Below, piece by piece: positions 1 to 64,000 of a stretch of DNA of 64,000 nucleotides. Within the stretch, counting starts at the first letter, position 1; the number at the start of each line of letters is the position of its first letter. The notes below the pieces were generated by a model. The model was not told the DNA's origin, ran no database searches, and worked only from the letters and a program-made list of their open reading frames with translations. Both the position numbers and the translations under genes were made by a program. Source of the DNA: Dehalococcoidia bacterium (GTDB taxonomy: Bacteria; Chloroflexota; Dehalococcoidia; Bin125); contig CBDBQC010000003.1 of the NCBI GenBank assembly GCA_965209205.1, positions 822,882-886,881 on the forward strand, given 5' to 3'.

Positions 1-753
1 ATGACCGTCTGCAACATGACCATCGAGGGCGGCGCCCGGGCCGGCCTCGTCGCGCCCGACGAGACGACCTTCGACTACCTCCGCGGCCGCCCGCACGCCC
101 CCGCGGGCGACGCCTGGGACGAGGCGCTGGCGGCCTGGCGGCAACTGCCCAGCGACCCCGGCGCCCGCTTCGACCGCGAGGTCGTGCTCGATGGGTCCGC
201 CATCGACCCGCACGTCACCTGGGGCGTGACGCCCGCGCAGAGCGTGGGCGTGGGCGGGCAGGTGCCGGACCCGGCCGAGATCGACGATCGCGCCGCCCGC
301 GAGACGGCGGAGCGCGCCCTGCGCTACATGGACCTGGCGCCCGCGACCCGCATCGTGGACATCAACCTCGACCGCGTCTTCATCGGCTCCTGCACCAACG
401 CTCGCATCGAGGACCTGCGCGCGGCCGCGCAGGTGATCGAGGGCAAGACGGTCGCCGGCGGCGTGAACGCGATGGTCGTGCCGGGCTCGGGGCTCGTCAA
501 AGCGCAGGCCGAGCAGGAGGGCTTGGCCGACGTCTTCCGCGACGCCGGCTTCGAGTGGCGCGAGGCCGGCTGCTCGATGTGCCTGGGCATGAACCCCGAC
601 ATCCTCGCCCCCGGCGAGCGCTGCGCCTCGACCAGCAACCGCAACTTCGAGGGGCGCCAGGGGCCGGGCGGTCGCACCCACCTCGTCAGCCCGGCGATGG
701 CCGCCGCCGCCGCCGTCGCCGGCCACTTCGTCGACGTGCGGGACTGGAGCTAG
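1..753 (+). CDS. leuC: 3-isopropylmalate dehydratase large subunit (5' part lies outside the window)
   Basis: Aconitase-family motifs [24 protein letters not shown] and [12 protein letters not shown]; leuD and leuB lie downstream. Confidence 0.96.
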
Positions 754-768
754 CGATTCGGAGCTTCG

Positions 769-984
769 ATGCCGGGGCTTCGGAATGTCAAACAGGAGGA
801 GGCCGTCCGGGCGTTCGTTCGCTTGGGTGGCCGAGAGCGGGCGTCGAAGAAGAACTACCGGATGGTGACGATGCCGAACGGAGCGTTGATCGCGATCCCC
901 ACCGGTACACTCAAGATCGGTCTGCTGCATCGGCTCATTCGCCGCGCTGGGGCAACCGCACAGGAGTTCGAGGAGGTGTTGTGA
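769..984 (+). CDS. hicA: HicA-like toxin (type II TA), canonical GSH His apparently absent
   Basis: 71-aa basic ORF with a HicA-like layout (EAVRAFVRLG...IAIP...GLLHRLIRRAG); its stop overlaps the hicB start (TGATG). Confidence 0.7.
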   Translation: MPGLRNVKQEEAVRAFVRLGGRERASKKNYRMVTMPNGALIAIPTGTLKIGLLHRLIRRAGATAQEFEEVL

Positions 985-1238
985 TGGTGGCTCCCGAGGC
1001 GCCCGTCTACACGATCTCGGTCTATGAGGCCGAGGAGGGCGGCTACTGGGCGGAAGTCCTCGACCTGCCGGGTTGCGTCGCGCAGGCCGAGACGCTCGAC
1101 GCCCTGCGGGCGCAGCTGCCCGACGCCATCGCCGCCTACATCGAGACGAAACGGGAGCTCGGCGAGGAGCCCGAGCCCGCCAGCGCCTTCACCTGGTCCC
1201 TCCGCGTCGAGGGCAGCGGCCTGGCGCCGGTGAGTTAG
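984..1238 (+). CDS. hicB: HicB-family antitoxin
   Basis: EEGGYWAEVLDLPGCVAQAETLDAL...DAIAAY is the typical HicB N-terminal fold; ATG at 984 is in the frame of ORF 555..1238. Confidence 0.82.
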   Translation: MVAPEAPVYTISVYEAEEGGYWAEVLDLPGCVAQAETLDALRAQLPDAIAAYIETKRELGEEPEPASAFTWSLRVEGSGLAPVS

Positions 1239-1245
1239 GAGCAGC

Positions 1246-1839
1246 ATGCAACCCGTCACGACCGTCAGCGGCCACGCCATCCCGCTCGACCGCGCCGACA
1301 TCGACACCGATCAGATCATCCCCGCCCGCCACCTCAAGAAGATCGAGCGCACCGGCTACGGCCCCTTCGCCTTCGAGAGTTGGCGCAAGGACCCGGACTT
1401 CGTCGTCAACCGGCCCGAGTACGCCGGCGCCCCCATCCTCCTGGCCGGCCCGAACTTCGGCGGCGGCTCCTCGCGCGAGCACGCCGTCTGGGCGATCCAG
1501 CAGATGGGCGTGGGCGTGGTCATCGCGCCCTCCTTCGCCGACATCTTCCGCAACAACAGCGCCAAGATGGGGCTGCTCACCGTGACGCTGTCCCCGCCCG
1601 ACTGCGAACACCTCATGGCGCGCGCGGCCGAGACGCCGTCCGCCCCCATCACCGTGGACCTGGCGGCGCAGACCGTCTCGACGCCCGGCGGCTGGTCGCG
1701 CGGCTTCGAGATCGACGCCTTCGTCAAGCACACGCTGCTCAACGGGCTCGACGGCATCGACCTGACGCTGCAGCACGTCGACGCGATCACCGCCTTCGAG
1801 CGGGAGCGTCCCGCCTTCATGCCCCGCACCAGCGCCTGA
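1246..1839 (+). CDS. leuD: 3-isopropylmalate dehydratase small subunit
   Basis: [25 protein letters not shown] and SFADIFRNN motifs; AGGAG RBS. Confidence 0.96.
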
Positions 1840-1861
1840 GCCCGCCCCCGGGAGGACCTTC

Positions 1862-2953
1862 GTGAGCCACTTCAATATCGCGCTGCTGCCCGGCGACGGC
1901 ATCGGACCGGAGGTGGTCGCCGAGGGCGTGAAGGTGCTCGACGCCGTGGGCGCGCGCTTCGGGCACGAGTTCAGCTACACCGCCGACATCGTGGGCGGCG
2001 CCGCCATCGACGACTACGGCGTCGCCCTGCGCGATGAGACGCTGGAGATGTGCCAGGAGCAGGATGCGGTCTTCTTCGGCGCCGTCGGCGGCCCCAAGTG
2101 GGACGACCCCGGCGCCAGCGTCCGCCCCGAGCAGGCCATCCTGGGGCTGCGCAAGGGCCTGGGTCTGTTCGCCAACATCCGCCCCGTGAAGATGTACGAC
2201 TTCCTCGTCGACAGCACGGCCCTCAAGCCCGAGGTCGTGCGCGGCGTGGACATGATCGTCCTGCGCGAGCTGACCGGCGGCATCTACTTCGGCCAGCCGC
2301 AGAAGCAGTGGGTGGAGAACGGCGAGCGCCATGTCGTCGATACGCTGGCCTACGCCGAGCACGAGATCGAGCGCATCGTGCGCGTCGGCTTCGAGCTGGC
2401 GCAGGGGCGGCGCAAGAAGCTGACCTCGGTCGACAAAGCGAACGTGATGGCCAGCTCCCGGCTGTGGCGCGCGGTCGTGCTGGAGGTCGCGCCCGACTAC
2501 CCCGACGTCGAGGTCGAGCACCTGCTCGTCGACGCCTGCACCATGCACCTGATCTCGCGCCCCGGCGACTTCGACGTCATCGTCGCCGAGAACCTGTTCG
2601 GCGACATCCTCAGCGACGAGGCCTCGATGCTGGCAGGCTCGATGGGCATGCTGCCCAGCGCCAGCCTGGGCCTGCGCAGCCGCGACGGCACCGGCCTGGG
2701 CATGTACGAGCCGATTCACGGCACCGCGCCCGATATCCAGGGCCGCGGCATCGCCAACCCCATCGCCCAGATCCTCAGCGGCGCGATGATGCTGCGCCTC
2801 TCGCTGGGCCTGGAGGCCGAGGCCGCCGCTGTCGAGGCGGCCGTCGACGGCGTGCTCGCCGCCGGCCACCGCCCCGCCGACCTCGCCGGCCCCGACGACC
2901 GCCCGAAGGACACCGCCGCCATGGGCGACCTCATCGTCGCGGCGCTGGCCTGA
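1862..2953 (+). CDS. leuB: 3-isopropylmalate dehydrogenase
   Basis: [33 protein letters not shown] and [11 protein letters not shown] motifs; GTG start after GGAGG. Confidence 0.96.
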
Positions 2954-2954
2954 C

Positions 2955-3110
2955 GGGGGCGCTCCGCTCCGACCTCACCCCCTGACTTCGGATATGACGG
3001 CGTGCGGTCGCGCGCCTGGGGCTCTCCATCTGGACGCTGGAGAGGGGGGACCGGAGGGGAACCTCACCCCTAGCCCCCTCTCCAGCTAAAGCGCTGGAGA
3101 GCCCCCGCCC
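2955..3110. repeat. Cluster of dispersed palindromic repeats (ACCTCACCCC...CCCCTCTCCA-loop-TGGAGAGGGG family)
   Basis: Hairpins at about 3022-3048 and 3061-3101; 2971-3050 is a near-exact inverted copy of about 33900-33980. Confidence 0.85.
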
Positions 3111-3335
3111 CGGGGGAGGGGGCTGCCGCGACGACGCCGATCGCCGCCGGCGCCCGGCACGCGCCCGGTGCGTGCACGATCTTGCACTCATATGCACGAA
3201 TTCAGCGGGTTGGGCTGGGAGTGACCGAGGAGTGGGACCGCGGTGGGCACGGACGGCGCACCGGTACACCCGCGGTCCGCGGGTCTCCATCGCAGTATAG
3301 CGGATGCTTGGCGACGTGGCCAGGCGGCGGCCGGA

Positions 3336-3482
3336 TCTCACCCCTTCACCCCCCTCTCCAGCGAAAGCGCTGGAGAGGGGGCTCGGGTCCCCTCTCCCCA
3401 GGGGAGAGGGGATCCGACCACATCCCTCCGGTCCCCCCTCTCCATCGCTTCAGATGGAGAGGGGGTTAGGGGGTGAGGTTCC
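3336..3482. repeat. Cluster of dispersed palindromic repeats upstream of SBP gene 1
   Basis: Three hairpins: CCCCTCTCCA..TGGAGAGGGG twice and TCCCCTCTCCCC-A-GGGGAGAGGGGA; 3435-3482 is an essentially exact inverted copy of about 33784-33831. Confidence 0.88.
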
Positions 3483-3554
3483 CCCGCGATCGCACGCCGG
3501 ACCCCCTGAGTGACACCGGGGGCCTTCCCACGGCGCCCGAATCCGAAAACTCCG

Positions 3555-3719
3555 GTGGATAACTGGCAAGTACCGTGGATAACCCCATAATTTCCTTCTT
3601 ACTTGACATAGGGGGGGGGGGGGGGGGGGGCTCGATTCTGGATGTGACATACTGCGTGTGCTCACCAGCCCGACGGTCCCCCGGGGGGACCAACGGTAGT
3701 TCCCGGAAAGGAACCGATC
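3555..3719 (+). promoter_or_regulatory. Conserved SBP promoter/leader, copy 1: GTGGATAAC x2, TTGACA, G20 tract, extended -10, two UTR hairpins
   Basis: GTGGATAAC at 3555 and 3575; TTGACA 3603-3608; G 3611-3630; TGaCATACT with CATACT at 3648-3653; the same layout recurs at 31103-31264. Confidence 0.7.
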
Positions 3720-6122
3720 ATGAGCACACCGAAGCATTGGACGACCCTGCGACAGCGAAAGATCTCGCGCCGCACCATGTTGGGAGCCAGCGCCAAAGCC
3801 GGCGTTGGAGCCGCCGGGCTGGCGCTCGTCGGCTGCGGCGACGACGACGAGCCCGACGCCGGGGCCGTGGCGGCGGAACGGGCCGCCTCGGCCGCGGAGG
3901 AGGCCGCCGCCGCGGCCATCGCCGCCGGCGAGGCGCGCGCGGCTGAGACTGAGGCTGCCGCGGACGCCGCCGCTGAGGCGGCTGCCGCCGCGTCCGAGGC
4001 CTCCGCCGCGGCTTCACAGGCGGCCGACGCGGCCGATGCGGCCGCCGCCCTGGCCGCCGAGGCGGCGGAGTCGGAGGACGCCGCCAACGCGGCCGCCGCC
4101 GCCGAAGCCGCGGCCGCGGCTGCTGCGGACGCTGCCGACGCCGCGTCCGCAGCTGGCGACGCCGCGGCCGCTGCCGTGGCGGACGCCGCCGCGCAGGCCG
4201 CTGAGGCCGCCGCCCAAGCCGCGCGCGACGCGGCCGCCGCGGTCGAGGCCGGTACCGCCACCGCCGCCGCAGCGCAGGCCGCCATCGACGGGGCCGCGGC
4301 CGCCGCGGCTGCCGCGGCCGAAGCCGCCGGGGAGGCGTCCGCGGCCGCCGGCGAGGCCGCCGCCACCGCGCAGGAGACCGCCGAAGCCGCGGCCGAGACC
4401 GCGGCCGCGGCCGTCGCCGCCGCCCAGGAGGCCGCCGAGGCGGCCGGGGAGGCCGCCAGCGCGGCTGCGGCCGCCGTCGAGGCCGGCATGGCCATGGCCG
4501 AGGACGCCGAGTTCTCGGTGCCCTGGCCGCTCGACCAGGTCGATCTGAACGCCACGATCGTCGTCGCGCACGACGCCGACGCCGGCGGCCTGGATCCGCG
4601 CAGCAGCGCCAGCTTCGCCAACGACTGGGCCGATGCCGCCGTCTTCAGCGCGGCCCTCCAACTGGATCCCCGCGATAACTCCGCGGCCGACCATCTCGCC
4701 GCGCCTGAGTGGATCGACCCCGCCACGATCCGGGCGGCGGTTGCCCTGGCGCCGTTCCACGACGGCTCGATCCTCACCGCCCACGACATGGCGTTCAGCC
4801 ACGACCGTGTGGCCGGACGCGCCGCCTATCACGACGGCGGCGCGACGACCGATCACCCCAGCGGCTGGGCCCCCGCGAACGCCTGGGCGATGGCGAACGT
4901 CGCCGGGAACGAGGCCGTGGACGATCGCACCTGGGCGATCGATCTCGTCACGCCGAATTTGGGCTTCCTCGCCGTCAGTCTGACCGCGGTCAGCAATACG
5001 TCAGTCATGTCGCGGGCGGACACGGAGCGGCGCGGCGACACCGCGGTGGACCAATCCTTGATGGGCACGGGCCCCTACCGCTTCGTCAGCCACACGGACG
5101 ACGAGGACTTCGTCTTCGAGCGCTTTGAGGACCACTTCCTCCCGATCGACCACCCCGTCCGGGTGCCGCACTACGCCCACAACCAACACCTGACCGTCCT
5201 GGTGCGCCCCGAGCTCCAGTCGCGTCTCGCCGGCCTCGAGGCCGGCGAGATCGACGCCGTGCCGGCCCTGGGCCCCACCGTCGTCGAGCCGTTCCTGGAC
5301 GACCCCGACTTCACCGTCCAGTTCGCCCCCTCCCTCTCGACGGCCATCCACAACCTCTATCCCAACTTGTGGACCCCGACGATGGACGACGGCAGCCCCA
5401 ACCCGTTCCTGGACGTCCGCGTCCGCCGGGCCGCGAACCACGCGATCAACCGCCAGTCCCTGATCGACAACCTCATGGCGGGCGTGGGGGGGCAGGCCTT
5501 CGTCGCGCACAGCAGCACCGAGGGCTTCCCGACGCCGGAGCAGTTGCAGGAAGTCACCTACGCCTACGACCCCGAGCGGGCGAGGCAACTCCTGGCCGAG
5601 GCGGGCTACCCGGACGGCTTCGATACCCCCCTGTACTGGACGCCCGATGTTGGCGGCCCGTCCGCGCCGGACATGGCGCTGGCCGTCGCGCAGGATCTGA
5701 CGGCGGTCGGCATCCGGATCGAGTCCGTGTCGCTCCCCAGCAGCGACTACTTCACCGACGAGTACATGCGCGGCAAAGAAGACGCCAAGCCGGGGCTGTG
5801 GTGGTTCTGGGGCAGCCCCATCCCCGACATCTCCCAGCCGTGGGAGTGTTGCGCCGGGCCGCGTGGCGATTGGGCGATCGCGGCGCCGCCGGACCCCGAC
5901 ATGGACGAGATGTACCTCGCGCAGTCCGTCGAACTCGATCGCGCGCGGCGCCTGGAGATGATCACTGAGTTCATCCTGGAGCACGCGCGGCGCGCGTACT
6001 ACGTCTTCCTCATCGAGCCGCCGGAAGCCGTCATGACCCGCAGCAACGTCAACTGGCCCAAGGGCGGGCCCTTCGGCCTCGTGGACTACACAAGCTCCTT
6101 CGCCATGCAGAAGCGCATCTGA
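3720..6122 (+). CDS. Tat lipoprotein with Ala-rich stalk and family-5 (peptide/nickel-type) ABC solute-binding domain, paralogue 1
   Basis: SRRTML Tat motif; LVGC lipobox (Cys39); about 210 aa Ala/Glu/Asp-rich segment; SBP_bac_5-like motifs FHDGS.LTAHD, GTGPYRF, DVRVRRAANHAINR and YDPERARQLLAEAGYPDGF. Confidence 0.9.
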   Translation: MSTPKHWTTLRQRKISRRTMLGASAKAGVGAAGLALVGCGDDDEPDAGAVAAERAASAAEEAAAAAIAAGEARAAETEAAADAAAEAAAAASEASAAASQAADAADAAAALAAEAAESEDAANAAAAAEAAAAAAADAADAASAAGDAAAAAVADAAAQAAEAAAQAARDAAAAVEAGTATAAAAQAAIDGAAAAAAAAAEAAGEASAAAGEAAATAQETAEAAAETAAAAVAAAQEAAEAAGEAASAAAAAVEAGMAMAEDAEFSVPWPLDQVDLNATIVVAHDADAGGLDPRSSASFANDWADAAVFSAALQLDPRDNSAADHLAAPEWIDPATIRAAVALAPFHDGSILTAHDMAFSHDRVAGRAAYHDGGATTDHPSGWAPANAWAMANVAGNEAVDDRTWAIDLVTPNLGFLAVSLTAVSNTSVMSRADTERRGDTAVDQSLMGTGPYRFVSHTDDEDFVFERFEDHFLPIDHPVRVPHYAHNQHLTVLVRPELQSRLAGLEAGEIDAVPALGPTVVEPFLDDPDFTVQFAPSLSTAIHNLYPNLWTPTMDDGSPNPFLDVRVRRAANHAINRQSLIDNLMAGVGGQAFVAHSSTEGFPTPEQLQEVTYAYDPERARQLLAEAGYPDGFDTPLYWTPDVGGPSAPDMALAVAQDLTAVGIRIESVSLPSSDYFTDEYMRGKEDAKPGLWWFWGSPIPDISQPWECCAGPRGDWAIAAPPDPDMDEMYLAQSVELDRARRLEMITEFILEHARRAYYVFLIEPPEAVMTRSNVNWPKGGPFGLVDYTSSFAMQKRI

Positions 6123-6130
6123 GGCGCGGG

Positions 6131-6217
6131 AACCTCACACCCTGCGCCAGGACCTCACCCCCGAACCCCCTCTCCAGCTGAAGCGCTGGAGAGGGGGCTC
6201 CGATCCCCTCTCCCCCA
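6131..6217. repeat. Palindromic repeat cluster downstream of SBP gene 1, interrupted by IS5
   Basis: ACCTCACCCCCGAACCCCCTCTCCAGCTGAAGCGCTGGAGAGGGGGCTCCGATCCCCTCTCCCCC is a direct copy of the 3336-3415 unit. Confidence 0.85.
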
Positions 6218-7386
6218 GGAGACCTTTGCGTAACTCCCCGGAAGCGGCAGAGTAAGTGGCGGGGGGACGGCAGCGGGAGGGCCGCATGTACCGCCAGACC
6301 GGGGAGCTCACGTTCGCGGACGCGATGATGGCCGAGGGGATGGGCCGCAACGCGGTGCTCGAACGGCTCGACGCCGCGCTCGACTGGGAGCGCATCGCCA
6401 CGATCGTCGGGGAGGTGCATGCGGCGCCGGAGGGCCGGCCCGCCTACCCGCCGCTGTCGATGCTCCGGATCATGCTCCTGCAGCAGTGGTTCGACGCCTC
6501 GGACCCGGCCATCGAAGAGGCGCTGCGCGACCGCATCTCGTTCCGCCGCTTCGCCCGGCTCGGCTGGGACGACGGCACCCCGGACCACTCGACGATCAGC
6601 CGCTTCCGCCACCAGCTCACCGGGCGCGGCCTCGCCGAGCGCGTGTTCGACGAAATCGCCCGCCAGCTCGACGCGCGGGGGCTGCTCGTCAAGGAGGGCA
6701 CGCTCCTGGACGCCACCCTCGTCGAGGCGGCGGTGCGGCGCCCGCCGTACGGGCGCGGCCCCGGCGCGCGCAGTGCGACCGACCCCGACGCCGCGTGGAC
6801 CCGCAAGGGCGGCCGCGCCGCCTTCGGCTACAAGGCGCACCTCGCGATGGACGGGGGCTCCGGCCTGATCCGCCGGGCGCTGCTGACGCCGGCGAACGTG
6901 AACGACACCGAGGTCGCCGACCGCTTGGTGAGCGGCGACGAGGCGGCGGTCTACGCCGACAAGGCGTACGAGTCGAAGGACCGGCGCGCGCGACTGCGGG
7001 CGCAGGGGGTCAAGGACCGGATCATGCACCGCGCGCACAAACACCAGCGGGCGCTGCCGCACTGGCAGCGGCGGCGCAACGCGCTGATCTCGCGGGTGCG
7101 GGCGCCGGTCGAGCAGGTCTTCGGGACGCTGAAGCGCAGCTACGGCTACCGGCGGGTGCGCTACACCGGCCTCGATCGCAACGCGACCGAGCTCTGGCTC
7201 AAGCTCTCGGCCTACAACCTGCGCCGCGCCGAACGCCTCCTCGCCGCGGCGTAGGCGCCGTGCGCCCGCCGCCCGCCGGCGCTCCGTAAGCGCCGCCCGT
7301 AACCGCCCACTCCCGCCTTCCCCGCGCCCCGATCCGCCCGGACGCCGCCCTTTTTCGCGCCCACCCCGAGTAACGCAAAGGTCTCC
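6218..7386 (+). mobile_element. IS5-family insertion sequence (1169 bp)
   Basis: 19-bp terminal inverted repeats GGAGACCTTTGCGTAACTC (6218-6236) and GAGTAACGCAAAGGTCTCC (7368-7386), one mismatch, enclosing an intact DDE transposase; no clear target duplication seen. Confidence 0.93.
6286..7254 (+). CDS. IS5-family DDE transposase
   Basis: GRPAYPPLSMLRIMLLQQWF, PDHSTISRFR, LLDATLV, DPDAAW..KG...FGYKAH, VYADKAY and RAPVEQVFGTLK motifs; ATG after GGGAGG. Confidence 0.94.
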   Translation: MYRQTGELTFADAMMAEGMGRNAVLERLDAALDWERIATIVGEVHAAPEGRPAYPPLSMLRIMLLQQWFDASDPAIEEALRDRISFRRFARLGWDDGTPDHSTISRFRHQLTGRGLAERVFDEIARQLDARGLLVKEGTLLDATLVEAAVRRPPYGRGPGARSATDPDAAWTRKGGRAAFGYKAHLAMDGGSGLIRRALLTPANVNDTEVADRLVSGDEAAVYADKAYESKDRRARLRAQGVKDRIMHRAHKHQRALPHWQRRRNALISRVRAPVEQVFGTLKRSYGYRRVRYTGLDRNATELWLKLSAYNLRRAERLLAAA

Positions 7387-7450
7387 AAAGGGGGAGAGGG
7401 GATCGGATTCGCTCTCTCGTTCTGGGAGAGGGCCTTCTGGGAGAGGGTGA
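7387..7450. repeat. Right arm of the palindrome split by IS5, plus degenerate GGGAGAGGG units
   Basis: GGGGGAGAGGGGATCGG (about 7390-7406) is the reverse complement of CCGATCCCCTCTCCCCC immediately left of the IS. Confidence 0.85.
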
Positions 7451-7482
7451 AGGGCCCAGCGCCCCCGCCCCGCCGCGCCACG

Positions 7483-7511
7483 TTGCCGCCACGCCCGGCG
7501 CTCAGTACGGT
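7483..7511 (+). promoter_or_regulatory. Candidate sigma70 promoter for cimA
   Basis: TTGCCG (7483-7488), 17-bp spacer, TACGGT (7506-7511). Confidence 0.5.
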
Positions 7512-7542
7512 GAGCGTGGACCAGGAAGCGAGGCGACGCCCC

Positions 7543-7614
7543 ATGCCCGCGACGCCAACCCCGACGGGAGCCCCAGCCGCCGCGATCGTCGCGGCGGTGA
7601 CGATTGCGTCCTGA
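7543..7614 (+). CDS. Candidate attenuator leader peptide MPATPTPTGAPAAAIVAAVTIAS
   Basis: 23 codons with clustered Ile/Val/Thr codons, purine-rich RBS, an overlapping hairpin, located in the cimA leader. Confidence 0.4.
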   Translation: MPATPTPTGAPAAAIVAAVTIAS

Positions 7615-7726
7615 GCGGCGCTCGCCCCCGCGACCCCCGCACGGGTTCGCTCCCTCGCGTCCGCCCCCACCCCCGATCCCCCCGGCCCGCGCCGCCGACG
7701 GCGGCGCACGGCGCTTGGAGCGCGAC

Positions 7727-9369
<1,643 letters not shown>

Positions 9370-9373
<4 letters not shown>

Positions 9374-10653
9374 CCGCCCGCCGGCGGCGCGCCCGCCCGC
9401 GCGACGAAGTAGTTGTGGAACGCGTCGCTCTGCGACCGCACGACCTCCACCGCCAGCCCCGCCGCGGCCAGTACGTCGCGCGCCGCCTCCTGGCCCCATA
9501 GCGCGCCCAGGCCGTCGCCCCCGCAGGCCACCGAGTGGGGCACGCAGTGCATCAGCGAGAGGTCGTACATCACCTCGACGAGCGGCCGGCCCAGGTTGCG
9601 CTCGAGCCGGCTCGAGGCCGCGATCTCCGTCGCCACGAAGAGCCCGCCGGGCGCGATGATCCGCGCCACCGCCTCGACGATCTCGCACGGGTTCGGCGTG
9701 TCGTGCAGCATCCCGAAGGCCAGCATGAGGTCGTGGCGATCCGGCAACCGCGTCACGTCCGCCTCCACGAACCGGCAGTTGCCGACGCCCGCCGCCCCGG
9801 CGTCGGCGGCCGACAGCCGCACCGCCGTGGGGTTCAGGTCGTAGCCCGTGAAGGAGCTGCGCGGGTAGCGGCGCGCCAGCTCGATCAGCAGGCGTCCCCG
9901 CCCCGAGCCCGCCTCGCCCACGCTGATGCCAGCCTCCAGCGCGGCGGCGAGTTCGGGGGCGGCGCGGAAGGCGGGCGCCAGGCCGTGCGCCGGCCGCGGC
10001 AGGATGTGAATCAGGCTCTCCCACTCGTTGGCCATGCCCGCCTCCAGCCGCACGCCGTCGCCGGCCCGGATGAGCGCGATCAAGCGCTCATCGGCGGGGT
10101 CGCGCGGCGTCGTGCTGTCGAGCAGGTCGAGGAACGAGTCGGGGCGCTCCGGCGTCAGCAGCGCCCGCTGCGGCGGCGCCAGCCGGAAGTGCCGCGTGGC
10201 GGCGCGGTACGTCACGACCCGGTGCGCCGCCAGCGACTGCAGGATGGCGCGCACGTAGCGCCCGTCGATGCCGGTCTGCGCCGCGACGCGGGTCACGCCG
10301 GCGGGCGGCAGTTCGCGCAGCGCCTCGATGACCCCGGTCGCCGTCGCGATGCGCAGCACCCGCTGCAGCAGCGACCCCCGCATCGCGTCGAGCAGGTACT
10401 TCGCGAAGTCGACCTCGCCCGGCTGCGAGGCCGGCTGCGCCGTCGGCTGCGCGGGGGCGTCGGCGGGCGGGCCCCACAGCGCCTCGCGCACCGACGCGCG
10501 CGAGGACACGCCCAGCCGGCTGAGGATCTCCGCGACGTGGTACTTGACCCCGTCCTTGGAGATCCCCAGCTGCTCGGCGACCTCGCGGTTGGTCAGCCCC
10601 GCGGCGACCAGGCCGGCGACTTCGCGCTGACGATCGGTAAGTGCATCCGCCAT
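9370..10653 (-). CDS. LuxR-type HTH fused to winged-helix plus class I SAM methyltransferase (Rv2258c-like)
   Basis: N-terminal LTDRQREVAGLVAAGLTNREVAEQLGIS...VKYHVAEILSRLGV; MTase motifs EAGSGRG, FTGYDL and GMLHD. Confidence 0.8.
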
Positions 10654-10806
10654 GTCGTCAGCTTATGGCCCCGGGGGCCGATCCGCGCGGCCGGGCCGGG
10701 CGCGGTCGGGCCGGCCGCGATAGAATGAGACTGGCCCCGGCGTGACGGGAGCGCTGGGGAACCCGGCGCGGCGCTCGCGCGTCGTGCGGGATGAAGGGGG
10801 TGACGG

Positions 10807-11019
10807 GTGGAGGACGGGCTGTTCGCGTTCCCGCCGTGCCAGCGTTGCGACACGGGGCACCTCGTGCCGCTGTCGGACTTCGGCAGCCAGGGAGCGGCGA
10901 TTCACTACAAGGCGTGGGTCTGCACGAATGGGAACTGTGGCTACAACATCAAGATTCGGAACGGCGATGTCTACATCGACGAGCCCATCCTGGAGGGTGA
11001 GCCCAGCCGCCGCCGCTAG
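10807..11019 (+). CDS. Small zinc-ribbon-like protein
   Basis: 70 aa with CxxC (CQRC) and CxxxxC (CTNGNC); non-spurious composition; TAGAAT upstream. Confidence 0.65.
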   Translation: MEDGLFAFPPCQRCDTGHLVPLSDFGSQGAAIHYKAWVCTNGNCGYNIKIRNGDVYIDEPILEGEPSRRR

Positions 11020-11095
11020 CGCTTCCGGCGCGCGGCCCCTACAGGCGGCCGGGGCCGAGGGCCCCCCACCGAACGAGACCGTCTGGTCTGGTCCG

Positions 11096-11587
11096 GTGCT
11101 GGGCTTCCTGCTCACCATGGTCGTGGCGGTCCCGATCATCTTCGCGGTGCTGATGCTCACCACGTTCAGCGTCCTGCGAGACACGGGCGGGGGCGGCCAG
11201 GACGCCGTCGTCGCCGAGGGCGCCGAGGCGACGCTGGCCCCCACGGACGCCGAGGCCGCGCCGGTGGCCGAGACGGTGGCCGTCGCGCCCGACGCGGCGT
11301 CGGACGCCGCTGCCGCCGCCGTCGCCGCCGCCCTGACCGAGCCCGAGGTGCCGGCGCAGCAACTCGACCAGATCTACGTGGTGGTGCCGGGCGACGTGCT
11401 GAGCAAGATCGCACAGCGCTTCGCCGTCACCACCGCCGCGCTGGCCGCCTACAACGAGCTGAGCAACCCCAACGCGCTGCGCATCGGCCAGGAGTTGCGC
11501 ATCCCGCCGCCCGGCTACCAGCCGCCGGACCCGGAGGCCGAGGAGCAGACCGACTTCGCCAGCGGACCGCTGTCGCCGCAGGGCTAG
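11096..11587 (+). CDS. Membrane-anchored LysM peptidoglycan-binding protein (start uncertain)
   Basis: N-terminal hydrophobic helix; C-terminal [44 protein letters not shown]. Confidence 0.85.
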
Positions 11588-11663
11588 CGGTCCCACGCCG
11601 GCCGGCGTCTGCGCCCCGCGCGATTGTTCGAGCGCGACGCGCTCACGTACGCTGAGCCGGCGT

Positions 11664-11740
<77 letters not shown>

Positions 11741-11812
11741 TCCCCGACTTTTCCCGCCTCCCCGGCCCCCGGCCCGCGCGGACGGCGATCGTAGCGCCCC
11801 CCGCTGCAGTTC

Positions 11813-13399
11813 TCAGCCGCCCGACGCCGCGCCGGCGCGCCAGTCCTGCAGCGGCCGGCACTCGCCCTCCTCGACTTGCACGGCGCGGGTCGCCACCCGC
11901 CGCAGGACCTCGCGGTCGTGCGACGCGCAGATGATCGTGCCGTCGTAGTCGGCCAGCGCCTTGATCAGCCGGGCGCGGGTCGCCCCGTCGAGGTGGTTGG
12001 TGGGCTCATCGAGCAGCAGCACGTTGGACGGCCGGATCAGGAACTTCGCCAGCGCGACGCGCGACCGCTCCCCGCCCGAGAGCACGGCGATGCGCTTGAA
12101 CACGTCCTCGCCGCGAAACAGGAAGCGCCCGAGGACGCTGCGCAGGTCGCCGTCCGTGTGGTCGCCGGCGATCGACGCGACCTCCTCCAGCACGGTCCGG
12201 GCGGGGTCCAGCGCTTCATCCTGGTGCTGGTCGTAGTAGCCGAACTCGGCCCGCTCGGCCCAGGCGATGCTGCCCTCGGTGGGGGCGATGCGGCCCGCCA
12301 GGGCGCGCAGCAGCGTGCTCTTGCCGCCGCCGTTCGGCCCCACCAGGGCGACCTTCTCGCCCCGCTCGATCTCCAAGTTCGCGCCGACCAGCACGATGTG
12401 GTCGTCGTAGGCGTGGCTCAGATCCTGCACCGTCACGACGGCGCGCTCGGGCCGGGCCGCCGTCTGGATGCGGAAGTGCACGGCCCGCTCGGCCCCGGGC
12501 GCGGCGACCCGCTCGATCTTCTCGAGCGCCTTGATCCGGCTCTGCACCTGCTTGGCCTTGGTGGCCGTGCTGCGGAAGCGATCGATGAACCGCGTCTGCC
12601 GGGCGATCTCGCGCCCCTGGCGGTCGGCGGTCGCGCGCTGCTGGGCGAGCAGGGCGGCCCGCTGGCGGCGGTAGTCGCTGTGGTTGCCGGGGTACGAGCG
12701 CGCCTCGCCGTCGCGCAAGTCGATGATCCGCTGCACCGTCGCGTCGAGGAAGTCGGTCTCGTGCGAGACGATGATCACCGTGCCCTTGTATGCTTGTAGA
12801 TGCCCGATCAGCCACGTCCGCGCTGCGGCGTCGAGGTGGTTGGTGGGCTCGTCCAGCAGCAGGTGATCGGGCCGGCGGACGAGCACCTGCGCCAACGCGA
12901 CGCGCATCCGCCAGCCGCCCGAGAACGCCCCGCAGGCCTTGCCGTCGTCCGCGGGTGCGAAGCCCAAGCCGCGCAGCACCTGCCCGATCCGCTTCTCGAT
13001 GCGATAGCCGTCCAGACGCTCGAACTCCTCGAATAGCTGCGCCTGGCGTGCGACGAGCGCGTCGACGTCGCCCGCGGGGCTCTCGAAGGCGGCGGCGACC
13101 TCGTGCAGCTGCTCCTCGACGGCGCGCGCCTCCGGGAACGCCTTCCACATCTCCTCGACCAGCGGCAGCCGGCTACTCAACTCCGCGTCCTGCTGCAGGA
13201 AGCCCAGGCTGCCGCCGCGGTGCCCCGCGGCGCCGGCGTCGGGCGGCAGCAAGCCCGCGATGACGCGCAGCAGCGTCGACTTGCCGGCCCCGTTCGGCCC
13301 GATCAGGCCGACCCGCTCGCCGTCGCCGATGTTGAAGCCGACCTCGTCGAGGACGGGGACGCCCTTGAAGCGCTGGGAGACGGCATCGACGTAGAGCAC
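11813..13399 (-). CDS. ABC-F family ATPase
   Basis: Two Walker A motifs (GPNGAGKS, GPNGGGKS), FSGGW and LSGGE signatures, LLLDEPTNHLD twice, no TM segments. Confidence 0.93.
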   Translation of the reverse strand: MLYVDAVSQRFKGVPVLDEVGFNIGDGERVGLIGPNGAGKSTLLRVIAGLLPPDAGAAGHRGGSLGFLQQDAELSSRLPLVEEMWKAFPEARAVEEQLHEVAAAFESPAGDVDALVARQAQLFEEFERLDGYRIEKRIGQVLRGLGFAPADDGKACGAFSGGWRMRVALAQVLVRRPDHLLLDEPTNHLDAAARTWLIGHLQAYKGTVIIVSHETDFLDATVQRIIDLRDGEARSYPGNHSDYRRQRAALLAQQRATADRQGREIARQTRFIDRFRSTATKAKQVQSRIKALEKIERVAAPGAERAVHFRIQTAARPERAVVTVQDLSHAYDDHIVLVGANLEIERGEKVALVGPNGGGKSTLLRALAGRIAPTEGSIAWAERAEFGYYDQHQDEALDPARTVLEEVASIAGDHTDGDLRSVLGRFLFRGEDVFKRIAVLSGGERSRVALAKFLIRPSNVLLLDEPTNHLDGATRARLIKALADYDGTIICASHDREVLRRVATRAVQVEEGECRPLQDWRAGAASGG

Positions 13400-13512
13400 G
13401 GATGATCGGCCGGAGCGGGAGCGGGAAACGGGGTTGCTGCGCTCACGGTACCGGCTGCGCCGCCTGCGGGGGGTGTCGAGCCCAACGCAGGCCGGCCCTA
13501 GACTGCGTTGCC

Positions 13513-14736
13513 ATGACCGACGCCCCCACCGGCCAGCCGCCCCCGCCCGACCCCCCCGGCGCCCTGTCGGGCGTGCGCGTGCTGGATCTGACCGACGAGC
13601 GCGCGATCTACGGCGCGAAGCTGATCGCCGACCTCGGCGCCGACGTCGTGCGGCCGGAGCCGCCCTCGGGCGACCCGCTGCGGGAGCGCGGCCCCTTCGC
13701 GGGCGGCGAGCCGGGGCCGGGGCGATCGCTGTGGTACGCCTACTTCGCTTCCGGCCGCCGCTCGCTCACGCTCGACCCGGAGGCGCCGGCCGGGCGCACG
13801 CGGCTGCGCGAACTCGCGCGCGCGGCCGACGTCGTCCTTGACAACGGCGCCCTGGCCCGCGCCGGCATCGACGCCGAGGGGCTGCTCGCCGAGCGGCCGG
13901 GGATCGTCGTCGTGCGGTCCACGTCGTTCGGCCGCGAGGGGCCCTGGCGCGACTACCGCGCCCCCGACCTCGTCGCCTCGGCGCTGGGCGGCATCTGCGC
14001 CACCACCGGCGACGCCGACACGCCGCCGCTCAAGCTGTTCGGCGAGCTGGCGTTCATGATCTCCGGGGCCTACGTCGCGATCGGCGCGCTGGCCGCGCTG
14101 CATCACGCGCGCGAGACCGGCGCCGGCCAGATCGTCGACGCCGCCGTGCACGAGGCGCTGCCGACGGCGCTGGAGCACGTGCTGATGTACGCGTGGTACT
14201 GCGACCTGGTGGAGTGGGCCGAGACGCCGGTCCTGCCGCGGCAGGGGGCGTTGCACTGGACGACCGTGTACCAGGTCCTGCAGGCGCAGGGCGGCGGCAT
14301 CATGGTCACCCCCACGCCCGACCCGGAGGCGCAGCTGGCCTGGCTCGTCGAGGAGGGCTTCGTCGAGGATCTGCTCGACCCGAAGTGGCAGGATCCCGAC
14401 CTGTGGGTGGAGTACGTGCGGCGCCTCATGGACGTGATGCGGGCCTGGGTGCCCACGAAGGAGGTGGGCGCCCTGTTCGAGGAGGCGCAGGCCCGCCACG
14501 CGCCCTACGGCCGCGTGCTGCCGCCCGAGCTGCTGCTCGACAACCCGCAGTTGGAGGCGCGCGGCTGGTGGCGCCCGCGCACGATCGCCGGCGCGGCCGT
14601 GCGCGGACCGGGCGGTCCGTACCGCTTCGAGCGAACGCCCTGGCGCGCGGCCGACGAGGCGGCCGCCGCCCCCGGCGCCGGCCCGCCCGCCACGCCCGAG
14701 GCGCTGCTCTCGGCGATCGGCTGGGACGACCGATGA
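13513..14736 (+). CDS. Family III CoA-transferase (CaiB/BaiF), subunit apparently lacking the catalytic Asp
   Basis: LSGVRVLDL...GAKLIADLGADVVRPEPPSGDPLR; AFMISG stands where other family members have the Asp-containing motif. Confidence 0.88.
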   Translation: MTDAPTGQPPPPDPPGALSGVRVLDLTDERAIYGAKLIADLGADVVRPEPPSGDPLRERGPFAGGEPGPGRSLWYAYFASGRRSLTLDPEAPAGRTRLRELARAADVVLDNGALARAGIDAEGLLAERPGIVVVRSTSFGREGPWRDYRAPDLVASALGGICATTGDADTPPLKLFGELAFMISGAYVAIGALAALHHARETGAGQIVDAAVHEALPTALEHVLMYAWYCDLVEWAETPVLPRQGALHWTTVYQVLQAQGGGIMVTPTPDPEAQLAWLVEEGFVEDLLDPKWQDPDLWVEYVRRLMDVMRAWVPTKEVGALFEEAQARHAPYGRVLPPELLLDNPQLEARGWWRPRTIAGAAVRGPGGPYRFERTPWRAADEAAAAPGAGPPATPEALLSAIGWDDR

Positions 14737-15959
14737 CCGGCCCGCGCCCCCTCGACGGCGTGCGCGTGCTCGACTTCACGCACGTGCTCGCGGGCCCCTT
14801 CGGGACGCGCGTCCTGGGCGATCTGGGCGCCGACGTGGTCAAGGTGTCCACGGCCGGCCGCTCCCAGGGCGTGGGGGCGGACCCGGCGCGGCCGTACTTC
14901 GTCATGTGGAACCGCAACAAGCGCGCACTGGCGCTCAACATGGCGACGGAGGAGGCGCGGCGGATCGCCCTCGACCTCGCGACCCGCGCCGACGTGCTGA
15001 TCGACAACTTCTCGCCGGGCGTGCTCGAGCGCTGGGGCCTGGGGGAGTCCGTGCTGCGCGCCGCCAACCCCGGCCTGATCGTCGTCAACATGTCGGGCAT
15101 GGGCGACGGCGGCCCCTGGTCCGGCTACGTCACCTATGCGCCCACCATCCACGCGCTCTCGGGCCTGACGGCGCTCACCGGCGTGCCCGGCCGCGACGAC
15201 ATCGGCATCGGCTTCTCCTACAACGACCACGCCGCCGGGCTGCACGCCGCATTGGCGGTGCTGGCCGCCCTGGAGGCGCGCCGTCGCGACGGCCTCGGCC
15301 AGCGCATCGAGGTCGCGCAGTTCGAGACGGGCGTCAACTTCCTGGGCCCCACCCTGCTCGACCTGATCGTGAACGGTGGCCGGGCGGAGGCGACCGGCAA
15401 CCGCCTGCCCTACGACGCGGCCGCCCCGCACGGCTGCTACCCGTGCCGGCCGCTGGCCGGCGCCGTCCCCGGCGAGGAGGAGCGCTGGGTGGCGATCGCG
15501 GTCATGAGCGACGCCCAGTGGCGGGCCCTGCGCGCGCTCTTGGGCGAGCCCGCCTGGGCCCGCGATTCCGCCCTGGACACCGCCGCGGGGCGCGTGGCGG
15601 CGATGGACGCGATCGATCGCGAGATGGCGGCCTGGACGCGGACGCAGGACGCGGAAGCGGTCATGGAGCGCTGCCAGGCGGCCGGCGTGCCGGCCGGCGT
15701 CGTGCAGTCGGGCGTCGACCTCACGCAGCGCGACCCGCAACTGCGCGCGAGCGGCTTCTTCACCACCGCCGAGGGGGAGCACCCCACCATCGGCGCGCAG
15801 CACCTCGAGCGGCTGCCGCTGCGCTTCTCGGCGACGCCGATCGAGACCTACGCCCGCTCGCGGCTGACCGGCGAGGACACCGCCGCCGTCCTGCACGACT
15901 GGCTGGGCATGCCGCCCGCGGAGGTCGCCGCCGGCGAGGACTCCGGCATCCTCCGCTAG
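14733..15959 (+). CDS. Family III CoA-transferase (CaiB/BaiF)
   Basis: LDGVRVLDFTHVLAGPF, NRNKR, NFSPGV and YNDHAAG motifs; ATGA overlap with the preceding gene. Confidence 0.92.
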   Translation: MTGPRPLDGVRVLDFTHVLAGPFGTRVLGDLGADVVKVSTAGRSQGVGADPARPYFVMWNRNKRALALNMATEEARRIALDLATRADVLIDNFSPGVLERWGLGESVLRAANPGLIVVNMSGMGDGGPWSGYVTYAPTIHALSGLTALTGVPGRDDIGIGFSYNDHAAGLHAALAVLAALEARRRDGLGQRIEVAQFETGVNFLGPTLLDLIVNGGRAEATGNRLPYDAAAPHGCYPCRPLAGAVPGEEERWVAIAVMSDAQWRALRALLGEPAWARDSALDTAAGRVAAMDAIDREMAAWTRTQDAEAVMERCQAAGVPAGVVQSGVDLTQRDPQLRASGFFTTAEGEHPTIGAQHLERLPLRFSATPIETYARSRLTGEDTAAVLHDWLGMPPAEVAAGEDSGILR

Positions 15960-15969
15960 CCGCGCTCCC

Positions 15970-15998
15970 TTGACACTGCGTAGTACATATGTTCTGAT
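15970..15998 (+). promoter_or_regulatory. Promoter with LexA (SOS)-type box
   Basis: TTGACA at 15970-15975; AGTACATATGTTCT at 15982-15995 lies in the spacer/-10 region, upstream of a repair-type radical SAM gene. Confidence 0.7.
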
Positions 15999-16025
15999 CG
16001 AGTCCGGCGGGGAAGGGCGGACGCC

Positions 16026-16919
16026 GTGGTCGAGTACCGCGAGATCGAGTGCAAGTCGGCGCTCAACCGGGTGCGGGGCATGCCCTTCGCGTGGTCGCTC
16101 AACCCGTATCGCGGCTGCGCGCACGGTTGTCACTACTGCTTCGCGCGTCCCACCCACCGCTTCTTCGAGTTGGGCGTCGGCGACGACTTCACCGGCATCA
16201 TCTACGTCAAGCGCAACCTGGCGCCGGTGCTCGCGGGCGAACTGGCGCGGCCCGCCTGGAAGCGGGAGCCGGTCGCGCTGGGCACCGCGACCGACCCCTA
16301 CCAGCCCGCCGAGGGCCGCTATCGCCTGACCCGCGCGGCGCTGGAACAGTTCGCGCGCTTCCGTAACCCCGTCTCGCTGCTCACCAAGAACCCGTTGATC
16401 GTGCGCGACCTCGACGTGCTGCGGGAACTCGACGCCCGCGCCCGCCTCAGCGTTTGCTTCAGCATGCCCACCGTCGATCGAGAGATCTGGCGTCGCACGG
16501 AGCCCGGCACGGCCCCGCCCCACCAGCGCCTCGCCGCGATGCGCCGCCTGGCCGACGCGGGCATCCACGCCGGCGTGCTGATGGCCCCGCTGCTGCCCGG
16601 GCTGTCGGCCGACCGGGCGCAGGTCGAACGCACCGTGCGCGCCGCCGCCGATCACGGCGCGCGCTTCGTGGGATCCAACGTCCTCCATCTGGGCCCCGAA
16701 CTGCGCGACTATTACTTCGACTTCCTGGCGGCGGAGTACCCGTCGCTGCTCGAGGGGTACCGGCGGCTCTACGGCGAGAAGTACGCCCCCAAGCGATACC
16801 GCGATCGTGTCGCTGCGCGCGTGCAGGAGCTGAAGGAGGTCGCCGGCGTCCCCGATCGGCCCATGTCCCCCCGCCCCGCGACACCTCCGGTGCGACAGCT
16901 TAGCCTCCCGCTGCGGTAG
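16026..16919 (+). CDS. Radical SAM protein, SplB-like / Rv2578c family (DNA repair associated)
   Basis: WSLNPYRGCAHGCHYCFAR (CxxxCxxC), GTATDPYQPAE and LTKNPLIVRDLD motifs. Confidence 0.9.
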   Translation: MVEYREIECKSALNRVRGMPFAWSLNPYRGCAHGCHYCFARPTHRFFELGVGDDFTGIIYVKRNLAPVLAGELARPAWKREPVALGTATDPYQPAEGRYRLTRAALEQFARFRNPVSLLTKNPLIVRDLDVLRELDARARLSVCFSMPTVDREIWRRTEPGTAPPHQRLAAMRRLADAGIHAGVLMAPLLPGLSADRAQVERTVRAAADHGARFVGSNVLHLGPELRDYYFDFLAAEYPSLLEGYRRLYGEKYAPKRYRDRVAARVQELKEVAGVPDRPMSPRPATPPVRQLSLPLR

Positions 16920-16975
16920 GCTCGCAGCCCGGCCACCGTTGAGGGGGCCGACAAGCACCGTGGAAGGACGCGCCC

Positions 16976-17935
16976 GTGACGATTGAGCACCGGCAGATCG
17001 AACTCCCGACCGGCATCTCCATGCACGTCGCGGAGCAGGGCGACGGACCGGCCGTCGTCTTCGTGCACGGCTTCCCCGAGCTGTGGTACTCGTGGCGGCA
17101 TCAGCTGCCGGCGCTGGCGGACGCGGGCCTCCGCGCCATCGCGCCCGACATGCGCGGCTACGGCCGGACCAGCGCGCCCCCCAACATCGAGGACTACGCC
17201 CACCGCCTGGTCTGCGACGACCTGGTCGCCCTGCTCGATGCGCTCCCGCTGGAGCAGGCCGTCTTCGTGGGCCACGACTGGGGCGGCGCGATCGTCTGGG
17301 CGATGGCGTTGCACCACCCCGAGCGGGTGCGGGCCGTCGCGGGGATCAACACGCCCTACCGCGGTCAGCCGCCGGCGCCGCTGCTGGAGATGGTCAAGGG
17401 CCGCCCCGGCGTGTGGGACTACCAGTTCTACTTCCAGGAGCCCGGCGTCGCCGAGGCCGAACTCGAGGCCGACCCCGAGCGCACGATGTCGCTGCTCCTG
17501 CGCAGCAGCGACCCCGCCGATCGGCTGGACGCCCTGGGCGGCACCAAGAGCGTCCGCGAGCGCGGCGGGATGCTGGTCGGCCTCCCCGAGCGCCCGGTCC
17601 GCAGCGTCATGCTGAGCGCCGACGACCTGGCCGTCTTCGTCGAGGCGTTCCGCGCGACCGGCTTCCGCGGACCGCTCAACTGGTACCGCAACGACCGCCG
17701 GAACTGGGAATGGGGCGAGGAGAGCAAGGACGCGCGCATCGGCTGCCCGGCGCTGATGGTCACGGCGGGCAGGGATCCGGTCCTCACGCCCCGGCTGTCC
17801 GAGGGGATGGAGCGCGTCATCCCGCAGCTCCAGCGTGGCCACATTGAGGAGTGCGGCCATTGGACCCAGCAGGAACGCCCCGATGAACTGAACCAGATCC
17901 TGCTCGACTGGCTGGCCGGATTGCCCCCGGCATAA
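16976..17935 (+). CDS. Alpha/beta hydrolase, epoxide hydrolase type
   Basis: HGFPELWYSWRHQ, GHDWGG nucleophile motif, GPLNWYRN, CGHWTQQE. Confidence 0.9.
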   Translation: MTIEHRQIELPTGISMHVAEQGDGPAVVFVHGFPELWYSWRHQLPALADAGLRAIAPDMRGYGRTSAPPNIEDYAHRLVCDDLVALLDALPLEQAVFVGHDWGGAIVWAMALHHPERVRAVAGINTPYRGQPPAPLLEMVKGRPGVWDYQFYFQEPGVAEAELEADPERTMSLLLRSSDPADRLDALGGTKSVRERGGMLVGLPERPVRSVMLSADDLAVFVEAFRATGFRGPLNWYRNDRRNWEWGEESKDARIGCPALMVTAGRDPVLTPRLSEGMERVIPQLQRGHIEECGHWTQQERPDELNQILLDWLAGLPPA

Positions 17936-17966
17936 CTCCGCAAGACCGCGCCGAAACGAGGACCCC

Positions 17967-18491
17967 ATGCCGCCCCTGACCCCTGCCGAACGCGACGCCT
18001 TCCTCGACGCGCCGGGCGTGCTGATGCGCATCGCCACCGTCGACGCCGACGGCGACCCGCACGTTGCCCCGATCTGGTTCCTGCACGAGGAGGGGCGGCT
18101 GTGGTTCACCCCCCGCGCGATGTCGGACTGGCTGACGCACATCCGCGCGCATCCCCGCATCGCCTGCGCCATCGACGAGACGGCCGCGCCGGCACGCAAG
18201 CTCGTCGTGGAGGGCGAGGCGGAGATCGTCCACGACCTCGGGGCGGACGACGTCTGGCGCGACCTCTACCGCCGCATCGCGGAGCGCTACATCTCGCCGG
18301 CCGCCGCCGCGGCTTACATCGGCAACACGATCGACCAGCCGCGCGCCCTCTGTGCGCTCCCGCTCGCGTCGGCGCGCATCCGGAGTTGGCGCATGCCCAT
18401 GGGCGACGAGCCGCGCAGCGGCATCTGGCACCGTCGCTACTACGTGCCCGGCAGCAAGTACGGCGCCGAGGCCGGATCGACCGCGGAGTAG
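17967..18491 (+). CDS. Pyridoxamine 5'-phosphate oxidase-like (PPOX/FDOR) protein
   Basis: LTPAERDAFL...MRIATV...GDPHVAPIWF...VEGEAEIV. Confidence 0.82.
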   Translation: MPPLTPAERDAFLDAPGVLMRIATVDADGDPHVAPIWFLHEEGRLWFTPRAMSDWLTHIRAHPRIACAIDETAAPARKLVVEGEAEIVHDLGADDVWRDLYRRIAERYISPAAAAAYIGNTIDQPRALCALPLASARIRSWRMPMGDEPRSGIWHRRYYVPGSKYGAEAGSTAE

Positions 18492-18500
18492 GGGGACGCG

Positions 18501-19442
18501 ATGAGCGTGCGCATTGGCCTGGGAATCGCGAATTTCCCCTTCGAGGAGCCGCGCGGCTTCTGGCGCTGGGTGGAGCAGTGCGAGGCCGGCGACGTCGATT
18601 CGATCTGGCAGACCGACCGCCTCATCGGCGCGCAGCCCTTCCTCGAATCGATGTCCACGATGGCCGCCCTGGCCGGGGCGACCGAGCGGCTCAAGTTCGG
18701 CATGAACGTCGTCGTCGTGCCGTTCCGCGACCCGCTGGTGCTGGCCAAGGAGTGCGCCACGATCGATTTCCTCAGCGACGGCCGCATGCTGCCGGCCTTC
18801 GGCGTGGGCGGGGCCGTCGCGCCCGAGTTCCGCGCCACGAGCCGGCCCATGGCGCGCCGCGGCGCGCTCGCCGACGAGGCCCTGCGCCTGATGGTGCGTC
18901 TCTGGGCGGGCGAGACCGTCAGCTTCGCGGGTGAGCACTACGACTACCACGACGCCGTGATTGCGCCGCTGCCCGTGCAGCAGCCGCTGCCGCTCTGGAT
19001 CGGCGGCGACAGCAAAGCCGCGATCCGCCGCACGGCGACCATCGGCAGCGGCTGGCTGGGCGGCCTGCACAGCCCGGCCCAGGTGGCGCGGATCGTCGCG
19101 GCGATCAAGGGTGCGGCGGTCGCGGCCGGGCGCAGCATCGACGACGACCACTACGGCGCCGCCTTCGCCTACCGCTTCGGCGACCCCGGCGACGCCCCCG
19201 TGCAACGGCTGGCGGCCGGCTTCCGCCGCCGCCTGCCCGACGTCGACCCGGCCGGCTACTTCAGCGTGGGCGACGCGGCCTGCATCCAAGCCCGCATCGC
19301 CGAGTACGTGGCGGCGGGGGCGTCGAAGTTCGTGCTGCGCCCGATCGCCGACGGCGACGCCGACATGCAGCAGCAGACGCAGCGCCTGATCGAGGAAGTG
19401 CTGCCCGTGGTCCACGGGCGGGCGGCGGCGGCGGCCCGCTAG
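18501..19442 (+). CDS. LLM-class flavin/F420-dependent oxidoreductase
   Basis: DSIWQTD, RDPLVLAKECATIDFLSDGR and PLWIGG motifs. Confidence 0.9.
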   Translation: MSVRIGLGIANFPFEEPRGFWRWVEQCEAGDVDSIWQTDRLIGAQPFLESMSTMAALAGATERLKFGMNVVVVPFRDPLVLAKECATIDFLSDGRMLPAFGVGGAVAPEFRATSRPMARRGALADEALRLMVRLWAGETVSFAGEHYDYHDAVIAPLPVQQPLPLWIGGDSKAAIRRTATIGSGWLGGLHSPAQVARIVAAIKGAAVAAGRSIDDDHYGAAFAYRFGDPGDAPVQRLAAGFRRRLPDVDPAGYFSVGDAACIQARIAEYVAAGASKFVLRPIADGDADMQQQTQRLIEEVLPVVHGRAAAAAR

Positions 19443-19469
19443 ATCCGTCGGCCGGCCCGCGACGCCGGC

Positions 19470-19499
19470 GCGGCGATTCGGCCGGCGGCGATTCGGCCG
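19470..19499. repeat. Exact 15-bp tandem duplication GCGGCGATTCGGCCG x2
   Basis: Read directly between two convergent genes. Confidence 0.8.
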
Positions 19500-19503
19500 G
19501 GCC

Positions 19504-20538
19504 CTATTCGACCAACCAGGTGTTGTCCCCGGCGACGAGCGCCGCCAGGTCGCCCGCGCCGCTCCCGGCCTGGGCCTCGGCCACCTGCTGGCCGAGCATT
19601 TCGCCGTAGGTCGGCTTCTGCACCTGGCGGAAGACGCCCATGGGCACGGGCATCTCGGGGTACTGGAAGCGGGCCAGCATGTTGCCGCTGATCGGTGTCG
19701 GCTCGGCCGGGTTGTGCACCAGCACCTTCGAGCGGTCGCCGTTGACCTCCACGATCTCCGGCCGCGCCCCGTCGAGCGCGATGCCGCGCTGCTTCTCCTC
19801 GCCGAAGAGCATGGGCTCGCCCGCCTCCAGGTAGAGCAGGCGCTCGCCGCGCACCGGCTTGTCGGTGAAGTCGCGGAACGCGCCGTCGTTGAAGATGTTG
19901 CAGTTCTGGTAGATCTCGACGAACGCCGAGCCCCTGTGGTGCGCCGCCGCCTCGAGCGTGCTGACGAGGTGGTGCGGGTCGGTGTCGAACGTCCGCGCGA
20001 CGAACGTCGCCTCCGCGGCCAGCGCCACCGCGATCGGGTTGAGCGGGTTCTCGATCGAGCCCATGGGCGAGGACTTCGTCACCTTGCCCACCTCGGAGGT
20101 GGGCGAGTACTGGCCCTTCGTCAGGCCGTAGATGCGGTTGTTGAACAGCAGGATGTTGAGGTCCTGGTTGCGGCGCAGGGCGTGCAGCAGATGGTTGCCG
20201 CCGATGCTCAGGCCGTCGCCGTCGCCGGTGATCACGAAGACCAGCAGGTCGGGGCGGGTCAGCTTGAGGCCGGTCGCCAGCGTCGGCGCGCGGCCGTGAA
20301 TCGAATGGAAGCCGTAGGTGTTCATGTAGTAGGGGAAGCGGCTGGAACAGCCGATGCCGGAGATGAAGACGATGTCTTCCCGGCGCTTGCCCAGGTTGGG
20401 CAGCATGCGCTGCATCTGCGACAGAATCGAATAGTCGCCGCAGCCGGGGCACCAGCGGGTGTCCTGGTCCGAGGCGAAGTCCTTCTTCGAGAGGCGTGCG
20501 GCCTCCGCGGGCATCGCGTCAGGGTCTACGACCACCAT
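19504..20538 (-). CDS. korB: 2-oxoacid:ferredoxin oxidoreductase beta subunit
   Basis: WCPGCGDY, SGIGCSSR, HGRA, TGDGDGLSIGGNH and NNRIYGLTKGQYSPT motifs. Confidence 0.94.
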   Translation of the reverse strand: MVVVDPDAMPAEAARLSKKDFASDQDTRWCPGCGDYSILSQMQRMLPNLGKRREDIVFISGIGCSSRFPYYMNTYGFHSIHGRAPTLATGLKLTRPDLLVFVITGDGDGLSIGGNHLLHALRRNQDLNILLFNNRIYGLTKGQYSPTSEVGKVTKSSPMGSIENPLNPIAVALAAEATFVARTFDTDPHHLVSTLEAAAHHRGSAFVEIYQNCNIFNDGAFRDFTDKPVRGERLLYLEAGEPMLFGEEKQRGIALDGARPEIVEVNGDRSKVLVHNPAEPTPISGNMLARFQYPEMPVPMGVFRQVQKPTYGEMLGQQVAEAQAGSGAGDLAALVAGDNTWLVE

Positions 20539-20582
20539 CTCCGCGTCTCCTCGCTCGTTCCGCTCGCTCGCTCGCGCCGCCG

Positions 20583-22469
20583 CTACGAGGCCCGGGCCCG
20601 CGACGGCGCCGCGCTGCGCAGCGCCATGATCCGCTCCGTGATTTCGCCGGCGCTGAACGGCTGCCCCGAGACCTTGTTCAGGCCCTGGGCGTCCACCAGG
20701 TACTTCGCCCGCACCAGCATGCGCAGCTGGCCGGCGTTGGTTTCCGGAATCAGGACCGTCCGGTAGCGGCCGAGCACGGCGCCCAGGTTGGGCGGGAAGG
20801 GATTGAGGTAGCGCAGGTGCGCCAGCGCGACGTCCGCGCCCTGGGCGCGCGCGTCCTCGACCGCCGTGACGGCCGGGCCGTAGGTGCTGCCCCAGGAAAG
20901 CACCAGCACGTCGCCCGACTCCGGCCCCTCCACCTCGAGCGGCGGGATCATGCGGCCGATGCGCTCAATCTTCTCCGCCCGCAGCGCCACCATGTGCGCG
21001 TGGTTGTCGGGGTCGTAGGACACGTTGCCCGAGCCGTCGGCCTTCTCCAACCCGCCGATGCGATGTTGCAGGCCGGTCGTGCCGGGCACGGCGTACTGGC
21101 GCCGCAGCGTCTCCGGGTCGCGGGCGTACGGCGCGAAGGTGCGCGGGTCGTCGTGGAACTGCACCTCGATGCGGGGCAACTGGCCCACGTCGGGCACGGG
21201 CCAGGGCTCGGCCGTGTTGGCCAGGTAGCCGTCGGACAGGAAGATCACCGGCGTCATCGACGCGAAGGCGAGGCGGACGGCCTCGATCACCATGTAGAAG
21301 CAGTCACCCGGGCTGCGCGGCGCGACCAGGCACACCGGGCTCTCGCCGTTGCGGCCGAACATCGCCTGCAGCAGGTCGCCCTGCTCGGTCTTGGTGGGCA
21401 GGCCGGTGCTGGGCCCGCCGCGCTGGATGTCGAGCACGACGATCGGCAGCTCCGTCATCACGGCCAGGCCGATCGCCTCACTCTTGAGCGCCAGGCCGGG
21501 GCCGCTGGTGCCGGTCACGCCGATCGATCCCCCGAAGGCCGCGCCGATCGCCGCGCCCACCGCGGCGATCTCGTCCTCCGCCTGGAACGTCTTGACGCCG
21601 AAGTTCCGGTACGAGGCGAGCGAGTGCAGGATGTCGCTGGCCGGCGTGATGGGGTAGCTGCCGTAGAAGAGCTGCAGCCCGCTGAGTTCCTGCGCCGCGA
21701 CCAGGCCAATGGCCGTCGCTTCGTTGCCCGTGATCGTGCGGTAGGTGCCGGGCTGCAGCGTGGCCGGCGGCACCGCGACATGGGCGTCGGCGAGCTCGGC
21801 GGTCTCGGCGAAGGCATTCCCGGCCATGAGCGCGGCCTTGTTCGCCGCCACGATGTTGGGCCGCTTGGCGAACTTCTCCTCGATCCAGGCGATGCTGGGC
21901 GTGGGGTCGCGGTCGTAGAGCCAGTAGACGATGCCCAGCGCGAAGAAGTTCTTCGTGCGCTCCGCGTTCAGCCCCGAGACGCCCGCCTCCGCCGCCGCCG
22001 CCGCCGCGAGTTCCGTGATGGGGGCCTGAACGAGGCGGTAGTTGGAGAGCGAGCCGTCGGTCAGCGGGTTCTCGCGATAGCCGGCCTTGCGCAGGTTCAC
22101 GTTGGTGAACGCATCGGAATTGACCAGCAGCAGGCCGCCGGGCGCCAATTCCTTGGCGTGCACCTTGAGGGCCGCCGGGTTCATCGCGACGAGCGCGTCG
22201 GGCGCGTCGCCGGGCGTGTGGATCGTGCGCCGGGAGAAGCTGATCTGGAACGAGCTGACGCCCGCCAGGGAGCCCGCGGGCGCCCGGATCTCGGCCGGGA
22301 AATCGGGCAGCGTGCTGAAGTCGTTGCCGAAGACGGCGGTGGCGTCGGTGAAGCGGTTGCCGGCCAACTGCATGCCGTCGCCGGAGTCGCCGGCGAAGCG
22401 AATCGTCGCCCGGTCGCGCTCCGCGATGGGCTCGCGTGACTGTGATTCGAGGGTGGGCGACTCAACCAT
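20583..22469 (-). CDS. korA: 2-oxoacid:ferredoxin oxidoreductase alpha subunit (gamma-alpha fusion)
   Basis: RFAGDSGDGMQLAG, YPITPASDILH, QAEDEIAA and DIQRGGPSTGLPTK motifs. Confidence 0.94.
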   Translation of the reverse strand: MVESPTLESQSREPIAERDRATIRFAGDSGDGMQLAGNRFTDATAVFGNDFSTLPDFPAEIRAPAGSLAGVSSFQISFSRRTIHTPGDAPDALVAMNPAALKVHAKELAPGGLLLVNSDAFTNVNLRKAGYRENPLTDGSLSNYRLVQAPITELAAAAAAEAGVSGLNAERTKNFFALGIVYWLYDRDPTPSIAWIEEKFAKRPNIVAANKAALMAGNAFAETAELADAHVAVPPATLQPGTYRTITGNEATAIGLVAAQELSGLQLFYGSYPITPASDILHSLASYRNFGVKTFQAEDEIAAVGAAIGAAFGGSIGVTGTSGPGLALKSEAIGLAVMTELPIVVLDIQRGGPSTGLPTKTEQGDLLQAMFGRNGESPVCLVAPRSPGDCFYMVIEAVRLAFASMTPVIFLSDGYLANTAEPWPVPDVGQLPRIEVQFHDDPRTFAPYARDPETLRRQYAVPGTTGLQHRIGGLEKADGSGNVSYDPDNHAHMVALRAEKIERIGRMIPPLEVEGPESGDVLVLSWGSTYGPAVTAVEDARAQGADVALAHLRYLNPFPPNLGAVLGRYRTVLIPETNAGQLRMLVRAKYLVDAQGLNKVSGQPFSAGEITERIMALRSAAPSRARAS

Positions 22470-22784
22470 CCCTGCTGGCCCTTCCTGCCTCGGCGCGCGC
22501 CCCGATCAGTGCGATCGTGCGACGCGGCGTCACCCGCTCGGCCGGCCGGTCCCTGAGGCGTTTCACGCTCGCGCCGCCTCCTTGCTGACGCACCCGTGCA
22601 CCACCACCTCGCATCGTAGCAGCGAGAGCATTGCACACAGCGCCCTTCCGTTGTCAGCTTTGCGGCGTTACGTGGGGGTTACGTTCGGCGTGGCCCGCCG
22701 GACGGGCGCGAGTCGGCCCGGGAGACCCGCTATCCTGCCCGCAGCGCCGCCAGGATGGGACCGCCGGAAACGAGCGGAGGCCGC

Positions 22785-24005
22785 ATGTCGCAGCCCGCGT
22801 CCCCGCCCGATCGCGCCGCCATGCGGGCGCGGGCCACCGCCGCGATCGATGCCGCCGCCGCGGATCTGCGCCGCGTCAGCGCGCGGATCCACGAGCGGCC
22901 CGAGCTCAACTTCGAGGAGCACTTCGCGCACGACGTGCTCGCGACCGCGGCCGCCGCCGCCGGCCTGACGGTGCAGCGCGGCGCGTTCGATCTGCCCACC
23001 GCGTTCAGCGCCAGCGCGGGCGCCGGCGGCGACCGGGTCGCCATCTGCTGTGAGTACGACGCGCTGCCCGAGATCGGCCACGCCTGCGGCCACAACCTGA
23101 TCGCGGCGGCGGGGCTGGGCGCCGGCATCGGCGCGGCTGCCGGCTTGGCCGGGTCGGGCGCGGCGGGCCGGGTGGTCGTGCTGGGCACGCCCGCCGAGGA
23201 GGGCGGCGGCGGCAAGATCGATCTGATCGAGCGGGGCGCGTTCGCGGACGTCGACGCGGCGCTGATGGCGCACCCCGCCCCCAGCGATCTCCTGCGGCCG
23301 GGCGTCAGCGCCCTGCGGCAGTTGGACGTCGTCTATCGGGGGCGCAACGCGCACGCCGCCGGCGCGCCCTGGGAGGGGCGCAACGCGCTCGACGCGATGG
23401 TCATCGCCTACAGCGCGATCTCGGCCCTGCGGCAGCAACTGCCCCCCGGCGCGTTGGTGCACGGCGTCATCACGCACGGCGGCGACAAGCCCAATATCAT
23501 CCCCAGCCTCACCCGCGCCGAGTTCATCGTTAGGGCCCGCGACCGCGACGCGCTGGCGCGGCTCAAGGAGCGCGTGCTGGCCTGCTTCCGGGCCGGGGCC
23601 GAGGCGTCGGGCTGCACCGTGGAAGTGCGGCAGCGCGGCCACGAATACTCGGACATGCGGCACAACACCCCCATCGTCGAGGCCTACGCGGCCAGCCTGC
23701 GCGCCTTGGGCGCGCCGCCGCGCGAGGATCCCGCGGGGTTCAGCGCCTTCAGCACCGACATGGGCAACGTCAGCCACGTGACGCCGTCGATCCATCCCGT
23801 CTTCGGCATCCCCGCCGCGGCCGGCAATCACACGCCCGAGTTCGCCGCGGCCGCGGCCGGCGCGCCCGCCCACGATGCGATGCTCGTCGCCGCCAAGGCG
23901 ATGGCGCTGACCGCCCTCGACCTCCTCACCGACCCCGCACTGCTGGCGAACGCCCGCGCCGAGTTCGCGGCCGCCGGCGCCGCCGGAACGGACGCCGCGC
24001 CATGA
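22785..24005 (+). CDS. M20-family amidohydrolase (PM20D2/AbgB-like)
   Basis: IHERPELNFEE, EYDALPEIGHACGHN, GTPAEEGGGGK, HAAGAPWEGRNALDA and STDMGNVS motifs. Confidence 0.92.
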   Translation: MSQPASPPDRAAMRARATAAIDAAAADLRRVSARIHERPELNFEEHFAHDVLATAAAAAGLTVQRGAFDLPTAFSASAGAGGDRVAICCEYDALPEIGHACGHNLIAAAGLGAGIGAAAGLAGSGAAGRVVVLGTPAEEGGGGKIDLIERGAFADVDAALMAHPAPSDLLRPGVSALRQLDVVYRGRNAHAAGAPWEGRNALDAMVIAYSAISALRQQLPPGALVHGVITHGGDKPNIIPSLTRAEFIVRARDRDALARLKERVLACFRAGAEASGCTVEVRQRGHEYSDMRHNTPIVEAYAASLRALGAPPREDPAGFSAFSTDMGNVSHVTPSIHPVFGIPAAAGNHTPEFAAAAAGAPAHDAMLVAAKAMALTALDLLTDPALLANARAEFAAAGAAGTDAAP

Positions 24006-24661
24006 GGCCCCCCGCCCCGCCGATGCCGGACCAGATGCCCGTCGGGATGGTCGACCACATCGTCTACGCCGTGCCCGATCTCGACATCGCCGTGCCCGAC
24101 CTCGAGGAGCGGCTGGGGGTGCGCCCGGCCTACGGCGGCGCCCACCCCGGCGCCGGGTCGCACAACGCCCTGCTGGGTCTGGGCGACGAGGCGTACCTGG
24201 AGATCATCGCGCCCGACCCCAACCAGCCCGACCCGCCCGGCCGCCCCCGGCCCTTCGGCCTCGACGACCTCACCGCGCCGCGGCTCGTCGGCTGGGCGGC
24301 GAAGGCGACCGACCTCGCGGCGCGCGTCGCGCTGGCGCGGCTGGGCGGCTTCGACCCGGGGCCGGACCGCACCATGCGGCGGGTGCGGCCGGACGGCGTC
24401 GAGCTGGTCTGGACGCTGACGAGCGCCGGGCCCGCCCTGGACGGCCTGGTCCCCTTCCTGATCGATTGGGACGAGACGCCGCACCCCGCGGCGACCGCGC
24501 CCGGCGGCTGCCGCCTGACCGCCCTCAGCGGCCGGCATCCCCGCCCGCCCGAGGTCGAGACCGCGCTCGCGGCGCTGGGCCTGACGCTGCCGGTCGAGGC
24601 GGGAGCGGCCGCGCTCGTGGCCACGCTCGACACACCCAACGGCGTCGTGCGGCTAACCTGA
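24002..24661 (+). CDS. VOC/glyoxalase-like protein
   Basis: DHIVYAVPDL...GGAHPGAGSHNALL...YLEIIAPDP...PFLIDW. Confidence 0.88.
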   Translation: MRPPAPPMPDQMPVGMVDHIVYAVPDLDIAVPDLEERLGVRPAYGGAHPGAGSHNALLGLGDEAYLEIIAPDPNQPDPPGRPRPFGLDDLTAPRLVGWAAKATDLAARVALARLGGFDPGPDRTMRRVRPDGVELVWTLTSAGPALDGLVPFLIDWDETPHPAATAPGGCRLTALSGRHPRPPEVETALAALGLTLPVEAGAAALVATLDTPNGVVRLT

Positions 24662-24713
24662 CCGGCGTCCGCCCCGCCGGGGCCGGGCGCTGGACGGCGA
24701 GAAGGGGCAGATC

Positions 24714-25766
24714 ATGAAACTCGGCTTCACCGCGGGCGGCTTCGGTCCGCGCTACCAACTCGACCTGGACCTGATCCGGCGCGTCGAGGCGCTGGGCTAC
24801 GACTCGGTCTGGACGGCCGAGGCCTACGGCTCCGACGCGGTCACGCCGCTGGCCTTCATCGCCGCGCACACGCAGCGCATCAAGCTGGGCACGGGCATCC
24901 TGCAGATCCCCGCGCGGACCCCCGCGATGACCGCCATGACCATGGCGACGCTCGATCAGCTGGCCGGCGGCGGCCGCGTCATCGTGGGGCTGGGCCTGTC
25001 CGGGCCGCAGGTCGTCGAGGGCTGGCACGGGCAGCCCTGGGGCAAGCCCGCCACGCGCGTGCGCGAGTACATCGAGGTGCTGCGCAAGATCCTCGCCCGC
25101 GAGGCGCCGGTCACCTACGACGGGGTCGAGTACCAACTGCCCTATCAGGGCCCCGGGTCGAGCGGCCTCGGCAAGCCGCTGAAGTCGATCCTGCACATGC
25201 AGCAACTGCCGATCTACGTCGCCTCGCTGGGCCCGGCCAACGTCAAGAACACGGCCGAGCTGGCCGACGGCTGGCTGCCGATGTGGTTCTCGCCCTACCG
25301 CATGGCGAACTACCAGCCCTGGCTCGACGAGGGCATGCAGCGCGGCCGGGCGAGCGAGGCGCCCAAGGCGCTCGACGACTTCGAGATCCAGGCCGCCTGC
25401 ACGGTGATCGTCAGCGACGACGTGGGCGAGTGCATCCGCCAGATGCGCCCCAACGTGGCGCTGTACATGGGCGGCATGGGCGCGAAGTCGAAGAACTTCC
25501 ACAACGACGTCATGGTCCGCTACGGCTACGGCGAGGCCGCGGCCGCCGTGCAGGACCTCTACCTGTCGGGCCGCCGGGCCGAGGCGATGGAGGCCGTGCC
25601 CGACGAGTTCATCGACGAGATGGCGCTGATCGGCCCCGCCGACCGCATCCGCGAGCGCTACAAGGCCTGGGAGGACTGCGGCATCACGGGCATCACCGTC
25701 ACCGCCCGCCAGCCCGAGGCGCTGGAACTCATGGCCGACCTCGCCGGCACGCGGGGCAACGTGTAG
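24714..25766 (+). CDS. LLM-class F420-dependent oxidoreductase (Rv3520c-like)
   Basis: VWTAEAYGSDA, QIPARTPAMTAM, SGPQVVEGWHG and YMGGMG...NFHN motifs. Confidence 0.92.
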   Translation: MKLGFTAGGFGPRYQLDLDLIRRVEALGYDSVWTAEAYGSDAVTPLAFIAAHTQRIKLGTGILQIPARTPAMTAMTMATLDQLAGGGRVIVGLGLSGPQVVEGWHGQPWGKPATRVREYIEVLRKILAREAPVTYDGVEYQLPYQGPGSSGLGKPLKSILHMQQLPIYVASLGPANVKNTAELADGWLPMWFSPYRMANYQPWLDEGMQRGRASEAPKALDDFEIQAACTVIVSDDVGECIRQMRPNVALYMGGMGAKSKNFHNDVMVRYGYGEAAAAVQDLYLSGRRAEAMEAVPDEFIDEMALIGPADRIRERYKAWEDCGITGITVTARQPEALELMADLAGTRGNV

Positions 25767-25776
25767 TCGGAGTCGC

Positions 25777-26613
25777 TCAGTCGCCGTCGAGCGGGGCGCC
25801 GCCCGGCCGCACGCCGGCGCGGTTGCGCGCGTTCATCTGCTCGAGCAGGCGCTGCCAGCGGGCGTCGACGCTGCTCCAGCCCCCGTCCACCACGATCGCC
25901 TGCCCGGTCACCAGGCTCGACTCGTCGCCCGCCAGCCACAGCGCCGCCTGCGCGATGTCGAGCGGCTGCCCCGCCCGCCCCACGGGGTGCACGGCGGCGA
26001 AGCGCTCCGTCATGATCTCCTCCGCGCGCGGGAACGGCGCCGAGAGCGGCGTGACGATCCCGCCCGGACAGATGCAGTTGACGCGGATGCCGTGCGGTCC
26101 GCCCTCGGCGGCGGCGCTGCGGGTGAGCGAGATCACGCCGGCCTTGGTCATGCCGTAGATGGCCTGCCGCTCGAAGCCGTGCAGCCCGGCGACCGAGGCG
26201 GTGGAGATGATCACGCCGCCGCCCTGCGCGCGCATCCGCCGGGCGGCGTGCTTGATGCCCAGCCAGACCCCCTTGAGGTTGACCGCCGTGACGAAGTCGA
26301 ACGTCTCCTCGGGCGCATCCGCGATCTCGCCCTCGACCATGCCCACGCCGGCGTTGTTGTACATCACGTCCAGCGCGCCGAACTCGTCGACCGCCGTCGC
26401 CACCAGCCCCGCGACGTCCTGGTCCCGGCGCACGTCCGCGACGACGGCGCGCGCCGGCTCGCCCAGCTCGGCCGCCAGGGCCCGCGCCCGCTCCTCCTGC
26501 ACGTCGCCGATCACGACGCGCGCCCCCTCGGCCACGAACAGGCGCACCGCGCTCTCCCCGATGCCGGAGGCACCGCCCGTGATGACCGCCACCTTGCCGT
26601 CGAGTCGTGTCAT
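25777..26613 (-). CDS. Short-chain dehydrogenase/reductase
   Basis: TGGASGIG, NNAG, YGMTK (YxxxK), VNCICPG and VDGG motifs. Confidence 0.93.
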   Translation of the reverse strand: MTRLDGKVAVITGGASGIGESAVRLFVAEGARVVIGDVQEERARALAAELGEPARAVVADVRRDQDVAGLVATAVDEFGALDVMYNNAGVGMVEGEIADAPEETFDFVTAVNLKGVWLGIKHAARRMRAQGGGVIISTASVAGLHGFERQAIYGMTKAGVISLTRSAAAEGGPHGIRVNCICPGGIVTPLSAPFPRAEEIMTERFAAVHPVGRAGQPLDIAQAALWLAGDESSLVTGQAIVVDGGWSSVDARWQRLLEQMNARNRAGVRPGGAPLDGD

Positions 26614-26654
26614 GGCGTCCTCCCGAATGTGCGCGCTCCCGCGACGGCCGCCGC

Positions 26655-27428
26655 TCAGTCGTCGTCCGCCATCTCGGCGCCGGCGTCGTCGCCTGCGCTC
26701 TCTCGCAGCACGAACCAGTACAGCACCGCGCCGACGCCGCCACCCAGCGCTGGGGCCAGCATGTAGACCCAGAAGCTGTCGAAGGCGTTCGAGACCAGCG
26801 CCGGCCCCAGCGTGCGGGCCGGGTTCACCGACGCGCCCGTCAGCGGCAGCGCCACCAGGTGGATCGCCGCCACGGTGAGCCCGATCAGCAGCGGCGCGAC
26901 GTGCCAGGCGCCCCGCTTCGAGACCGCCGTCGCGAAGATCACGATCAGCAGCACCGCCGTCAGGATCGCCTCCAGCACGAACGCGCCCAGGTCGGTGACG
27001 GCGCCGTTGTTGATGGAGTGCGCGCCGAAGTTCGTGATCTCCCCGGCCGCGTTGTCCAGGATCACGTAGAGCACCGCGGTCGCGAGGATCGCGCCCGCGA
27101 ACTGGGCGACCATGTAGCACAGCCCGGGCAGGACCTTGATCTGCTTCGTCACGATCATGCCCAGCGAGACGGCCGGGTTCAGATGGCCCCCGGAGATGTT
27201 CGCCGTCGCGTAGACCATCAGGCCGATGCCCAGCCCGTGCGCCAGCGCGATGACGATCAGCGCATCCGCCGCCCCCGAGCCGACGCTGGTGATGACCGCC
27301 CCCGTGCCGATGAGGACGAAAAGCATCGTCCCCACCAACTCCGCCAGGTAGGCGACCACGTTCGGCCGGGCCGCGACCTCCTCGCCCCCCAGATCGCCGG
27401 CTCCCATGCGTAGCTGTGCGAGTGCCAT
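26655..27428 (-). CDS. MIP-family channel (aquaporin)
   Basis: Two NPA motifs (GGHLNPAVS, GASVNPARTLG); six TM segments; GGAGAGG RBS. Confidence 0.94.
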   Translation of the reverse strand: MALAQLRMGAGDLGGEEVAARPNVVAYLAELVGTMLFVLIGTGAVITSVGSGAADALIVIALAHGLGIGLMVYATANISGGHLNPAVSLGMIVTKQIKVLPGLCYMVAQFAGAILATAVLYVILDNAAGEITNFGAHSINNGAVTDLGAFVLEAILTAVLLIVIFATAVSKRGAWHVAPLLIGLTVAAIHLVALPLTGASVNPARTLGPALVSNAFDSFWVYMLAPALGGGVGAVLYWFVLRESAGDDAGAEMADDD

Positions 27429-27546
27429 GCCACCTCTCCCAATTCACTGACGGCGCCAATTGGTTGCGCCAATGATGTCGCGGACCTGCCGGGAGACCCA
27501 CGATTGGCAGCTCGGCATGCGCTCCGCCGCCGGAATGAACACGCCA

Positions 27547-27575
27547 ACGATGGGGCCCGCCAGATCGGAAGTCAA
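27547..27575 (-). promoter_or_regulatory. Candidate sigma70 promoter for the aquaporin gene
   Basis: Minus strand TTGACT-N17-CATCGT, giving a leader of about 110 nt. Confidence 0.45.
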
Positions 27576-27712
27576 CCACCTCCCCGGTTATCGCTTGAAT
27601 CCCTGCTGCCGGGCCGCAGGCCTCGGGCGCGGCCGGGACGACGGCGCCTGATATATTCCCGAGCGTGGCCGCCGGGCGCCGCGCAGCGGCGCGGAAGCGG
27701 CCAGGGAGAGCC

Positions 27713-28678
27713 ATGCACCTGAACGAATTCGCCGCCGACGCCGGCCCGCTCGACATGACCACGTTCGACGAGTTCGGCAGCCTGCAGCGCAGCGCCGCCG
27801 ACCTGGGCATCCCGCATCCGGGCCGCGTGCGCTACGTCTCCCGCAACGTCGTGGTGAATCACCTGCGGATGCACCTGCTGGAATGGGGAGACCCCGACGC
27901 GCCGCCCGTGGTGTTGCTGCACGGCGCGAATCAGTCGGCCCACTCCTGGGACCTCGTCAGCCTGCACCTCGCCGACCGCTACCACGTCTACGCGCTCGAC
28001 CAGCGCGGCCACGGGGACACCGAGTGGGTGCGCGACGCCGACTACTCGTCGCCCGCCATGGCCCGCGACGCCGCGGCGTTCATCGCGGGCGAGGGCCTCG
28101 ACGCGCCGATCGTCTTCGGCCACAGCATGGGCGGCATGGTCACGCTCAACTTGGCCCTCGGCCATCCGGGCGTCGCGCGCGGCCTCGTCATCGTCGATGC
28201 GGGGCCGCAGATCTCCGAGGCGGGCGCCCGCATCATCGGCAACTTCGTCAGCAAGAACCGCGAGTTCGACTCCATCGACGAGTTCGTGGAGCGCGTCGTC
28301 AAGTACGACCCCTTCCGCACGCGGGCGCACATGGAGCGCACGGCGCGCTACAACCTCATCCGCCGCATCGACGGCAAGTACATCAGCAAGTCCGACCGCA
28401 TCCTGCACGACGAGAGCTTCCGCCGCGCGCGCTCCGAGCACGCGCCGCGCCTGGGGATGGACGACGTGCGGGCGATCGCCACGCCCACGCTGCTCGTGCG
28501 CGGCGCGCAGTCGAACGTGTTGGAGGTGGAGGGGGCGGAGCGCTTCGTCGCGGCGCTGCCCGACGCGCGGCTGGTTACCGTGCCGGACTGCGGGCACAAC
28601 GTGCACACGCAGAACACGCCCGGGTTCCTGGCGGCCGTGCAACCGTTCCTGGCGGCGCTCGACGCCGCCCGCGTTTAG
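27713..28678 (+). CDS. Alpha/beta fold hydrolase
   Basis: LLHG...HSWD, DQRGHGD, GHSMGG and CGHNVH motifs. Confidence 0.9.
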   Translation: MHLNEFAADAGPLDMTTFDEFGSLQRSAADLGIPHPGRVRYVSRNVVVNHLRMHLLEWGDPDAPPVVLLHGANQSAHSWDLVSLHLADRYHVYALDQRGHGDTEWVRDADYSSPAMARDAAAFIAGEGLDAPIVFGHSMGGMVTLNLALGHPGVARGLVIVDAGPQISEAGARIIGNFVSKNREFDSIDEFVERVVKYDPFRTRAHMERTARYNLIRRIDGKYISKSDRILHDESFRRARSEHAPRLGMDDVRAIATPTLLVRGAQSNVLEVEGAERFVAALPDARLVTVPDCGHNVHTQNTPGFLAAVQPFLAALDAARV

Positions 28679-28696
28679 CCGGCCGCCGCCGCGTCC

Positions 28697-29749
28697 CTAG
28701 TTGCCGTTGATGATGTCCTGCATCGCCTTCGGCATGCGGTCGATGCGGTCGCCCAGGCCGGCCACCTGGAGCCGGTGGTGGTACTCCGTGAGCTGCTTGC
28801 GCTGCACGAGTTGCTGCAAGCGCCAGCCCTCGTCGAGTTGCGCCGGCGAGGCGCCGCCGCCCAGCAGGACCGTCAGGGATTCCACCAGCAGCGGATCCTG
28901 GGTGCTCGCCGGGCCCTGGATGCGGTCGGCGCGGTCGAGGTAGGAGTGGATCTCCTCGCGCCGCTCGGGCTCGCTCTCCAGGATGTGCTTGAGGTGCATC
29001 ACGCCGAAGGCCAGGTGCCGCGACTCGTCCTGCGCGCAGAGCCGGAAGATCGTCTTCTCGGCCGTGTTCTGGCCGATCAACTCGCCCATGCGGAAGAGCG
29101 ACTGCACGACGCCCTCCCCCTGCACGTGCAGGACGGCCGACATCTCCGAGAAGTCGCGCGCCTCGAGGACCAGGCGCAGGCCGTCGCCCAGCCCCTGCTG
29201 GAGCAGCCCGCCGCCGTTGACCAGCGCCCGCTTGCGGAAGACGTCCAGGTGGCGGGCCTCGTCCATGATCTGCGTCATCAGGAACAGGCCCACCTCGTAG
29301 TACTCCGGCGAGAGCCGCGGCAGCCATTGCCCGGGGACGTCGGCGGCGATGAACTCGACCTCGTTGAGGATGGTGCAGAACTGGCACATCGCCCGCTCGA
29401 CGTCGTCGGGCAGCGGCTCGACGGTGTCCCAGGGGATGTCCGTCGCCGAGGACCACTGCCGCTGGACGGCCTCCTCGTAGAGCATCGGCACCGCTTCCGA
29501 CCAGCTCTCCGCCTTGCCCACGTAGGCGTAGCCGAAGCGCGGCGCGCCCTCGCGCGCGGCCGTCCCGCGCAGGCGCATCGTGTGGTTGCCGGCCTGCGGG
29601 GCGTCGGGCGGGAAGGCGGCCTCGTTCATGCCGTCCAGCGTCATCCCGCGGCGGCCGGGCGTGGCGTGTGTGTCGAACTGTTCGTCCAGGTTCAGCCAGG
29701 ACAGGTCGAGGGGCTGGGTGGGGGCGTCGCTGGGGGTCTGGGTCGTCAT
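28697..29749 (-). CDS. Ferritin-like diiron protein, tandem copy 1
   Basis: Four-helix ligand pattern E(VE)...DEARH...EG...DESRH; WSSATDIPW; ATG after GGAG. Confidence 0.8.
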   Translation of the reverse strand: MTTQTPSDAPTQPLDLSWLNLDEQFDTHATPGRRGMTLDGMNEAAFPPDAPQAGNHTMRLRGTAAREGAPRFGYAYVGKAESWSEAVPMLYEEAVQRQWSSATDIPWDTVEPLPDDVERAMCQFCTILNEVEFIAADVPGQWLPRLSPEYYEVGLFLMTQIMDEARHLDVFRKRALVNGGGLLQQGLGDGLRLVLEARDFSEMSAVLHVQGEGVVQSLFRMGELIGQNTAEKTIFRLCAQDESRHLAFGVMHLKHILESEPERREEIHSYLDRADRIQGPASTQDPLLVESLTVLLGGGASPAQLDEGWRLQQLVQRKQLTEYHHRLQVAGLGDRIDRMPKAMQDIINGN

Positions 29750-29846
29750 CGTCGGTCTCCGTCCACTCCCGCGATCATACCCCATTGCGCCGCTGGTCTG
29801 CGACATCCCGCAGGAGACACGGTCGGGCAGGCGATCGGCCGCGTCC

Positions 29847-30899
29847 CTAGTTGCCGTTGATGATGTCCTGCATCGCCTTCGGCATGCGGTCGATGCGGTC
29901 GCCCAGGCCGGCCACTTGGAGCCGGTGGTGGTACTCCGTGAGCTGCTTGCGCTGCACGAGTTGCTGCAAGCGCCAGCCCTCGTCGAGCTGCGCCGGCGAG
30001 GCGCCGCCGCCCAGCAGGACCGTCAGGGACTCCACCACCAGCGGATCCTCCGTGCTCGCCGGGCCCTGGACGCGGTCGGCGCGGTCGAAGTAGGAGTGGA
30101 TCTCCTCGCGCCGCTCGGGCTCGCTCTCCAGGATGTGCTTGAGGTGCATCACGCCGAAGGCCAGGTGCCGCGACTCGTCCTGCGCGCAGAGCCGGAAGAT
30201 CGTCTTCTCGGCCGTGTTCTGCCCGATCAACTCGCCCATGCGGAAGAGCGACTGCACGACGCCCTCCCCCTGCACGTGCATGAGGGCCGACATCTCCGTG
30301 AAGTCGCGCGCATCGAGGGCCAGGCGCAGGCCGTCGCCCGGCCCCTGCTGGAGCAGCCCGCCGCCGTTGACCAGCGCCCGCTTGCGGAAGACGTCCAGGT
30401 GGCGGGCCTCGTCCATGATCTGGGTCATCAGGAACAGGCCCACCTCGTAGTACTCCGGCGAGAGCCGCGGCAGCCATTGCGCGGGGACGTCGGCGGCGAT
30501 GAACTCGACCTCGTTGAGGAAGGTGCAGAACTGGCACATCGCCCGCTCGACGTCGTCGGGCAGCGGCTCGATGGTGTCCCAGGGGATGTCCGTCGCCGAG
30601 GACCACTGCCGCTGGACGGCCTCCTCGTAGAGCATCGGCACCGCTTCCGACCAGCTCTCCGCCTTGCCCACGTAGGCGTAGCCGAAGCGCGGCGCGCCCT
30701 CGCGCGCGGCCGTCCCGCGCAGGCGCATCGTGTGGTTGCCGGCCTGCGGGGCGTCGGGCGGGAAGGCGGCCTCGTTCATGCCGTCCAGCGTCATCCCGCG
30801 GCGGCCGGGCGTGGCCTGTGTGTCGAACTGGTCGTCCAGGTTCAGCCAGGACAGATCGAGGGGCTGGGTGGGGGCGTCGCTGGGGGTCTGGGTCGTCAT
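29847..30899 (-). CDS. Ferritin-like diiron protein, tandem copy 2
   Basis: Same motifs; about 98% nucleotide identity to copy 1 by manual count. Confidence 0.8.
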   Translation of the reverse strand: MTTQTPSDAPTQPLDLSWLNLDDQFDTQATPGRRGMTLDGMNEAAFPPDAPQAGNHTMRLRGTAAREGAPRFGYAYVGKAESWSEAVPMLYEEAVQRQWSSATDIPWDTIEPLPDDVERAMCQFCTFLNEVEFIAADVPAQWLPRLSPEYYEVGLFLMTQIMDEARHLDVFRKRALVNGGGLLQQGPGDGLRLALDARDFTEMSALMHVQGEGVVQSLFRMGELIGQNTAEKTIFRLCAQDESRHLAFGVMHLKHILESEPERREEIHSYFDRADRVQGPASTEDPLVVESLTVLLGGGASPAQLDEGWRLQQLVQRKQLTEYHHRLQVAGLGDRIDRMPKAMQDIINGN

Positions 30900-30986
30900 C
30901 GTCGGTCTCCGTCCGCTCCCGCGATCATACGCCATTGCGCCGCTGGCATGCGACATCCCGCAGGAGACACGGTCGGGCGGGCGCTC

Positions 30987-31027
30987 GACCGCACGCCGTC
31001 ATGTCCGCAGCGAGGGGGTGCGGTTCC
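30987..31027 (+). repeat. Repeat-family fragment at the left edge of SBP module 2
   Basis: 34/41 identical, in direct orientation, to 33941-33981 on the far side of the gene. Confidence 0.8.
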
Positions 31028-31101
31028 CCCGCGCGATCGCACGCCGGACCCCCTCAAGTGACCCTGTAGGGCGTCCCACGGCGCCCGAATCGGAAGAATC
31101 C

Positions 31102-31264
31102 TGTGGATAACTTTGCAAATACCGTGGATAACCACCTAATTTCCTTCTTCCTTGACATAGGGGGGGGGGGGGGGTGTCTCTATTGGATGTGTCATACTGC
31201 GCGTGCTCACCAGCCCGACGGTCCCCCGGGGGGACCAACGGTAGTTCCGCGAAAGGAACCGATC
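31102..31264 (+). promoter_or_regulatory. Conserved SBP promoter/leader, copy 2: GTGGATAAC x2, TTGACA, G15 tract, extended -10, two UTR hairpins
   Basis: TGTGGATAA at 31102-31110; GTGGATAAC at 31124; TTGACA 31152-31157; G 31160-31174; TGtCATACT with CATACT at 31193-31198. Confidence 0.7.
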
Positions 31265-33694
31265 ATGAGCATGCCGAAGTATTGGACGACCCTGCGACAG
31301 CGAAAGATCTCGCGTCGCACCATGTTGGGAGCCAGCGCGAAGGCTGGCGTTGGAGCGGCCGGCCTCGCCCTGGTCGGCTGCGGCGACGACGACGGGCCTG
31401 ACGCCGGGACCGCGGCGGCCGAACGGGCCGCCTCGGCCGCGGAGGAGGCCGCCGCCGCGGCCATCGCCGCCGGGGAGGCGCGCGCCGCCGAGACCGAGGC
31501 CGCCGCGGACGCCGCCGCTGAGGCGGCTGCCGCCGCGTCGGAGGCCTCCGCCGCGGCTTCCCAGGCGGCCGACGCGGCCGATGCGGCCGCCGCCCTGGCC
31601 GCCGAGGCGGCCGAGTCGGAGGACGCCGCCAACGCGGCCGCCGCCGCGGAAGCCGCCGCCGCGGCTGCCGCCGACGCGGCCGCCGCCGCATCCGCGGCCG
31701 GCGATCAGGCTGCCGCGGCCGTCGCCGCTGCCGCCGCCGAGGCGGCCGAGGCCGCCGCCCAGGCCGCCCGCGACGCGGCCGCGGCCGTCGAGGCCGGCAC
31801 CGCCACCGCCGCCGCCGCCCAGGCCGCGATCGACGAGGCCGCCGCTGCGGCGGCTGCCGCGGCCGAAGCCGCCGGCGAGGCGTCCGCCGCCGCCGGGCAG
31901 GCCGCCGCCACCGCACAGGAGACCGCCGAAGCCGCGGCCGAGACCGCCGCTGCGGCGGTCGCCGCGGCCGAAGAGGCCGCCGATGCGGCCCGCGAGGCCG
32001 CCGACGCCGTTGAGCAGACGAGGAACGTCGCCGCCTCCTTGACCGCCGAGGCCGAGTTCGTGGAGTGGAGCGTGCCCTGGCCGATCGACGAGATCGACCT
32101 GGACGCCACGATCACCTTCGCTATCCCCGCCGACACGGGGGGCCTGGATCCGCAACGGGTCGGCAGTGATTCGAACTTCACCTCGCACTCGGCCGTCCAC
32201 GACAGCCTCGTGGAGATCTCGCCCCTGACCAAGGATCTGCTCCCGCATCTCGCCACGCTGGAGTGGGCCGACGAGGGCGCCACGTGCATCGGCACCGTCA
32301 ACGGGGCGATGTTCCACGACGGCTCCATGCTCACCGCCCACGACTTGGTCTTCACCTACGACCGCATGGGCGGCGTCGCCGAATACCACCAGGGCGGCGA
32401 GACGAGCGACCACCCGGCCGGCTGGCAATCCGTGCGGCCGATTTGGGGGGCCTCTTACTGGCTCCGCAACGAGGCGGTCGACGACACCACCTGGGTGATC
32501 GAGCTGCCGGACTTCGACGCGAGCCTCTGGGGCACCATCGGCATCGCCCCCAATGTGATGGTCATGTCCCAGGCGGACGTCGAGCGGCGCGGCGATCACG
32601 CGGTGGATAACCACCCGATCGGCACGGGGCCCTTCCGCTTCGTCAGCCACACCGACGAAGAGGACTTCGTCTTCGAGCGCTTCGAGGACCACTTCAATCC
32701 GGTCGACCACCCCATCCGGGTGCCGCACTACCCCCACCACAAGGACCTGATCGCTCTGGTGCGCCCCGAGTTGCAGTCGCGCATCGCCGGCATCGAAGCG
32801 GGCGAGATCGACGCGGCCGCGGAGTTGGGCGTCAACGCCGTCGCGCCGTTCCTCGACGACCCCGACTTCACGGTCCAGTTCGTCCCCGGGCTGGGGTGGG
32901 CGCTGCACAACATCTACCCCAACCTCTGGAGGGAGACGCGGGACGACGGCACGCCCAACCCGTGGATGGACGAGCGCGTCCGCATCGCCGCGAACCTGTC
33001 CATCAACCGCGCGGCCATCGCCGAAGGCCTGCTGCTGGGCGCGCCGCCGATCGAGCCCATGTATGGGTTCCGCGGCGTCGTGGGCTACCCCAGCGAGGAG
33101 GACGCGCGGGCGGCGGACTGGGGCTACGACCCCGATCGGGCGCGGGCGCTGCTCGCGGAGGCCGGCTACCCGGACGGCTTCGACGAGACGCTGTACTACA
33201 CGACCGACTGGGGCGGCGACCTCCAGGAAGACCTCGCGCTGACCACGGCGCAGATGCTGACCGCGGCCGGCATCCGGACCACCCCCGTCTTGCTCCCCGG
33301 AGGCGAGTACTTCACCGACGCCTACGCCCGCGGCGGTCCGACGGGGACCGCTCCCGTCGGGCTCTATTGGTGGTGGGCGAACAACCAGGCGGACGCCGGC
33401 GTGATGTGGACCTGCTGCGCCAACTCCGAGGGCTTCTTCACCATGGCGATCCATGGCGACCCGGTCCTCGACGAGCTCTTCTCGCAGAGCAAGGTCGAGC
33501 GCGATCCCGAGCGGCGCAACGAGCTCACCTCGGAGTTGTTCCTGCGGCACAAGCGGGGCGCCTGGTTCATCAACGTCATCGAGCCGCCGGACGGCGTGCT
33601 CACCCGCGGCGACGTCAACTGGCCGGTGGGTGGACCCTTCGGCGGGCTCAGCTTCCTCAACACGTACTCCATCCAGAAGCGCCGGGCCACCTAA
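31265..33694 (+). CDS. Tat lipoprotein with Ala-rich stalk and family-5 ABC solute-binding domain, paralogue 2
   Basis: Same Tat motif, lipobox and stalk as 3720-6122; FHDGSMLTAHD, GTGPFRF and YDPDRARALLAEAGYPDGF motifs. Confidence 0.9.
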   Translation: MSMPKYWTTLRQRKISRRTMLGASAKAGVGAAGLALVGCGDDDGPDAGTAAAERAASAAEEAAAAAIAAGEARAAETEAAADAAAEAAAAASEASAAASQAADAADAAAALAAEAAESEDAANAAAAAEAAAAAAADAAAAASAAGDQAAAAVAAAAAEAAEAAAQAARDAAAAVEAGTATAAAAQAAIDEAAAAAAAAAEAAGEASAAAGQAAATAQETAEAAAETAAAAVAAAEEAADAAREAADAVEQTRNVAASLTAEAEFVEWSVPWPIDEIDLDATITFAIPADTGGLDPQRVGSDSNFTSHSAVHDSLVEISPLTKDLLPHLATLEWADEGATCIGTVNGAMFHDGSMLTAHDLVFTYDRMGGVAEYHQGGETSDHPAGWQSVRPIWGASYWLRNEAVDDTTWVIELPDFDASLWGTIGIAPNVMVMSQADVERRGDHAVDNHPIGTGPFRFVSHTDEEDFVFERFEDHFNPVDHPIRVPHYPHHKDLIALVRPELQSRIAGIEAGEIDAAAELGVNAVAPFLDDPDFTVQFVPGLGWALHNIYPNLWRETRDDGTPNPWMDERVRIAANLSINRAAIAEGLLLGAPPIEPMYGFRGVVGYPSEEDARAADWGYDPDRARALLAEAGYPDGFDETLYYTTDWGGDLQEDLALTTAQMLTAAGIRTTPVLLPGGEYFTDAYARGGPTGTAPVGLYWWWANNQADAGVMWTCCANSEGFFTMAIHGDPVLDELFSQSKVERDPERRNELTSELFLRHKRGAWFINVIEPPDGVLTRGDVNWPVGGPFGGLSFLNTYSIQKRRAT

Positions 33695-33726
33695 GGCCCC
33701 GCCTCCTGGCGGATCGCGGCGATCGG

Positions 33727-33981
33727 AACCCCACCCCCTGCCCCCCTCTCCATCCAAAAGCATGGAGAGGGGGAACGGAGGGGGAACCTCACCCCCTAAC
33801 CCCCTCTCCATCTGAAGCGATGGAGAGGGGGAAGCGGAAGGGGAGTAGAGCGGAGCGCCGACCCCGGGGCGCTCCGCTCTACTCCCAAGTCCTCCGATCC
33901 CCCCTCTCCATTGCTCTGCAATGGAGAGCCCCAGGCGCGCGACCGCACGCCGTCATATCTGAGGTTAGGGGGTGAGGTTCC
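33727..33981. repeat. Mosaic of palindromic repeats downstream of SBP gene 2
   Basis: Three CCCCTCTCCA-loop-TGGAGAG hairpins plus a perfect 19-bp stem GGGAGTAGAGCGGAGCGCC (33841-33859) / GGCGCTCCGCTCTACTCCC (33868-33886). Confidence 0.9.
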
Positions 33982-34025
33982 GGCCGCCGCGCCCCCACGA
34001 TGCCGCACGGGGATATGCTGGACGC

Positions 34026-34496
34026 ATGGCAGACCAGTACGTCGCATCCGACAAGCGCACCGGGGTCGAGGTCACGGTCACGGGGCAGTTCCCGCCCCAC
34101 CCCGACGACCGCATGCGCATCGCCCGCACCACCACCCTGTTCACCCGCCTCGCCTCGACCCTCCTCGCGACGGAGAACGAGACCGAGCGCCGCGCCGGCT
34201 TTCGGGCCGTCGAGACGCAGCTCGAACTGGCCGACGCGCTGATCCGCGGCGACACCGACGAGGTCCGCCGGCTGGTGCGCGAGACCATGCAGAGCATGGG
34301 CGTGACGCAGGACCAGCTACAGGATCTGGCTCGCCAGCTGCAGGACCTGGGCGGCCTGGACGACGCCACGGCCGAGCAACTCGGGAAAGCGCTCGGGCTC
34401 GACGTCCCCCCCGGCGGCCTGCCCGACTGGCCGCCCCCGCCCCCGCCCGACGACGTATCCGATGGCTCCGACGAGGAGCCGAAGGCGCCGGCCTGA
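34026..34496 (+). CDS. Hypothetical protein (helical, Pro/acidic tail)
   Basis: Typical codon usage, operon-like spacing to the next gene, no recognisable motif. Confidence 0.7.
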   Translation: MADQYVASDKRTGVEVTVTGQFPPHPDDRMRIARTTTLFTRLASTLLATENETERRAGFRAVETQLELADALIRGDTDEVRRLVRETMQSMGVTQDQLQDLARQLQDLGGLDDATAEQLGKALGLDVPPGGLPDWPPPPPPDDVSDGSDEEPKAPA

Positions 34497-34534
34497 GCGG
34501 CGTCAGCGGGCAGTCAACGCGAAAGGATGAGCGC

Positions 34535-35410
34535 ATGCGTGTGGTCGTGACGGGCGCGAGCGGGACGATCGGCGGAGCGTTGGCGCGGGCGCTGCTCGCG
34601 CGCGGCGATGACGTGACCGGCATCAGCCGCTCCCCAGCCGGGGCGGCCGGCGGCATCGATTGGCGATCCTGGGACGATCTCGGGGCCGCGATCGCCGAGG
34701 CGGACGCCGTCGTGCATCTGGCCGGGGCCGGCGTCGCCGACAAGCGCTGGTCGGCCGCGCGCAAGCGGGAGCTGCGGGAGAGCCGCATCGACACGGCCCG
34801 GCGGATCGTCTCGGCGATCGGGGCCGCGGGCGACAAGCCCGGGGTCTTCGTCTGCGGCTCGGCCGTCGGCATCTACGGATCGCGCGGCGACGAACTGCTG
34901 ACCGAGGCGAGCGCCCCCGGCGACGACTTCCTGGCGCGGCTCTGCGTCGACTGGGAGGCCGCCGCGCAGGGGGCCGGCGTGCGCACCGTGACGCTGCGCA
35001 CCGGCGTCGTGCTGGCTCGCGAGGGCGGCGCGCTGGCCAAGCTGCTGTTGCCGTTCAAGCTGGGCGCCGGCGGGCCCATCGGTCGCGGGCGGCAGTACAT
35101 GCCCTGGATCCACCGCGACGACATCGTGGGCCTGATCCTGCACGCGATCGACACCCCCGGCCTGGAGGGCCCGCTCAACGGCGTCGCCCCCGAGCCGGTG
35201 ACCAACGCCGTCTTCAGCAAAGCGCTGGGCGCGGCGCTGCGCCGTCCCGCCCTCGTGCCCACGCCCCCCCTGGCCCTGCGGCTGCTGCTCGGCGAGCGCG
35301 CCGGCGTGCTCACGGCCAGCCAACGGGTGGGCGCCGATCGGGCGCGGGAGTCGGGCTACGCGTTCCGGCACCCGGAGATCGGCGCGGCGCTGCGCGACCT
35401 CGTCGGTTGA
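34535..35410 (+). CDS. TIGR01777-family NAD-dependent epimerase/oxidoreductase
   Basis: VTGASGTIG, HLAG, SAVGIYG, LRTGVVL, GGPIGRGRQYMPWIHRDD and GPLNGVAP motifs. Confidence 0.92.
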   Translation: MRVVVTGASGTIGGALARALLARGDDVTGISRSPAGAAGGIDWRSWDDLGAAIAEADAVVHLAGAGVADKRWSAARKRELRESRIDTARRIVSAIGAAGDKPGVFVCGSAVGIYGSRGDELLTEASAPGDDFLARLCVDWEAAAQGAGVRTVTLRTGVVLAREGGALAKLLLPFKLGAGGPIGRGRQYMPWIHRDDIVGLILHAIDTPGLEGPLNGVAPEPVTNAVFSKALGAALRRPALVPTPPLALRLLLGERAGVLTASQRVGADRARESGYAFRHPEIGAALRDLVG

Positions 35411-35451
35411 CGGGCGAGGCAGCGAGAGAGCGCCGGGGAGGAAGCTGAGGC

Positions 35452-36627
35452 ATGGATCGCGAGATCGCGCTGCGCTACGGGCTGAACCCGCACCAGACGC
35501 CCGCCCGCGCGATCGTCGAGGGGGACGGCCCGGGTCCGTTCCGCGTCCTCAACGGGGCCCCCGGCTACATCAACCTGCTCGACGCGATCTCCGCCTGGCA
35601 ACTCGTCCGGGAGTTGCGCGCCGAGTTGGGCGAGCCCGCCGGGGCCAGCTTCAAGCACGTCAGCCCGGCCGGGGCCGCGATCGGGCTGCCGCTCTCCGAC
35701 GCCCTGCGCGACGCCTACCAGGTCGGCGACCGGGAACTCTCCCCCGTCGCGACGGCCTACGTGCGCGCCCGCGGCGGCGACCTCGTCTCCTCGTACGGCG
35801 ACGTCGCGGCCGTCAGCGACCGCGTCGACCTCTCCCTCGCCATGGCGCTCAAGCGCGAGGTGTCGGACGCGATCGTCGCCCCCGCCTTCGACAACGACGC
35901 CCTGGCGATCCTGCGCGCCAAGAAGGGCGGCAAGTACCTCGTCATCGAGGCCGACCCCGATTTCCGGCCCCCGCCGCTGGAGCGCCGCTCGGCCTTCGGG
36001 CTGACGATGGAAGCGCCCGCCGACAGCGCTCCCATCACGCCCGAGCTGCTGGGCAACGTCGTCACCCGCGAGCGCGACTTCCCGCCCGACGCCGTGCGCG
36101 ACCTCATGGTCGCGACGATCGCGCTGCGCTACACGCAGTCGAACTCCGTCTGCCTCGCCGCCAATGGGCAGGTGATCGGGCTGGGAGCGGGGCAGCAGTC
36201 GCGCATCCACTGCTCGCGCATCGCCTGCGGCAAGGCCGACCGCTGGATGCTGCAACAGCACCCTCGCGTGCTGGATCTGCCGTTCGCGCCGGGCATCAAG
36301 CGGCCCGAGCGCTTCACGGCGCGGGAGCAGTTCATCGCCTGGGCCGAGCTGTCGGCGCCCGAGCGCGACCACCTGCGCGCCCACTTCACCGCCCCCGTCG
36401 AGCCCCTCTCGGACGCCGAACGCCGCGACTGGATTGGGGGCTTCCGCACCGTCCTCAGCCACGACGCCTTCCTGCCCTTCCGCGACAACATCGACCGGGC
36501 GCAGGCCAGCGCCGTGCGCTACGTCCTGCAGCCCGGCGGCAGCATCGCCGACGCGGGCGTCACCGCCGCCGCCGACGAGTACGGCATGACCATGGCCCTC
36601 TCGAACCTGCGATTGTTCCGGCACTGA
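35452..36627 (+). CDS. purH: Stand-alone AICAR transformylase (PurH C-terminal type)
   Basis: LRYGLNPHQ, GAPGYINLLDA, SFKHVSPAG, YTQSNSV, GAGQQSRIHC, DAFLPFRDN and QPGGS motifs; no N-terminal IMP cyclohydrolase/MGS domain. Confidence 0.88.
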   Translation: MDREIALRYGLNPHQTPARAIVEGDGPGPFRVLNGAPGYINLLDAISAWQLVRELRAELGEPAGASFKHVSPAGAAIGLPLSDALRDAYQVGDRELSPVATAYVRARGGDLVSSYGDVAAVSDRVDLSLAMALKREVSDAIVAPAFDNDALAILRAKKGGKYLVIEADPDFRPPPLERRSAFGLTMEAPADSAPITPELLGNVVTRERDFPPDAVRDLMVATIALRYTQSNSVCLAANGQVIGLGAGQQSRIHCSRIACGKADRWMLQQHPRVLDLPFAPGIKRPERFTAREQFIAWAELSAPERDHLRAHFTAPVEPLSDAERRDWIGGFRTVLSHDAFLPFRDNIDRAQASAVRYVLQPGGSIADAGVTAAADEYGMTMALSNLRLFRH

Positions 36628-37394
36628 TGGCCCCCATGCCCATCCCTGCCGCCGATCTGCCCGCCGTCGCCGAGCGCAACCTGCAGCGCCACCTGCGCGA
36701 GAATCCCTATCCGGGCCGCGGCCTCGTCGTCGGCCGCAGCGCCGACGGGGCGGCCTGGCTGCAGGTCTACTGGATCATGGGCCGCAGCCGGAACAGCCGG
36801 AACCGGCGCTTCATCGTGGACGGGTCGTCGATGCGCACCGAGGCCGTCGACCCCGCCAAACTCAGCGACCCAACCAACGTCATCTACGAGGCGATGCTGG
36901 AGCTGCCCGACCTCTACGTCGTCAGCAACGGCGACCAGACGGGCACGATCGTCGAGGCGCTGGCCGCGGGCGGGAGCTTCGAGGACGCCCTGGCCACCCG
37001 CGAGCGCGAGGACGACGCTCCGAACTACACGCCCCGCATCAGCGGCCTGCTCGACCTGCGCGGCCACATGCACGGCGCGCCCCCGCAGGTGGCGATCAGC
37101 ATCCTGCGCGCCGCCGATGCCGACCCCGCGCAGTCGGACCGCGTGACGACCCGCCCGGCGCTGCCGCCGCCTGGCTTGGGCCTGGGCATCACGACCTACG
37201 CCGGCGACGGTGATCCGCTGCCGCCGTTCCGGGGCGATCCGCTCTGGCTGCCCCTGGAGGGCGGCGCCGGCCATGTCCTGGCGACCTACTGGGACGCCCT
37301 CGACGCGGACAACCGCGTCGCCCTGGCCGTCAAGACGATCCCCCTCGACGGCGGACCCGGCCGCATCCTCGTCCGCAACGCCCACGACGTCTGA
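36627..37394 (+). CDS. IMP cyclohydrolase (Ntn-fold, PurO-like)
   Basis: NPYPGRGLVVG, YWIMGRSRNSRNR, SNGDQT and EDDAPNYTPRISG motifs; TGATG coupling to purH. Confidence 0.88.
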   Translation: MAPMPIPAADLPAVAERNLQRHLRENPYPGRGLVVGRSADGAAWLQVYWIMGRSRNSRNRRFIVDGSSMRTEAVDPAKLSDPTNVIYEAMLELPDLYVVSNGDQTGTIVEALAAGGSFEDALATREREDDAPNYTPRISGLLDLRGHMHGAPPQVAISILRAADADPAQSDRVTTRPALPPPGLGLGITTYAGDGDPLPPFRGDPLWLPLEGGAGHVLATYWDALDADNRVALAVKTIPLDGGPGRILVRNAHDV

Positions 37395-37399
37395 GCGGC

Positions 37400-37464
37400 G
37401 GGCGACCACGAGGGTCGCCCCGACGGACGGCGGGGACACTGTCGGGGCGCCCCTTGTGGGCGCC
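37400..37464. repeat. REP-like inverted doublet (second repeat family)
   Basis: GGGCGACCACGAGGGTCGCCCCGAC (37400-37424) and GTCGGGGCGCCCTTGTGGGCGCCC (37441-37464), between convergent genes. Confidence 0.75.
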
Positions 37465-37479
37465 CAAGCAGAGGGCGGC

Positions 37480-38247
37480 CTAGATCAGCGGCCAGGGGTA
37501 CGGTCGGCGCCCTTCGGGCGGCTGCGGGAAGACGCGCGACTCCAGGATCTGCTCGGCCCGGGCGCGCAGCGCGGCGCACTCGGCCGCGTCCAGGTACTCC
37601 GACAGCGACGCCCACAGGGCGGTCTCCGGGCGCAGCTGCGGCAGGAACGCCTCCACGTCGGCCAGCAGGGGCTCGGGCACCGGCTCGCCGGCGTAGTCCC
37701 AGATGACGGTGCGCAGCTTGTCCTCGACGTGGAACGAGAGCGCGTTGTCGATGCCCCAGATCGTGCCGTCCTCGCCCAGCAAGACGTGGCCGCCCTTGCG
37801 GTCGGCGTTGTTCGTCAGCCAGTCGAAGGTCGCCATGCGGCGCATCGCGTCGGCGTGCGCGTCGCGCAGTTCGAAGTAGGTGCGGGTGTAGTCGCTGGGG
37901 ATGAAGGCCTGCAGCGAGCCCGGGCCGTGCGGCAGGCCGTCGTCGCGGACGATCGTGGGCGGCACCAGCCGCCAGCCGATCGCCTCGCAGACGACGTAGC
38001 TGGCGACCTCGCGGCGGTAGATGTCGGGCGGGAAGTCCCACAGCGGCGCCTCGCCGCGGGCGGGCTTGTAGACCGCCGCGCCGGGGCCCGGATCGCCGTC
38101 CGCGTCGCCGGGGGCGGCCAGGCTCAGCACGAAGACGTAGTTCGACGCGGAGGGGATCAGCCCGGAGTCCGTCACGACGCCCTCGCGCAGCAGCCGCGCG
38201 ATGTCGGGGCGGTCCGGGTCCCACGCGCGGTCGGGAAAGCGATCCAT
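37480..38247 (-). CDS. SCO1664-family kinase-like protein
   Basis: SNYVF, VYKPARGEAPLWDFP, RREVA, LVPPTI.R and NNADRKGGHVL...GIDN motifs. Confidence 0.88.
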   Translation of the reverse strand: MDRFPDRAWDPDRPDIARLLREGVVTDSGLIPSASNYVFVLSLAAPGDADGDPGPGAAVYKPARGEAPLWDFPPDIYRREVASYVVCEAIGWRLVPPTIVRDDGLPHGPGSLQAFIPSDYTRTYFELRDAHADAMRRMATFDWLTNNADRKGGHVLLGEDGTIWGIDNALSFHVEDKLRTVIWDYAGEPVPEPLLADVEAFLPQLRPETALWASLSEYLDAAECAALRARAEQILESRVFPQPPEGRRPYPWPLI

Positions 38248-38276
38248 GGCTCGCCCCGCTCTTCGCCCGGCGCCCG

Positions 38277-40949
38277 CTATTCCACGTCGGCGGACGCCGC
38301 GAAGGCGCGGCAGGCCTGCGCGCGCTGCGCCTCGTCGAGCGCCTCGCGCAGGTTGCGGCGCAGCAGCACCTCGTCCTCGTTGAGCGCATCGAGCACCGCC
38401 CGTGTGCGGCTGATCGTGTCCTCTGTCGGGATGTGCGACGGGTACAGCTGGTGGAAGTAGCTGGTCGCGAAGTCCTTGTCGCGGCCCTCGAAGATGGCCC
38501 GGATCTCCGCGAAGAAGCGTGTCACGTACTGGCGCTGCAGCTCTTCCTCCTCCAGCCACCAGGTCCGATTCGACCAGAAGCCCCCCATCGCCGAGCGCAC
38601 GATGTGCAGCGACGACTCACGGTCCTCGCGGAAGCGGGTCCAGGCCGCGGCCTTCACGCCCCGCTCCGGCCGCCTCACCGCCGCCGTCTCCAGCGACCGC
38701 TGTCCACGGTCACTGCCGTCCCGCTCGCGCTCGCTGGCGAGGCGGGCGTCGGCGTCGGGCAGGCCGTACGCGACCGCCCGGATCGCGAGCGACCAGCGCA
38801 TGTCCTGGTCCAGCTCGAAGCCCTCGACCCCGCTGCCCTCATCGACGAGCCGCCAGGCCGTCGCCACCGAGTCGGGCTCGGCCGCCGCCGCCACCAGGTT
38901 GCGCGCCCAGGTGATGCGCAGGTCCTGACTCGCGGCCCGCGGCAACTGCTCCCGCGCCAGCTCGAACAGCGCGCGCGCCTCCTCCAGCCGGCGCGACTCG
39001 GGCACGTAGCTGCCGACGGCGTGCTGCGCGTGCGCCAGCGTCGTCGCGACCAGCTCCAGCGCCGGCTCGTGCGGCAGCTTGGCGCGCACCATCGCCAGCC
39101 ACTCCGTCGAGCGGAACTGCCGGTCGCGCACCATCTCCCACAGCGACTGCCAGAGCTGCAGCCGCAGCAGGGGATCCTCGAAGCGCTCCAGCCGCTCCCG
39201 CACGAAGTCGAGCGATTGCGGGTCGAGCGCGATCTTGGCGTAGCCGTGGTCGTCGTGATTAGGGAACACGGCCGACGGCGCCGCCGCCCCCGCCAGCGCC
39301 TCGATGACCGTGCGCTCGCCGGCGACATCGGCCGGGACGGCCGTGCGCAGCGACGGCGCGCCGTCCACGTCGACGTCGAACAGGGCGATCTCGACCCGGT
39401 GCGGGCGCAGCGTCGGATGGTCCGACGGCGCGGCCTGGGCCACGGCGACCGCCGACAGACGCCCGTCCGGCGCATCCCACTCGGCGGTCAGGGTGTTCAG
39501 CCCGGCTTGCTCCAGCCACAACCGCGACCACTCCTCCAGCTCGCGTCCCGCCCCGTGTGAGAGCGCGGCCAGGAACTGGGCCAGGGTCGTGTTGCCCCAA
39601 GCGTGCGTGCGGAAGTAGTGGCGCATGCCGTCGCGGAAGCCCCCGCGCCCGATCGCGGCGACGAGCTGCTTTAGCACCGACGCGCCCTTGCCGTAGGTGA
39701 TGCCGTCGAAGTTGAGGAAGGTCGCGTCGGTGTCGGGCACCTCGCCCGAGATCGGGTGCGTCGTGACGAGCTGGTCCTGCTCGTAGGCCCAGGCCTTCAT
39801 GCGCGCGTGGAAGGCGGGCCAAGCGCCGCCGCGGAAGCGCGTCGCCTCCTGCATCGCCAGGTACGACATGTACGTCGCGAAGCTCTCGTTGAGCCAGAGG
39901 TCGTTCCACCAGCGCATCGTGACGAGGTCGCCGAACCACATGTGCGCCATCTCGTGCAGCACGACCTCGGCTCGGTTGAGGCGCTGCAGGTCGGTGGGCG
40001 GGTCGCGGAAGATCATGCGCTCGCTGAACGTGATCGCGCCCACGTTCTCCATCGCCCCGAAGTTGAACTCGGGCACGAAGAGCTGGTCGTACTTCTCGAA
40101 CGGGTAGGGCCAGTCGAAGAAGTCGGCGAAGAAGGTCAGGCCCTGCTTCGTGACCTCGAAGAACTCCTCGGGGTCCATGTGCGTCGCCAGCGACTTGCGG
40201 CAGTAGATGCCCAGCGGCGTCTCCGCCCGGCCGTCGCCGACGTGGGTGTCGGTGAAGACGTGGTACGGGCCCGCGATCAGCGCCAGCAGGTAGGGGCTGA
40301 AGATCTGCGTCTGGGCGAACTCGTGCAGCGTGCGCGCGGGCTCCCCGTCGGCGGCGGGCGCGGGCGCGGCGCGCGTCTCGGGCGCGTTCGACACCACGAC
40401 CCACTCGCTGGGCGCCGCCACCCGCAGCCGGTAGCGCGCCTTGATGTCGGGCTGGTCGAAGCAGGGCAGCATGCGATGCGCTTCGTAGGGCTCGAACTGG
40501 GTGTAGAGGTACTCCGCCCCGTCCTCCGGGTCGCGGAACTGATGCAGCCCCACGCCGCTGTGGTCGTACGCGTTGCGATACACCACCCGAACGATGTTGG
40601 CCTCGCGCAGCAGCGCCCCGGGCAACTGCAGCCGGTTGCGCGACCAACGCACCCCGTCCGCGTCCAGCGCGTCGGCGTCGTTGACGTCCAGCCGCACGAT
40701 CTCCTCGCCCGTGCAGTCGAGGAAGACCCCGGCCGCCGGGTCGCGGTGCTCGAAGCGGATCGTGACGTCGCCCTCGTAGTCCGGCCGGCCGGCGTGCAGC
40801 GAGAGCGCGAGGTCGTACTCGACCCCGTGGATCACGGCCGCGCGATCGGCGGCCTCGACCTGCGTGAGAACGTTCGGACCGGAAGCGTCGTCGTGAGTGA
40901 TCATCGCGCCCTCGATGCGGTATGCGTCTGTCTCTGCGTTGGCGAGCAT
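38277..40949 (-). CDS. pepN: Aminopeptidase N (M1 family)
   Basis: YTQFEPYEAH, PEFNFGAMEN, HEMAHMWFGDLVTMRWWNDLWLNESFA and FDGITYGKG motifs. Confidence 0.95.
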   Translation of the reverse strand: MLANAETDAYRIEGAMITHDDASGPNVLTQVEAADRAAVIHGVEYDLALSLHAGRPDYEGDVTIRFEHRDPAAGVFLDCTGEEIVRLDVNDADALDADGVRWSRNRLQLPGALLREANIVRVVYRNAYDHSGVGLHQFRDPEDGAEYLYTQFEPYEAHRMLPCFDQPDIKARYRLRVAAPSEWVVVSNAPETRAAPAPAADGEPARTLHEFAQTQIFSPYLLALIAGPYHVFTDTHVGDGRAETPLGIYCRKSLATHMDPEEFFEVTKQGLTFFADFFDWPYPFEKYDQLFVPEFNFGAMENVGAITFSERMIFRDPPTDLQRLNRAEVVLHEMAHMWFGDLVTMRWWNDLWLNESFATYMSYLAMQEATRFRGGAWPAFHARMKAWAYEQDQLVTTHPISGEVPDTDATFLNFDGITYGKGASVLKQLVAAIGRGGFRDGMRHYFRTHAWGNTTLAQFLAALSHGAGRELEEWSRLWLEQAGLNTLTAEWDAPDGRLSAVAVAQAAPSDHPTLRPHRVEIALFDVDVDGAPSLRTAVPADVAGERTVIEALAGAAAPSAVFPNHDDHGYAKIALDPQSLDFVRERLERFEDPLLRLQLWQSLWEMVRDRQFRSTEWLAMVRAKLPHEPALELVATTLAHAQHAVGSYVPESRRLEEARALFELAREQLPRAASQDLRITWARNLVAAAAEPDSVATAWRLVDEGSGVEGFELDQDMRWSLAIRAVAYGLPDADARLASERERDGSDRGQRSLETAAVRRPERGVKAAAWTRFREDRESSLHIVRSAMGGFWSNRTWWLEEEELQRQYVTRFFAEIRAIFEGRDKDFATSYFHQLYPSHIPTEDTISRTRAVLDALNEDEVLLRRNLREALDEAQRAQACRAFAASADVE

Positions 40950-41013
40950 CGAGTATATCGACGCCCCCGCCCCGTATCCCCCACCCGCGCCGCGGCCGTC
41001 AGAGACGCGGCCG

Positions 41014-42417
41014 TCAGAGCCGCGGCCAGCGATCCCAGGGCCGCGCCTCCTCGTAGGCCAGCGAGGTCCGCAGCACCAGGGCGTCCCCGAAGCGCGGCCC
41101 CACGATCTGCAGGCCGCAGGGCAGGCCCGCGTCGGTCAGGCCCGCGGGCACGCTGGCCGCCGGATGCCCGCTGAAGTTGAAGGGGTACGTCAGCGCGATG
41201 GGGACGAACTTCTCGCCGTAGAGCGTGCGCGGGACCGGACCCGAGGCGGCGAACGCCTCGGTGGGCAGGGTCGGGGTCAGCAGCAGGTCGTAGCCCGCGA
41301 ACAACTGCGCCGTCCAGGCCGTGATCGTCTGCCGCAGCTCCATGAAGCGCCCCATCCGCTCCGGGTCGAGGCTCAGCCCGTGGTCGAGGATCTGCACGAC
41401 GGTCTCGCCGTACTCGCTGTGGCGCGTCGTGTAGTCCTGCCAGTGCATCGCGACGTTGTTCCAGGCGCTCACGTCGTTCCAGAAGCGGCCCGTCTCCGGG
41501 ATCGCGTCGTGGTTCTCCTCCACCGCGTGCCCCAGCTCCCGGAAGACCGACACCGCTGCCTCGACCTCCCGCTCGACGTCGGTCTGCAGCCGCGTCACGC
41601 CCAGCGTGCGGTTGAAGGCGATGCGCAGCGGCGGCAGCGGCTCGGCCAACTGCTCCCCGTACGACCGTGACTCCGCCGGCAGCGTGTTGCGGTCGCGGTC
41701 GTCGGGGCCCGCCATGACGTCCATCAGCAGGGCGGCGTCGGCCACCGTGCGGGTCAGCGGCCCGTAGACGCTGGTGTCCATCCAGGCGTCGTGCCGACGC
41801 GGCGCGATGGGCACCCGCCCGAACGACGGCTTCAGCCCGTACAGCCCCGTGTAGCAGGCGGGAATCCGGATCGAGCCGCCCCCGTCCGACGCCGTGGCCA
41901 GGGCCAGCATCCCCGACGCGAGGGCGGCGGAGGAGCCGCCGCTCGAGCCGCCGGGCGTGCGCTCCAGGTTCCAGGGGTTGCGCGTCACGCCGAAGACTTC
42001 GTTGTCGGTGTAGGGGATCATCCCAAACTCGGGCGTGTTCGTCTTGCCGACGACGATCGCCCCCGCCGCCTTGAGCCGCTCGATGTGCACGTCGTCGAAC
42101 TCCGCCGGGGCGTCGTGCGCGTGCAGCGGCGAGCCCTGCGTCGTGATGAACCCCCTCGCGTTCTCGAGATCCTTGATTCCGGCGGGCACACCGCCCAGCG
42201 GTCCCAGGTCCTCCCCGGCGGCGAGCCGCGTCGTTTGCGCGGCCGCCTCCGCCCGCGCGGTCTCCGCGTCGAGCTGGACCAGCGCGTTGAGCCGCGGGTT
42301 GAGCGCCTCGATGCGGGCCAGCGTGTGGTCCATCAGCTCCAGCGGCGAGATGCGCTTCTCCCGCACGAGCGCCGCGAGTTGCCCGATCGAGGCGAAGTTG
42401 AGGTCATCGTCGGTCAT
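41014..42417 (-). CDS. Amidase-signature family enzyme
   Basis: GVPAGIKDL, GKTNTPEFG, TPGGSSGGS, SDGGGSIRIPA and GLKPS motifs. Confidence 0.94.
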   Translation of the reverse strand: MTDDDLNFASIGQLAALVREKRISPLELMDHTLARIEALNPRLNALVQLDAETARAEAAAQTTRLAAGEDLGPLGGVPAGIKDLENARGFITTQGSPLHAHDAPAEFDDVHIERLKAAGAIVVGKTNTPEFGMIPYTDNEVFGVTRNPWNLERTPGGSSGGSSAALASGMLALATASDGGGSIRIPACYTGLYGLKPSFGRVPIAPRRHDAWMDTSVYGPLTRTVADAALLMDVMAGPDDRDRNTLPAESRSYGEQLAEPLPPLRIAFNRTLGVTRLQTDVEREVEAAVSVFRELGHAVEENHDAIPETGRFWNDVSAWNNVAMHWQDYTTRHSEYGETVVQILDHGLSLDPERMGRFMELRQTITAWTAQLFAGYDLLLTPTLPTEAFAASGPVPRTLYGEKFVPIALTYPFNFSGHPAASVPAGLTDAGLPCGLQIVGPRFGDALVLRTSLAYEEARPWDRWPRL

Positions 42418-42582
42418 GGGTCCGCCTTCCGCAGCGTTGGGCGACGCGGGTGTCGCTCGGGCAGGCTGAGCCTAGCGCCGCCCCGCGCCTCGCGCCGTCG
42501 AGCGCCGAGGCGGGCCGCTGGTAGCCTGCTTGCCGACGGCGCCACCCAAGTTGCCACTGGGGGCGCTGCGGAGAGGAACGCG

Positions 42583-44610
42583 ATGGACACCGAACACGCC
42601 GTGCCCTTCGACTATGCGTCGGTCACGCCGGGCGACGTCCAGGCTGGCGTCGACTCGGCGATCGACCGCGCGGAGTCGCTCGTCGGCGAGATCGCCGCCG
42701 TGCCCGACGCCGCGCGGGGCGTGGAGAACACGCTGCACCCCCTGGACGAGATCAGCGACCTGCTGATGCAGGCCGGCGGCCGCTACGGCTTCCTCGCGCA
42801 GGTCTCGTCCGACGCCGCCCTGCGCGAGACCGCGCACGCGGCCGAGGAGAAGCTCGACACCTTCACGACTGGGCTGGGCTTTCGCGAGGAACTCGACGCC
42901 GCCCTGCGCGCGCTCGACGGCGTGTCACAGGATCGGGCGCTTGCGCCCGAAGCCGCCCGCTTCCTCGACTTCGGCCTGCGCGACTTCCGCCGCAACGGGA
43001 TGTCGCTCGACGCGGCGCGGCGCGGCCGCCTGCGCGACCTCAAGGAGCGTCTGGTGCAGCTGGGCATCGCCTTCCGCCGCAACATCGACGAGTACGAGGA
43101 CGCGATCGTCGTGTCGCGCGCCCAGCTCGACGGCCTGCCGGACGCCTACATCGACGGGCTCGCGACGGAGCAGTCAGACGGCGCGACCCGCTATCGCGTG
43201 TCGCTCGACTACCCCGACATGGTGCCCTTCCTGGAGAACGCCCACGACGGCGCGCTGCGCGAGGAGTTGTTCCGCAAGAACCACAACAAGGCCGCGCAGG
43301 TCAACCTGCCGATCCTGGAGGAGGCGATCGGCCTCCGCGCCGAGATCGCGTCGATCCTGGGCTACGGCTCGTGGGCGGATTACCAGACCGAGATCCGCAC
43401 GGCCCGCTCAGCGGAAATCGTGCTGGACTTCCTGACCGATCTCGAAGCGCGCGTGCGCCCCAAGGCGCAGGCCGACATGGATCGCCTGCGCGCGCTCGCC
43501 GGGGCCGACTTCTCGATCTGGGATTCGCGCTACCTGACGCAGCGCCTGCTGCGCGAGGAGTACCAGGTCGACGCGTTCGAGGTGGCCGAGTACTTCCCCC
43601 TCGACGCCGTCCTCGACGGCCTCTTCCGCGTCTACGAGGGGCTCACCGGCGTGCGCTTCCTCCCCCACCCCCACGCGGGCGCATGGCACCCCGACGTGCG
43701 CTTCTTCGACATCGAGGACCAGGACACCGATGCTGGGGCTGGGGGCGGCGTGGTGGGGCACTTCTACATGGACCTGCATCCCCGCCCCGGCAAGTTCGGG
43801 CACGCGGCGGCGTTCAGCTTGCAGGGCGGACGGGCGCAGCCGACCGGCACGGGCTACCAGGCGCCCGTGAGCGCCATCGTCGCGAATTTCACCAAGCCCA
43901 CGCCGACCACGCCGTCGCTGTTGCAGCACTCCGAGGTTGTGACGCTTTTCCACGAGTTCGGGCACATCCTGCACCAGACGCTGACGCGGGCGCGCTACCT
44001 GCGCTTCTCCGGCACGAGCGTCGAGCGGGACTTCGTCGAGGCGCCGTCGCAGATGCTGGAGCACTGGTGCTGGCGCCCCGAGGTGTTGCGCGGCTTCACC
44101 CGCCACCACCGCAGCGGCGACCCCATCCCCGACGACCTCGTGCGGCGCATGATCGCCGCCAAGAACGCCAGCAGCGGCATCGCCACGCTGCGCCAGATCT
44201 ACTTCTCGCGGCTCGACATGGCCTACCACGGCCCCGCCTTGTCCGGTGACGGGGCGCGCGGCGACGGGGCGCGCAGGGACACGGACGCCATCGCGCGGGA
44301 GTTGCACGCCATCACCGGCTTCCCGTTCCCCGAGGAGACGCACTTCCAGGCCGGCTTCGGGCACCTCTTCGGCTACGACGCCGGCTACTACGGCTACCTC
44401 TGGTCGAAGGTCTCGGGCGACGATATGTTCACCCGCTTCGAGGAGGCGGGGCTGCCCGCGCCGGACATCGGCCGGGCCTACCGGCGCGGCATTCTCGAGC
44501 CCGGCGGTACCCGCGACGGCGACGCGCTGGTGCGCGAGTTTCTGGGCCGGGAGCCGTCGCCGGCCGCGTTCCTGCGCGACCTCGGCCTCGATCCCGAGGC
44601 CGCCTCCTGA
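42583..44610 (+). CDS. M3-family metallopeptidase (thimet oligopeptidase-like)
   Basis: FYMDLHPRPGKFGHAA, LFHEFGH, DFVEAPSQMLE and YDAGYYGYLWS motifs. Confidence 0.93.
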   Translation: MDTEHAVPFDYASVTPGDVQAGVDSAIDRAESLVGEIAAVPDAARGVENTLHPLDEISDLLMQAGGRYGFLAQVSSDAALRETAHAAEEKLDTFTTGLGFREELDAALRALDGVSQDRALAPEAARFLDFGLRDFRRNGMSLDAARRGRLRDLKERLVQLGIAFRRNIDEYEDAIVVSRAQLDGLPDAYIDGLATEQSDGATRYRVSLDYPDMVPFLENAHDGALREELFRKNHNKAAQVNLPILEEAIGLRAEIASILGYGSWADYQTEIRTARSAEIVLDFLTDLEARVRPKAQADMDRLRALAGADFSIWDSRYLTQRLLREEYQVDAFEVAEYFPLDAVLDGLFRVYEGLTGVRFLPHPHAGAWHPDVRFFDIEDQDTDAGAGGGVVGHFYMDLHPRPGKFGHAAAFSLQGGRAQPTGTGYQAPVSAIVANFTKPTPTTPSLLQHSEVVTLFHEFGHILHQTLTRARYLRFSGTSVERDFVEAPSQMLEHWCWRPEVLRGFTRHHRSGDPIPDDLVRRMIAAKNASSGIATLRQIYFSRLDMAYHGPALSGDGARGDGARRDTDAIARELHAITGFPFPEETHFQAGFGHLFGYDAGYYGYLWSKVSGDDMFTRFEEAGLPAPDIGRAYRRGILEPGGTRDGDALVREFLGREPSPAAFLRDLGLDPEAAS

Positions 44611-44786
44611 GGATGGCGTCTGAGCCCGGCGCGATTGCGCCGCGCCCGCACTTGCAGCACACTCCGATCGGCCGGGCGACGGCGGTGTTGGGGGAATTCA
44701 CCGGCCGTTTGGCTCCCAGCGGGGCAGGTCGCGCGCGGGTTCGGGCGGCGCTGACCGGCGGGTCTCAGAGCAACAGGGGGTACAGC

Positions 44787-46004
44787 GTGGAGCAGGTCCA
44801 CAGCATCGCGGAGGCCCAGGAGCGCTTCGGCGCGATCCTGGCGGAGCAGGCCGATCGGGTCGCGAAGATCCGGCACTCGCCGGCCCCAACCGACTTCGGC
44901 GCGCTGCAGCCGATCAAGATCGGCATCATCGGCGGCGACGGCATCGGCCCGGCGATCGCCGCCGAGGCGCAGCGCCTGCTCGAAGAACTCCTCGCCGGGC
45001 AGGTGGCCGCCGGCAAGGTGCAGTTCGGCGCCATCGACGGCCTCACGATCGAGAACCGCGCCGCCCAGCGCAAGGCCATCCCCGACGACGTGCTGGCCGA
45101 GATCCGCGACTACCACGTCACGCTCAAGGGGCCCACCACCACGCCCGAGCAGGGCGACGAGTGGCCCAACATCGAGAGCGCCAACGTCGCCATGCGCAAG
45201 GAGTTGGACCTCTTCGCCAACGTCCGCCCGGTGCGCGTGCCGCGCCTCGGCATCGACTGGATGTTCTTCCGCGAGAATACGGAGGACATGTACGCGCTCG
45301 GCAGCCAGGGACTCTCCCTGGGCGACCTCAACATGGACTTCCGCCTGATTTCCGACCCCGGCGCCGAGCGCATCATCCGCCTGGCCTTCGAGTTCGCGCG
45401 GGACAACGCCAAGGAGTGGGTGACGGTCGTGACCAAGGCCAACGTCGTCAAGACGACCGACGGCGCCTTCCTCGACGCCGCGCGCCTCGTCGCGCGCGAC
45501 TTCCCGGACATCCGCTGGGAGGGCTGGTACATCGACATCATGACCGCGAAGCTCGTCGACCCCAAGCGGCGCTCGAACTTCCAGGTCATGGTGTTGCCCA
45601 ACCTCTACGGCGACATCCTCACCGACGAGGCGGCCGAGTTCCAGGGCGGCGTCGGCACCGCCGGCAGCGCCAACATCGGCACCGAGTACGCGATGTTCGA
45701 GGCCATCCACGGCTCCGCGCCGCGCATGGTCCGCGAGGGGCGCGCCCAGTACGCCGACCCCTCGTCGATGATCCGCGCCTCCGCGATGCTGCTCACGCAC
45801 ATCGGCTTCCCCGACCTGGGGCGCAAGCTCGACATGGCGATGGACCTCTGCGGCCAGTACGAGCAGCGGATTACGATGACCGGCCGCTCCACCGGCGCGA
45901 CCTCGCGCGAGTTCGGCGATTACGTCCTGGAGACCGTCCGCTCCGCCGATCTCGATGCGCGCTGGCAGGCCGCCGTCGAGCGGGAGTTGGCGCTGGCGCG
46001 CTAA
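44787..46004 (+). CDS. Isocitrate/isopropylmalate dehydrogenase family protein (probable isocitrate dehydrogenase)
   Basis: GDGIGP, LKGPTTTP, NVAMRKELDLFANVRP, RENTED.Y, PNLYGDILTD and FEAIHGSAP motifs; start position uncertain. Confidence 0.85.
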   Translation: MEQVHSIAEAQERFGAILAEQADRVAKIRHSPAPTDFGALQPIKIGIIGGDGIGPAIAAEAQRLLEELLAGQVAAGKVQFGAIDGLTIENRAAQRKAIPDDVLAEIRDYHVTLKGPTTTPEQGDEWPNIESANVAMRKELDLFANVRPVRVPRLGIDWMFFRENTEDMYALGSQGLSLGDLNMDFRLISDPGAERIIRLAFEFARDNAKEWVTVVTKANVVKTTDGAFLDAARLVARDFPDIRWEGWYIDIMTAKLVDPKRRSNFQVMVLPNLYGDILTDEAAEFQGGVGTAGSANIGTEYAMFEAIHGSAPRMVREGRAQYADPSSMIRASAMLLTHIGFPDLGRKLDMAMDLCGQYEQRITMTGRSTGATSREFGDYVLETVRSADLDARWQAAVERELALAR

Positions 46005-46047
46005 CCGCCGCCGCCGGCGCCGGTTCGCCCGGCCCCGTCGCGAGTCC

Positions 46048-47259
<1,212 letters not shown>

Positions 47260-47261
47260 GG

Positions 47262-49494
<2,233 letters not shown>

Positions 49495-49687
49495 TGCGCT
49501 CGCGCCTCACTGCCGCAATCGGGCTCGCGGTGTCGTCCGCGATGCTATCCCGCGCTTCCACTACCGGGACTACCCGGGTGGGGAGGGGCGCGGCGCGCTC
49601 CGTACACTGGCTGCCACAGGACACTGGGCGCAATCGGCGGAGTGCCTCGATCGGCCCGCCGCGCCCCGGTTGCGGAGAGGGAGTCTC

Positions 49688-52600
49688 GTGTCGGCCCCAG
49701 CGCCCTCCCCGTTCGGCATGGGCCTGCTCGACACGGCGCGCCGGCGCCCCGTCATCTTCGACAGCGCCACCGGCACCGGCCTGCAGGGCTTCCGCCTGAC
49801 CCCCGACGACTTCGGCGGCCTGGACGGCTGCAACGAGTACCTCAACGTCTGCAACCCCGACATCGTGCGGCGGCTGCACCGGCTCAATCTCGAGGCGGGG
49901 ATCGACGCCGTGCTGACCAACAGCTTCGGCGCGACATCGGTCACCCTGGCCGAGTACGACCTGGCCGATCGCGCCCACGAGATCAACGCCGCCGCCGCGC
50001 GCCTCGCCCGCGAGTCGGCCGACGCCTTCAGCGCCGCCGACGGCCGCCCGCGCTGGGTGGCGGGGTCGATGGGGCCGGGCACCAAGCTGCCCACGCTGGG
50101 CCAGATCGACTTCGACACGCTCTCGGCCGCGTACCGGGAGCAGGCGCGCGGCCTGCTCGATGGGGGCGTGGACGTGCTGCTGGTGGAGACCGTCTACGAC
50201 CTGCTGCAGGGCAAGGCCGCGATCATCGGCGCGCAGGACGCCTTCGCCGAGGCCGGCCGCGAGGCGCCGATCCTGGTTTCCGTCACGATCGAGACGACGG
50301 GCCAGATGCTGGTCGGCTCCGAGATCGGGGCGGCCGTGACGGCGCTCGCGCCGCTGGGCATCGACGCGCTGGGCATCAACTGCGCCACCGGCCCCGAGCT
50401 CATGCACGAGCACCTGCGCTATCTGTCGCAGTACTCGCCGCTGCCGATCCTCTGCCAGCCCAACGCGGGGCTGCCCCGCGTGGAGAACGACCAGGCGGTC
50501 TACGACCTCAGCCCCGCGGCGCTGCGCGACGCCCACCGCAGCTTCGTCGGCGAGTACGGCGTGGCGCTGGTCGGCGGCTGCTGCGGCACGACGCCGGCCC
50601 ACATGGCCGCCGTCGTGGAGGGCCTGCGCGACGCCGTCCCCGCCCCCCGCGCGCCCCGGCCGGAGCCCGGCGTCGCCTCGCTGTTCACCGCCGTCCCCTA
50701 CGACCAGGACGCCAGCGTGCTGATCGTCGGGGAGCGCGCCAACGCCAACGGTTCGCGGCGCTTCAAGCGGCTGCTCGAGGCGGAGAACTTCGACGAGATG
50801 GCCAACGTCGTGCGCGACCAGGCCGCCGAGGGCGCGCACATCGTGGATGTCTGCGTGGACTACGTCGGCCGCGACGGCGTGCCCGACATGGCGCGCCTGA
50901 TCGGCGACGCCCGCGGCCGCACCACGCTGCCGATCATGCTCGACTCGACCGAGGCGCCAGTGCTCGAGGCGGGCCTCAAGCTGCTGGGCGGCAAGCCGAT
51001 CGTCAACTCGATCAACCTGGAGGACGGCGGCGCCCGCCTCGACCGCACGCTGCGCGCCGCCCGGCGCTACGGCGCCGCCGTCGTGGCGCTCGTCATCGAC
51101 GAGCAGGGGCAGGCCCGAACGGCCGACCGCAAGCTGGCGATCGCGCATCGCATCTACGACCTCGCGACGCGGGAGTACGGGCTGCCGCCCGAGGATCTCT
51201 TCTTCGACGCGCTCACGCTGCCGCTGGGCTCGGGCCAGGAGGAGTTGCGCAACGACGGACGCGAGACCCTCGACGCCGTGCGCCGCATCAAGGCGGAGCT
51301 GCCGGGCGTGCACACGATCCTGGGCGTCAGCAACGTCTCCTTCGGCCTCAACCCGGCCGCGCGGCAGGTGCTGAACAGCGTCTTCCTGCATCGCGCCGTG
51401 AAGGCGGGCCTCGACGCCGCCATCGTCAACGCGCGCCAGATCCTGCCCGAGCACCAGATCGACCCCGCCCAGTTGGCCGCCGCGGGCCGGCTGATCGACA
51501 ACGAATGGATCGACGGCCCGGACGGCGACCCGGTCGATCCGCTGCACGCCTTCCTGCCGCTCTTCAGCGACGCCTCCGTCCAGCGCGACGCCGTCGATCT
51601 GACGGAGGTCTCGCTCGATGAGCGGCTGCACCGCCGCATCCTGGACGGCCTGCGCGACGGCCTCACGGACGACCTCGACGAGGCGCTGGCCGAGCGCCCG
51701 GCGCTGCCCGTCATCAACGACACGCTGCTGCCCGCCATGCAGGTCGTGGGCGACCTGTTCGGGGCGGGCAAGATGCAACTCCCCTTCGTGCTGCAATCGG
51801 CCGAGACGATGAAGGCCGCCGTCGCCTACCTGGAGCCGCACATGGAGAAGAGCGCGGCGACGGGCAAGGGCAAGATCGTCCTCGCCACCGTGCGCGGCGA
51901 CGTACACGACATCGGCAAGAACCTGGTCGAGATCATCCTCGGCAACAACGGCTTCCAGACCGTCAACCTGGGCATCAAGCAGCCCATCGCCAGCATCATC
52001 GACGCCGCCGACGCCGAGGGCGCCGACGCCATCGGCCTCTCCGGCTTGCTCGTCAAGTCCACCGTCGTGATGAAGGAGGACCTGCAGGAGCTGAACCGGC
52101 GCGGGCTGGCGGCGCGCTACCCGGTCCTGCTGGGCGGCGCGGCGCTCACCCGCCGCTACGTCGAGCAGGACCTGCGCGACGTCTACGACGGCGCCGTCTA
52201 CTACGGCCAGGACGCCTTCGAGGGCCTGGAGATCATGAACGCGATCAGCCGCGGCGAGACTCCCGCGGGGCAGGATCGGACGGCCCCAGCGCCCGCGCCG
52301 CCGCCGCCGGCCCCCGCCGCCGCACTCCCCGCCCGCTCGGCCGTCGCCGCCGACCTGCCGCCGGTTGTGCCGCCCTTCTGGGGCCGACGCCTGCACAAGG
52401 GTCTCTCGGTGTCCGAGGTCGCGGCCTACATCAACGAGGTTGCGCTGTTCCGCGGTCAGTGGGGCTTCCGCAAGGGCGAGCAGAGCGACGCGGAGTTTGA
52501 GGCGTCGCTGGAGCGCGACGCCCGTCCCGCGCTGCGACGCCTGATCCAGGAGGCTACCGCGCGCGGACTGCTGGAGCCCGCCGTCGTCTACGGCTACTTC

Positions 52601-53152
52601 CCCGTCCAGTCCGACGGCGACACGCTGATCGTCCACGACCCCGAGACCCGCCGCGAACGCCTGCGCTTCGACTTTCCGCGTCAGTCCGGCAAGCAACGCC
52701 TCTGCCTGGCCGACTACTTCCGCCCCGTCGGGAGCGGCGAGATGGATGTGGCGGGCTTCCACGTCGTCAGCGTTGGGGCCGGGGCCAGCGACTACGCGGC
52801 GCAGCTCTACGCCGACAACGCCTACCAGGAGTACCTCTACTGGCACGGCTTCGGCGTCGAGATGGCCGAGGCGCTGGCCGAGTACTGGCACGCCCGCGTG
52901 CGCCGCGAGCTGGGCATCGCCGACGGCGACGGCCCGGCCGTGCGCGACCTCTTCGCCGGGCGCTACCGGGGCGCGCGCTTCAGCTTCGGCTACCCGGCCT
53001 GTCCCAACCTCGAGGACCAGGCGAAGCTGTTCACCCTGCTGCGACCGGAGGAGATCGGGGTCACGCTCTCCGACGAGTTCCAGCTCGTGCCCGAGCAATC
53101 GACCAGCGCGATCATCACGGCGCACCCCCAGGCGGCGTACTTCAATGTGTGA
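49688..53152 (+). CDS. metH: Cobalamin-dependent methionine synthase
   Basis: Hcy-binding (GINCATGP, GGCCG), pterin-binding (GERANANGS), B12-binding (GDVHDIGKNLV) and activation (RFSFGYPACP) domains. Confidence 0.96.
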   Translation: MSAPAPSPFGMGLLDTARRRPVIFDSATGTGLQGFRLTPDDFGGLDGCNEYLNVCNPDIVRRLHRLNLEAGIDAVLTNSFGATSVTLAEYDLADRAHEINAAAARLARESADAFSAADGRPRWVAGSMGPGTKLPTLGQIDFDTLSAAYREQARGLLDGGVDVLLVETVYDLLQGKAAIIGAQDAFAEAGREAPILVSVTIETTGQMLVGSEIGAAVTALAPLGIDALGINCATGPELMHEHLRYLSQYSPLPILCQPNAGLPRVENDQAVYDLSPAALRDAHRSFVGEYGVALVGGCCGTTPAHMAAVVEGLRDAVPAPRAPRPEPGVASLFTAVPYDQDASVLIVGERANANGSRRFKRLLEAENFDEMANVVRDQAAEGAHIVDVCVDYVGRDGVPDMARLIGDARGRTTLPIMLDSTEAPVLEAGLKLLGGKPIVNSINLEDGGARLDRTLRAARRYGAAVVALVIDEQGQARTADRKLAIAHRIYDLATREYGLPPEDLFFDALTLPLGSGQEELRNDGRETLDAVRRIKAELPGVHTILGVSNVSFGLNPAARQVLNSVFLHRAVKAGLDAAIVNARQILPEHQIDPAQLAAAGRLIDNEWIDGPDGDPVDPLHAFLPLFSDASVQRDAVDLTEVSLDERLHRRILDGLRDGLTDDLDEALAERPALPVINDTLLPAMQVVGDLFGAGKMQLPFVLQSAETMKAAVAYLEPHMEKSAATGKGKIVLATVRGDVHDIGKNLVEIILGNNGFQTVNLGIKQPIASIIDAADAEGADAIGLSGLLVKSTVVMKEDLQELNRRGLAARYPVLLGGAALTRRYVEQDLRDVYDGAVYYGQDAFEGLEIMNAISRGETPAGQDRTAPAPAPPPPAPAAALPARSAVAADLPPVVPPFWGRRLHKGLSVSEVAAYINEVALFRGQWGFRKGEQSDAEFEASLERDARPALRRLIQEATARGLLEPAVVYGYFPVQSDGDTLIVHDPETRRERLRFDFPRQSGKQRLCLADYFRPVGSGEMDVAGFHVVSVGAGASDYAAQLYADNAYQEYLYWHGFGVEMAEALAEYWHARVRRELGIADGDGPAVRDLFAGRYRGARFSFGYPACPNLEDQAKLFTLLRPEEIGVTLSDEFQLVPEQSTSAIITAHPQAAYFNV

Positions 53153-53300
53153 CCGGGAACACCCGACCGGCAACGCCTGAGCCGGCCGCGCCGCGGCGCC
53201 GGGCCATCGGCTGCGCCGGCTTCATCGACGAAACCGGCGCTCGCGAATACGCTGCCGGGGAACGGGTTCCCCGCGCGGCATCCACGGAGGCGCCTCGTCC

Positions 53301-54752
53301 ATGGCCGAGCCACTCGATCCGCCCCGGCGCACCGGTGAGGGGCTGATCACCCGCTACGTGGTCAAGCCCACGACCGACTTCATGCGGATCGAGGCCGCCG
53401 GCGGCATCGTGCTGGTGCTGGCCGCCATCGCCGCGCTGATCTGGGCGAACGCCTTCGGCGACTCCTACGCCGACTTCTGGCACACCGAGGTCGCGTTCGA
53501 CCTGGGCCTCCTGACCCTCAGCGAGGACCTGCACGGCTGGGTCAACGACGCCCTGATGGCGATCTTCTTCTTCGTCGTGGGGCTGGAGATCAAGCGCGAG
53601 GCCGTGCACGGCGAACTGCGCGACCGTCGCCAGGCGGCGCTGCCGATCTTCGCCGCGCTCGGCGGCATGGTGGTGCCGGCCTCCGTCTACGCGGCCTTCA
53701 ACGCCGGCGGGCCCGGCGGCGCCGGCTGGGGCATCCCCGTCGCGACCGACATCGCCTTCGCCCTGGGCGTCCTCTCGCTGCTCGGCAATCGCGTGCCCAT
53801 CCAGCTCAAGGTCTTCCTGCTCACGCTCGCCGTCGCCGACGACGTGGGCGGCATCCTGATCATCGCCGTCTTCTACGCCGACGACGTCTCGCTGCTCTGG
53901 CTGCTCGGCGCGGCCGGGACGATCGGCGTCATCATCGCCATGCAGCGGCACGGCATCCGCCTCATCCGGGCCTACCTGCCGGTGGGCGTCCTGCTCTGGC
54001 TGTGCATCTTCGAGTCCGGCGTGGAGGCGACGATCGGCGGCGTGATCCTGGGGCTGCTCACGCCCGCCCACGCGCTCGTCCCGCGCGACCGCTTCGGCGC
54101 CTTGATGGCGAGGATGCTCGAGAGCTATCACGGCGCGCTGGGCCGCGGGCCGCTGGAGGCCCCCCGCACCCAGCCCGAGGAACGCCGGCACACCGGCATG
54201 CACCCCGGCGAGTTGGCCGAGGCGTCGATGCGCGAGGACCTCGCCGACGACGTGGTGCACCGCATGGCCGTCCTGGTGCGCGAGACCCAGAGCCCGCTGC
54301 ACCGCGTGGAGAGCGGCGTCGGCCCCTGGAGCGCCTTCGTGGTCGTGCCGATCTTCGCCCTGGCCAACGCCGGCATCGCCCTCACCGGCGAGGCCATCGC
54401 CGACGCCCTGCGCTCCGACGTCGCCTGGGGCGTGGCGCTGGGGCTGCTGGTGGGCAAGCTGGTCGGCGTTCTGCTGTTCACCTACCTGACGGTGCGCCTG
54501 GGCATCTCCCATCTGCCTGCCGGTGTGCGCTGGAGCCACGTGGGGGGTGTGGCGCTGCTCTCGGGCATCGGCTTCACGGTGTCCATCTTCATCGCCACGC
54601 TCTCGTTCGACCACGCGTACCTGGTCGAGGAGGCCAAGATCGGCATCTTCGCCGCGACGATCATCGCCGCCGTGCTGGGCTTCCTGGCGTTGCGTCTGCT
54701 CGCCCCGTCACACAGCGACGAAGTCCTGGACGGCGACATCGACGCGCTCTAG
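53301..54752 (+). CDS. nhaA: Na+/H+ antiporter NhaA
   Basis: WVNDALMAIFFFVVGLEIKRE, GWGIPVATDIAF, LAVADD and LSGIGFTVSIFI motifs. Confidence 0.95.
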   Translation: MAEPLDPPRRTGEGLITRYVVKPTTDFMRIEAAGGIVLVLAAIAALIWANAFGDSYADFWHTEVAFDLGLLTLSEDLHGWVNDALMAIFFFVVGLEIKREAVHGELRDRRQAALPIFAALGGMVVPASVYAAFNAGGPGGAGWGIPVATDIAFALGVLSLLGNRVPIQLKVFLLTLAVADDVGGILIIAVFYADDVSLLWLLGAAGTIGVIIAMQRHGIRLIRAYLPVGVLLWLCIFESGVEATIGGVILGLLTPAHALVPRDRFGALMARMLESYHGALGRGPLEAPRTQPEERRHTGMHPGELAEASMREDLADDVVHRMAVLVRETQSPLHRVESGVGPWSAFVVVPIFALANAGIALTGEAIADALRSDVAWGVALGLLVGKLVGVLLFTYLTVRLGISHLPAGVRWSHVGGVALLSGIGFTVSIFIATLSFDHAYLVEEAKIGIFAATIIAAVLGFLALRLLAPSHSDEVLDGDIDAL

Positions 54753-54867
54753 CCGCCCGCGTCCGGTGTGGGAGCGGCCGGCGGCGCGCGCGGGTAGCGT
54801 CCCCGACGGTGACTCGGTATCTTGCACGGGGCGCCGCACCGGGCGTCCTTGAGGCGAGGGGGGTCGA

Positions 54868-55734
54868 GTGCAGGAACTGCAATACGCGAGAGTCAACACG
54901 GTCGACGCGGCCGTCGCCGCGCTCCAGGAGGGCGGCCCCACGGCGCGCGTGCTGGCCGGCGGCACGGACGTCATCGTGCAGGCGCGCGCCCGCGTGCGCG
55001 ACATCGACCTGCTGATCGACGTCAAGGGCATCGACGAGGTCATGCAACTGACGTTCGACGCCGACGGCGGCCTGACCGTCGGCGCGGCCACGCCCTGCTA
55101 CCAGATCTACGGCGACGCCGCCGTGCGCGCGCACTACCCCGCCCTGATCGACTGCAGCACGCTGATCGGCGGCACGGGCATTCAGGGCCGCGCCAGCCTG
55201 GGCGGGAACCTGTGCAACTCCTCCCCCTCGGGCGACTCGCTGCCGGTGATGTACGTGCTGGAGGCCACGGCCGAGATCGCCGGGCCCGGCGGACGCCGCA
55301 CGGTGCCGGCGGAGGACTTCTGCACGGGCCCCGGGCGCAACGTCCTGCAGCCCGGCGAGTTCCTCGTGTCGCTGCACTTCCCGCCGCCGGCGCCCCACAG
55401 CGGGGCGGCCTTCCTGCGCTTCATCCCGCGCAACGAGATGGACATCGCGGTCGTCAACGCGGCCACGCAGCTGCGCTTCGACGGCGACACGGTCTCGTGG
55501 GCGCGGGTCTCGATCGGCGCGACGGCGCCCACGCCGCTGCTGGTCCCCGAGGCGGCCGCCGCGCTCGTCGGCCGGCCGCTCAGCGACGAGACGATCGCCG
55601 CCGCCGCCGCCGCCTCGAAGGCGGCCGCCCGCCCCATCGCCGACATGCGCGGGTCCATCAAGCAACGCAAGCATCTGGCCGCCGTCTACACGCAGCGCAC
55701 GATCGCCATCGCCGCCGATCGCGCGGGCGGTTAG
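54868..55734 (+). CDS. Xanthine dehydrogenase family FAD-binding subunit (CoxM-like)
   Basis: LAGGTD, IQGRASLGGNLCNSSPSGD and ADMRGS motifs. Confidence 0.92.
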   Translation: MQELQYARVNTVDAAVAALQEGGPTARVLAGGTDVIVQARARVRDIDLLIDVKGIDEVMQLTFDADGGLTVGAATPCYQIYGDAAVRAHYPALIDCSTLIGGTGIQGRASLGGNLCNSSPSGDSLPVMYVLEATAEIAGPGGRRTVPAEDFCTGPGRNVLQPGEFLVSLHFPPPAPHSGAAFLRFIPRNEMDIAVVNAATQLRFDGDTVSWARVSIGATAPTPLLVPEAAAALVGRPLSDETIAAAAAASKAAARPIADMRGSIKQRKHLAAVYTQRTIAIAADRAGG

Positions 55735-55780
55735 GCGCCGGCCCGCCGCAGCACCACCCACCCGCAGGAAGGCGGACATC

Positions 55781-56254
55781 GTGAGCGACAAGATCATCGT
55801 CAGCGCGACCATCAACGACGAGCCCACCGACATGCTCGTCTCGCAGCGCGACAGCCTGCTCGAGGCGCTGCGCGCCGCGGCCGGCGTGCTCGGCGTCAAG
55901 GAAGGCTGCAACGACGGCAACTGCGGCGCCTGCTCGGTCATGCTCGACGGCCGGCTGGTGAACTCCTGCCTCGTCATGGCCGCCGAGGTCGAGGGCTCCG
56001 AGGTCACCACCGTCGAGGGCATCGCCGACGCCGGCCACCTGCACCCCCTGCAGCAGGCCTTCCTCGAGGAGGCCGCCCTACAGTGCGGCATCTGTACGCC
56101 CGGCTTCCTCGTCGCCGCCAAGGCCCTGCTCGACGAGAACCCCAGCCCCAGCGAGCACGAGATCCGCTACTGGCTGGCGGGCAACCTCTGCCGCTGCACC
56201 GGCTACGACAAGATCGTCCGCGCCGTGCAGGAGGCCGCCGCCGGCGCCACCTAG
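55781..56254 (+). CDS. Xanthine dehydrogenase family 2Fe-2S subunit (CoxS-like)
   Basis: [14 protein letters not shown] and QCGICTPG...GNLCRCTGY motifs. Confidence 0.94.
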
Positions 56255-56320
56255 ACTCCCCCCAGCGACCCAGCAGCGTCGAGCGACGGACTCGCGCAGC
56301 ATTCGAACGGAAGGCACGTC

Positions 56321-58585
56321 ATGGTCACCACAGAGAAGCCCGCCTACAAGGTCGTCGGCACGCGCCCCATCCGGCACGACGGCGTGGACAAGGTCATCGG
56401 CCGGGCCGAGTACGGCGCCGACGTGCGCCTGCCCGGCATGCTGCAAGGGGCCGTCCTGCGCAGCCCGCACGCCCACGCCCGCATCCTCGGCATCGACACC
56501 AGCCGCGCCGAGGCCCATCCGGGCGTGCGCGCCGTCGTCACCAACGCCGACATCCCGTCCGGCGAGAGTGACGGTTCGGAGGGCGAAGTCGGGCGCGCCG
56601 ACAACGTGCTCGCGCGTGACCGCGTGCTCTACGTGGGCCACGCCGTCGCCGCCGTGGCCGCCGTCGATCTGCACACCGCGGAGGACGCGCTGGACCTGAT
56701 CGACGTCCAGTACGAGGTTCTGCCGCACGTCATGGACGTCCGCGACGCGATGCTCGACGGGGCGCCGATCCTCGACGAGACGCGCCGCACCGCCGAGCCG
56801 GACGGCTCGACGGGCGACAAGCCCACGAACGTGGCGCAGCACATCCGCTACGAGATGGGCGACGTCGAGGCCGGCTTCGCCGCCGCCGATGTCGTCATCG
56901 AGCGCGAGTACGGGACGACGATGGCCCACCAGGGCTACATCGAGCCGCACAACTCCACGGCCTACTGGAACAAGGACGACGAGGTCACGATCTGGACCAG
57001 CACGCAGGGCCTGTTCGCCGTGCGCGACAGCGTCGCCGGGATGCTGCAACTGCCCGTCAAGAGCGTGAAGGTCGAACCGGTTGAGATCGGCGGCGGCTTC
57101 GGCGGCAAGATCCCCGACTATCTCTCGCCCCCGGCCGCGCTGCTGTCGCGCAAGACCGGCAAGCCGGTCCAGCTCACGATGTCGCGCAAGGACGTCCTCG
57201 AGGCCACCGGCCCCACGTCGGGCACGTACCTGCGCGTCAAGATCGGCGCCAAGGGCGACGGCACGTTCACCGCGCTGCAAGCCTGGATGGCCTACGAGGC
57301 CGGGGCCTACCCGGGCTCGCCCATGGGCGCGGGCACGATGTGCGTCTTCGCGCCGTACGACTGCGAGAACCAGTTGATCGACGGCTACGACGTGGTCCTC
57401 AACAAGCCGAAGACCGCCGCCTACCGCGCCCCCGGCGCGCCCGCCTCCGAGTACGCCGCCGAGTGCGTCATCGACGAGATCGCCGAGGCGCTCGATCGCG
57501 ACCCGCTGGAACTGCGAATGCAGAACTCCGCCAAGGAGGGCACGAGCCGCGCCGACGGCTTCACCTACGGGCCCGTCGGCCACGAGGAGTGCCTGCAGGC
57601 GGCCCAGTCGAGCCCGCACTACCAGTCGGAGCTCAGCGGTGAGAACCGCGGCCGCGGCGTGGCGTCGGGCTTCTGGTTCAACATCGGCTTCGAGACCAGC
57701 ATGGCCGCGCAGGTCCAGGCCGACGGCACCGTGCCGTTGGTCATGGGCGCCGTCGACATCGGCGGCAGCCGCGCCTCCGCCGCGATGCAGCTGGCCGAAG
57801 CGCTGGGCATCGCCGCCGAGGACGTCAAGCCGCACATCGTCGACACCGACTCGGTCGGCTTCACCTTCCTCACCGGCGGCAGCCGCACCGCCTTCGCCAA
57901 CGGCTGGGCCGCCTACGAGTGCGCGATGGACATCCGCCGCCAGCTCGAGGAGCGCGCCGCGACGATCTGGGACTGCGCCCGCGAGGACGTGAGCTACGGC
58001 GACGACGGGGTCATCCGCGGCCCCAACGACGAGGACGGCGCCGCCCAGCAGTTCAGCTTCCAGGAGCTGGCGGCCGAGCTGCCCAACACCGGAAGCGGCA
58101 TCGTGGGCCGGGCCGACGTCTCGAAGACCAGCCACGGCCCCGCCTTCGCGACGCACATCGTCGATGTCGAGGTGGACCCCGAGACCGGCAAGGTCGACAT
58201 CCTGCGCTACACCGCGATCCAGGACGCCGGCACCGCCATCCACCCCTCCTACGTCGAGGGGCAGATGCAGGGCGGCGCGTCGCAGGGCATCGGCATGGCG
58301 CTCAACGAGGAGTACATCTGGGACGAGAAGGGCCGTATGGTCAATTCGAGCCTGCTCGACTACCGCATGCCCACCGCGCTCGACCTGCCCATGCTCGACA
58401 CGATCATCGTCGAGGTGCCCAACCCCGGGCACCCCTACGGCGTGCGGGGCGTGGGCGAGGTGCCCATCATCCCGCCCGCGCCGGCGCTGCACGCCGCGAT
58501 CTACAACGCCATCGGCGAGCGCATGCGCGTGCTGCCCATGTCGCCGACGCGCATCCTGGAGCGCACGCTGCCGGACGACGATTAG
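56321..58585 (+). CDS. Xanthine dehydrogenase family molybdopterin subunit (not a canonical CO dehydrogenase)
   Basis: [31 protein letters not shown] and GVGE motifs; active-site loop reads AYRAPG. Confidence 0.92.
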
Positions 58586-58627
58586 CGTCCCGGCGGCGGC
58601 GTCCCGGGGAACGAGGGGAGCGGCGCC

Positions 58628-58912
58628 GTGGCCGTCGTCATCGTGCCGCCGCTGCTGCGCCCGCTGACCGGCGACGCCGACCGCATCAAGGTCGAGGGCG
58701 CCACGCTGCGCCGCGTGATCAACGAGCTCGAGGCGCGCCACCCGGGCGTCAAGGCGCGCCTCGTGCAGGGCAACAAGATCCGGCCCGAGATCTCCATCGC
58801 GGTCAACGGCGGCATCGTCGCGGCGGGCCTCGTGGAGCCGATCGCCGAGAACGACGAGATCGTCATCATCCCGGCGATCTCCGGCGGTGCGGCCCCGCCC
58901 GGCCCCCTCTGA
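58628..58912 (+). CDS. MoaD/ThiS-family ubiquitin-like sulfur carrier with a C-terminal extension
   Basis: Beta-grasp pattern; IAVNG...IIPAISGG followed by AAPPGPL-stop. Confidence 0.85.
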   Translation: MAVVIVPPLLRPLTGDADRIKVEGATLRRVINELEARHPGVKARLVQGNKIRPEISIAVNGGIVAAGLVEPIAENDEIVIIPAISGGAAPPGPL

Positions 58913-58925
58913 GTCCGGCGCCCCG

Positions 58926-59723
58926 ATGCCCACGCTCACGCGCGACGCCAGCGTGCGCATCCCCTACACGGTCGAGGGCGACGGACCGGCGATCGTCCTG
59001 ATCAACGGCGCGACGCTGCCGCTCGCCTTCTGGGATCCCGTCGCCGCGCGGCTGGCGTCGCGGGCGCGGATCATCCGTTTCGACCAGCGCAACGCCGGCG
59101 CCAGCGACTTCGCCGGCAGCTTCTCCCTGCTCGACGTCGCCGCCGACGTGGATGCCCTGCTGCAAGCGCTCGACATCGAGCGAGCGGTCGTCGCCGGGCA
59201 CGCCTGGGGTGGCCGCGTGGCCCAGGTCTTCGCCCGCGACTACCCGCACCGGCTGCGCGGCCTCGTGCTCTGCGGCACGGGCGGCCAACTCCCGCCCGAT
59301 ATCGACCCGGCCTGGCTGCGCGAGATGGCCGCGGCCCGCAAGGCGTCCGATCGGGCGGCCTGGGATGACCGCATGACGCGCCTCTACTGCGCGGCCGGCT
59401 ACCCCCAGCGCGACCCCGACGGCTTCCGGGCCACCGGCGACGTGATCTGGAACGCGCCGCGCGTGCGGGCCGCCCGGCCCGACATGCGCATCGCGCCCAG
59501 CCCCAGCTACTGGGGTCGCGCGACGGCGCCGGCGCTGCTGATCTACGCCGAGGAGGACCGCTTCGGCACGCCCGCCAACGCCCGCGATCTGCACGCCCGG
59601 CTGCCGGGCGCACAACTGGAGATGCTGCCCCAGGCGGGCCACCTTCTGGTACGCGAGCAGCCGGACCGCGTCGCGGCGCTGATCGCCGCCTTCGTCGACG
59701 CCCTGCCGCCCCTCGGCGATTAG
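58926..59723 (+). CDS. Alpha/beta fold hydrolase
   Basis: FDQRNAG, GHAWGG and AGH motifs (Ala at the usual nucleophile position). Confidence 0.85.
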   Translation: MPTLTRDASVRIPYTVEGDGPAIVLINGATLPLAFWDPVAARLASRARIIRFDQRNAGASDFAGSFSLLDVAADVDALLQALDIERAVVAGHAWGGRVAQVFARDYPHRLRGLVLCGTGGQLPPDIDPAWLREMAAARKASDRAAWDDRMTRLYCAAGYPQRDPDGFRATGDVIWNAPRVRAARPDMRIAPSPSYWGRATAPALLIYAEEDRFGTPANARDLHARLPGAQLEMLPQAGHLLVREQPDRVAALIAAFVDALPPLGD

Positions 59724-61042
59724 ACCCCCGAGGGCGGCGCCTCGTCGGGGCCGGGCGCCGTCAGCAGCGCGATGCTGGCCGTGAAGCCGTGCAGGTAGTT
59801 GCTGCCGCCCACGGGCCCGATCTCGCCGTTGCAGAACAGCCCCGCCGTGGGGATCGGCCCCAGCGCCTCGGCGACCGCCGCCGCGTCGTGGTGCGGCGTG
59901 CCGAACAGCCCCTGGCCGCGCCCGTTGCAGGCGCACAGCACCGACCCCAGCACGACCTCCCCCTCGTCGATCGCGGCCCGCGCGGCGGCCAGGTGCGCGC
60001 GCAGGTCGTCGTCGGCCGCGCCGGCGTCGCGGAACTGGAACTGGAACGTCTGGCCCACGCGGGGTACGGCGCTGATCGCGATCGCGCCCGCGTTGCGGTC
60101 GACGCCCACGATGTTGCGGATCAGGAAGTCGCCGCGGCCGTGCTGCTCCTGGTACTCGTTCATCGCCAGCCCCACGAGCAGGTTGTAGCCCACCCGCTCG
60201 CGCGTGGCGTCGTCCAGCTCGGCCAGCATCTCCTTGAGCACGTCCAGCGCCGGCCGCGATCCGATCGACTGCACCAGGTTGCGCTCGCAGGCGGTGATCG
60301 TCAGCGGGCGGCCCAGCGGCTCGGCCCCCTGCGCCACGATGGGGCGCACGCGCAGTCCCTTGACGCCCAGCAGCACCGCCCCCTCGTCGTAGGCCTTCCC
60401 GTCGAGGAAGAGCGCCGTGCCGAGGTCGCGGTTGTGCGCCGATGCCATCCCGCCCAGCAGCACGATGTCGGACAGCCGCCCCTGCAAACCCCGCACGAGG
60501 TTGTCGGTGTTGAGGCTGAACGGGTCCGAGAAGATCAGCCAGGTGTCCGCGCCCGCCGCCGGGAGCACGGCCAAGTCCTCCTCCTTCGTGACGCCGGGGA
60601 TGACGGCGATCGGCGTGAACTCCGCCTCGGGCATCGCCAGTGTCAGCACCGACAGCGCCGCCCCGTCCTCGGCCTCCACGCCGCTGCCGATGACGCTCTG
60701 GCCCGTGCAGCCGATGATGTGCCGCGCCTGCAGGCCCTCCTGCAGCCGGCGGCTGAGCGCGCCGTGGTGGCCGAACAGCGAGTCGGCGAAGACGATCGCC
60801 AAGTCGACGGGCCCCTGCCCGCCCAGCTCCTCGATGATCGCCGCGGCGGCCTCTTCCCAGGTGTCGCCGCCGCGCAGCGCCGCGCGGGCCCGGGCCGCGC
60901 CGGCGGTCACGCTGGCCGAGGCCGCCAGCGGCGCGTCCTCCTCCATCAGATCCAGCGGTTCGAGATCGATCTCGGCCGGGTCGACGGCCGTGGGCGGCTG
61001 GGGCGGGACATCGCGGGTCTGGGTGGGTTCAGGGTCGGGCAT
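59720..61042 (-). CDS. FIST-domain (FIST_N/FIST_C) protein
   Basis: IIGCTG, IFSDPF, GGMAS, VAQG..P.G, DFLIRN and CNGRG...GLFCNGEIGP motifs. Confidence 0.92.
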   Translation of the reverse strand: MPDPEPTQTRDVPPQPPTAVDPAEIDLEPLDLMEEDAPLAASASVTAGAARARAALRGGDTWEEAAAAIIEELGGQGPVDLAIVFADSLFGHHGALSRRLQEGLQARHIIGCTGQSVIGSGVEAEDGAALSVLTLAMPEAEFTPIAVIPGVTKEEDLAVLPAAGADTWLIFSDPFSLNTDNLVRGLQGRLSDIVLLGGMASAHNRDLGTALFLDGKAYDEGAVLLGVKGLRVRPIVAQGAEPLGRPLTITACERNLVQSIGSRPALDVLKEMLAELDDATRERVGYNLLVGLAMNEYQEQHGRGDFLIRNIVGVDRNAGAIAISAVPRVGQTFQFQFRDAGAADDDLRAHLAAARAAIDEGEVVLGSVLCACNGRGQGLFGTPHHDAAAVAEALGPIPTAGLFCNGEIGPVGGSNYLHGFTASIALLTAPGPDEAPPSGV

Positions 61043-61149
61043 GGCGCTCCTCCTGGTGCTGGCGGGCTGCTCCCGGCGAGTGTAGCGACGCGCGCGCCCT
61101 GCGGGTCGCGGGCGCGGCGCGACGCCGGGCCGGTCCCTACGATGGCGTC

Positions 61150-62070
61150 GTGCCAGGCAACACCAGCGTCCCCGGCCCCGACGCCCTGCGCCCGATCGAG
61201 CAGGCGGCCGTCGCGATCGCCCGCGAGGGCGGCGCGCTCATCCTGGACCGCTTCCGCTCCACGCTCAACGTCGAGTTCAAGGGTGGGCACAAGGACGACC
61301 CCGTCACCGAGGTCGACCGCGCCGTCGAGGCGCAGGTGCTGGAGCGCGTCAAACGCGACTTCCCCGACCACGCCGTGCTGGGCGAGGAGGGCACCAGCCA
61401 CGGCCCCGCCGGCGCCGACTTCGTCTGGGCCATCGACCCGCTGGACGGCACGACCAACTTCATCAACGGCCTGGGCATCTTCTGTTGCTCCATCGGCGTG
61501 CTCTGGCGCGGCATGCCGGTCGTCGGCGCCGTGTTCCTGCCCGGGGGCCGCCACGCCGCGGCGGGCGTGTACCACTCGCGCCGGGGCGGCGGCGCGTTCT
61601 TCGAGGATGAGGCGTTCCGCTTCGAGGTCACGGGCCTGCCCGTGGGCTCGCGGGTGACGTCGATGCCGGCCGGCCTGACCGGCGTCGATGGTCGCAGCGG
61701 GCGGCATCAGTTCGGCACTGCGCGCACGCTGGGCAGCGCCGCCGCCGAGCTCGTCCTCACGGCCGAGGGCACGTTCCAGGTGGGCGTCTTCCACAGCCTG
61801 CGCATCTGGGACGTCGCGGCCGGCGCGGCGCTCTGCCGCGAGGCCGGCGCCGATGTCTGGACGCGGCCCAACCGCGGCGGCCCCTGGCGCCCGCTCGAGC
61901 ACCTCCGCGGCGCATCCGATCGCGCGCCGGGCCTCGACGAGCTGCGCGGCTGGAACGACTGGCTGGCGGCCGGCGAGCCGGGCCTGCTGCCGCATCTGCC
62001 GCGCGACCTGCAGCGCGCGCAGTCGCCGCTGGCCGTCGCGCGGCGGATGATCTTCGGCAAGGACGACTGA
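61150..62070 (+). CDS. Inositol monophosphatase family protein
   Basis: DPVTEVD, LGEEG, WAIDPLDGTTNF, GSAA and WDVAAG motifs. Confidence 0.92.
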   Translation: MPGNTSVPGPDALRPIEQAAVAIAREGGALILDRFRSTLNVEFKGGHKDDPVTEVDRAVEAQVLERVKRDFPDHAVLGEEGTSHGPAGADFVWAIDPLDGTTNFINGLGIFCCSIGVLWRGMPVVGAVFLPGGRHAAAGVYHSRRGGGAFFEDEAFRFEVTGLPVGSRVTSMPAGLTGVDGRSGRHQFGTARTLGSAAAELVLTAEGTFQVGVFHSLRIWDVAAGAALCREAGADVWTRPNRGGPWRPLEHLRGASDRAPGLDELRGWNDWLAAGEPGLLPHLPRDLQRAQSPLAVARRMIFGKDD

Positions 62071-62081
62071 GCCGGCGTCCC

Positions 62082-62765
62082 ATGCGCGTCGTCACGGGCA
62101 AGACGAGCGAAGAGATGGCGTCGGCCGAGTTCGGGCGCTTGGCCGCCCCCTACGACACCCGTTGGCTCGACATCGGCGCCGGCGACGGCGCGCTCACCTA
62201 CCGGCTGGCGGCCCAGTTCCCCGACGTGCTCTGCCTGGGCCTCGACCCGAACGCGGAGGCGATGGCTGTGAACGCGCGCCGCGCCCGGCGCAAGCCCGAG
62301 CGCGGTGGCCGCGCCAACTGCCTCTTCGTCGTGGGCGCCGTCGAGGCGCCGCCCGCGGAGCTGGCCGGGTTGGCGGGGGCGATCACGATCAACTTCCCCT
62401 GGGCGCGGCTGCTCGAGATCGTGCTGGGGGTTGCTGATGGCGACGCGCCCGCCCTCGCCGCGGCGCTGTCGGCGCTGGCCGCGCCCGATTGCGCGCTGCA
62501 ACTCCTGCTCAACGAGGTCACCGAGCTGCCGGCCGTCCCCACGGTCGAGCCCGCCATGCTGGCCGAGCGGCTGGCTCCGGCGTTCGCCGCGACCGGCTTC
62601 GGGATCGACGCCGCCGGCTGGCTGGCGACGGATGCGCGCGTGCGCAGCCGCTGGGGCGGGCGGCTGATCCGGGGCAGCGGCCGGCGCGTCGTGCGGCTGC
62701 GGGCGTCGCGCGGCGCGCCCGGCGATCGCGCCCGCGCGATCCTGGACGGAGTCGCGACGGTCTAA
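62082..62765 (+). CDS. 16S rRNA m1A1408 methyltransferase homologue (NpmA/KamB family)
   Basis: LDIGAGDG, GLDP, RKPERGG.ANCLFV, INFPW and SRWGGRL, colinear with NpmA motifs as recalled from memory. Confidence 0.8.
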   Translation: MRVVTGKTSEEMASAEFGRLAAPYDTRWLDIGAGDGALTYRLAAQFPDVLCLGLDPNAEAMAVNARRARRKPERGGRANCLFVVGAVEAPPAELAGLAGAITINFPWARLLEIVLGVADGDAPALAAALSALAAPDCALQLLLNEVTELPAVPTVEPAMLAERLAPAFAATGFGIDAAGWLATDARVRSRWGGRLIRGSGRRVVRLRASRGAPGDRARAILDGVATV

Positions 62766-63610
62766 CCGCGCCGCTCCTCAACGATCTTCGTGAGCCGGTC
62801 CAACTCCGGCATCACCTCGTCGGCCCCCGCCGAGGGCAGCATGAAGATGCACCGCGCGACGCCCATCTGCTCGTAGGCGTCGAGGTCGGCCGGCTCGGCG
62901 CCGAAGACCGACGTGGGGATCGCGTCGGCGTCGCGGCCCAGCGCCGTGGCCCGCTCGCGGATGTCGGCCATGCCGCGCTCGATGCGGTCGGGCCGCGGTA
63001 TGTTAGGCAGCCAGCCGTCGCCCCACTCGGCGACGCGCTGCCGGGCCCAGCGACTGCCCGCCCCGATGTACACGGGCGGGTGCGGCGACTGCGCCGGCTT
63101 GGGGTAGCTGAACGTGCGCGGGACGCTCACGTAGCGGCCGTGGTATTCGGCCTCCTCCTCCGTCCATAGCGCCTTCATCGCGGCCACCCGTTCCGCCGTC
63201 ACCTGCCAGCGCCGCTCGAACGGCGTCCCCAGCGGCTCCATCTCCTCCCGCAGCCAGCCCGCGCCGATGCCGAACAGGAAGCGCCCGCCCGACATCAGGT
63301 CCAGCGTCGCGATGCGCTTGGCCAGCGCGATCGGCTCATGCTCGGTGACGAGGCAGATGCCGGTGCCGACCTTCAGCGTCGTCGTCTTGGCCGCGACCCC
63401 GGCCAGCAGCGTGAGCGGGTCCTGACAGCGGAAATACGGTTCCGGCAGCGACCCGTCGGGCGTGCCCGGGAACGGCGTCTCGCGGCGCACGGGCATGTGC
63501 ACGTGCTCCGGCACCCAGAACGAGTCGAAGCCGCGCGCCTCGACTTCCGGCCCCAACTCGAGCGCCGGGATCGCCTTGTCGGTCGCGAAGATGAAGATTC
63601 CGTAGTCCAT
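62762..63610 (-). CDS. LLM-class F420-dependent oxidoreductase (Rv2161c-like)
   Basis: FWVPEHVHMP, HEPIALAKRIATLD..SGGR and PKPAQSPHPP motifs. Confidence 0.92.
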   Translation of the reverse strand: MDYGIFIFATDKAIPALELGPEVEARGFDSFWVPEHVHMPVRRETPFPGTPDGSLPEPYFRCQDPLTLLAGVAAKTTTLKVGTGICLVTEHEPIALAKRIATLDLMSGGRFLFGIGAGWLREEMEPLGTPFERRWQVTAERVAAMKALWTEEEAEYHGRYVSVPRTFSYPKPAQSPHPPVYIGAGSRWARQRVAEWGDGWLPNIPRPDRIERGMADIRERATALGRDADAIPTSVFGAEPADLDAYEQMGVARCIFMLPSAGADEVMPELDRLTKIVEERRG

Positions 63611-63647
63611 TGCTCCTCCTCTGTTGGTGCGGGCGTCGACGGAGAGG

Positions 63648-64000
63648 CTAGCGTCTCCGACCCCCGCGGGGCGCGCCCGCGCCCGGCTTGCGGGCGCTGT
63701 GCAGCGCGACGGCGCCCAGGCCCATGCGTTCGTAGCCGGGCCCGGCCGCGCCCGCCGCGCGCAGCAGCGCGACCATCGAATCCGCGTCGGGATGACCCTC
63801 GAGCGAGCGCCGCAGGTAGTGGTAGGCCGACCGCCGCCCCGACGCCCAGCCCGCCGCCGGCGTCACCACCCGCTCGACGCCGAAGCGCGTCAGCGCTCCC
63901 CACGCCCCCGGCGGGGCGTGTGTCATGTCGAGCGCCACCAGCCGGCCGCCGGGCCGCAGCACGCGCAGCATCTCGGCGAACGCGGCCGGCAGGTCGGTCA
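63648..64000 (-). CDS. UbiE/MenG-type methyltransferase, C-terminal part (runs off the window)
   Basis: DLPAAFAEMLRVLRPGGRL...AYHYLRRSL. Confidence 0.8.
   Translation of the reverse strand, partial: TDLPAAFAEMLRVLRPGGRLVALDMTHAPPGAWGALTRFGVERVVTPAAGWASGRRSAYHYLRRSLEGHPDADSMVALLRAAGAAGPGYERMGLGAVALHSARKPGAGAPRGGRRR

What the first reader, a model, noticed from the sequence alone, without database searches (positions are those of the whole stretch)
2955..7450. Both SBP modules are bracketed by direct copies of a palindromic repeat, and module 1 splits leuB from cimA
Seen: SBP gene 1 lies between two same-orientation composite units (3336-3415, and 6152-6217 plus 7387-7407). SBP gene 2 lies between 30987-31027 and 33941-33981 (34/41 identical, direct). 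Similarity between the two modules starts inside the repeat (GGGGGTG.GGTTCCCCCGCG...ATCGCACGCCGGACCCCCT), so the repeat marks the edge of the duplicated unit. Module 1 sits between leuB and cimA, functionally linked branched-chain amino acid genes on the same strand. Inference: the repeats act as recombination or insertion points that let the promoter-plus-SBP cassette amplify and move, giving a non-transposase route for spreading phase-variable genes.
Basis: partly seen in the sequence, partly recalled or inferred. Interest (0 to 1): 0.68.

Follow-up and report, generated by a model that had tools for sequence, protein, structure and literature searches.

The report
Triplex-hairpin repeats frame swappable binding-protein genes
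In this uncultured Dehalococcoidia bacterium, a known class of GC-rich hairpin repeat (BoxC / triplex motif) frames about 30 on/off-switchable transporter binding-protein genes, and related genomes show these framed slots being filled, emptied and re-filled by recombination without a transposase.

Summary
Both repeat pairs are present, direct and at the stated coordinates (71/89 and 34/41 identical). Every such hairpin in the 64-kb window lies beside one of the two SBP genes. Genome-wide, 17 of 28 family genes have a same-orientation unit within 80 nt of the stop, against 15 of 1816 other genes (p = 1e-25).

The repeats belong to the BoxC/PIT/TM triplex-motif class. They form MITE-like doublets that sit in direct orientation around module 1, while the units nearest the gene are inverted, tails facing it.

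The leuB-cimA spacer is empty and repeat-free in G003 and in another genus. In four other congeners it holds a different family member.

G001 shows exchange directly. Its leuB-slot gene is 96% SBP2, then 99.7% SBP1. The SBP1 head (98% identical, core flanks 89-95%) sits in another slot, and that tract ends in the downstream repeat tails. At another locus G000 keeps one doublet where G001 and G004 have doublet-cargo-doublet.

Best reading: recombination-prone slots, with exchange anchored in the constant 5' module and the 3' repeat. Recent copy-and-paste amplification of whole modules is not supported, and virgin sites carry no repeat. This is a new variant of a known kind.

The parts
1862..2953 (+). 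leuB, 3-isopropylmalate dehydrogenase; left border of the slot
   Evidence: Pfam Iso_dh 439 bits; TIGR00169 481 bits. Homology to all congeners ends at 2953-2984.
2969..3050 (+). A-type triplex-hairpin unit, forward, X variant: tail CCTCACCCC 2973-2981, X insert 2991-3016, hairpin 3021-3045
   Evidence: Motif scan. Eight such X-variant units occur in the genome.
3059..3105 (+). A-type unit, forward (tail plus hairpin)
3172..3333 (+). Relic of the upstream part of a class-2 5' module, probably the footprint of an earlier occupant. It is cut at the point where an A unit is inserted in paralogue C2_319909.
   Evidence: Aligns with the upstream regions of C2_54369, C3_309097, C3_905538 and C4_240671. 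Indel comparison.
3336..3482 (.). Upstream doublet: A> 3336-3378, hairpin B (BoxC/TM_ECO type) 3391-3409, A< 3437-3478. The two tails pair with each other.
   Evidence: Folds at -57.2 kcal/mol, z = -8.3, with the tails closing three hairpins.
3483..3719 (+). Class-1 5' module: edge motif CGCGATCGCACGCCGGA 3485-3501, two GTGGATAAC boxes, TTGACA 3603-3608, poly-G(20) 3611-3630, 5'UTR with hairpin, RBS
   Evidence: About 22 copies at 89-96% identity within G000. The G001 orthologue of SBP1 has an unalignable promoter.
3720..6122 (+). SBP1: Tat signal plus lipobox, Ala-rich linker (to about 4480), SBP_bac_5 head
   Evidence: Pfam PF00496, 170 bits. One of 31 paralogues that share the signal peptide.
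6126..6198 (+). Downstream repeat: tail-only copy (6133-6141) and A> unit (6153-6194). The 3' limit of the tracts shared with G001 lies here (about 6144-6163).
   Evidence: Hairpin -19.9 kcal/mol, z = -4.3.
6205..6217 (.). Left arm of hairpin B, cut by the IS
6218..7386 (+). IS5-family insertion sequence (transposase 6256-7254; inverted repeats GGAGACCTTTGCGTAAC). A later passenger inserted in the loop of hairpin B.
   Evidence: Pfam DDE_Tnp_1 and DUF772; NF033581 285 bits. Three copies in the genome at 99.7-100% identity, all in hairpin-B loops. Absent from this slot in G001.
7387..7478 (.). Right arm of hairpin B (7387-7403) followed by a degenerate right half of the downstream doublet
   Evidence: Homology to G001, G003, G004 and G006 resumes at 7465-7480.
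7479..7614 (+). Conserved cimA leader (TTGCCG..TACGGT, small ORF 7543-7614 MPATPTPTGAPAAAIVAAVTIAS); right border of the slot
   Evidence: Conserved in G001, G003, G004 and G006. Translation.
7604..9373 (+). cimA, citramalate synthase
   Evidence: TIGR00977 632.7 bits, cut-off 450.
30980..31031 (+). Module 2, left edge: X< (30980-31005) plus reverse tail GGGGTGCGG (31015-31023), without a hairpin
   Evidence: Direct repeat of 33934-33977.
31032..33694 (+). Module 2: class-1 5' module (edge 31032-31048, poly-G(15) 31160-31174) and SBP2 (31265-33694)
33729..33981 (.). Module 2, downstream block: A> 33729-33770, A> 33787-33828, central palindrome, then hairpin 33903-33929 plus X< 33934-33959 plus tail 33969-33977 (reverse)
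   Evidence: The site is empty and repeat-free in G005 and G006.

Best explanation
Region 2955-7478 is one slot of a genus-wide arrangement. About 30 Tat-lipoprotein SBP_bac_5 genes, most behind a poly-G/C promoter, lie between BoxC/PIT-class triplex-hairpin repeats. These repeats build MITE-like doublets (tail-hairpin ... hairpin-tail).

The leuB|cimA slot arose after the split from the G003 lineage. It sits in the spacer upstream of cimA's own leader, so no regulatory unit was cut.

Since then slot contents have been replaced wholly or in part by homologous recombination with other family members, within and between genomes. The 5' crossover falls in the constant 5' module, signal peptide or Ala-rich stalk. 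The 3' crossover falls in the tail of the downstream repeat, or sometimes in a conserved coding motif. Doublets lying in direct orientation on both sides also allow the cargo to be deleted or integrated, leaving a single doublet.

No transposase takes part. The IS is a later passenger that targets the hairpin-B loop.

Shown here: the association, the empty sites, the different occupants, the chimera, the tract ends, and the single-versus-double doublet site.

Inferred: that RecA-type recombination is the agent, that the hairpin, cruciform or triplex structure stimulates it, and the direction of each event.
For: 1. Enrichment of units at family genes: 17/28 against 15/1816, p = 1.3e-25. Forty of 82 units lie within 600 nt of family genes.

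2. leuB and cimA are about 190 nt apart without any repeat in G003 and G015. G001, G004, G006 and G002 carry a different family member after leuB.

3. The G001 leuB-slot gene is 95.9% SBP2 over 4420-5740, then 99.7% SBP1 (361/362) over 5760-6122. The crossover lies in the shared motif GAGTACTTCACCGAC. Identity to G000 continues to the tail ACCTCACCCCC at about 6163 and then stops.

4. In G001 the SBP1 head is 98.05% identical over 1642 nt but sits in the slot of C3_180280. Core flanks there are 89.5-95.4% identical and the promoter is unalignable.

5. Of the G001 cassettes examined, at least 5 lie in a conserved slot with a different occupant, and about 10 lie at synteny breaks.

6. At C2:302.3 kb G000 has one doublet, while G001 and G004 have doublet-cargo-doublet. 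At C1:171.6 kb a G001 cassette starts exactly after a tail that G000 also has.

7. The 5' modules are 89-96% alike within G000 but 80-92% alike to G001/G004 copies, while heads have a median 29% identity. This is concerted evolution.

8. The repeats match the TM_ECO consensus, and TM loci are known to be rearrangement-prone in E. coli (PMC4666352).
Against: - Virgin empty sites have no repeat, so the repeats are not a pre-existing target there.
- Eleven of 28 family genes lack the downstream unit.
- The family exists without A units in G008, G013 and G014.
- One mapped crossover is inside the gene, not in a repeat.
- Tract ends at repeat tails are also what one would see if the units were independent insertions with their own fixed termini. 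A single unit does behave as a discrete 55-nt indel.
- PIT elements showed no activity in E. coli in vivo assays (PMC4666352).
- Detailed comparison rests on a few MAG assemblies. Mis-joins at repeated 5' modules could inflate the apparent shuffling, although G001 is a single 2.8-Mb contig.
Confidence: 0.58

Rival explanations
1. The repeats are passengers. Single units and doublets are small mobile or indel-prone elements that prefer to land just outside the ends of these genes, for example at gene-end hairpins or in permissive, variable intergenic DNA. The SBP genes are shuffled only through their own long homologies (5' module, stalk, conserved head motifs). On this view the repeats mark variable DNA but do not cause the exchange.
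For: - A single A unit is a clean 55-nt presence/absence difference inside otherwise homologous class-2 upstream sequence.
- Unit numbers vary from 15 to 140 within the genus and the units are patchy across genera.
- One crossover is inside coding sequence.
- Many rearrangement junctions fall in the 5' module rather than a repeat (L057, L063).
- The family expands without these units in other genera.
Against: - At C2:302.3 kb the only sequence shared by the two ends of the cargo is the doublet, and G000 keeps exactly one copy.
- Heterogeneous DNA (class-1 module, a cysN 3' fragment, six different gene 3' ends) starts at the same tail position.
- A 186-fold enrichment at one gene family is hard to explain by target preference alone, when other genes with hairpins after the stop are spared.
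Confidence: 0.22
2. The units are the cis-acting ends of an enzyme-driven element. A small DUF559 (Vsr-like) nuclease carried between inverted units would make breaks at units, and cassettes would be copied into or out of slots by break repair (homing-like). G000 would then be a genome that has lost the enzyme.
For: - In G006 a DUF559 gene (PF04480, 144 bits) lies inside the leuB-cimA slot.
- It is flanked by inverted BoxC-type units with tails facing the gene, the same layout as around the SBP cassettes.
Against: - No DUF559 gene or fragment is present in G000 (tblastn), yet G000 has 74-82 units and 31 cassettes.
- No target-site duplication or fixed cargo ends were found.
- Nuclease specificity is untested.
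- G000 is only 89% complete, so absence is not certain.
Confidence: 0.1
3. The association is functional rather than mechanistic. Hairpin units on both sides would insulate a stochastic on/off promoter from read-through of neighbours (here leuB into SBP1, and SBP1 into cimA), or would stabilise the mRNA 3' end, and are kept by selection.
For: - Stable 13-bp GC stems start 7-50 nt after the stop in 17-20 of 31 genes.
- Units stand between leuB and the poly-G promoter and between SBP1 and the cimA leader.
- Orientation relative to the gene is biased: downstream, 17 same against 1 opposite.
Against: - There is no T-run after the hairpins.
- PIT elements had no terminator or promoter activity in E. 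coli (PMC4666352).
- Family genes followed by permease genes also often carry the unit (8 of 17).
- Function does not explain single-versus-double doublet sites or tract ends.
- Function and recombination role are not mutually exclusive.
Confidence: 0.1
4. Chance: the repeats are so abundant that any gene is likely to be flanked by them.
For: About 80-100 hairpin units are present in a 2.7-Mb genome.
Against: - Only 0.8% of other genes have a unit after the stop, against 61% of family genes (p = 1.3e-25).
- The reversed control pattern gives 0 hits.
Confidence: 0.01

Closest known systems
BoxC / PIT elements / TM_ECO intrastrand triplex motifs (Bergler 1992; Hoyne and Maher 2000; Holder et al. 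2015, PMC4666352)
   Same: - Hairpin B here fits the published consensus CCCTCNCCC N3-6 GGGNGAGGG N3 GGGNGAGGG, including the TTA second loop (17 exact-consensus hits).
- A-type units have the same hairpin-plus-mirror-block layout.
- The units are intergenic, often form inverted tandems, and lie in DNA that differs between close relatives.
   Different: - The dominant A-type unit has longer blocks (CCCCCTCTCCA / GGGGGTGAGG) and a 6-12-nt loop.
- In E. coli no link to any gene function was found. Here half of all units sit beside one family of switchable SBP genes and bound the exchanged tracts.
Minimal mobile elements of Neisseria (Saunders and Snyder 2002; Snyder et al. 2004, PMC406496; cited in PMC1538595)
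   Same: - Fixed chromosomal sites between conserved genes hold different genes in different strains.
- There are no mobility genes of their own.
- Exchange is by homologous recombination.
   Different: - MMEs exchange through the conserved flanking genes.
- Here the same cassette appears in different slots, so the portable homologies (5' module, repeat units) must be used.
- The cargo is one paralogous family.
Correia repeat enclosed elements and other repeats at Neisseria rearrangement breakpoints (PMC2649163, PMC3454330, PMC1797815)
   Same: - Small inverted-repeat elements are scattered next to contingency genes.
- They are present or absent between strains and lie at synteny breakpoints.
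   Different: - There is no sequence relation.
- Correia elements have a TA target duplication and carry promoter and IHF functions. No target duplication or promoter was shown here.
REP / BIME elements and REPINs with RAYT transposases
   Same: - Palindromic intergenic units form inverted doublets.
- An IS is targeted to the hairpin loop (3 of 3 copies), as is known for some REP-targeting ISs (my own knowledge).
   Different: No Y1/RAYT gene is present in the genome. The units also have a triplex-type third block.
Variable lipoprotein families with homopolymer promoters, e.g. Mycoplasma hyorhinis vlp (my own knowledge)
   Same: - Multi-copy lipoprotein genes share a near-identical 5' region and have a homopolymer tract in the promoter.
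- The downstream parts are divergent.
   Different: - The vlp genes are clustered and vary by internal repeats.
- Here the genes are dispersed in repeat-framed slots, the variable part is a folded SBP domain, and many are linked to ABC permeases.

Membership tests
BoxC / PIT / TM triplex motif | Three blocks: pyrimidine block, loop, complementary purine block, 3-nt loop, mirror-repeat purine block (consensus CCCTCNCCC N3-6 GGGNGAGGG N3 GGGNGAGGG) | tested here: met
   There are 17 exact-consensus hits in G000, 12 of them within 600 nt of family genes (consensus from PMC4666352). A-type units keep the layout with longer blocks but do not match the literal consensus.
BoxC / PIT / TM triplex motif | Intergenic location and high copy number | tested here: met
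   Three of 82 oriented A units fall inside predicted genes. G000 has 74 pattern hits against 0 for the reversed control.
BoxC / PIT / TM triplex motif | Forms an intrastrand triplex | not testable with these tools
   Only the hairpin part can be folded. The tail CCTC(A)CCCCC is parallel-compatible with the purine arm GGAG(A)GGGGG; this is read from the sequence.
BoxC / PIT / TM triplex motif | Loci more rearranged between close relatives than control loci | tested here: met
   Slots differ in content among G000, G001, G004 and G006. No matched control set of unit-free intergenic sites was scored.
MITE | Terminal inverted repeats, size below about 300 bp | tested here: met
   The doublet at 3336-3482 (147 bp) folds with its tails pairing. 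The G000 C2:302.28-302.47 kb doublet is about 190 bp.
MITE | Target-site duplication and a cognate transposase acting in trans | tested here: inconclusive
   No clear duplication was found at the one clean single-unit indel or at module 2. No transposase with matching ends was found. The only IS has unrelated ends.
REPIN / RAYT system | A Y1 (RAYT) transposase gene in the genome | tested here: not met
   PF01797 gave no match in G000, while the control genomes were positive.
Composite transposon | Cargo flanked by two copies of an IS that encodes a transposase | tested here: not met
   The flanking doublets encode nothing. The single IS5-family copy is on one side only and is absent from the same slot in G001.
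Integron gene cassette | Promoterless ORF with attC in an array next to intI | tested here: not met
   Each gene has its own promoter. The cassettes are dispersed singly, and there is no integrase next to modules 1 or 2. No genome-wide intI search was run.
Minimal mobile element (Neisseria type) | Different genes between the same conserved flanking genes in related strains, without own mobility genes | tested here: met
   leuB|cimA: empty (G003, G015); SBP1 (G000); SBP2-like (G004); chimera (G001); other heads, with permease genes following (G006, G002; in G002 cimA is not within 13.5 kb).
Minimal mobile element (Neisseria type) | Exchange through homology in the flanking core genes after DNA uptake | not testable with these tools
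   Heads are 98-100% identical between G000 and G001 while core flanks are 89-95% identical, which suggests transfer between lineages. The same head lies in different slots, so flank homology alone cannot explain it.

The most novel reading that the evidence does not exclude
The triplex-hairpin doublets are the working recombination sites of a transposase-free cassette-exchange system for contingency genes. Their cruciform or triplex structure, or in some genomes a DUF559 nuclease carried between the same units, would make breaks at the unit tails. This would let heads and whole SBP modules be copied between some 30 slots and between co-existing lineages. On this reading BoxC/TM motifs, whose function has been open since the 1990s, are portable recombination signals.
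Probability: 0.2. Interest if true: 0.8.

Novelty: new variant of a known kind. Interest (0 to 1): 0.62.

Why it matters
BoxC/PIT/TM repeats are widespread in bacteria, and no role has been established beyond a statistical link to variable loci in E. coli. Here the same class of repeat is tied to one definable cargo: a 31-member family of phase-variable substrate-binding lipoproteins. Nucleotide-level comparison shows exchanged tracts ending in the repeat tails, and a site with one doublet opposite doublet-cargo-doublet.

This gives a concrete and testable system for asking whether these repeats stimulate recombination. It also shows how an uncultured Dehalococcoidia lineage reshuffles its nutrient-uptake repertoire without transposases, combining on/off switching with head swapping.

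Tried and rejected
- Rfam scan of the window found only a tRNA, so the repeats are not a curated RNA family.
- RAYT (PF01797) and DUF559 (PF04480) are absent from G000, and tblastn with the G006 DUF559 protein gave nothing.
- I looked for target-site duplications at module 2 against the empty sites of G005 and G006. The flanks are too diverged (about 85-90%) to decide.
- I looked for a repeat at the empty leuB-cimA site of G003 and G015. None is there.
- I tested whether units mark orphan SBP genes. The trend is weak: 10/14 orphans against 8/17 operon-linked genes.
- A 0.7-kb sequence that recurs beside G001 cassettes (C3:900025-900741) is part of an ordinary single-copy lower-GC gene, not a mobility element.
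- The G001 locus L066 (orthologue of C3_123333) lies beside a tyrosine-recombinase gene and a tRNA remnant. It is not collinear with G000, so it was not used as an empty-site example.
- At the C2:302 kb site G006 holds unrelated genes without units, so it gives no clean pre-insertion state.
- My gene calls for the enrichment test are a crude GC3-based ORF picker (1844 genes, 78% coverage). Stop positions are reliable, starts are not.
Full report
**What is in the window.** The genome (G000; 2.71 Mb in 4 contigs, 72% GC) belongs to an uncultured Dehalococcoidia lineage. The nearest public records are "MAG: Dehalococcoidia bacterium". The order of features is as follows:

| Coordinates | Feature |
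|---|---|
| 1246-1839 | leuD |
| 1862-2953 | leuB (TIGR00169) |
| 2969-3482 | block of small repeats |
| 3483-3719 | promoter and leader with a G20 tract at 3611-3630 |
| 3720-6122 | Tat-lipoprotein SBP_bac_5 gene (SBP1) |
| 6126-6217 | more repeats |
| 6218-7386 | IS5-family IS |
| 7387-7478 | rest of the split repeat and degenerate sequence |
| 7479-7614 | conserved leader with a small ORF |
| 7604-9373 | citramalate synthase cimA (TIGR00977) |

Module 2 has the same 5' module (G15 at 31160-31174), SBP2 at 31265-33694, and repeats at 30980-31023 and 33729-33977.

**Check of the observation.**
- The composite at 3336-3415 and the one at 6152-6217 plus 7387-7407 are in the same orientation and 71/89 identical.
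- 30987-31027 and 33941-33981 are direct and 34/41 identical.
Among 20 class-1 paralogues the shared sequence begins at CGCGATCGCACGCCGGA, and 16 have all or part of the tail GGGGGTGAGGTTCCCC directly in front.
- One correction: the units nearest the gene are inverted, tails facing it (A< 3437-3478 upstream; tail 6133-6141 and A> 6153-6194 downstream).
The upstream doublet folds with its two tails paired (-57 kcal/mol, z = -8.3). The downstream doublet is interrupted by the IS and has a decayed right half.

**Is it more than chance?**
- G000 has 82 oriented A-type units, or 74 by a stricter pattern with 0 hits for the reversed control.
- It has 31 paralogues of the SBP gene with a near-identical signal peptide, about 22 of them with a poly-G/C tract at the same promoter position.
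- With a crude gene call, 17 of 28 family genes have a same-orientation unit within 80 nt after the stop, against 15 of 1816 other genes. Several of those 15 are broken family genes. Odds ratio 186, p = 1.3e-25.
- Forty of 82 units lie within 600 nt of a family gene. Those flanks are 1.4% of the genome and about 6% of non-coding DNA.
- In the window every unit lies beside one of the two SBP genes.

**What the repeats are.** Hairpin B (CCCTCTCCCCAGGGGAGAGGGTTAGGGTGAGGG) fits the published TM_ECO consensus of the BoxC / PIT / triplex-motif class, with 17 exact hits (PMC4666352). The commoner A-type unit (AACCTCACCCCC-TAA-CCCCCTCTCCA-loop-TGGAGAGGGGG) has the same hairpin-plus-mirror-block layout with longer blocks.
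- Holder et al. found TM loci to be more rearranged among E. coli strains than control loci.
- They found no link to gene function and no mobility genes.
- They cite earlier work that found no promoter or terminator activity.

G000 has no RAYT and no DUF559 gene. Other small families accompany the units:
- an X insert;
- a GGGGCGGTTCGCGAACCGCCCC palindrome (Z);
- a relic of a class-2 5' module at 3172-3333.

A single A unit behaves as a discrete 55-nt presence/absence difference inside otherwise homologous sequence.

**Is module 1 an insertion?** Occupants of the leuB-cimA spacer:

| Genome | Relation | Content between leuB and cimA |
|---|---|---|
| G003 | same genus, leuB 88-89% identical | about 190 nt, no repeat |
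| G015 | another genus | about 190 nt, no repeat |
| G004 | same genus | SBP2-like gene |
| G001 | same genus | chimeric gene (SBP2-like, then SBP1) |
| G006 | same genus | head about 45% identical to any G000 paralogue, followed by permease genes |
| G002 | same genus | head about 41% identical to any G000 paralogue, followed by permease genes; cimA not found within 13.5 kb |

Homology to all relatives stops at 2953-2984 and resumes at 7465-7480, at the putative -35 of cimA's own conserved leader. The insertion therefore lies upstream of cimA's own control region.

The module-2 site is likewise empty and repeat-free in G005 and G006, filled differently in G001, and rearranged in G002 and G004. 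The prediction "empty site with one repeat" fails at these two sites.

**Evidence that contents are exchanged.**
- Heads of the 31 paralogues are old: median 29% and maximum 88% amino-acid identity. There is no sign of recent copy-and-paste of whole modules.
- The 5' modules are 89-96% identical within G000, whatever the head. The G001 and G004 copies are only 80-92% identical to them or match only from the start codon on. This is concerted evolution within each genome.
- A five-way alignment gives the sharpest picture:
  - The G001 leuB-slot gene is 95.9% identical to G000 SBP2 over window-equivalent 4420-5740.
  - It is then 99.7% (361/362) identical to SBP1 over 5760-6122.
  - The switch occurs in the shared motif GAGTACTTCACCGAC.
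  - Identity to G000 continues through the stop and both tails (to about 6163) and ends between tail and hairpin.
- The G001 copy of SBP1 (98.05% over 1642 nt of head) lies in the slot that holds C3_180280 in G000. Its signal-peptide part is 90.7% identical, its promoter is unalignable, and the neighbouring core genes are 89.5-95.4% identical.
- Heads are thus more alike between the two genomes than the core, and they sit in different slots. This points to recent transfer with the left end in the stalk and the right end in the repeat tails.
- Across the G001 cassettes examined, at least five lie in a conserved slot with a non-orthologous occupant (L047, L053, L055, L059, L061a, L031). About ten lie where synteny with G000 breaks.
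- One slot (C3:893.5-895.4 kb) holds a non-SBP gene with a 26-nt homopolymer tract (G26 on the + strand) upstream in G000 and an SBP cassette in G001.

**Evidence that the doublets themselves recombine.**
- At C2:302.28-302.47 kb G000 has a single doublet (tail-hairpin, Z palindrome, hairpin-tail). At the same site G001 has doublet, 7.5 kb with cassettes, doublet. G004 has a double-tailed hairpin, 5 kb of cargo, doublet. This is the signature of deletion, or of Campbell-type integration, between direct doublets. It is the same geometry as around module 1.
- At C1:171.6 kb a G001 cassette begins exactly after a tail that G000 also has, and G000 keeps the double-tail end typical of one subfamily's 3' flank.
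- In the G001 leuB slot a 180-nt 3' fragment of a cysN-like gene is joined directly to a tail. In G000 that gene lies upstream of paralogue C3_905538. The fragment marks a copied tract that ends at the unit.

**Mechanism and its limits.** I conclude that these are recombination-prone slots. Exchange needs no transposase and uses the constant 5' module or stalk and the 3' unit as portable homology. Direct doublets allow loss or gain of the cargo. The structure-forming repeats may also raise break frequency, but that is inference.

Several points are not shown:
- How a virgin site is first colonised.
- The direction of single events.
- Whether the units stimulate exchange or merely accumulate at variable gene ends, which is the main rival.
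- Whether a DUF559 nuclease takes part. In G006 such a gene lies in this very slot between inverted BoxC units.

Caveats:
- All genomes compared are MAGs.
- Only G001 was compared in depth.
- Reads could not be consulted.
- My gene calls are crude.

**Comparison with earlier notes of this scan.** Notes on the same genome describe the repeats as BoxC-class with a DUF559 link (e1-1499593) and the shared 5' cassette as recombining (e1-1499594). A note on another genome reads BoxC-like repeats around an SBP gene as marks of a recombination-prone slot (e1-784023). I re-derived each point from the sequences here. New in this report are the enrichment figures, the empty sites, the slot permutation between G000 and G001, the tract ends and the single-versus-double doublet site.

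**Verdict.** This is a new variant of a known kind (BoxC/TM repeats, MME-like slots). Interest 0.62.

Noticed in passing
window 6218-7386; also G000 C3:575991-577186 and C4:316174-317370: All three copies of an IS5-family IS (99.7-100% identical) are inserted in the loop of a BoxC-type hairpin B. This suggests target specificity for the hairpin loop.
   Followed up: partly
window 7479-7614: The leader upstream of cimA is conserved. It has a promoter-like TTGCCG..TACGGT and a 23-codon ORF (MPATPTPTGAPAAAIVAAVTIAS) rich in Ile, Val and Thr near its end. It is conserved in G001, G003, G004 and G006 and could be a leader-peptide attenuator for branched-chain amino acid genes.
   Followed up: partly
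window 3172-3333: Relic of the upstream part of a class-2 5' module, as found in front of four other paralogues. It lies between leuB and the current class-1 module and is probably a footprint of an earlier occupant of the slot.
   Followed up: partly
G000 C3:893.7-895.3 kb (outside the window): A lower-GC gene on the minus strand, with a 26-nt homopolymer tract (G26 on the + strand) upstream of its start, lies between triplex-hairpin units. The same slot in G001 holds an SBP cassette. So non-SBP contingency genes use the same slots.
   Followed up: partly
L034 (G006), leuB-cimA region: This slot in G006 contains, in order: an SBP gene; a stranded 3' end of another SBP subfamily (..GYKGLWHNA*) with its tail; a TauD-like dioxygenase gene; a DUF559 gene between inverted BoxC units; and two permease genes.
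   Followed up: partly
window 3485-3501, 31032-31048, 2991-3016, 33934-33959: The motif CGCGA[CT]CGCACGCCG occurs both as the first bases of about 20 class-1 5' modules and inside the X insert of 8 repeat units. Its meaning is unknown.
   Followed up: partly
window 28688-30137: Two adjacent 369-aa ORFs on the minus strand (28697-29806 and 29847-30956) are tandem duplicates, 97% identical over 300 nt, with no Pfam match. They lie just upstream of module 2. G004 also has two copies and G001 has one.
   Followed up: no
window 3-1238: The ORF upstream of leuD is not a typical leuC. Its only Pfam hits are weak HicB-like matches at residues 336-395, and this region is the least conserved of the leu cluster among congeners (57-89%).
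   Followed up: no
L066 (G001 C1:1420000-1432000): The orthologue of paralogue C3_123333 lies in G001 next to a tyrosine-recombinase gene and a tRNA remnant. This may be an integrative element that carries a cassette.
   Followed up: no

What the first reader, a model, noticed from the sequence alone, without database searches (positions are those of the whole stretch)
3603..3653. Poly-G tracts (G20 and G15) inside the promoters of two paralogous SBP genes: candidate phase-variation switch
Seen: both paralogue promoters read CTTGACATA-(G)n-...-GGATGTG.CATACT, with n=20 at 3611-3630 and n=15 at 31160-31174. These are the only long homopolymers I found in the window, and they sit at the same position in both copies. 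The distance from TTGACA to CATACT is 39 bp in one copy and 35 bp in the other, close to half a helical turn apart. Established: slipped-strand changes in promoter homopolymers tune expression of Neisseria porA (poly-G between -35 and -10) and Bordetella fim (poly-C between activator site and -10). Inference: tract length sets the expression of each binding-protein paralogue, either through -35/-10 spacing or by re-phasing upstream sites against the TGnCATACT extended -10. This would give stochastic switching among a repertoire of uptake or surface proteins, which I do not know to be described for family-5 SBPs in this kind of organism. G-quadruplex formation is an alternative role.
Basis: partly seen in the sequence, partly recalled or inferred. 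Interest (0 to 1): 0.82.

Follow-up and report, generated by a model that had tools for sequence, protein, structure and literature searches.

The report
Poly-G switches before nutrient-uptake genes
An uncultured Dehalococcoidia bacterium has long runs of G in the shared promoter of 25 nutrient-binding-protein genes; the runs are probably slippage-prone dials that set each gene's expression, a device known so far mainly from pathogens.

Summary
G20 (3611-3630) and G15 (31160-31174) sit at the same place in two copies of one promoter cassette.

- **Scale.** The 2.7-Mb, 72% GC Dehalococcoidia genome has 25 copies. Each precedes a Tat-lipoprotein family-5 binding-protein gene, and about 14 head ABC-importer operons. 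Runs are 5-23 G.
- **Run spectrum.** Genome-wide, G or C runs of exactly 8 are about 100-fold depleted. Runs of 15 or more are about 28-fold enriched.
- **Anatomy.** The run ends 13-15 nt before an invariant extended -10 (TGnCATACT), so its last G's fill the -35 position. TTGACA lies 32-45 bp from the -10 and cannot be its -35. Simple -35/-10 spacing is rejected. A variable spacer between a conserved upstream block and the -10, as in Bordetella fim, fits.
- **Variability.** Run length varies about 21 times more than flanking indels.
- **Relatives.** The 97%-identical orthologue in a sister species has C21 on the sense strand behind a different upstream block. Related promoters hold C9-C11 inside 17-20 bp spacers. 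Sister genera carry runs inside 5' coding regions, both in and out of frame.

The most likely reading is a set of slippage-tuned promoters.

The parts
3555..3583 (+). Two direct GTGGATAAC repeats (3555-3563 and 3575-3583), 20 bp apart. They resemble DnaA boxes and are a candidate regulator site far upstream.
   Evidence: Conserved in the 19 class-1 copies (alignment). The six class-2 copies instead have TATCCATC in the opposite orientation.
3563..3591 (+). Second, canonical-looking sigma-70 promoter match (CTGGCA-17-CATAAT; family consensus TTGGTA-17-CATAAT). If active, its transcript would start upstream of the poly-G.
   Evidence: Consensus scan; conservation. Absent from class-2 copies and from the G001 poly-C families.
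3584..3610 (+). AT-rich block ending in TTGACATA (TTGACA at 3603-3608). The 'ACATA box' abuts the tract.
   Evidence: ACATA (CAATA in one copy) directly or within 2-3 nt 5' of the tract in 25/25 copies, and in G001's GGACATAAC-(G)n family.
3611..3630 (+). Poly-G tract, G20 (copy A). Its distance D=34 is an upper outlier of the family.
3631..3653 (+). 14-nt linker, then the extended -10 TGACATACT (TG 3645-3646, CATACT 3648-3653). This is the inferred core promoter P1.
   Evidence: TGnCATACTG is invariant in 25/25 copies. The same TGnTATACTG motif precedes a tRNA gene and other genes. In relatives a TAnACT-type -10 keeps the same distance to the leader.
3654..3719 (+). Conserved leader of about 65 nt with the GGTCCCCCGGGGGGACC hairpin and a GGAAAGGAAC ribosome site.
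   Evidence: No Rfam family matches 3400-3800.
3720..6122 (+). SBP paralogue 1 (800 aa): Tat-type RR motif, lipobox LVGC, an Ala/Glu-rich stalk of about 230 aa, and an SBP_bac_5 domain. It is an orphan, followed by an IS transposase gene.
31103..31132 (+). Copy B: two GTGGATAAC repeats (31103-31111 and 31124-31132), 21 bp apart.
31133..31159 (+). Copy B: AT-rich block ending in TTGACATA (TTGACA at 31152-31157).
31160..31174 (+). Poly-G tract, G15 (copy B). Its distance D=30 is the modal value of the family.
31175..31198 (+). Copy B: 15-nt linker, then the extended -10 TGTCATACT (CATACT at 31193-31198).
31199..31264 (+). Copy B: conserved leader.
31265..33694 (+). SBP paralogue 2 (809 aa) with the same signal peptide, lipobox and stalk cassette and an SBP_bac_5 domain. 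It is an orphan, followed by an epimerase gene.

Best explanation
The poly-G run is a hypermutable spacer inside a promoter cassette shared by 25 genes for stalked Tat-lipoprotein binding proteins. About 14 of these genes are the first gene of an ABC-importer operon.

The core promoter is an extended -10 (TGnCATACT), which needs no -35 hexamer. The 3' end of the run is fixed 13-15 nt upstream of it, so G's fill the -35 position. The run pushes a conserved upstream block 27-40 nt away from the -10. That block consists of the ACATA/TTGACATA box, an AT-rich stretch and paired TATCCAC-type repeats.

Slipped-strand mispairing at replication adds or removes G's. Each change moves the upstream block by 3.4 A and about 34 degrees. 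This would alter how an upstream-bound activator or the RNA polymerase alpha subunit contacts the polymerase. Transcription of that one operon would then be raised, lowered or shut off, heritably but reversibly. Across 25 loci this would give a population that is mixed in its uptake and surface repertoire.

Shown: the anatomy, the copy number, the length hypervariability among paralogues and orthologues, and the lineage-wide use of such runs. Inferred: the position of the transcription start, slippage within populations, and any effect of length on expression.
For: 1. There are 25 copies of the module. Each lies 38-75 nt before a paralogous SBP gene, and G runs are 5-23.
2. The genome avoids mutable runs in general. 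Runs of exactly 8 number 6 against 609 expected. Runs of 15 or more number 20 against 0.72 expected, and nearly all lie in promoters or 5' ends of genes for exported proteins.
3. The 3' boundary of the tract is fixed at 13-15 nt before an invariant TGnCATACTG. The same extended -10 precedes a tRNA gene.
4. Among 77 promoter pairs with at least 90% identical 300-nt flanks, 84% differ in tract length. Indel density in the tract is 21 times that of the flanks.
5. The total distance from ACATA to the -10 is 27-32 in 21 of 25 copies. Copies whose run has decayed to non-G keep it (D = 27, 30). This suggests that spacing is under selection.
6. The orthologue in sister species G001 is 97% identical in the binding domain. 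Its upstream block is unrelated and is followed by C21-GATC-TATACT. The G004 orthologue has C9AC11. So a long homopolymer upstream of the -10 is retained whatever the strand and exact offset.
7. Related promoters carry C9, C10 and C11 inside -35/-10 spacers of 17, 19 and 20 bp.
8. In other genera of the family, tracts of 14 or more lie between the start codon and the signal peptide of secreted or lipoprotein genes. Some are in frame and paralogues are out of frame by one base.
9. Tracts of 12 or more occur in 59 of 61 genomes of the family. Tracts of 14 or more are absent from 39 of 61 genomes sampled across the class.
10. Precedent: the Bordetella fim promoters have a conserved box, a C-stretch of up to C22 and a -10, with length-dependent transcription (PMC1891110).
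Against: - No read-level length heterogeneity, transcription start or expression data could be obtained.
- As long as n is at least 6, the core promoter sequence does not change with n. Length matters only if an upstream element acts on the promoter, and that is not shown.
- MutS is present, so mismatch repair is not missing.
- The narrow distribution of D could also mean that most copies are simply kept at one working length, which would be tuning rather than switching.
- The sequencing platform of the assembly is unknown to me, so individual lengths may be off by a base or more.
- A canonical-looking promoter upstream (3563-3591) could make the tract part of a transcript.
Confidence: 0.55

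Rival explanations
1. The tract is a fixed promoter element. Poly(dG).poly(dC) would be needed as such: a stiff A-like segment replacing the -35, a binding site for a lineage-specific protein, or a supercoiling-sensitive triplex or quadruplex former. Length variation would be tolerated noise with no switching role.
For: - The tract is kept in several unrelated promoter families and in orthologues.
- Its last G's occupy the -35 position.
- Lengths cluster.
- Mismatch repair is present.
Against: - Intact genes with operons have decayed tracts that keep the spacing: C2:319835 has G5 and D=27.
- The tract works as G or as C on the sense strand, and at offsets of 4 or about 17 nt from the -10. This is hard to reconcile with one sequence-specific or strand-specific structure.
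- 11 of 25 copies have fewer than 15 consecutive G, too few for a three-layer quadruplex.
- The same lineage places such tracts in reading frames, where only frame-shifting makes sense.
Confidence: 0.22
2. The tract is transcribed. The canonical-looking promoter just upstream (TTGGTA-17-CATAAT; 3563-3591 in copy A) would be the real or a second start. The run would then lie at about +10 to +30 of the mRNA and act through an RNA quadruplex, R-loop or polymerase slippage.
For: The promoter-like match is the only sigma-70 consensus hit in 3400-3760. It is conserved in the 19 class-1 copies. A similar TTTACA-16-TAACAT lies before the G tract in one G001 family.
Against: - It is absent from the six class-2 copies and from the poly-C families, which share the downstream -10 and leader.
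- The whole cassette is conserved, so conservation of this site is not diagnostic.
- The poly-C versions would give no RNA quadruplex.
Confidence: 0.08
3. The tract is a recombination initiator. As with the quadruplex upstream of Neisseria pilE, the G run would provoke breaks that drive gene conversion among the 25 cassettes. This would explain the homogenised 5' ends and the promoter swaps between species.
For: The 5' cassette is 88% identical among paralogues, while the binding domains are 32% identical. The promoter part has been exchanged between orthologues.
Against: The tract lies in the middle of the homologous block, not at its edge. Homology between G000 and G001 resumes at the -10, not at the tract. 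The recombination link has no direct support. Many tracts are too short for a stable quadruplex.
Confidence: 0.05
4. The tracts are an assembly or base-calling artefact.
For: Homopolymer lengths are the weakest point of long-read consensus. Some relatives have poly-G at contig ends.
Against: The run is at the same position in 25 paralogous promoters inside long contigs. Equivalent runs occur in many independently assembled genomes. Only the exact lengths, not the existence of the tracts, can be artefactual.
Confidence: 0.02

Closest known systems
Bordetella fim2/fim3/fimX/fimN promoters ('fim box' - C-stretch - -10)
   Same: A paralogous gene family shares a promoter in which a conserved upstream box is separated from the -10 by a long G/C homopolymer (10-22 nt). 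Tract length differs between paralogues and strains and changes transcription (PMC1891110). Here the layout is ACATA box, then G5-23, then a fixed 13-15 nt, then TGnCATACT.
   Different: No activator is known here (BvgA in Bordetella). There are 25 loci rather than 4. The products are binding proteins and ABC importers, not fimbriae. The organism is an uncultured Dehalococcoidia. Length-dependent expression is not shown.
Neisseria meningitidis opc (poly-C replacing the -35) and porA (poly-G in the -35/-10 spacer)
   Same: A homopolymer lies directly upstream of a good -10. In opc the tract stands where a -35 would be (my own knowledge of Sarkari et al. 1994 and van der Ende et al. 1995; both are cited in PMC5084427). 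Relatives of this genome do have porA-like layouts with C9-C11 in 17-20 bp spacers.
   Different: In the window's module the TTGACA is 35 and 39 bp from the -10, so the porA geometry was tested and not met.
Mycoplasma hyorhinis vlp variable lipoprotein genes; Mycoplasma fermentans P78 ABC-transporter binding lipoprotein
   Same: A multigene family of surface lipoproteins has a highly conserved 5' cassette (promoter, leader, lipoprotein signal peptide) and a promoter homopolymer. P78 is a phase-variable substrate-binding lipoprotein. Both points are from my own knowledge; the Vlp system is cited in PMC11868660.
   Different: vlp uses poly-A between the -35 and -10, and its external domains are repeat-based antigens. 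P78 varies by a coding-region poly-A. Here the bodies are 25 divergent SBP_bac_5 domains (32% median identity), mostly heading importer operons.
Campylobacter/Helicobacter poly-G 'phasomes'
   Same: Tens of G/C homopolymers per small genome, concentrated at surface-related genes, both inside and between genes (PMC6321876 and PMC8355987, listed).
   Different: Those are AT-rich host-adapted Campylobacterota with G8-G13, mostly in coding regions. Here the genome is 72% GC, the tracts reach G32, and most tracts in this genome are in promoters.

Membership tests
Simple-sequence-repeat contingency locus, promoter type | A homopolymer long enough for frequent slipped-strand mispairing (about 8 or more) | tested here: met
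   G20 and G15 in the window. 23 of 25 module copies have runs of at least 9.
Simple-sequence-repeat contingency locus, promoter type | The repeat lies between functional promoter elements, so that its length can matter | tested here: inconclusive
   It lies between a conserved upstream block and an invariant extended -10. The promoter is inferred from sequence only, and no transcription start data were available.
Simple-sequence-repeat contingency locus, promoter type | Repeat length is polymorphic while flanks are conserved | tested here: met
   Shown among paralogues (84% of pairs with at least 90% identical flanks differ; indel density 21 times the flanks) and among orthologues (G20, C21, C9AC11). 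Not tested within a population.
Simple-sequence-repeat contingency locus, promoter type | High-frequency, reversible length change within a clonal population | not testable with these tools
Simple-sequence-repeat contingency locus, promoter type | Expression depends on repeat length | not testable with these tools
   No RNA data and no experiment.
porA-type -35/-10 spacer switch | The tract lies in the spacer between the -35 and -10 hexamers, with spacing near 17 bp | tested here: not met
   The spacer from TTGACA to CATACT is 39 and 35 bp in the window and 32-45 bp genome-wide. It would be 19 bp even with n=0. The feature is met only in related promoters L023, L027 and L099.
Bordetella fim-type promoter (box - homopolymer - -10) | A conserved box directly 5' of the tract, and a -10 at a fixed distance 3' of it, shared by a paralogous family | tested here: met
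   ACATA/CAATA directly or within 2-3 nt 5' of the tract in 25/25 copies. A fixed 13-15 nt then precedes TGnCATACT in 25/25 copies.
Bordetella fim-type promoter (box - homopolymer - -10) | An activator protein binds the box and needs the right distance to the -10 | not testable with these tools
   No binding data. The paired GTGGATAAC repeats are only candidate sites.
Promoter G-quadruplex element | Four G-runs of at least 3 on one strand (at least 15 consecutive G for a homopolymer), with a strand-specific position | tested here: not met
   Only 14 of 25 copies have at least 15 consecutive G. Orthologues and sister families carry poly-C on the sense strand.
SBP_bac_5 (family-5 solute-binding proteins of ABC importers) | Pfam PF00496 above the gathering score, an export signal, and linkage to permease genes | tested here: met
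   170 and 139 bits against a cut-off of 32.4. There is an RR motif and a lipobox. About 14 of the 25 module genes are followed by two PF00528 permease genes. The two window copies are orphans.

The most novel reading that the evidence does not exclude
A whole family of uncultured Dehalococcoidia, possibly sponge-associated, runs a 'phasome'. It has promoter homopolymers on about 25 ABC-importer or stalked binding-protein operons per genome, plus coding-region homopolymers on secreted fn3-type and lipoprotein genes. Every cell line would then carry its own heritable, reversible combination of uptake systems and surface proteins. This would be the first contingency-locus system in Chloroflexota, and the first in which nutrient-uptake specificity rather than antigenicity is the main thing being varied. 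It could serve as bet-hedging on dissolved organic matter, or as escape from phages or host cells that recognise the 30-nm stalked binding proteins.
Probability: 0.4. Interest if true: 0.82.

Novelty: new variant of a known kind. Interest (0 to 1): 0.68.

Why it matters
Contingency loci are textbook features of host-adapted pathogens with small AT-rich or neutral genomes. Here the same device appears at large scale in a 72% GC, uncultured Chloroflexota lineage. More than 30 tracts of up to G32 occur in 2.7 Mb, against a roughly 100-fold depletion of ordinary runs. In this genome the tracts are wired mainly to nutrient importers.

If tract length tunes transcription, single cells of one strain would differ in which of 25 binding proteins they display. 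That would change how uptake potential is read from metagenome-assembled genomes. It would also explain assembly breaks and apparent frameshifts in these genomes.

The idea is directly testable. Long accurate reads across the tracts, and metatranscriptomes per paralogue, would settle it without cultivation.

Tried and rejected
2. Near-identical assemblies for allele comparison: exact-protein look-ups of SBP1 and leuB found nothing. A scan of metagenome contigs with the -10 and leader pattern found nothing.
3. The porA-like model with TTGACA as the -35 is rejected on geometry.
4. Missing mismatch repair as a cause is rejected. MutS domain I is present in all seven genomes of the genus.
5. Riboswitch or other known RNA in the leader: no Rfam match at E up to 1.
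6. A divergent small ORF on the minus strand (ATG at 3588 with an AGGAA ribosome site) is only 40 codons and ends inside repeat DNA. I treat it as not a gene.
7. A link between D and operon status (operon, orphan or pseudogene): no clear pattern on inspection.
8. Quadruplex as the general role is rejected (see the membership test).
9. Literature: searches joining Chloroflexi, Dehalococcoidia or SAR202 with homopolymeric tracts, contingency loci or phase variation found no relevant paper.

Full report
**1. Observation**

The window reads CTTGACATA-(G)20-CTCGATTCTGGATG-TGACATACTG at 3602-3654 and CTTGACATA-(G)15-TGTCTCTATTGGATG-TGTCATACTG at 31151-31199. No other run of 10 or more of any base exists in the window. 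G10 words occur 17 times against 0.56 expected. The two upstream regions are 91% identical over about 360 nt, and the only long indel is the tract. Both runs precede ORFs of 800 and 809 aa with an SBP_bac_5 domain (PF00496, E 1e-49 and 2e-40).

**2. Scale**

The window is C3:822882-886881 of a 2.71-Mb assembly in 4 contigs with 72% GC. Titles of related records identify the lineage as uncultured Dehalococcoidia. One distant relative, bin125, comes from the sponge Aplysina aerophoba (PMC5649159).

The genome has 32 G or C runs of 9 or more. The motif TGnCATACTG plus leader occurs 25 times, each time with a G run upstream (5-23 G). All 25 lie before paralogous genes that start with the same sequence:
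- a Tat-type signal (RQRKISRRTMLGASAKAG);
- a lipobox (LALVGCGDDD);
- an Ala/Glu-rich stalk.

The first 50 residues are 88% identical on median, while the binding domains are only 32% identical. The genome has 46 PF00496 hits and 64 PF00528 permease hits. About 14 of the 25 module genes are followed by two permease genes, so the promoter mostly drives whole ABC-importer operons. The two window copies are orphans: a DDE transposase follows copy A and an epimerase follows copy B.

**3. Run spectrum**

Against an independent-base expectation:

| G or C run length | Observed | Expected |
|---|---|---|
| exactly 7 | 266 | 1699 |
| exactly 8 | 6 | 609 |
| 12 or more | 24 | 15.7 |
| 15 or more | 20 | 0.72 |

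(All.) The genome purges ordinary mutable runs and keeps very long ones at chosen sites.

The runs outside the module also lie just upstream of, or at the 5' end of, genes for exported proteins. These are four secreted proteins of about 210-485 aa, two of them with fn3 matches, and a 436-aa secreted protein with a sub-threshold fn3 match. The tracts are G17, G23, G26, G32 and C21.

**4. Anatomy of the module**

The alignment of all 25 copies and the distance table show the following.
- TGnCATACTG is invariant. The same extended -10 form (TGGTATACTG) sits directly before a tRNA gene and before other genes. I therefore take it as the core promoter, with a leader of about 65 nt.
- The 3' end of the tract is fixed 13-15 nt before the TG. 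With a 17-bp spacer, the -35 position is therefore GGGGGG or GGGGGT.
- An ACATA box stands directly or within 2-3 nt 5' of the tract in all copies. It is TTGACATA in the 19 class-1 copies and GAAACATAAC in the six class-2 copies.
- Upstream lie an AT-rich stretch and paired TATCCAC-type repeats. In the window these are GTGGATAAC twice, 20-21 bp apart.
- The distance D from ACATA to the TG is 27-40. It is 27-32 in 21 of 25 copies, with a mode of 30-31. Window copy B (D=30) is modal and copy A (D=34) is an upper outlier.
- Copies whose run has decayed keep D. One is tggtagtttgggggg, with D=30, on a gene that looks truncated. The other has G5 and D=27, on an intact operon.
- TTGACA is D+5 = 32-45 bp from the -10 hexamer, and would be 19 bp away with no G at all. 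It cannot be the -35 of this -10.

The version in which the tract sets the distance and helical phase of upstream sites relative to the extended -10 remains.

**5. Hypervariability**

Among 77 pairs of module copies whose 300-nt flanks are at least 90% identical, 84% differ in D, with a mean difference of 2.4 nt. The flanks have 2.0 gap columns per 300 nt. Per nucleotide, the tract is 21 times richer in length change than the flanks. The most similar pair (95.7% identity, no flank gaps) differs by 10 nt.

**6. Relatives**

- **Spread.** Tracts of 12 or more occur in 59 of 61 genomes of the same family. Tracts of 14 or more are absent from 39 of 61 genomes sampled across the class. This genome has 21 and three other family members have 10-20.
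- **Sister species G001** (complete genome) has 27 tracts of 12 or more. Most lie in several different promoter families before the same kind of SBP gene. One family is GGACATAAC-(G)14-17, then 16 nt, then TAGACT. Others have poly-C on the sense strand: AT-rich block, (C)12-26, GATC, TATACT.
- **Orthologue of window SBP1 in G001.** It is 94-100% identical over residues 301-800 (97% identical by the search over the 500-aa binding domain). Its DNA matches G000 from the -10 onward. Upstream of the -10 it has an unrelated block followed by C21, placed 4 nt from TATACT.
- **Other orthologues.** The G004 orthologue (83% identical) has C9AC11 and GATC-TATGCT. A G002 relative (70% identical) has TTGACC-TG-C11-TAGGCGT-TATACC, a 20-bp spacer.
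- **Further related promoters.** TTGATT-T-C9-TAGACCT-CATAAT has a 17-bp spacer and TTGACC-GA-C10-TGTCGGT-CATAAT has a 19-bp spacer.

A long G/C homopolymer just upstream of the -10 is thus retained through promoter swaps. It is retained on either strand and at offsets from 4 to 17 nt, and in some promoters in the classical spacer position. This argues for a property of the duplex (length, mutability). It argues against a strand-specific quadruplex or an RNA-level role.

**7. The same lineage uses the tracts as frame switches**

I examined 30 tracts of 14 or more from three other genera (G008, G013, G045). Many lie between a start codon and the hydrophobic core of a signal peptide, or just after it.
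- In frame: L067, L070, L073, L079.
- Out of frame by one base in paralogues: L082, L085, L088, L091, L081, L072, L083.

This is the classical translational contingency-locus pattern. The caveat is that consensus length errors in assemblies could create or hide single-base shifts. Earlier notes of this scan reached the same reading on other genomes. I treat them as leads only, and my test was made independently.

**8. Mechanism and rivals**

My best explanation (confidence 0.55) is a hypermutable spacer in a fim-like promoter. Slippage changes the distance and phase between the upstream block and an extended -10 that lacks a -35, and so tunes or switches each operon.

Shown: the anatomy, the copy number, the evolutionary hypervariability, the conserved total spacing, and the lineage-wide use of such tracts.

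Inferred: the transcription start, slippage within populations, the action of the upstream element, and any effect on expression.

Rivals:
- A fixed structural or protein-binding element with tolerated length noise (0.22).
- A transcribed tract, driven by the canonical-looking promoter at 3563-3591 (TTGGTA-17-CATAAT in the family consensus) (0.08).
- A quadruplex-driven recombination initiator, as upstream of Neisseria pilE (0.05).
- An artefact (0.02).

MutS is present, so the tracts are not a by-product of lost mismatch repair. No Rfam family matches the leader.

**9. Comparison with known systems**

- **Bordetella fim promoters** are the closest in layout. They have a conserved box, a C-stretch of 10-22 and a -10, in a paralogous family, with length-dependent transcription (PMC1891110).
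- **Neisseria opc** has a poly-C in place of a -35, and **porA** has a poly-G in the spacer. Both are from my own knowledge, with references listed in PMC5084427. They match the geometries seen in relatives.
- **Mycoplasma hyorhinis vlp** shares the idea of a lipoprotein family with a conserved 5' cassette and a promoter homopolymer. **M. fermentans P78** is a precedent for a phase-variable binding lipoprotein (my own knowledge).

The differences here are the phylum, the 72% GC background, tract lengths up to G32, the number of loci, and the fact that the controlled genes are mainly ABC importers with 25 divergent binding domains. Searches found no paper linking Chloroflexi, Dehalococcoidia or SAR202 with homopolymeric tracts or phase variation.

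**10. Limits**

- No reads, transcription starts or expression data were available (searches found nothing).
- The sequencing platform is unknown to me, so exact tract lengths are provisional.
- The genome is 89% complete.
- Gene calls are my own ORF-based calls.

**Verdict.** The feature is real and non-random. It belongs to a genome-wide and lineage-wide system.

Noticed in passing
window 3555-3583 and 31103-31132: Paired GTGGATAAC repeats (reverse complement GTTATCCAC, close to the DnaA-box consensus), 20-21 bp apart, are conserved in all class-1 cassettes. Class-2 cassettes have TATCCATC in the opposite orientation, and relatives have TTATCCACA or TTGTCCACA upstream of their promoters (L027, L023). 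This is a candidate common regulator site for the whole SBP regulon.
   Followed up: partly
window 3563-3591: A canonical-looking sigma-70 promoter (CTGGCA-17-CATAAT; TTGGTA-17-CATAAT in the family consensus) has the second GTGGATAAC repeat inside its spacer. It would start transcription about 10 nt before the poly-G.
   Followed up: partly
window 3336-3470 (and upstream of most cassette copies): Palindromic repeats of the REP type (ccctctccag...ctggagaggggg, then gttagggggtgaggttccc) flank the cassettes. They also flank the cassette in the G001 orthologue, where the promoter part is different.
   Followed up: no
window 6256-7254: A DDE transposase gene (PF01609 and DUF772) lies directly after orphan SBP gene 1.
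   Followed up: no
window 3840-4560 (SBP1 residues about 40-280): A stalk of about 230 residues lies between the lipobox and the binding domain. It is made almost only of Ala, Glu, Asp, Ser, Thr and Gly and is shared by the module SBPs. If helical it would hold the binding domain about 30 nm from the membrane.
   Followed up: partly
own genome C4:675721 (G17), C3:95846 (G23), C3:895225 (G26), C4:230714 (G32), C3:49745 (C21): Very long tracts outside the SBP module lie just upstream of, or at the 5' end of, genes for secreted proteins. Several share a repeated 'GTPxLAIDMDPAxWGTK' domain and fn3 matches. At C3:895225 the ORF reads through the tract as nine prolines before the signal peptide.
   Followed up: partly
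own genome C3:78696 and C3:228555: Two module copies precede truncated or split SBP reading frames (367 and 336 aa). The first also has a decayed tract (G6), which hints that tract purity is lost when the gene decays.
   Followed up: no
relatives G051, G066, G092, G097 and others: Several contigs in related assemblies begin or end in poly-G, so these tracts probably break assemblies of this lineage.
   Followed up: no
L096 vs L097 (G000 vs G001 orthologues of SBP1): The binding domain is 94-100% identical, but the promoter upstream of the -10 is unrelated and the tract is on the other strand. This implies a recent exchange of the promoter part between cassette types.
   Followed up: yes
own genome C4:313894-313915: G10-C-G11 lies between the end of one gene and an enoyl-CoA hydratase-like gene. 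It is the only long tract not next to an obvious exported-protein gene, apart from C16 at C1:68635.
   Followed up: no

What the first reader, a model, noticed from the sequence alone, without database searches (positions are those of the whole stretch)
3720..6122. Constant-stalk / variable-head Tat lipoproteins: low-complexity linker more conserved than the folded domain
Seen: the two proteins (3720-6122 and 31265-33694) are almost identical across the Tat signal, lipobox and about 210-aa Ala/Glu/Asp stalk, and nearly so at DNA level from about 3470-4430 versus 31012-31975. The solute-binding heads are only roughly half identical by eye, with alternating conserved and swapped blocks. Low-complexity linkers normally diverge fastest, so this is the reverse of the usual pattern. 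Inference: the promoter-signal-stalk part is a homogenised constant cassette (recent recombination or gene conversion) carrying interchangeable binding heads. If fully helical, the stalk could be about 30 nm long (210 x 0.15 nm) and lift the head through a thick wall or S-layer. Neither gene has adjacent permease or ATPase genes, so they either share a distant transporter or act as surface ligand-capture or adhesion proteins.
Basis: partly seen in the sequence, partly recalled or inferred. Interest (0 to 1): 0.78.

Follow-up and report, generated by a model that had tools for sequence, protein, structure and literature searches.

The report
Constant-stalk cassette with swappable binding heads
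An uncultured Dehalococcoidia bacterium builds about 40 nutrient-binding lipoproteins from one shared front module (promoter, export signal, lipid anchor, 210-residue alanine-rich helical stalk) that recombination keeps alike, while the binding heads are traded between gene sites and between related genomes; this design is known from pathogens' surface antigens but, as far as I could find, not from nutrient uptake.

Summary
ORF A (3720-6122) and ORF B (31265-33694) are about 95% identical over residues 1-245 and about 50% in their SBP_bac_5 heads. They are two of about 39 such genes in this 2.7-Mb Dehalococcoidia genome; sister genomes hold 53-61 copies of the signal.

All core members share a cassette of about 1 kb: promoter with poly-G tract, leader hairpin, RR signal, lipobox, and an acidic Ala-rich stalk.

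- **Cassette:** its tree groups by genome, whereas the head tree pairs genomes. The stalk is a recombination mosaic (Rm >= 54), yet its peptide is under purifying selection (pN/pS 0.15).
- **Heads:** near-identical heads in sister genomes (pS 0.008-0.096, against a backbone of 0.14) sit at different loci. Identity jumps to 97-100% at the stalk/head junction. Their stalks differ at pool level (pS 0.21-0.36).
- **Conclusion:** the cassette evolves in concert, and heads are exchanged units.

The stalk models as three helices with two tight turns. That suggests, but does not show, a rod of about 10-12 nm rather than a 30-nm helix.

About half the members sit in permease operons. The two window genes are orphans.

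I rate this a new variant of known modular-recombination systems.

The parts
3424..3482 (-). REP-like element upstream of module A: hairpin CCCCTCTCCAT..ATGGAGAGGGG plus the arm AGGGGGTGAGGTTCC (3468-3482). The arm marks the exact 5' start of A/B homology.
   Evidence: only 98 arms occur in the genome
3468..3719 (+). Promoter and leader part of cassette A. It holds two GTGGATAAC boxes (3555-3563, 3575-3583), a TTGGTA-17-CATAAT pair, TTGACA, poly-G (3611-3630, G20), a CATACT box, the palindrome GGTCCCCCGGGGGGACC (3675-3691) and the RBS GGAAAGGAA.
   Evidence: no Rfam family
3720..3836 (+). Signal peptide of ORF A (aa 1-39): long n-region, S-R-R-T-M-L-G twin-arginine motif, Gly/Ala-rich h-region, lipobox L-V-G-C with Cys39.
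   Evidence: TatC, Lgt and LspA are present; the Tat HMMs gave no hit
3837..4469 (+). Stalk of ORF A (aa 40 to about 250): 62% Ala, net charge -35. It is predicted as three long helices (protein residues 47-118, 121-176, 182-261) and aligns gap-free across 20 paralogues.
4470..6122 (+). Head of ORF A (SBP_bac_5, peptide/nickel/opine family in the broad sense) plus stop codon. This is the exchanged unit. A 97%-identical head in genome G001 (L045) lies beside the upstream flank of G000's M18 locus.
6129..6197 (+). REP-like element after the stop of ORF A (arm GGAACCTCACACCCT at 6129-6143, then hairpin). It is the inverted counterpart of the upstream arm.
31013..31264 (+). Promoter and leader part of cassette B. 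It starts at the inverted REP arm (31013-31027) and holds GTGGATAAC boxes (31103-31111, 31124-31132), poly-G (31160-31174, G15), the palindrome (31220-31236) and the RBS.
31265..31381 (+). Signal peptide and lipobox of ORF B (aa 1-39).
31382..32008 (+). Stalk of ORF B (aa 40-248).
32009..33694 (+). Head of ORF B (SBP_bac_5) plus stop codon. Its closest G000 heads are M05 (85%) and M03 (83%). An 82%-identical head in G001 (L066) occupies ORF A's leuB-cimA locus.
33725..33842 (+). Two REP-like elements after the stop of ORF B (arms at 33725-33739 and 33783-33797).

Best explanation
ORF A and ORF B are two of about 39 SBP_bac_5 lipoprotein genes in this genome that are assembled from two parts with separate histories.

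Part 1 is a dispersed 5' cassette of about 1 kb. It holds a promoter with a homopolymer tract, a leader hairpin, an RBS, a twin-arginine-type signal, a lipobox and an acidic Ala-rich stalk of about 210 aa. Homologous recombination between loci (short-patch gene conversion and larger replacements) keeps the copies alike within a genome. Purifying selection keeps the stalk peptide constant.

Part 2 is the binding head. Heads behave as discrete alleles that are replaced as units, between loci and between related genomes. The 5' crossover falls in the distal stalk. The 3' end falls at the stop codon, in a REP-like repeat, or inside the downstream permease operon.

The functional consequence is inferred: any head that lands behind a cassette at once acquires the same expression, export, lipid anchoring and spacing from the membrane, so the repertoire of uptake receptors can turn over quickly.

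The stalk is predicted to be three long helices with an acidic stripe. From the two tight turns I infer a folded rod of roughly 10-12 nm that holds the head off the membrane inside or at the wall. Orphans such as A and B probably serve permeases of operon-linked paralogues from their own head cluster; this too is inferred.
For: Family size and spread: 43 signal hits and about 39 SBP5 members in G000. All 25 genomes of the same taxonomic family hold the signal, with 53-61 copies in complete genomes of the same genus.

Head lineages are ancient. Some are about 25% identical to each other and as close to E. coli GsiB as to each other. Their cassettes are nevertheless 86-91% identical in DNA from about -300 to +750.

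Concerted evolution: genome-label changes on trees are 6 for the cassette, 5 for upstream plus signal and 11 for the stalk alone, against about 20 for shuffled labels; the head tree has 25. Signal variants are genome-specific.

Mosaicism: 117 informative sites, 54% of site pairs fail the four-gamete test, Rm >= 54, and a PHI-like test gives 0/1000. Block polymorphisms are shared across genomes.

Selection: pi by codon position is 0.027/0.039/0.243 and pN/pS is 0.15.

Head exchange: matched heads have pS 0.008-0.096, against backbone pS with median 0.139 and minimum 0.105, while their stalks have pS 0.21-0.36. Identity steps to 97-100% at +660 to +835 and, in orphans, ends at or about 75 nt after the stop. 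At all 5 loci where both flanks are syntenic the head differs, and two modules sit at sites that are empty in G000.

REP arms follow 17 of 31 stops, against a chance expectation of 0.2% per gene.

Stalk fold: pLDDT 83, pTM 0.64, three helices. Acidic residues show a 3.6-residue periodicity above the 95% level of shuffles.

Machinery: TatC, Lgt and LspA are present.
Against: Mis-joins or polishing cross-talk among repeats that are 90% alike cannot be formally excluded. Double breakpoints within 2.4 kb at many loci, in independent assemblies, make that unlikely.

Pairs were matched by best head identity, which is a selection effect. That cannot push divergence below the backbone level, however.

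No recombination machinery, donor route or direction of transfer was identified.

The Tat assignment rests on the motif alone; the Tat-signal HMMs gave no hit.

The tool returns no coordinates, so the bundle geometry and the 10-12 nm length are inferred from helix lengths and tight turns. Fold search found no significant neighbour. The full-length model was poor (pLDDT 43).

Stalk length varies from 5 to 235 aa within the family. A long stalk is therefore not a general requirement of the envelope.
Confidence: 0.78

Rival explanations
1. Mobile-module reading. Each SBP gene with its cassette is cargo between inverted REP-like arms and is moved as a whole by a trans-acting enzyme (a REP-associated transposase or nuclease). 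Transposition, rather than homologous recombination, would explain the locus changes and the empty sites.
For: Inverted arms lie exactly at the homology borders of both window modules. Arms are strongly enriched after stops and upstream of cassettes. Whole-module insertions of 2.8-2.9 kb occur at sites that are empty in G000. One 3' junction lies inside a REP element.
Against: Only 8 of 31 members have both arms. The two insertions I examined show no target-site duplication or terminal inverted repeats, and one has no REP at either junction. Transposition does not explain why the head and the cassette within one gene have different histories, nor the mosaic stalks.
Confidence: 0.2
2. Selection-only reading. 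The shared N-terminus is an old, strongly constrained export, anchor and spacer module, inherited vertically through ordinary duplications, with no recombination between copies.
For: The signal is conserved across the whole taxonomic family and beyond. The stalk peptide is under purifying selection (pN/pS 0.15).
Against: Non-coding upstream DNA and synonymous sites are also shared. Paralogues within a genome cluster together. There is strong mosaicism. Stalks attached to near-identical heads differ at pS 0.21-0.36.
Confidence: 0.04
3. Artefact reading. The mosaic cassettes and displaced heads come from mis-assembly, cross-polishing or strain mixing among repeats that are 90% alike in metagenome-assembled genomes.
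For: All genomes are MAGs. The repeats are numerous. Frameshifted members (M02, M14, M21) suggest some consensus errors. No read-level check was possible.
Against: Contigs reach megabase or chromosome scale, so repeats of about 1 kb should have been resolved by the assembly. Both-flank synteny with a different head requires two precise mis-joins per locus, at many loci and in three independent assemblies. Third-position-only variation and genome-specific signal variants are not what assembly errors produce.
Confidence: 0.05
4. Site-specific reading. An integron- or shufflon-like recombinase exchanges heads at a fixed site at the stalk/head junction.
For: There is a sharp boundary at the junction, and a palindromic element follows most heads, as attC does in integron cassettes.
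Against: Breakpoints scatter from about +660 to +835. No conserved junction motif exists: identity simply decays after +738. No promoterless silent heads were found. No recombinase was linked to the loci, although I did not search for one systematically.
Confidence: 0.05

Closest known systems
Mycoplasma variable surface lipoprotein families (M. agalactiae vpma, M. bovis vsp, M. hyorhinis vlp)
   Same: These are multigene lipoprotein families in which the 5' untranslated region and the signal-peptide coding region are conserved across members while the mature parts differ (PMC2268961). The vlp genes have a homopolymer tract in the promoter (my own knowledge).
   Different: Those genes are clustered at one locus, switched by a Xer-type site-specific recombinase or by tract slippage, and serve antigenic variation in pathogens. 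Here there are about 40 dispersed genes. The conserved part extends through a folded 210-aa stalk, the variable part is an ABC-transporter binding domain, and exchange looks like homologous recombination.
Staphylococcus aureus lpl tandem lipoprotein cluster (Tsuru & Kobayashi 2008, PMC2568036)
   Same: A conserved sequence inside every paralogue acts as a site for homologous recombination, so that the two halves of one ORF have incongruent phylogenies.
   Different: The lpl genes are tandem within one genomic island, and the unit of exchange spans two adjacent ORFs. Here the copies are dispersed, the conserved block is the 5' end together with the promoter, and heads also move between genomes.
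C-terminal displacement in polymorphic toxins (CdiA-CT, Rhs) and pilE/pilS-type cassette recombination (my own knowledge)
   Same: A constant N-terminal part provides the homology for swapping a variable C-terminal functional domain, and the constant/variable boundary is sharp.
   Different: There is no demarcation motif of the VENN type, no immunity genes and no silent donor cassettes. All copies appear to be complete, expressed genes, and the cargo is a nutrient receptor.
Lipid-anchored substrate-binding proteins of monoderm bacteria and archaea, and orphan SBPs sharing one permease (for example pneumococcal AmiA/AliA/AliB and Borrelia OppA1-5; my own knowledge)
   Same: Each has a lipobox-anchored SBP_bac_5 receptor with a linker between the Cys and the binding domain. 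Extra receptors are encoded away from the permease genes.
   Different: Known linkers are short (about 20-40 aa), disordered and not conserved. Here the linker is about 210 aa, is predicted to be helical, has a fixed sequence under purifying selection, and is shared by more than 20 paralogues.
Braun's lipoprotein Lpp (alanine-zipper coiled coil that sets envelope spacing; my own knowledge)
   Same: It is a lipid-anchored, Ala-rich helical rod whose length could set a distance in the envelope.
   Different: Lpp is a 58-aa trimeric heptad coiled coil linked to peptidoglycan, and it carries no head. The stalk shows a 3.6-residue periodicity rather than 3.5, is predicted as an intramolecular three-helix unit, and has no significant structural match.

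Membership tests
SBP_bac_5 (Pfam PF00496; cluster C ABC substrate-binding proteins) | Domain match above Pfam's gathering score | tested here: met
   ORF A scores 170 bits and ORF B 139 bits against a cut-off of 32.4. Eighteen other members were also tested. PDB relatives include DppA, GsiB, HbpA and OppA.
SBP_bac_5 (Pfam PF00496; cluster C ABC substrate-binding proteins) | Encoded beside cognate permease and ATPase genes | tested here: not met
   For A and B the nearest PF00528 hit is 72 kb and 44.5 kb away. By contrast, 22 other members lie within 5 kb of a permease gene, 19 of them beside a pair.
SBP_bac_5 (Pfam PF00496; cluster C ABC substrate-binding proteins) | Assignable ligand subfamily (NCBIfam equivalog) | tested here: not met
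   The best equivalog scores are 60 bits or less for A and B and 114 bits or less for any member, against cut-offs of 393-1098 bits.
Twin-arginine (Tat) signal peptide | S/T-R-R-x-F-L-K-type motif, long n-region and a weakly hydrophobic h-region | tested here: met
   The sequence shows I-S-R-R-T-M-L-G after a 16-residue n-region, followed by a Gly/Ala-rich h-region. The motif is invariant in 37 copies.
Twin-arginine (Tat) signal peptide | Match to curated Tat-signal models (PF10518, TIGR01409) | tested here: not met
   Neither library gave a hit for the 60 N-terminal residues at E <= 10. The only match was a weak one to the Tat-exported chaperone MelC1 (E 0.073).
Twin-arginine (Tat) signal peptide | Tat translocase encoded in the genome | tested here: met
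   TatC scores 198 bits at C4:273222-273854.
Bacterial lipoprotein (Lgt/LspA substrate) | Lipobox [LVI][ASTVI][GAS]C at the end of the signal | tested here: met
   L-V-G-C with Cys39, invariant across the core family.
Bacterial lipoprotein (Lgt/LspA substrate) | Lgt and signal peptidase II present | tested here: met
   PF01790 scores 149 bits and PF01252 scores 120 bits.
Multigene family under concerted evolution (inter-locus gene conversion) | Paralogues within a genome are more alike than counterparts between genomes | tested here: met
   Label changes on the cassette tree are 6 against about 20 for shuffled labels. Upstream plus signal identity to the matched partner is 76-85%, while 10-28 same-genome paralogues are closer.
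Multigene family under concerted evolution (inter-locus gene conversion) | Mosaic sequence with statistical evidence of recombination | tested here: met
   Rm >= 54 and a PHI-like test of 0/1000. GARD and RDP were not run.
Mycoplasma Vlp/Vsp/Vpma-type phase-variable lipoprotein system | Conserved 5' UTR and signal-peptide region across members | tested here: met
Mycoplasma Vlp/Vsp/Vpma-type phase-variable lipoprotein system | Single clustered locus with site-specific inversion, or experimentally variable homopolymer length | tested here: not met
   The genes are dispersed over all four contigs.
Integron gene cassettes | attC site, integrase and attI platform | not tested
   A palindromic REP-like element follows most heads. 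I did not search for an integrase or attI, and the breakpoints are not at a fixed site.
ER/K single alpha-helix or heptad coiled coil (including Lpp) | Alternating E and K/R residues, or a 3.5-residue hydrophobic periodicity | tested here: not met
   The stalk has 0 Lys and 3 Arg in 207 residues. Its periodicity peaks at 3.60, not 3.5.

The most novel reading that the evidence does not exclude
These Dehalococcoidia run a 'gene-cassette economy' for nutrient receptors at the level of protein fusion. The constant promoter-signal-anchor-stalk module would be a docking platform present at dozens of loci. Binding heads would circulate among co-occurring lineages as units without a promoter or signal, and become functional wherever they recombine behind a platform. 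Homopolymer tracts in each platform's promoter would let individual loci be dialled up or down. That would be an integron-like or contingency-locus strategy for substrate range in a free-living or symbiotic, non-pathogenic bacterium, with the Ala-rich three-helix stalk as a new envelope spacer.
Probability: 0.3. Interest if true: 0.9.

Novelty: new variant of a known kind. Interest (0 to 1): 0.8.

Why it matters
The finding would show that the modular, recombination-driven design known from pathogen surface antigens and polymorphic toxins also organises ABC-importer receptors. Here it covers roughly 1.5-2% of the genes in a small genome of an abundant uncultured lineage.

It offers a mechanism for rapid turnover of substrate range. 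Only about a third of the sister-genome heads I sampled have a counterpart of at least 90% identity in this genome.

It also provides a natural example of a low-complexity-looking linker that is in fact a fixed, selected, probably folded spacer.

In practice, such cassettes will mislead orthology calls, synteny analysis and MAG assembly. The stalk could also serve as a defined rigid spacer for protein engineering.

Tried and rejected
- **Rfam** on 3300-3900 found nothing above gathering score, only hairpin-like noise on the REP element.
- **Tat-signal HMMs** gave no hit.
- **Full-length AlphaFold model** with 15 sequences was too poor to use (pLDDT 43).
- **Foldseek** of the stalk model against the PDB gave nothing significant (best E 0.48).
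- **NCBIfam** found no equivalog for any head.
- **Insertion junctions:** I looked for a target-site duplication or terminal repeats at two whole-module insertions and saw none.
- **Homologue search** with the head returned only this lineage's own stalked SBPs, so it gave no functional lead.
- **Literature:** six searches found no description of Ala-rich stalks on SBPs or of head swapping in Chloroflexi. The library is limited to open-access papers and preprints.
- **Rejected ideas:**
  - Ordinary recent duplication: the heads are ancient.
  - Purifying selection alone: synonymous and non-coding sites are shared, and the cassette clusters by genome.
  - A single 30-nm helix: the better model has two tight turns.
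  - 'Orthologue' wording for matched heads: they are not syntenic.
Full report
**1. The observation**

ORF A (window 3720-6122, 800 aa) and ORF B (31265-33694, 809 aa) exist as described. A global alignment gives 90-100% identity per 40-residue block for residues 1-240, and 27-78% afterwards. Both heads are Pfam SBP_bac_5.

DNA homology starts at 3468 / 31013. Through signal and stalk the DNA is about 90% identical. The nearest permease genes are 72 kb and 44.5 kb away.

Two qualifications apply: "almost identical" means about 90% at DNA level, and the pair is the tip of something far larger.

**2. Size and spread of the family**

The window lies in a 2.71-Mb genome of about 72% G+C. The closest public records are titled "MAG: Dehalococcoidia bacterium".

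- tblastn with residues 1-45 of ORF A finds 43 loci on all four contigs. Of these, 37 have a signal at least 74% identical (`...YWTxLRQRKISRRTMLGASAKAGVGAAGLALVGCGDDD`).
- Every near-identical-signal member I tested has an SBP_bac_5 head. Four outliers with more divergent signals carry other domains: an alpha/beta hydrolase, PAP2/VCPO, peptidase M23 and a Mo-oxidoreductase. These have little or no Ala-rich stalk comparable to the family's (5-84 residues by the composition rule).
- The genome has about 44 SBP_bac_5 genes. About 39 carry the related signal, three have ordinary Sec-type lipoprotein signals, and one has a 5'-truncated cassette.
- Stalk lengths fall into classes of about 210-225 aa (20 full-length members plus two truncated), about 170, 145, 110 and 50 aa, and about 0.
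- 22 members lie within 5 kb of a permease gene, 19 of them beside a pair. About 17 SBP members are orphans, including A and B.
- The signal occurs in all 25 genomes of the same taxonomic family (4-61 copies). Complete genomes of the genus hold 53-61 copies.
- In other genera the same signal and lipobox are followed by shorter Gln/Glu-rich linkers. The Ala-rich stalk of fixed sequence is therefore specific to this genus.

**3. Anatomy of the cassette**

In about 20 members whose heads are unrelated at DNA level, homology to ORF A runs from about -300 or -100 to about +740-780, at 86-91% identity.

The upstream part contains, in order:

- two direct `GTGGATAAC` boxes;
- a `TTGGTA-17-CATAAT` pair;
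- `TTGACA`;
- a poly-G run;
- a `CATACT` box;
- a palindrome `GGTCCCCCGGGGGGACC`, with a variant class `GGTCCCACATGGGAC`;
- a strong RBS.

Twenty of the genome's 28 G/C homopolymer runs of at least 10 nt lie 92-100 nt upstream of a family ATG. All ten perfect `TTATCCACA` 9-mers in the genome lie in these regions. Rfam finds no family.

A second upstream class differs 5' of the poly-G run. Sister genomes carry further versions, including one with poly-C.

Both window modules start at an inverted REP-like arm, and each stop codon is followed by the mirror arm. That arm occurs only 98 times in the genome, yet it follows 17 of 31 family stop codons.

**4. Why the cassettes are alike**

Head lineages are ancient. 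Some are about 25% identical to each other. One head (M10) is as close to E. coli GsiB (98 bits) as it is to ORF A's head (83 bits). Recent duplication is therefore excluded.

Three tests show concerted evolution.

- **Trees.** On trees built from 50 long-stalk genes of three genomes, the genome label changes 6 times on the cassette tree, 5 times for upstream plus signal, and 11 times for the stalk alone. Shuffled labels give about 20, with minima of 14-16. The head tree has 25 changes.
- **Genome-specific variants.** G000 copies mostly start `MS[TM]PK[HY]W`. The G001 copies sampled start `MS[ADRT]RN[HY]W` or `MSRLNHW`.
- **Mosaicism.** The 20 long-stalk copies of G000 align essentially gap-free through signal and stalk. 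They have 117 informative sites. 54% of site pairs fail the four-gamete test, Rm is at least 54, and a PHI-like statistic is below all 1000 permutations. Amino-acid block variants recur in different combinations across genomes.

Mean pairwise identity falls from about 0.9 to about 0.5 at +738 nt.

**5. The stalk is not a throw-away linker**

Variation among paralogues is concentrated at third codon positions. Nucleotide diversity by codon position is 0.027/0.039/0.243, and pN/pS is 0.15. About 135 columns are invariant in 27 copies from three genomes.

The stalk is 62% Ala with net charge -35. Acidic residues show a 3.6-residue periodicity above the 95% level of shuffles.

The full-length AlphaFold model was poor. 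The stalk alone, with 27 sequences, gives pLDDT 83 and pTM 0.64, with three helices of 72, 56 and 80 residues joined by turns of 2 and 5 residues.

From this I infer an antiparallel three-helix rod of about 10-12 nm. No coordinates were available, and Foldseek finds no significant neighbour.

The genome encodes four PBP transpeptidases and no SLH domain. It also encodes TatC, Lgt and LspA. The Tat assignment rests on the motif only.

**6. Heads are exchanged units**

Nine G000 genes have a head 92-99% identical in protein to one in G001 or G004. In these pairs:

| Segment | DNA identity | pS |
|---|---|---|
| Head | 94-100% | 0.008-0.096 |
| Signal | 86-91% | 0.05-0.32 |
| Stalk | 85-93% | 0.21-0.36 |
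| Proximal upstream | mostly 62-82% | not applicable |

Stalk pS in these pairs equals the stalk pS between paralogues (0.26). It lies below my estimate of saturation (about 0.55, derived from the Ala codon usage).

Backbone pS between the same genomes has a median of 0.139 and a minimum of 0.105 (20 flanking ORFs). The heads are therefore younger than the genome split, and the stalks attached to them are not their historical partners.

Sliding identity steps to 97-100% between about +660 and +835. In orphans it ends at the stop codon or about 75 nt after it. In operon members it continues into the operon.

These pairs are not syntenic.

- G001's M33-type head lies beside the upstream flank of G000's M18 locus.
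- Its M37-type head lies at the M29 locus.
- At ORF A's own leuB-cimA locus, G001 carries an M34-like head.
- At all five loci where both flanks are syntenic, the head differs.
- Two modules sit where G000 is contiguous or nearly so.

The junctions show no target-site duplication. One lies inside a REP element.

Positional partners share 93-99% identity up to about -300, and only pool-level identity in signal and stalk.

**7. Mechanism**

*Shown:*

- a dispersed 5' repeat of about 1 kb, evolving in concert and as a mosaic;
- purifying selection on the stalk peptide;
- heads with separate and more recent histories, displaced between loci and between genomes;
- breakpoints at the distal stalk and at or after the stop codon.

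*Inferred:*

- The exchanges occur by homologous recombination, with the cassette as the 5' homology arm and REP elements or operon DNA as the 3' arm.
- The benefit is plug-and-play expression, export, anchoring and spacing for new heads.
- The stalk is a spacer.
- Orphans feed the permeases of operon-linked paralogues. For ORF A these would be M23, M35 and M12, whose heads are 57-67% identical to its own.

**8. Comparison and verdict**

The closest known systems are:

- the Mycoplasma vpma/vsp/vlp families (conserved 5' UTR and signal; PMC2268961);
- the S. aureus lpl cluster (an internal conserved block used as a recombination site; PMC2568036);
- C-terminal displacement in polymorphic toxins;
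- lipid-anchored and orphan SBPs of monoderm bacteria.

None combines dispersed ABC-receptor genes, a selected helical stalk inside the constant part, and head exchange between genomes. My literature searches found no description of this.

Earlier notes of this scan had flagged the poly-G tracts, a shared 5' cassette and Ala-rich stalks elsewhere. I treated them as leads and re-derived what I use here.

Interest is 0.8.

Noticed in passing
window 3555-3583 and 31103-31132; genome-wide in cassette upstream regions: The two direct GTGGATAAC boxes are the reverse complement of the classical DnaA-box consensus. All 10 perfect TTATCCACA 9-mers, and 33 of 41 TTATCCAC 8-mers, in the 2.7-Mb genome lie in these SBP promoters. 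They could be sites for a dedicated regulator, or they could titrate DnaA.
   Followed up: partly
window 3611-3630 (G20) and 31160-31174 (G15); 20 family promoters in the genome: Long poly-G runs lie 92-100 nt upstream of the ATG. Sister genomes carry poly-C in an otherwise different promoter version. Eight further G/C runs of at least 10 nt lie elsewhere and were not examined (C1:68635, C3:49745, C3:95846, C3:895225, C4:230714 with G32, C4:313894, C4:313905, C4:675721).
   Followed up: partly
window 6256-7254 (+): A 332-aa ORF that, judged by eye, looks like an IS5/IS4-family DDE transposase lies between module A's 3' REP element and the cimA/leuA-like gene at 7604-9373. The sister genome's syntenic locus maps directly onto the cimA side, so the IS element may be specific to G000.
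   Followed up: no
G000 C3:77518-78621 (M14), C3:228626-229603 (M21), C1:163547-165889 (M02): In these three family members the head continues in another reading frame. They are either pseudogenes or homopolymer errors in the assembly.
   Followed up: no
G000 C3:454900-456534: An SBP_bac_5 gene beside a permease pair has a 5'-truncated cassette. The stalk begins mid-way, directly after a REP-like sequence, and there is no signal.
   Followed up: no
window 3022-3101, 3337-3381, 3424-3485, 6152-6197, 33725-33842, 33891-33981: There are many copies of a REP-like palindromic element (hairpin CCCCTCTCCAT..ATGGAGAGGGG plus the arm GGTTAGGGGGTGAGGTTCC). About 100 copies occur in the genome, and they are strongly associated with the ends of SBP modules.
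   Followed up: partly
loci L080-L109 (other genera of the family): The same RR signal and lipobox are followed by Gln-rich or Glu/Gln/Ala-rich low-complexity linkers of about 50-110 aa. The composition of the tether therefore differs between genera while the signal stays the same.
   Followed up: partly
G000 C2:299134-301062 (M11), C3:810898-812118 (M32), C3:550840-551997 (M26), C1:100815-102521 (M01): Non-SBP lipoproteins (PAP2/VCPO-like, sulfite-oxidase-like Mo enzyme, peptidase M23, alpha/beta hydrolase) carry a related but more divergent RR signal and lipobox, without the long Ala-rich stalk.
   Followed up: partly

Follow-up and report, generated by a model that had tools for sequence, protein, structure and literature searches.

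Enzymes of the NpmA/Kam family, which form m1A1408, have a class I SAM-methyltransferase fold to which an N-terminal β-hairpin is added and in which the β5/6 and β6/7 linkers are expanded (PMC4705659). The m1A1408 modification of 16S rRNA blocks the action of kanamycin, neomycin, and apramycin (PMC4705659, PMC12391297). KamB from Streptoalloteichus tenebrarius (PDB 3MQ2) confers self-resistance on an aminoglycoside producer. Chromosomal Kam-family enzymes are also established in nonproducers, with the Sorangium cellulosum So ce56 enzyme Kmr (PDB 4RWZ and 4RX1) and CacKam from Catenulispora acidiphila (PDB 4X1O) as the described examples (PMC4705659). NpmA, in contrast to the gene described below, is mobile (PMC12271512); it is known from E. 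coli pARS3 and, as npmA2, from Tn7734/ICE Tn7740 in C. difficile, and its structure is available under PDB 3MTE, 3P2E, and 4OX9. The family further includes WarA from Nocardia wallacei, NpmB1 (PDB 7EHF), and UncKam (PDB 7JLZ). Hershko and coworkers are said to have described WarA in 2024 as a further chromosomal Kam-family enzyme in a nonproducer.

The window analyzed here, a stretch of 64,000 nucleotides from a Dehalococcoidia genome (2.7 Mb in 4 contigs, 89% complete), contains close to its end an open reading frame whose product is quite probably a 16S rRNA (adenine1408-N1) methyltransferase belonging to the NpmA/Kam family, intrinsic to the host and inherited with its chromosome. To judge from its sequence, the open reading frame is an intact and genuine relative of the 16S rRNA A1408 methyltransferases. 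It opens with ATG, the first possible start in the open frame, and encodes 227 amino acids (Table 1); the 11-bp spacer 5' of it contains no recognizable Shine-Dalgarno-like sequence. The codon-position GC content of 0.78/0.58/0.94 gives a coding signature matching that of the adjoining genes. An earlier note on this DNA had called the GC content host-like, which agrees with the host-typical GC3 of 0.94 and the local GC content of 0.75 to 0.77, compared to 0.71 to 0.73 in the host's four contigs. An exact look-up of the protein returned no record of an identical copy on other contigs.

Table 1. Coordinates of the methyltransferase gene, its sequence features, and the adjoining genes within the window
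Feature	Coordinates	Strand	Basis or remark
Inositol-monophosphatase-family gene	61150..62070	+	Ends 11 bp 5' of the methyltransferase gene; Pfam Inositol_P, 168 bits
NpmA/Kam-family (PF24675) class I SAM-dependent methyltransferase gene	62082..62765	+	227 codons, then TAA
SAM-binding motif I, D30-I-G-A-G-D-G36	62169..62189	+	Aligned with NpmA D30...G36
D55-P56, predicted contact to the SAM ribose hydroxyls	62244..62249	+	Alignment
Basic β2/3 linker R66-R-A-R-R-K-P-E-R-G-G76, presumed 30S docking surface	62277..62309	+	Alignment
F105-P106-W107, first of two A1408-sandwiching tryptophans (by homology)	62394..62402	+	Alignment
β6/7 linker S189-R-W191-G-G-R194-L-I-R-G-S-G-R201	62646..62684	+	Equivalent to NpmA S195, W197, R200, and R207
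C-terminal extension, residues 211-227, with predicted helix 215-224	62712..62762	+	Alignment, AlphaFold2
F420-dependent luciferase-like (LLM) oxidoreductase gene	62762..63610	-	TIGR03619, 258 bits (cut-off 167)
menG/ubiE (demethylmenaquinone methyltransferase), 3' part, runs off the window	63648..64000	-	TIGR01934, 170 bits (cut-off 158)

The Pfam model NpmA (PF24675) matches residues 2-208 of the protein over positions 1-212 of its 214 with 164 bits (gathering cut-off of 60, E value of 4e-48), and a six-frame search of the genome gives the same NpmA-family result for this open reading frame. This match lies well outside the range of chance, and generic methyltransferase domains of Pfam reach at most 27 bits. 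Among the NCBIfam models, the top four are those of KamB (NF000363, 108 bits versus a cut-off of 350), WarA (NF051863, 89 bits versus 305), NpmB (NF040634, 66 bits versus 460), and NpmA (NF000030, 62 bits versus 470). Since these scores lie far below the respective cut-offs, the protein belongs to the family without being an allele or equivalog of a named resistance enzyme. A sequence search against the PDB returns A1408 methyltransferases as the best ten matches, with Kmr (4RWZ) on top at an E value of 6e-33, followed in order of first appearance by CacKam, KamB, NpmB1, NpmA, and UncKam; the next match has an E value of 0.015, and TrmB and METTL1 have E values of 0.05.

The AlphaFold2 model of the protein, calculated with 32 homologues as input, has a pLDDT of 93 and a pTM of 0.92. 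It shows the family-specific N-terminal β-hairpin, formed by strands 2-4 and 9-11, in front of the Rossmann-like core. In a Foldseek comparison with the PDB, ranks 1 to 19 are occupied exclusively by Kmr, CacKam, NpmA, KamB, NpmB1, and UncKam chains, with TM scores of 0.69 to 0.82 by query length and 0.76 to 0.90 by target length. After rank 19, the E value rises from 9e-15 to 1e-8, a gap of ∼10^6-fold, and TrmB-like folds with TM scores of ∼0.57 to 0.61 appear from rank 20. Model and fold comparison thus place the protein within the fold of the NpmA/Kam family, with a β5/6 linker shorter by ∼7 residues. An identity as TrmB, the tRNA m7G46 methyltransferase, is contradicted by the HMM result (TIGR00091, 15.5 bits versus a cut-off of 112.65), the PDB sequence ranking, and the fold ranking. 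The earlier note had proposed an NpmA/KamB-like enzyme and had named best matches to TrmB or other methyltransferases as the finding that would speak against it. As HMM, sequence, and fold comparisons all rank the 16S m1A1408 methyltransferases first and leave TrmB-like proteins far behind, the proposed identity is supported.

The residues expected to bind SAM and the target adenine were compared in an alignment of the protein with NpmA (a reference sequence 100% identical to PDB 3P2E/3MTE), Kmr, CacKam, KamB, and 20 orthologues from related genomes. D30, D55, W107, W191, R194, and R201 are invariant in all 21 orthologues, as are the motif I residues G32, G34, D35, and G36; E88 is glutamate in 18 of 21, and position 189 is serine or threonine throughout. 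The first six of these correspond to positions at which mutation inactivates NpmA and CacKam (PMC4705659). The exchanges D30A in Kmr and D36A at the equivalent position of CacKam abolish activity, and aspartate and tryptophan substitutions do so in CacKam, KamB, and NpmA (PMC4705659). D55, which contacts the ribose hydroxyls of SAM in the characterized enzymes (PMC4705659), is unchanged in all four of these references as well. The basic β2/3 linker, to which a role in docking on the 30S subunit is ascribed (PMC4705659), aligns with K66-K67-I-I-K70-K71-P-S-K-G-G of NpmA; R70, P72, G75, and G76 do not vary among the 21 orthologues, 20 of which have lysine or arginine at position 71. The F105-P106-W107 motif is found in 21/21 orthologues, and its tryptophan is constant in NpmA, Kmr, CacKam, and KamB. 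W107 and W191 are also invariant in the 32-sequence alignment, and L195 of the β6/7 linker does not vary among the 21 orthologues.

The individual positions listed in the earlier note (D30, G32/G34/D35/G36, D55-P56, K71-P72, G75-G76, N79, E88, F105-P106-W107, and the late SRWGGRL at residues 189-195) were all confirmed by indexing. Its suggestion that the first 111 residues match NpmA without gaps was borne out by BLASTP, in which residues 1-116 align without gaps (27% identity overall, E value of 2e-24). The FPWAR sequence, described there as a deviation that might alter SAM binding, is present but lies within the range of functional enzymes, as Kmr carries FPWAS and is active in vivo (PMC4705659). 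FPWA occurs in 20 of the 21 aligned family orthologues and FPWS in the remaining one.

Apart from these conserved positions, the protein shows three structural departures from the characterized enzymes. The β5/6 linker is ∼7 residues shorter than those of NpmA and Kmr and is devoid of the segment bearing E146 and R153 of NpmA, which contact R207 and the rRNA (PMC4705659). A 4-residue insert relative to the characterized enzymes follows residue 116, and the C-terminal extension is confined to one subclade of the host's family, comprising the genera g1, g2, g4, g5, g6, and g10. The β6/7 linker is the region of lowest confidence and the only soft part of the AlphaFold2 model (pLDDT of 61 to 79), as is expected of a mobile linker (PMC4705659). 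Because the β5/6 and β6/7 linkers already vary in detail among active members of the family (PMC4705659), the three departures lower confidence in the assignment only moderately.

Kmr is the best match by both sequence and fold (E value of 5e-22 in the fold comparison), with 35 to 37% identity in the Foldseek alignments. The two proteins share FPWA(S/R), D30, D55, W107, and the late tryptophan, and both are encoded on the chromosome of an environmental bacterium; in the Kmr crystal the β6/7 linker is flexible (PMC4705659), and in the present model it has low confidence. Kmr differs in its longer β5/6 linker, the missing C-terminal helix, and its position in another clade of the tree. Moreover, Kmr is active in E. 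coli (PMC4705659), whereas the activity of the Dehalococcoidia protein is putative. NpmA belongs to the same Pfam family and has the same fold (TM scores of 0.80 by query length and 0.82 to 0.90 by target length), and the protein has equivalents for its D30, D55, E88, P106, W107, S195, W197, R200, and R207 and for the basic β2/3 linker. In contrast to these similarities, sequence identity is low, E146 and R153 of NpmA have no counterpart, and the mobile npmA is set against a syntenic core gene. KamB, the highest-scoring NCBIfam model (fold TM score of 0.82), and CacKam (0.79 to 0.81) share the SAM-pocket residues and both tryptophans with the protein but carry MPWG instead of FPWA and belong to a separate clade. 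KamB also differs in its function in producer self-resistance, as the locus described here has no biosynthetic context. WarA, NpmB1, and UncKam match the protein by HMM or fold; for WarA and NpmB, the scores stay far below those of equivalogs.

The inositol-monophosphatase-family gene upstream scores below the NCBIfam equivalog cut-offs for HisN, SuhB, and CysQ. Its coordinates agree with the spacing of 11 bp given in the earlier note, and the two genes are probably cotranscribed. Their adjacency is kept in genus g1 but is lost in half of the genera, in which the methyltransferase gene is retained. Downstream, the LLM oxidoreductase gene is convergent to the methyltransferase gene with overlapping stop codons, an arrangement shared with a congeneric MAG. 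menG is the first gene of a conserved menG-tetR-menA block (MenA, NF004751, 309 bits), which anchors the locus across genera with the LLM oxidoreductase, inositol monophosphatase, and FIST genes close by. The upstream neighbors in other genera are variable and, by sequence inspection only, resemble Zn-alcohol dehydrogenases, SDR proteins, and PNPOx-like proteins. The synteny comparison revealed neither a constant partner gene nor a coupling with rsmI across genera, and DUF371 (PF04027) is absent from the host genome. A scan of positions 60900-63000, including the gap between the inositol monophosphatase and methyltransferase genes, detected no promoter- or terminator-like sites but is uninformative in DNA of 75% GC.

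The earlier note had also seen no mobile element nearby, and the extended search agrees. No transposase or integrase was found among the neighboring genes examined, the flanking repeats at 59 to 64 kb are only weak chance matches in GC-rich DNA, and tblastn against PLSDB detected no plasmid relatives at an E value of 1e-3. A lone tRNA-Arg call, probably spurious, falls within a coding gene; no believable tRNA is present nearby. The methyltransferase gene has no link to a plasmid, transposon, ICE, or integron and is not patchily spread in its lineage.

One intact copy of the gene, free of internal stops, is present in each of the 65 species-representative genomes of the host's family, which cover 10 genera and include genomes that are only 66 to 89% complete. 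These genomes are MAGs of free-living marine bacteria with sizes of 2.2 to 3.8 Mb. In the class as a whole, an NpmA-family gene occurs in 53 of 401 sampled Dehalococcoidia, clustered in a few families, and several of the matches in other Dehalococcoidia families have in-frame stops. An anticorrelation with RsmF was considered as an explanation of this distribution and was rejected, as PF01189 is absent from the host and nearly the whole class, with or without the NpmA-family gene. The copies of the host's family are monophyletic (SH-aLRT of 99) and grouped by genus, and NpmA, Kmr, CacKam, and KamB all lie across a branch of 0.46 changes per site from this clade. A congeneric orthologue with identical gene order was found in JGI and ENA metagenome assemblies, from samples that we take to be marine by their identifiers. 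When 1.84 billion representative proteins were searched by full-length phmmer, 376 clusters had an E value of ≤1e-10; MAGs with related genes come from Acidobacteriota, several Chloroflexota orders, and other phyla. NCBI already lists the congeneric orthologue PZC49541.1 under the name 16S rRNA (adenine(1408)-N(1))-methyltransferase; our literature search found no paper linking Dehalococcoidia to NpmA/Kam enzymes.

The absence of plasmid relatives, mobility genes, and repeats, the host-like composition, the synteny, and the clade resolved by genus indicate that the gene is old, vertically inherited, and chromosomal. The earlier note's description as an intrinsic environmental homologue is thereby borne out and extended, as the gene is part of the core of an entire Dehalococcoidia family, in single copy and in syntenic position. 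Given its age, its chromosomal location, and its presence throughout the sampled genomes of one marine family, it is an ordinary additional member of a known family: uncharacterized and lineage-core, and not a new kind of system. Within the genus, its dN/dS of 0.27 to 0.54 is higher than that of five flanking genes (0.10 to 0.35), and its dN of 0.10 compares to 0.02 to 0.07, corresponding to an amino acid change ∼two to five times faster. These higher values indicate weaker constraint than in a typical housekeeping gene. Judged at the sequence level, purifying selection together with unvarying catalytic positions agrees with a functional enzyme whose surface tolerates exchanges and disagrees with a pseudogene.

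The predicted target is available in the host, as its complete 16S rRNA gene on contig C4 (positions 189980-191474) has a decoding site that reads ...GCCCGTCAC..., with A1408 at ∼C4:191342. If the protein acts like its homologues NpmA, KamB, Kmr, and CacKam, its arginine-rich β2/3 linker (R66-G76) would bind to the assembled 30S subunit at the 16S rRNA surface. A1408 would then be flipped from helix 44 into a stack between W107 and W191, with R201 in the β6/7 linker holding its phosphate. SAM, presumably bound by D30, D55, E88, and S189, would pass its methyl group to N1 of A1408, and the resulting m1A1408 would render host ribosomes insensitive to aminoglycosides of the kanamycin, neomycin, and apramycin types. 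A1408 as the target nucleotide, expression, and activity are thus putative.

The same m1A1408 chemistry may have been selected for another role, as a constitutive native modification of the decoding center that tunes translation, with aminoglycoside insensitivity as a by-product; this is a serious possibility, although somewhat short of an even chance. The presence of the gene in 65/65 genomes and 10 genera resembles core rRNA-modification genes more than accessory resistance genes, and the locus is part of neither a resistance island nor a biosynthetic cluster but is surrounded by menaquinone, F420-oxidoreductase, and inositol monophosphatase genes. Such a role is also consistent with the behavior of KamB in E. 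coli, where it raised translational accuracy at a low fitness cost (PMC12406665). The clash of m5C1407 with NpmA described for E. coli (PMC3923132) does not arise in these bacteria, since RsmB and RsmF are almost wholly missing from the class. However, the class can do without the gene, which is missing from 348 of the 401 sampled Dehalococcoidia, and the gene evolves at a higher rate than its neighbors. Native modification and intrinsic resistance share every sequence-level prediction, so that the measurements do not separate them; resistance rather than decoding tuning may be the role under selection. The proposal that m1A1408 is a constitutive, stoichiometric native mark throughout the marine Dehalococcoidia family, written by a Kam clade with a trimmed β5/6 linker, can be put forward only tentatively.

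Other explanations alter the target, the origin, or the fate of the gene. The separate uncharacterized clade with its long branch from the four reference enzymes, the shortened β5/6 linker without the E146/R153 region of NpmA, and the rapid nonsynonymous change could point to an NpmA-fold methyltransferase shifted to another rRNA nucleotide or another RNA, which would confer no aminoglycoside resistance. This is improbable given the invariance of both sandwich tryptophans, the basic β2/3 linker, and the β6/7 arginines, and we know of no NpmA/Kam family member with a target other than A1408. The variation of the β5/6 and β6/7 linkers, moreover, is found among active members anyway (PMC4705659). 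The raised dN/dS relative to the neighbors and the in-frame stops in other Dehalococcoidia families could be signs of a relic that is decaying or inactive, or of a mobile resistance gene acquired recently. Such a fate is very improbable, as a relic is contradicted by 65 intact copies out of 65, invariant catalytic residues, and a dN/dS below 1, and recent acquisition is contradicted by the host-like GC3, the cross-genus synteny, the gene tree ordered by genus, and the absence of PLSDB plasmid relatives and of mobility genes or repeats nearby. Some aminocyclitol pathways use inositol-monophosphatase-family enzymes, and the position of such a gene directly upstream could suggest self-resistance of an aminoglycoside producer, comparable to kamB in Streptoalloteichus tenebrarius. 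The family was indeed first discovered in producers (PMC2995053, PMC2760815). Nevertheless, the genes examined at 50 to 69 kb (Mo-hydroxylase, α/β-hydrolase, FIST, inositol monophosphatase, LLM, MenG, TetR, and MenA genes, plus others) include no aminotransferase, glycosyltransferase, or cyclitol synthase, the methyltransferase gene persists where the upstream neighbor is lost, and the genomes are small, which makes a producer origin extremely improbable.

On the preferred reading of an intrinsic m1A1408 methyltransferase, the gene is of little practical importance as a resistance reservoir. The term "pan-aminoglycoside resistance reservoir" used in the earlier note is unproven wording for a gene of 75% GC whose product is 27% identical to NpmA and falls below the resistance-gene models, which miss it, and which has no PLSDB relative and no sign of mobility or link to a mobile element. 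Nothing suggests an imminent mobile resistance threat. The gene bears instead on the origin of the npm and kam genes and on a possible physiological role of m1A1408 in decoding. Should the enzyme be active, the ribosomes of an entire family of marine Chloroflexota, abundant and uncultured, would by nature be insensitive to drugs of the kanamycin, neomycin, and apramycin classes, and another rRNA mark regarded as "clinical resistance" would be an old, vertically inherited environmental trait. If m1A1408 is a native mark, a "resistance" methylation would be an ordinary housekeeping rRNA modification in some uncultured lineages, and such lineage-core genes would be the ancestral source of producer self-resistance and of the clinical npm genes.

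The methyltransferase gene of the NpmA/Kam family (PF24675) converges at its 3' end on a gene for an F420-dependent LLM oxidoreductase. The two stop codons overlap, with TAA of the methyltransferase gene on the plus strand and TAG of the oxidoreductase gene on the minus strand, which leaves no space for a terminator between the genes. An identical stop overlap occurs at 6669-6672 of L074, a stretch from a congeneric metagenome-assembled genome.

The inositol-monophosphatase-family gene upstream of the methyltransferase gene does not reach the equivalog cut-offs for HisN, SuhB or CysQ. The two genes adjoin in one subclade of the host's family, in at least the genera g1 and g5, and lie near each other in g2 and g6; in g3, g7, g8 and g9, the inositol-monophosphatase-family gene is not found beside the methyltransferase gene.

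Features of the window discussed here, with coordinates
Feature	Position	Strand	Remark
tRNA-Arg(TCG)	55574-55651	-	ARAGORN call
ThiS/MoaD-like ORF	58628-58912	+	94 aa
Inositol-monophosphatase-family gene	61150-62070	+	upstream of methyltransferase gene
Stop-codon overlap, methyltransferase and LLM oxidoreductase genes	62762-62765		convergent genes

The ThiS/MoaD-like ORF follows the gene for a molybdenum hydroxylase large subunit, and its product extends about 9 residues beyond the usual C-terminal Gly-Gly (…ISGGAAPPGPL). Its orthologue in L074 (2457-2768) is matched by Pfam ThiS. The tRNA-Arg call lies wholly within a plus-strand coding gene (54868-55734; GC3 of 0.97) and, in DNA so rich in GC, is likely to be spurious.

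A whole-genome search of the host for PF01189, the family of RsmB/RsmF m5C rRNA methyltransferases, gave no match above the cut-off. The same holds for 59 of the 61 Dehalococcoidia genomes searched (the host and 60 relatives), compared to presence of the family in 13 of 14 control genomes. The class thus seems to be without m5C967 and m5C1407 writers of the RsmB/RsmF type.

All 65 NpmA-family copies of the host's family are free of in-frame stop codons. In other Dehalococcoidia families (genomes G065, G081, G140, G173, G189, G199, G212, G236 and G410), many matches contain one or two, including those of all four sampled genomes of family f30. The stop-containing matches may represent pseudogenes, recoded genes or split genes.
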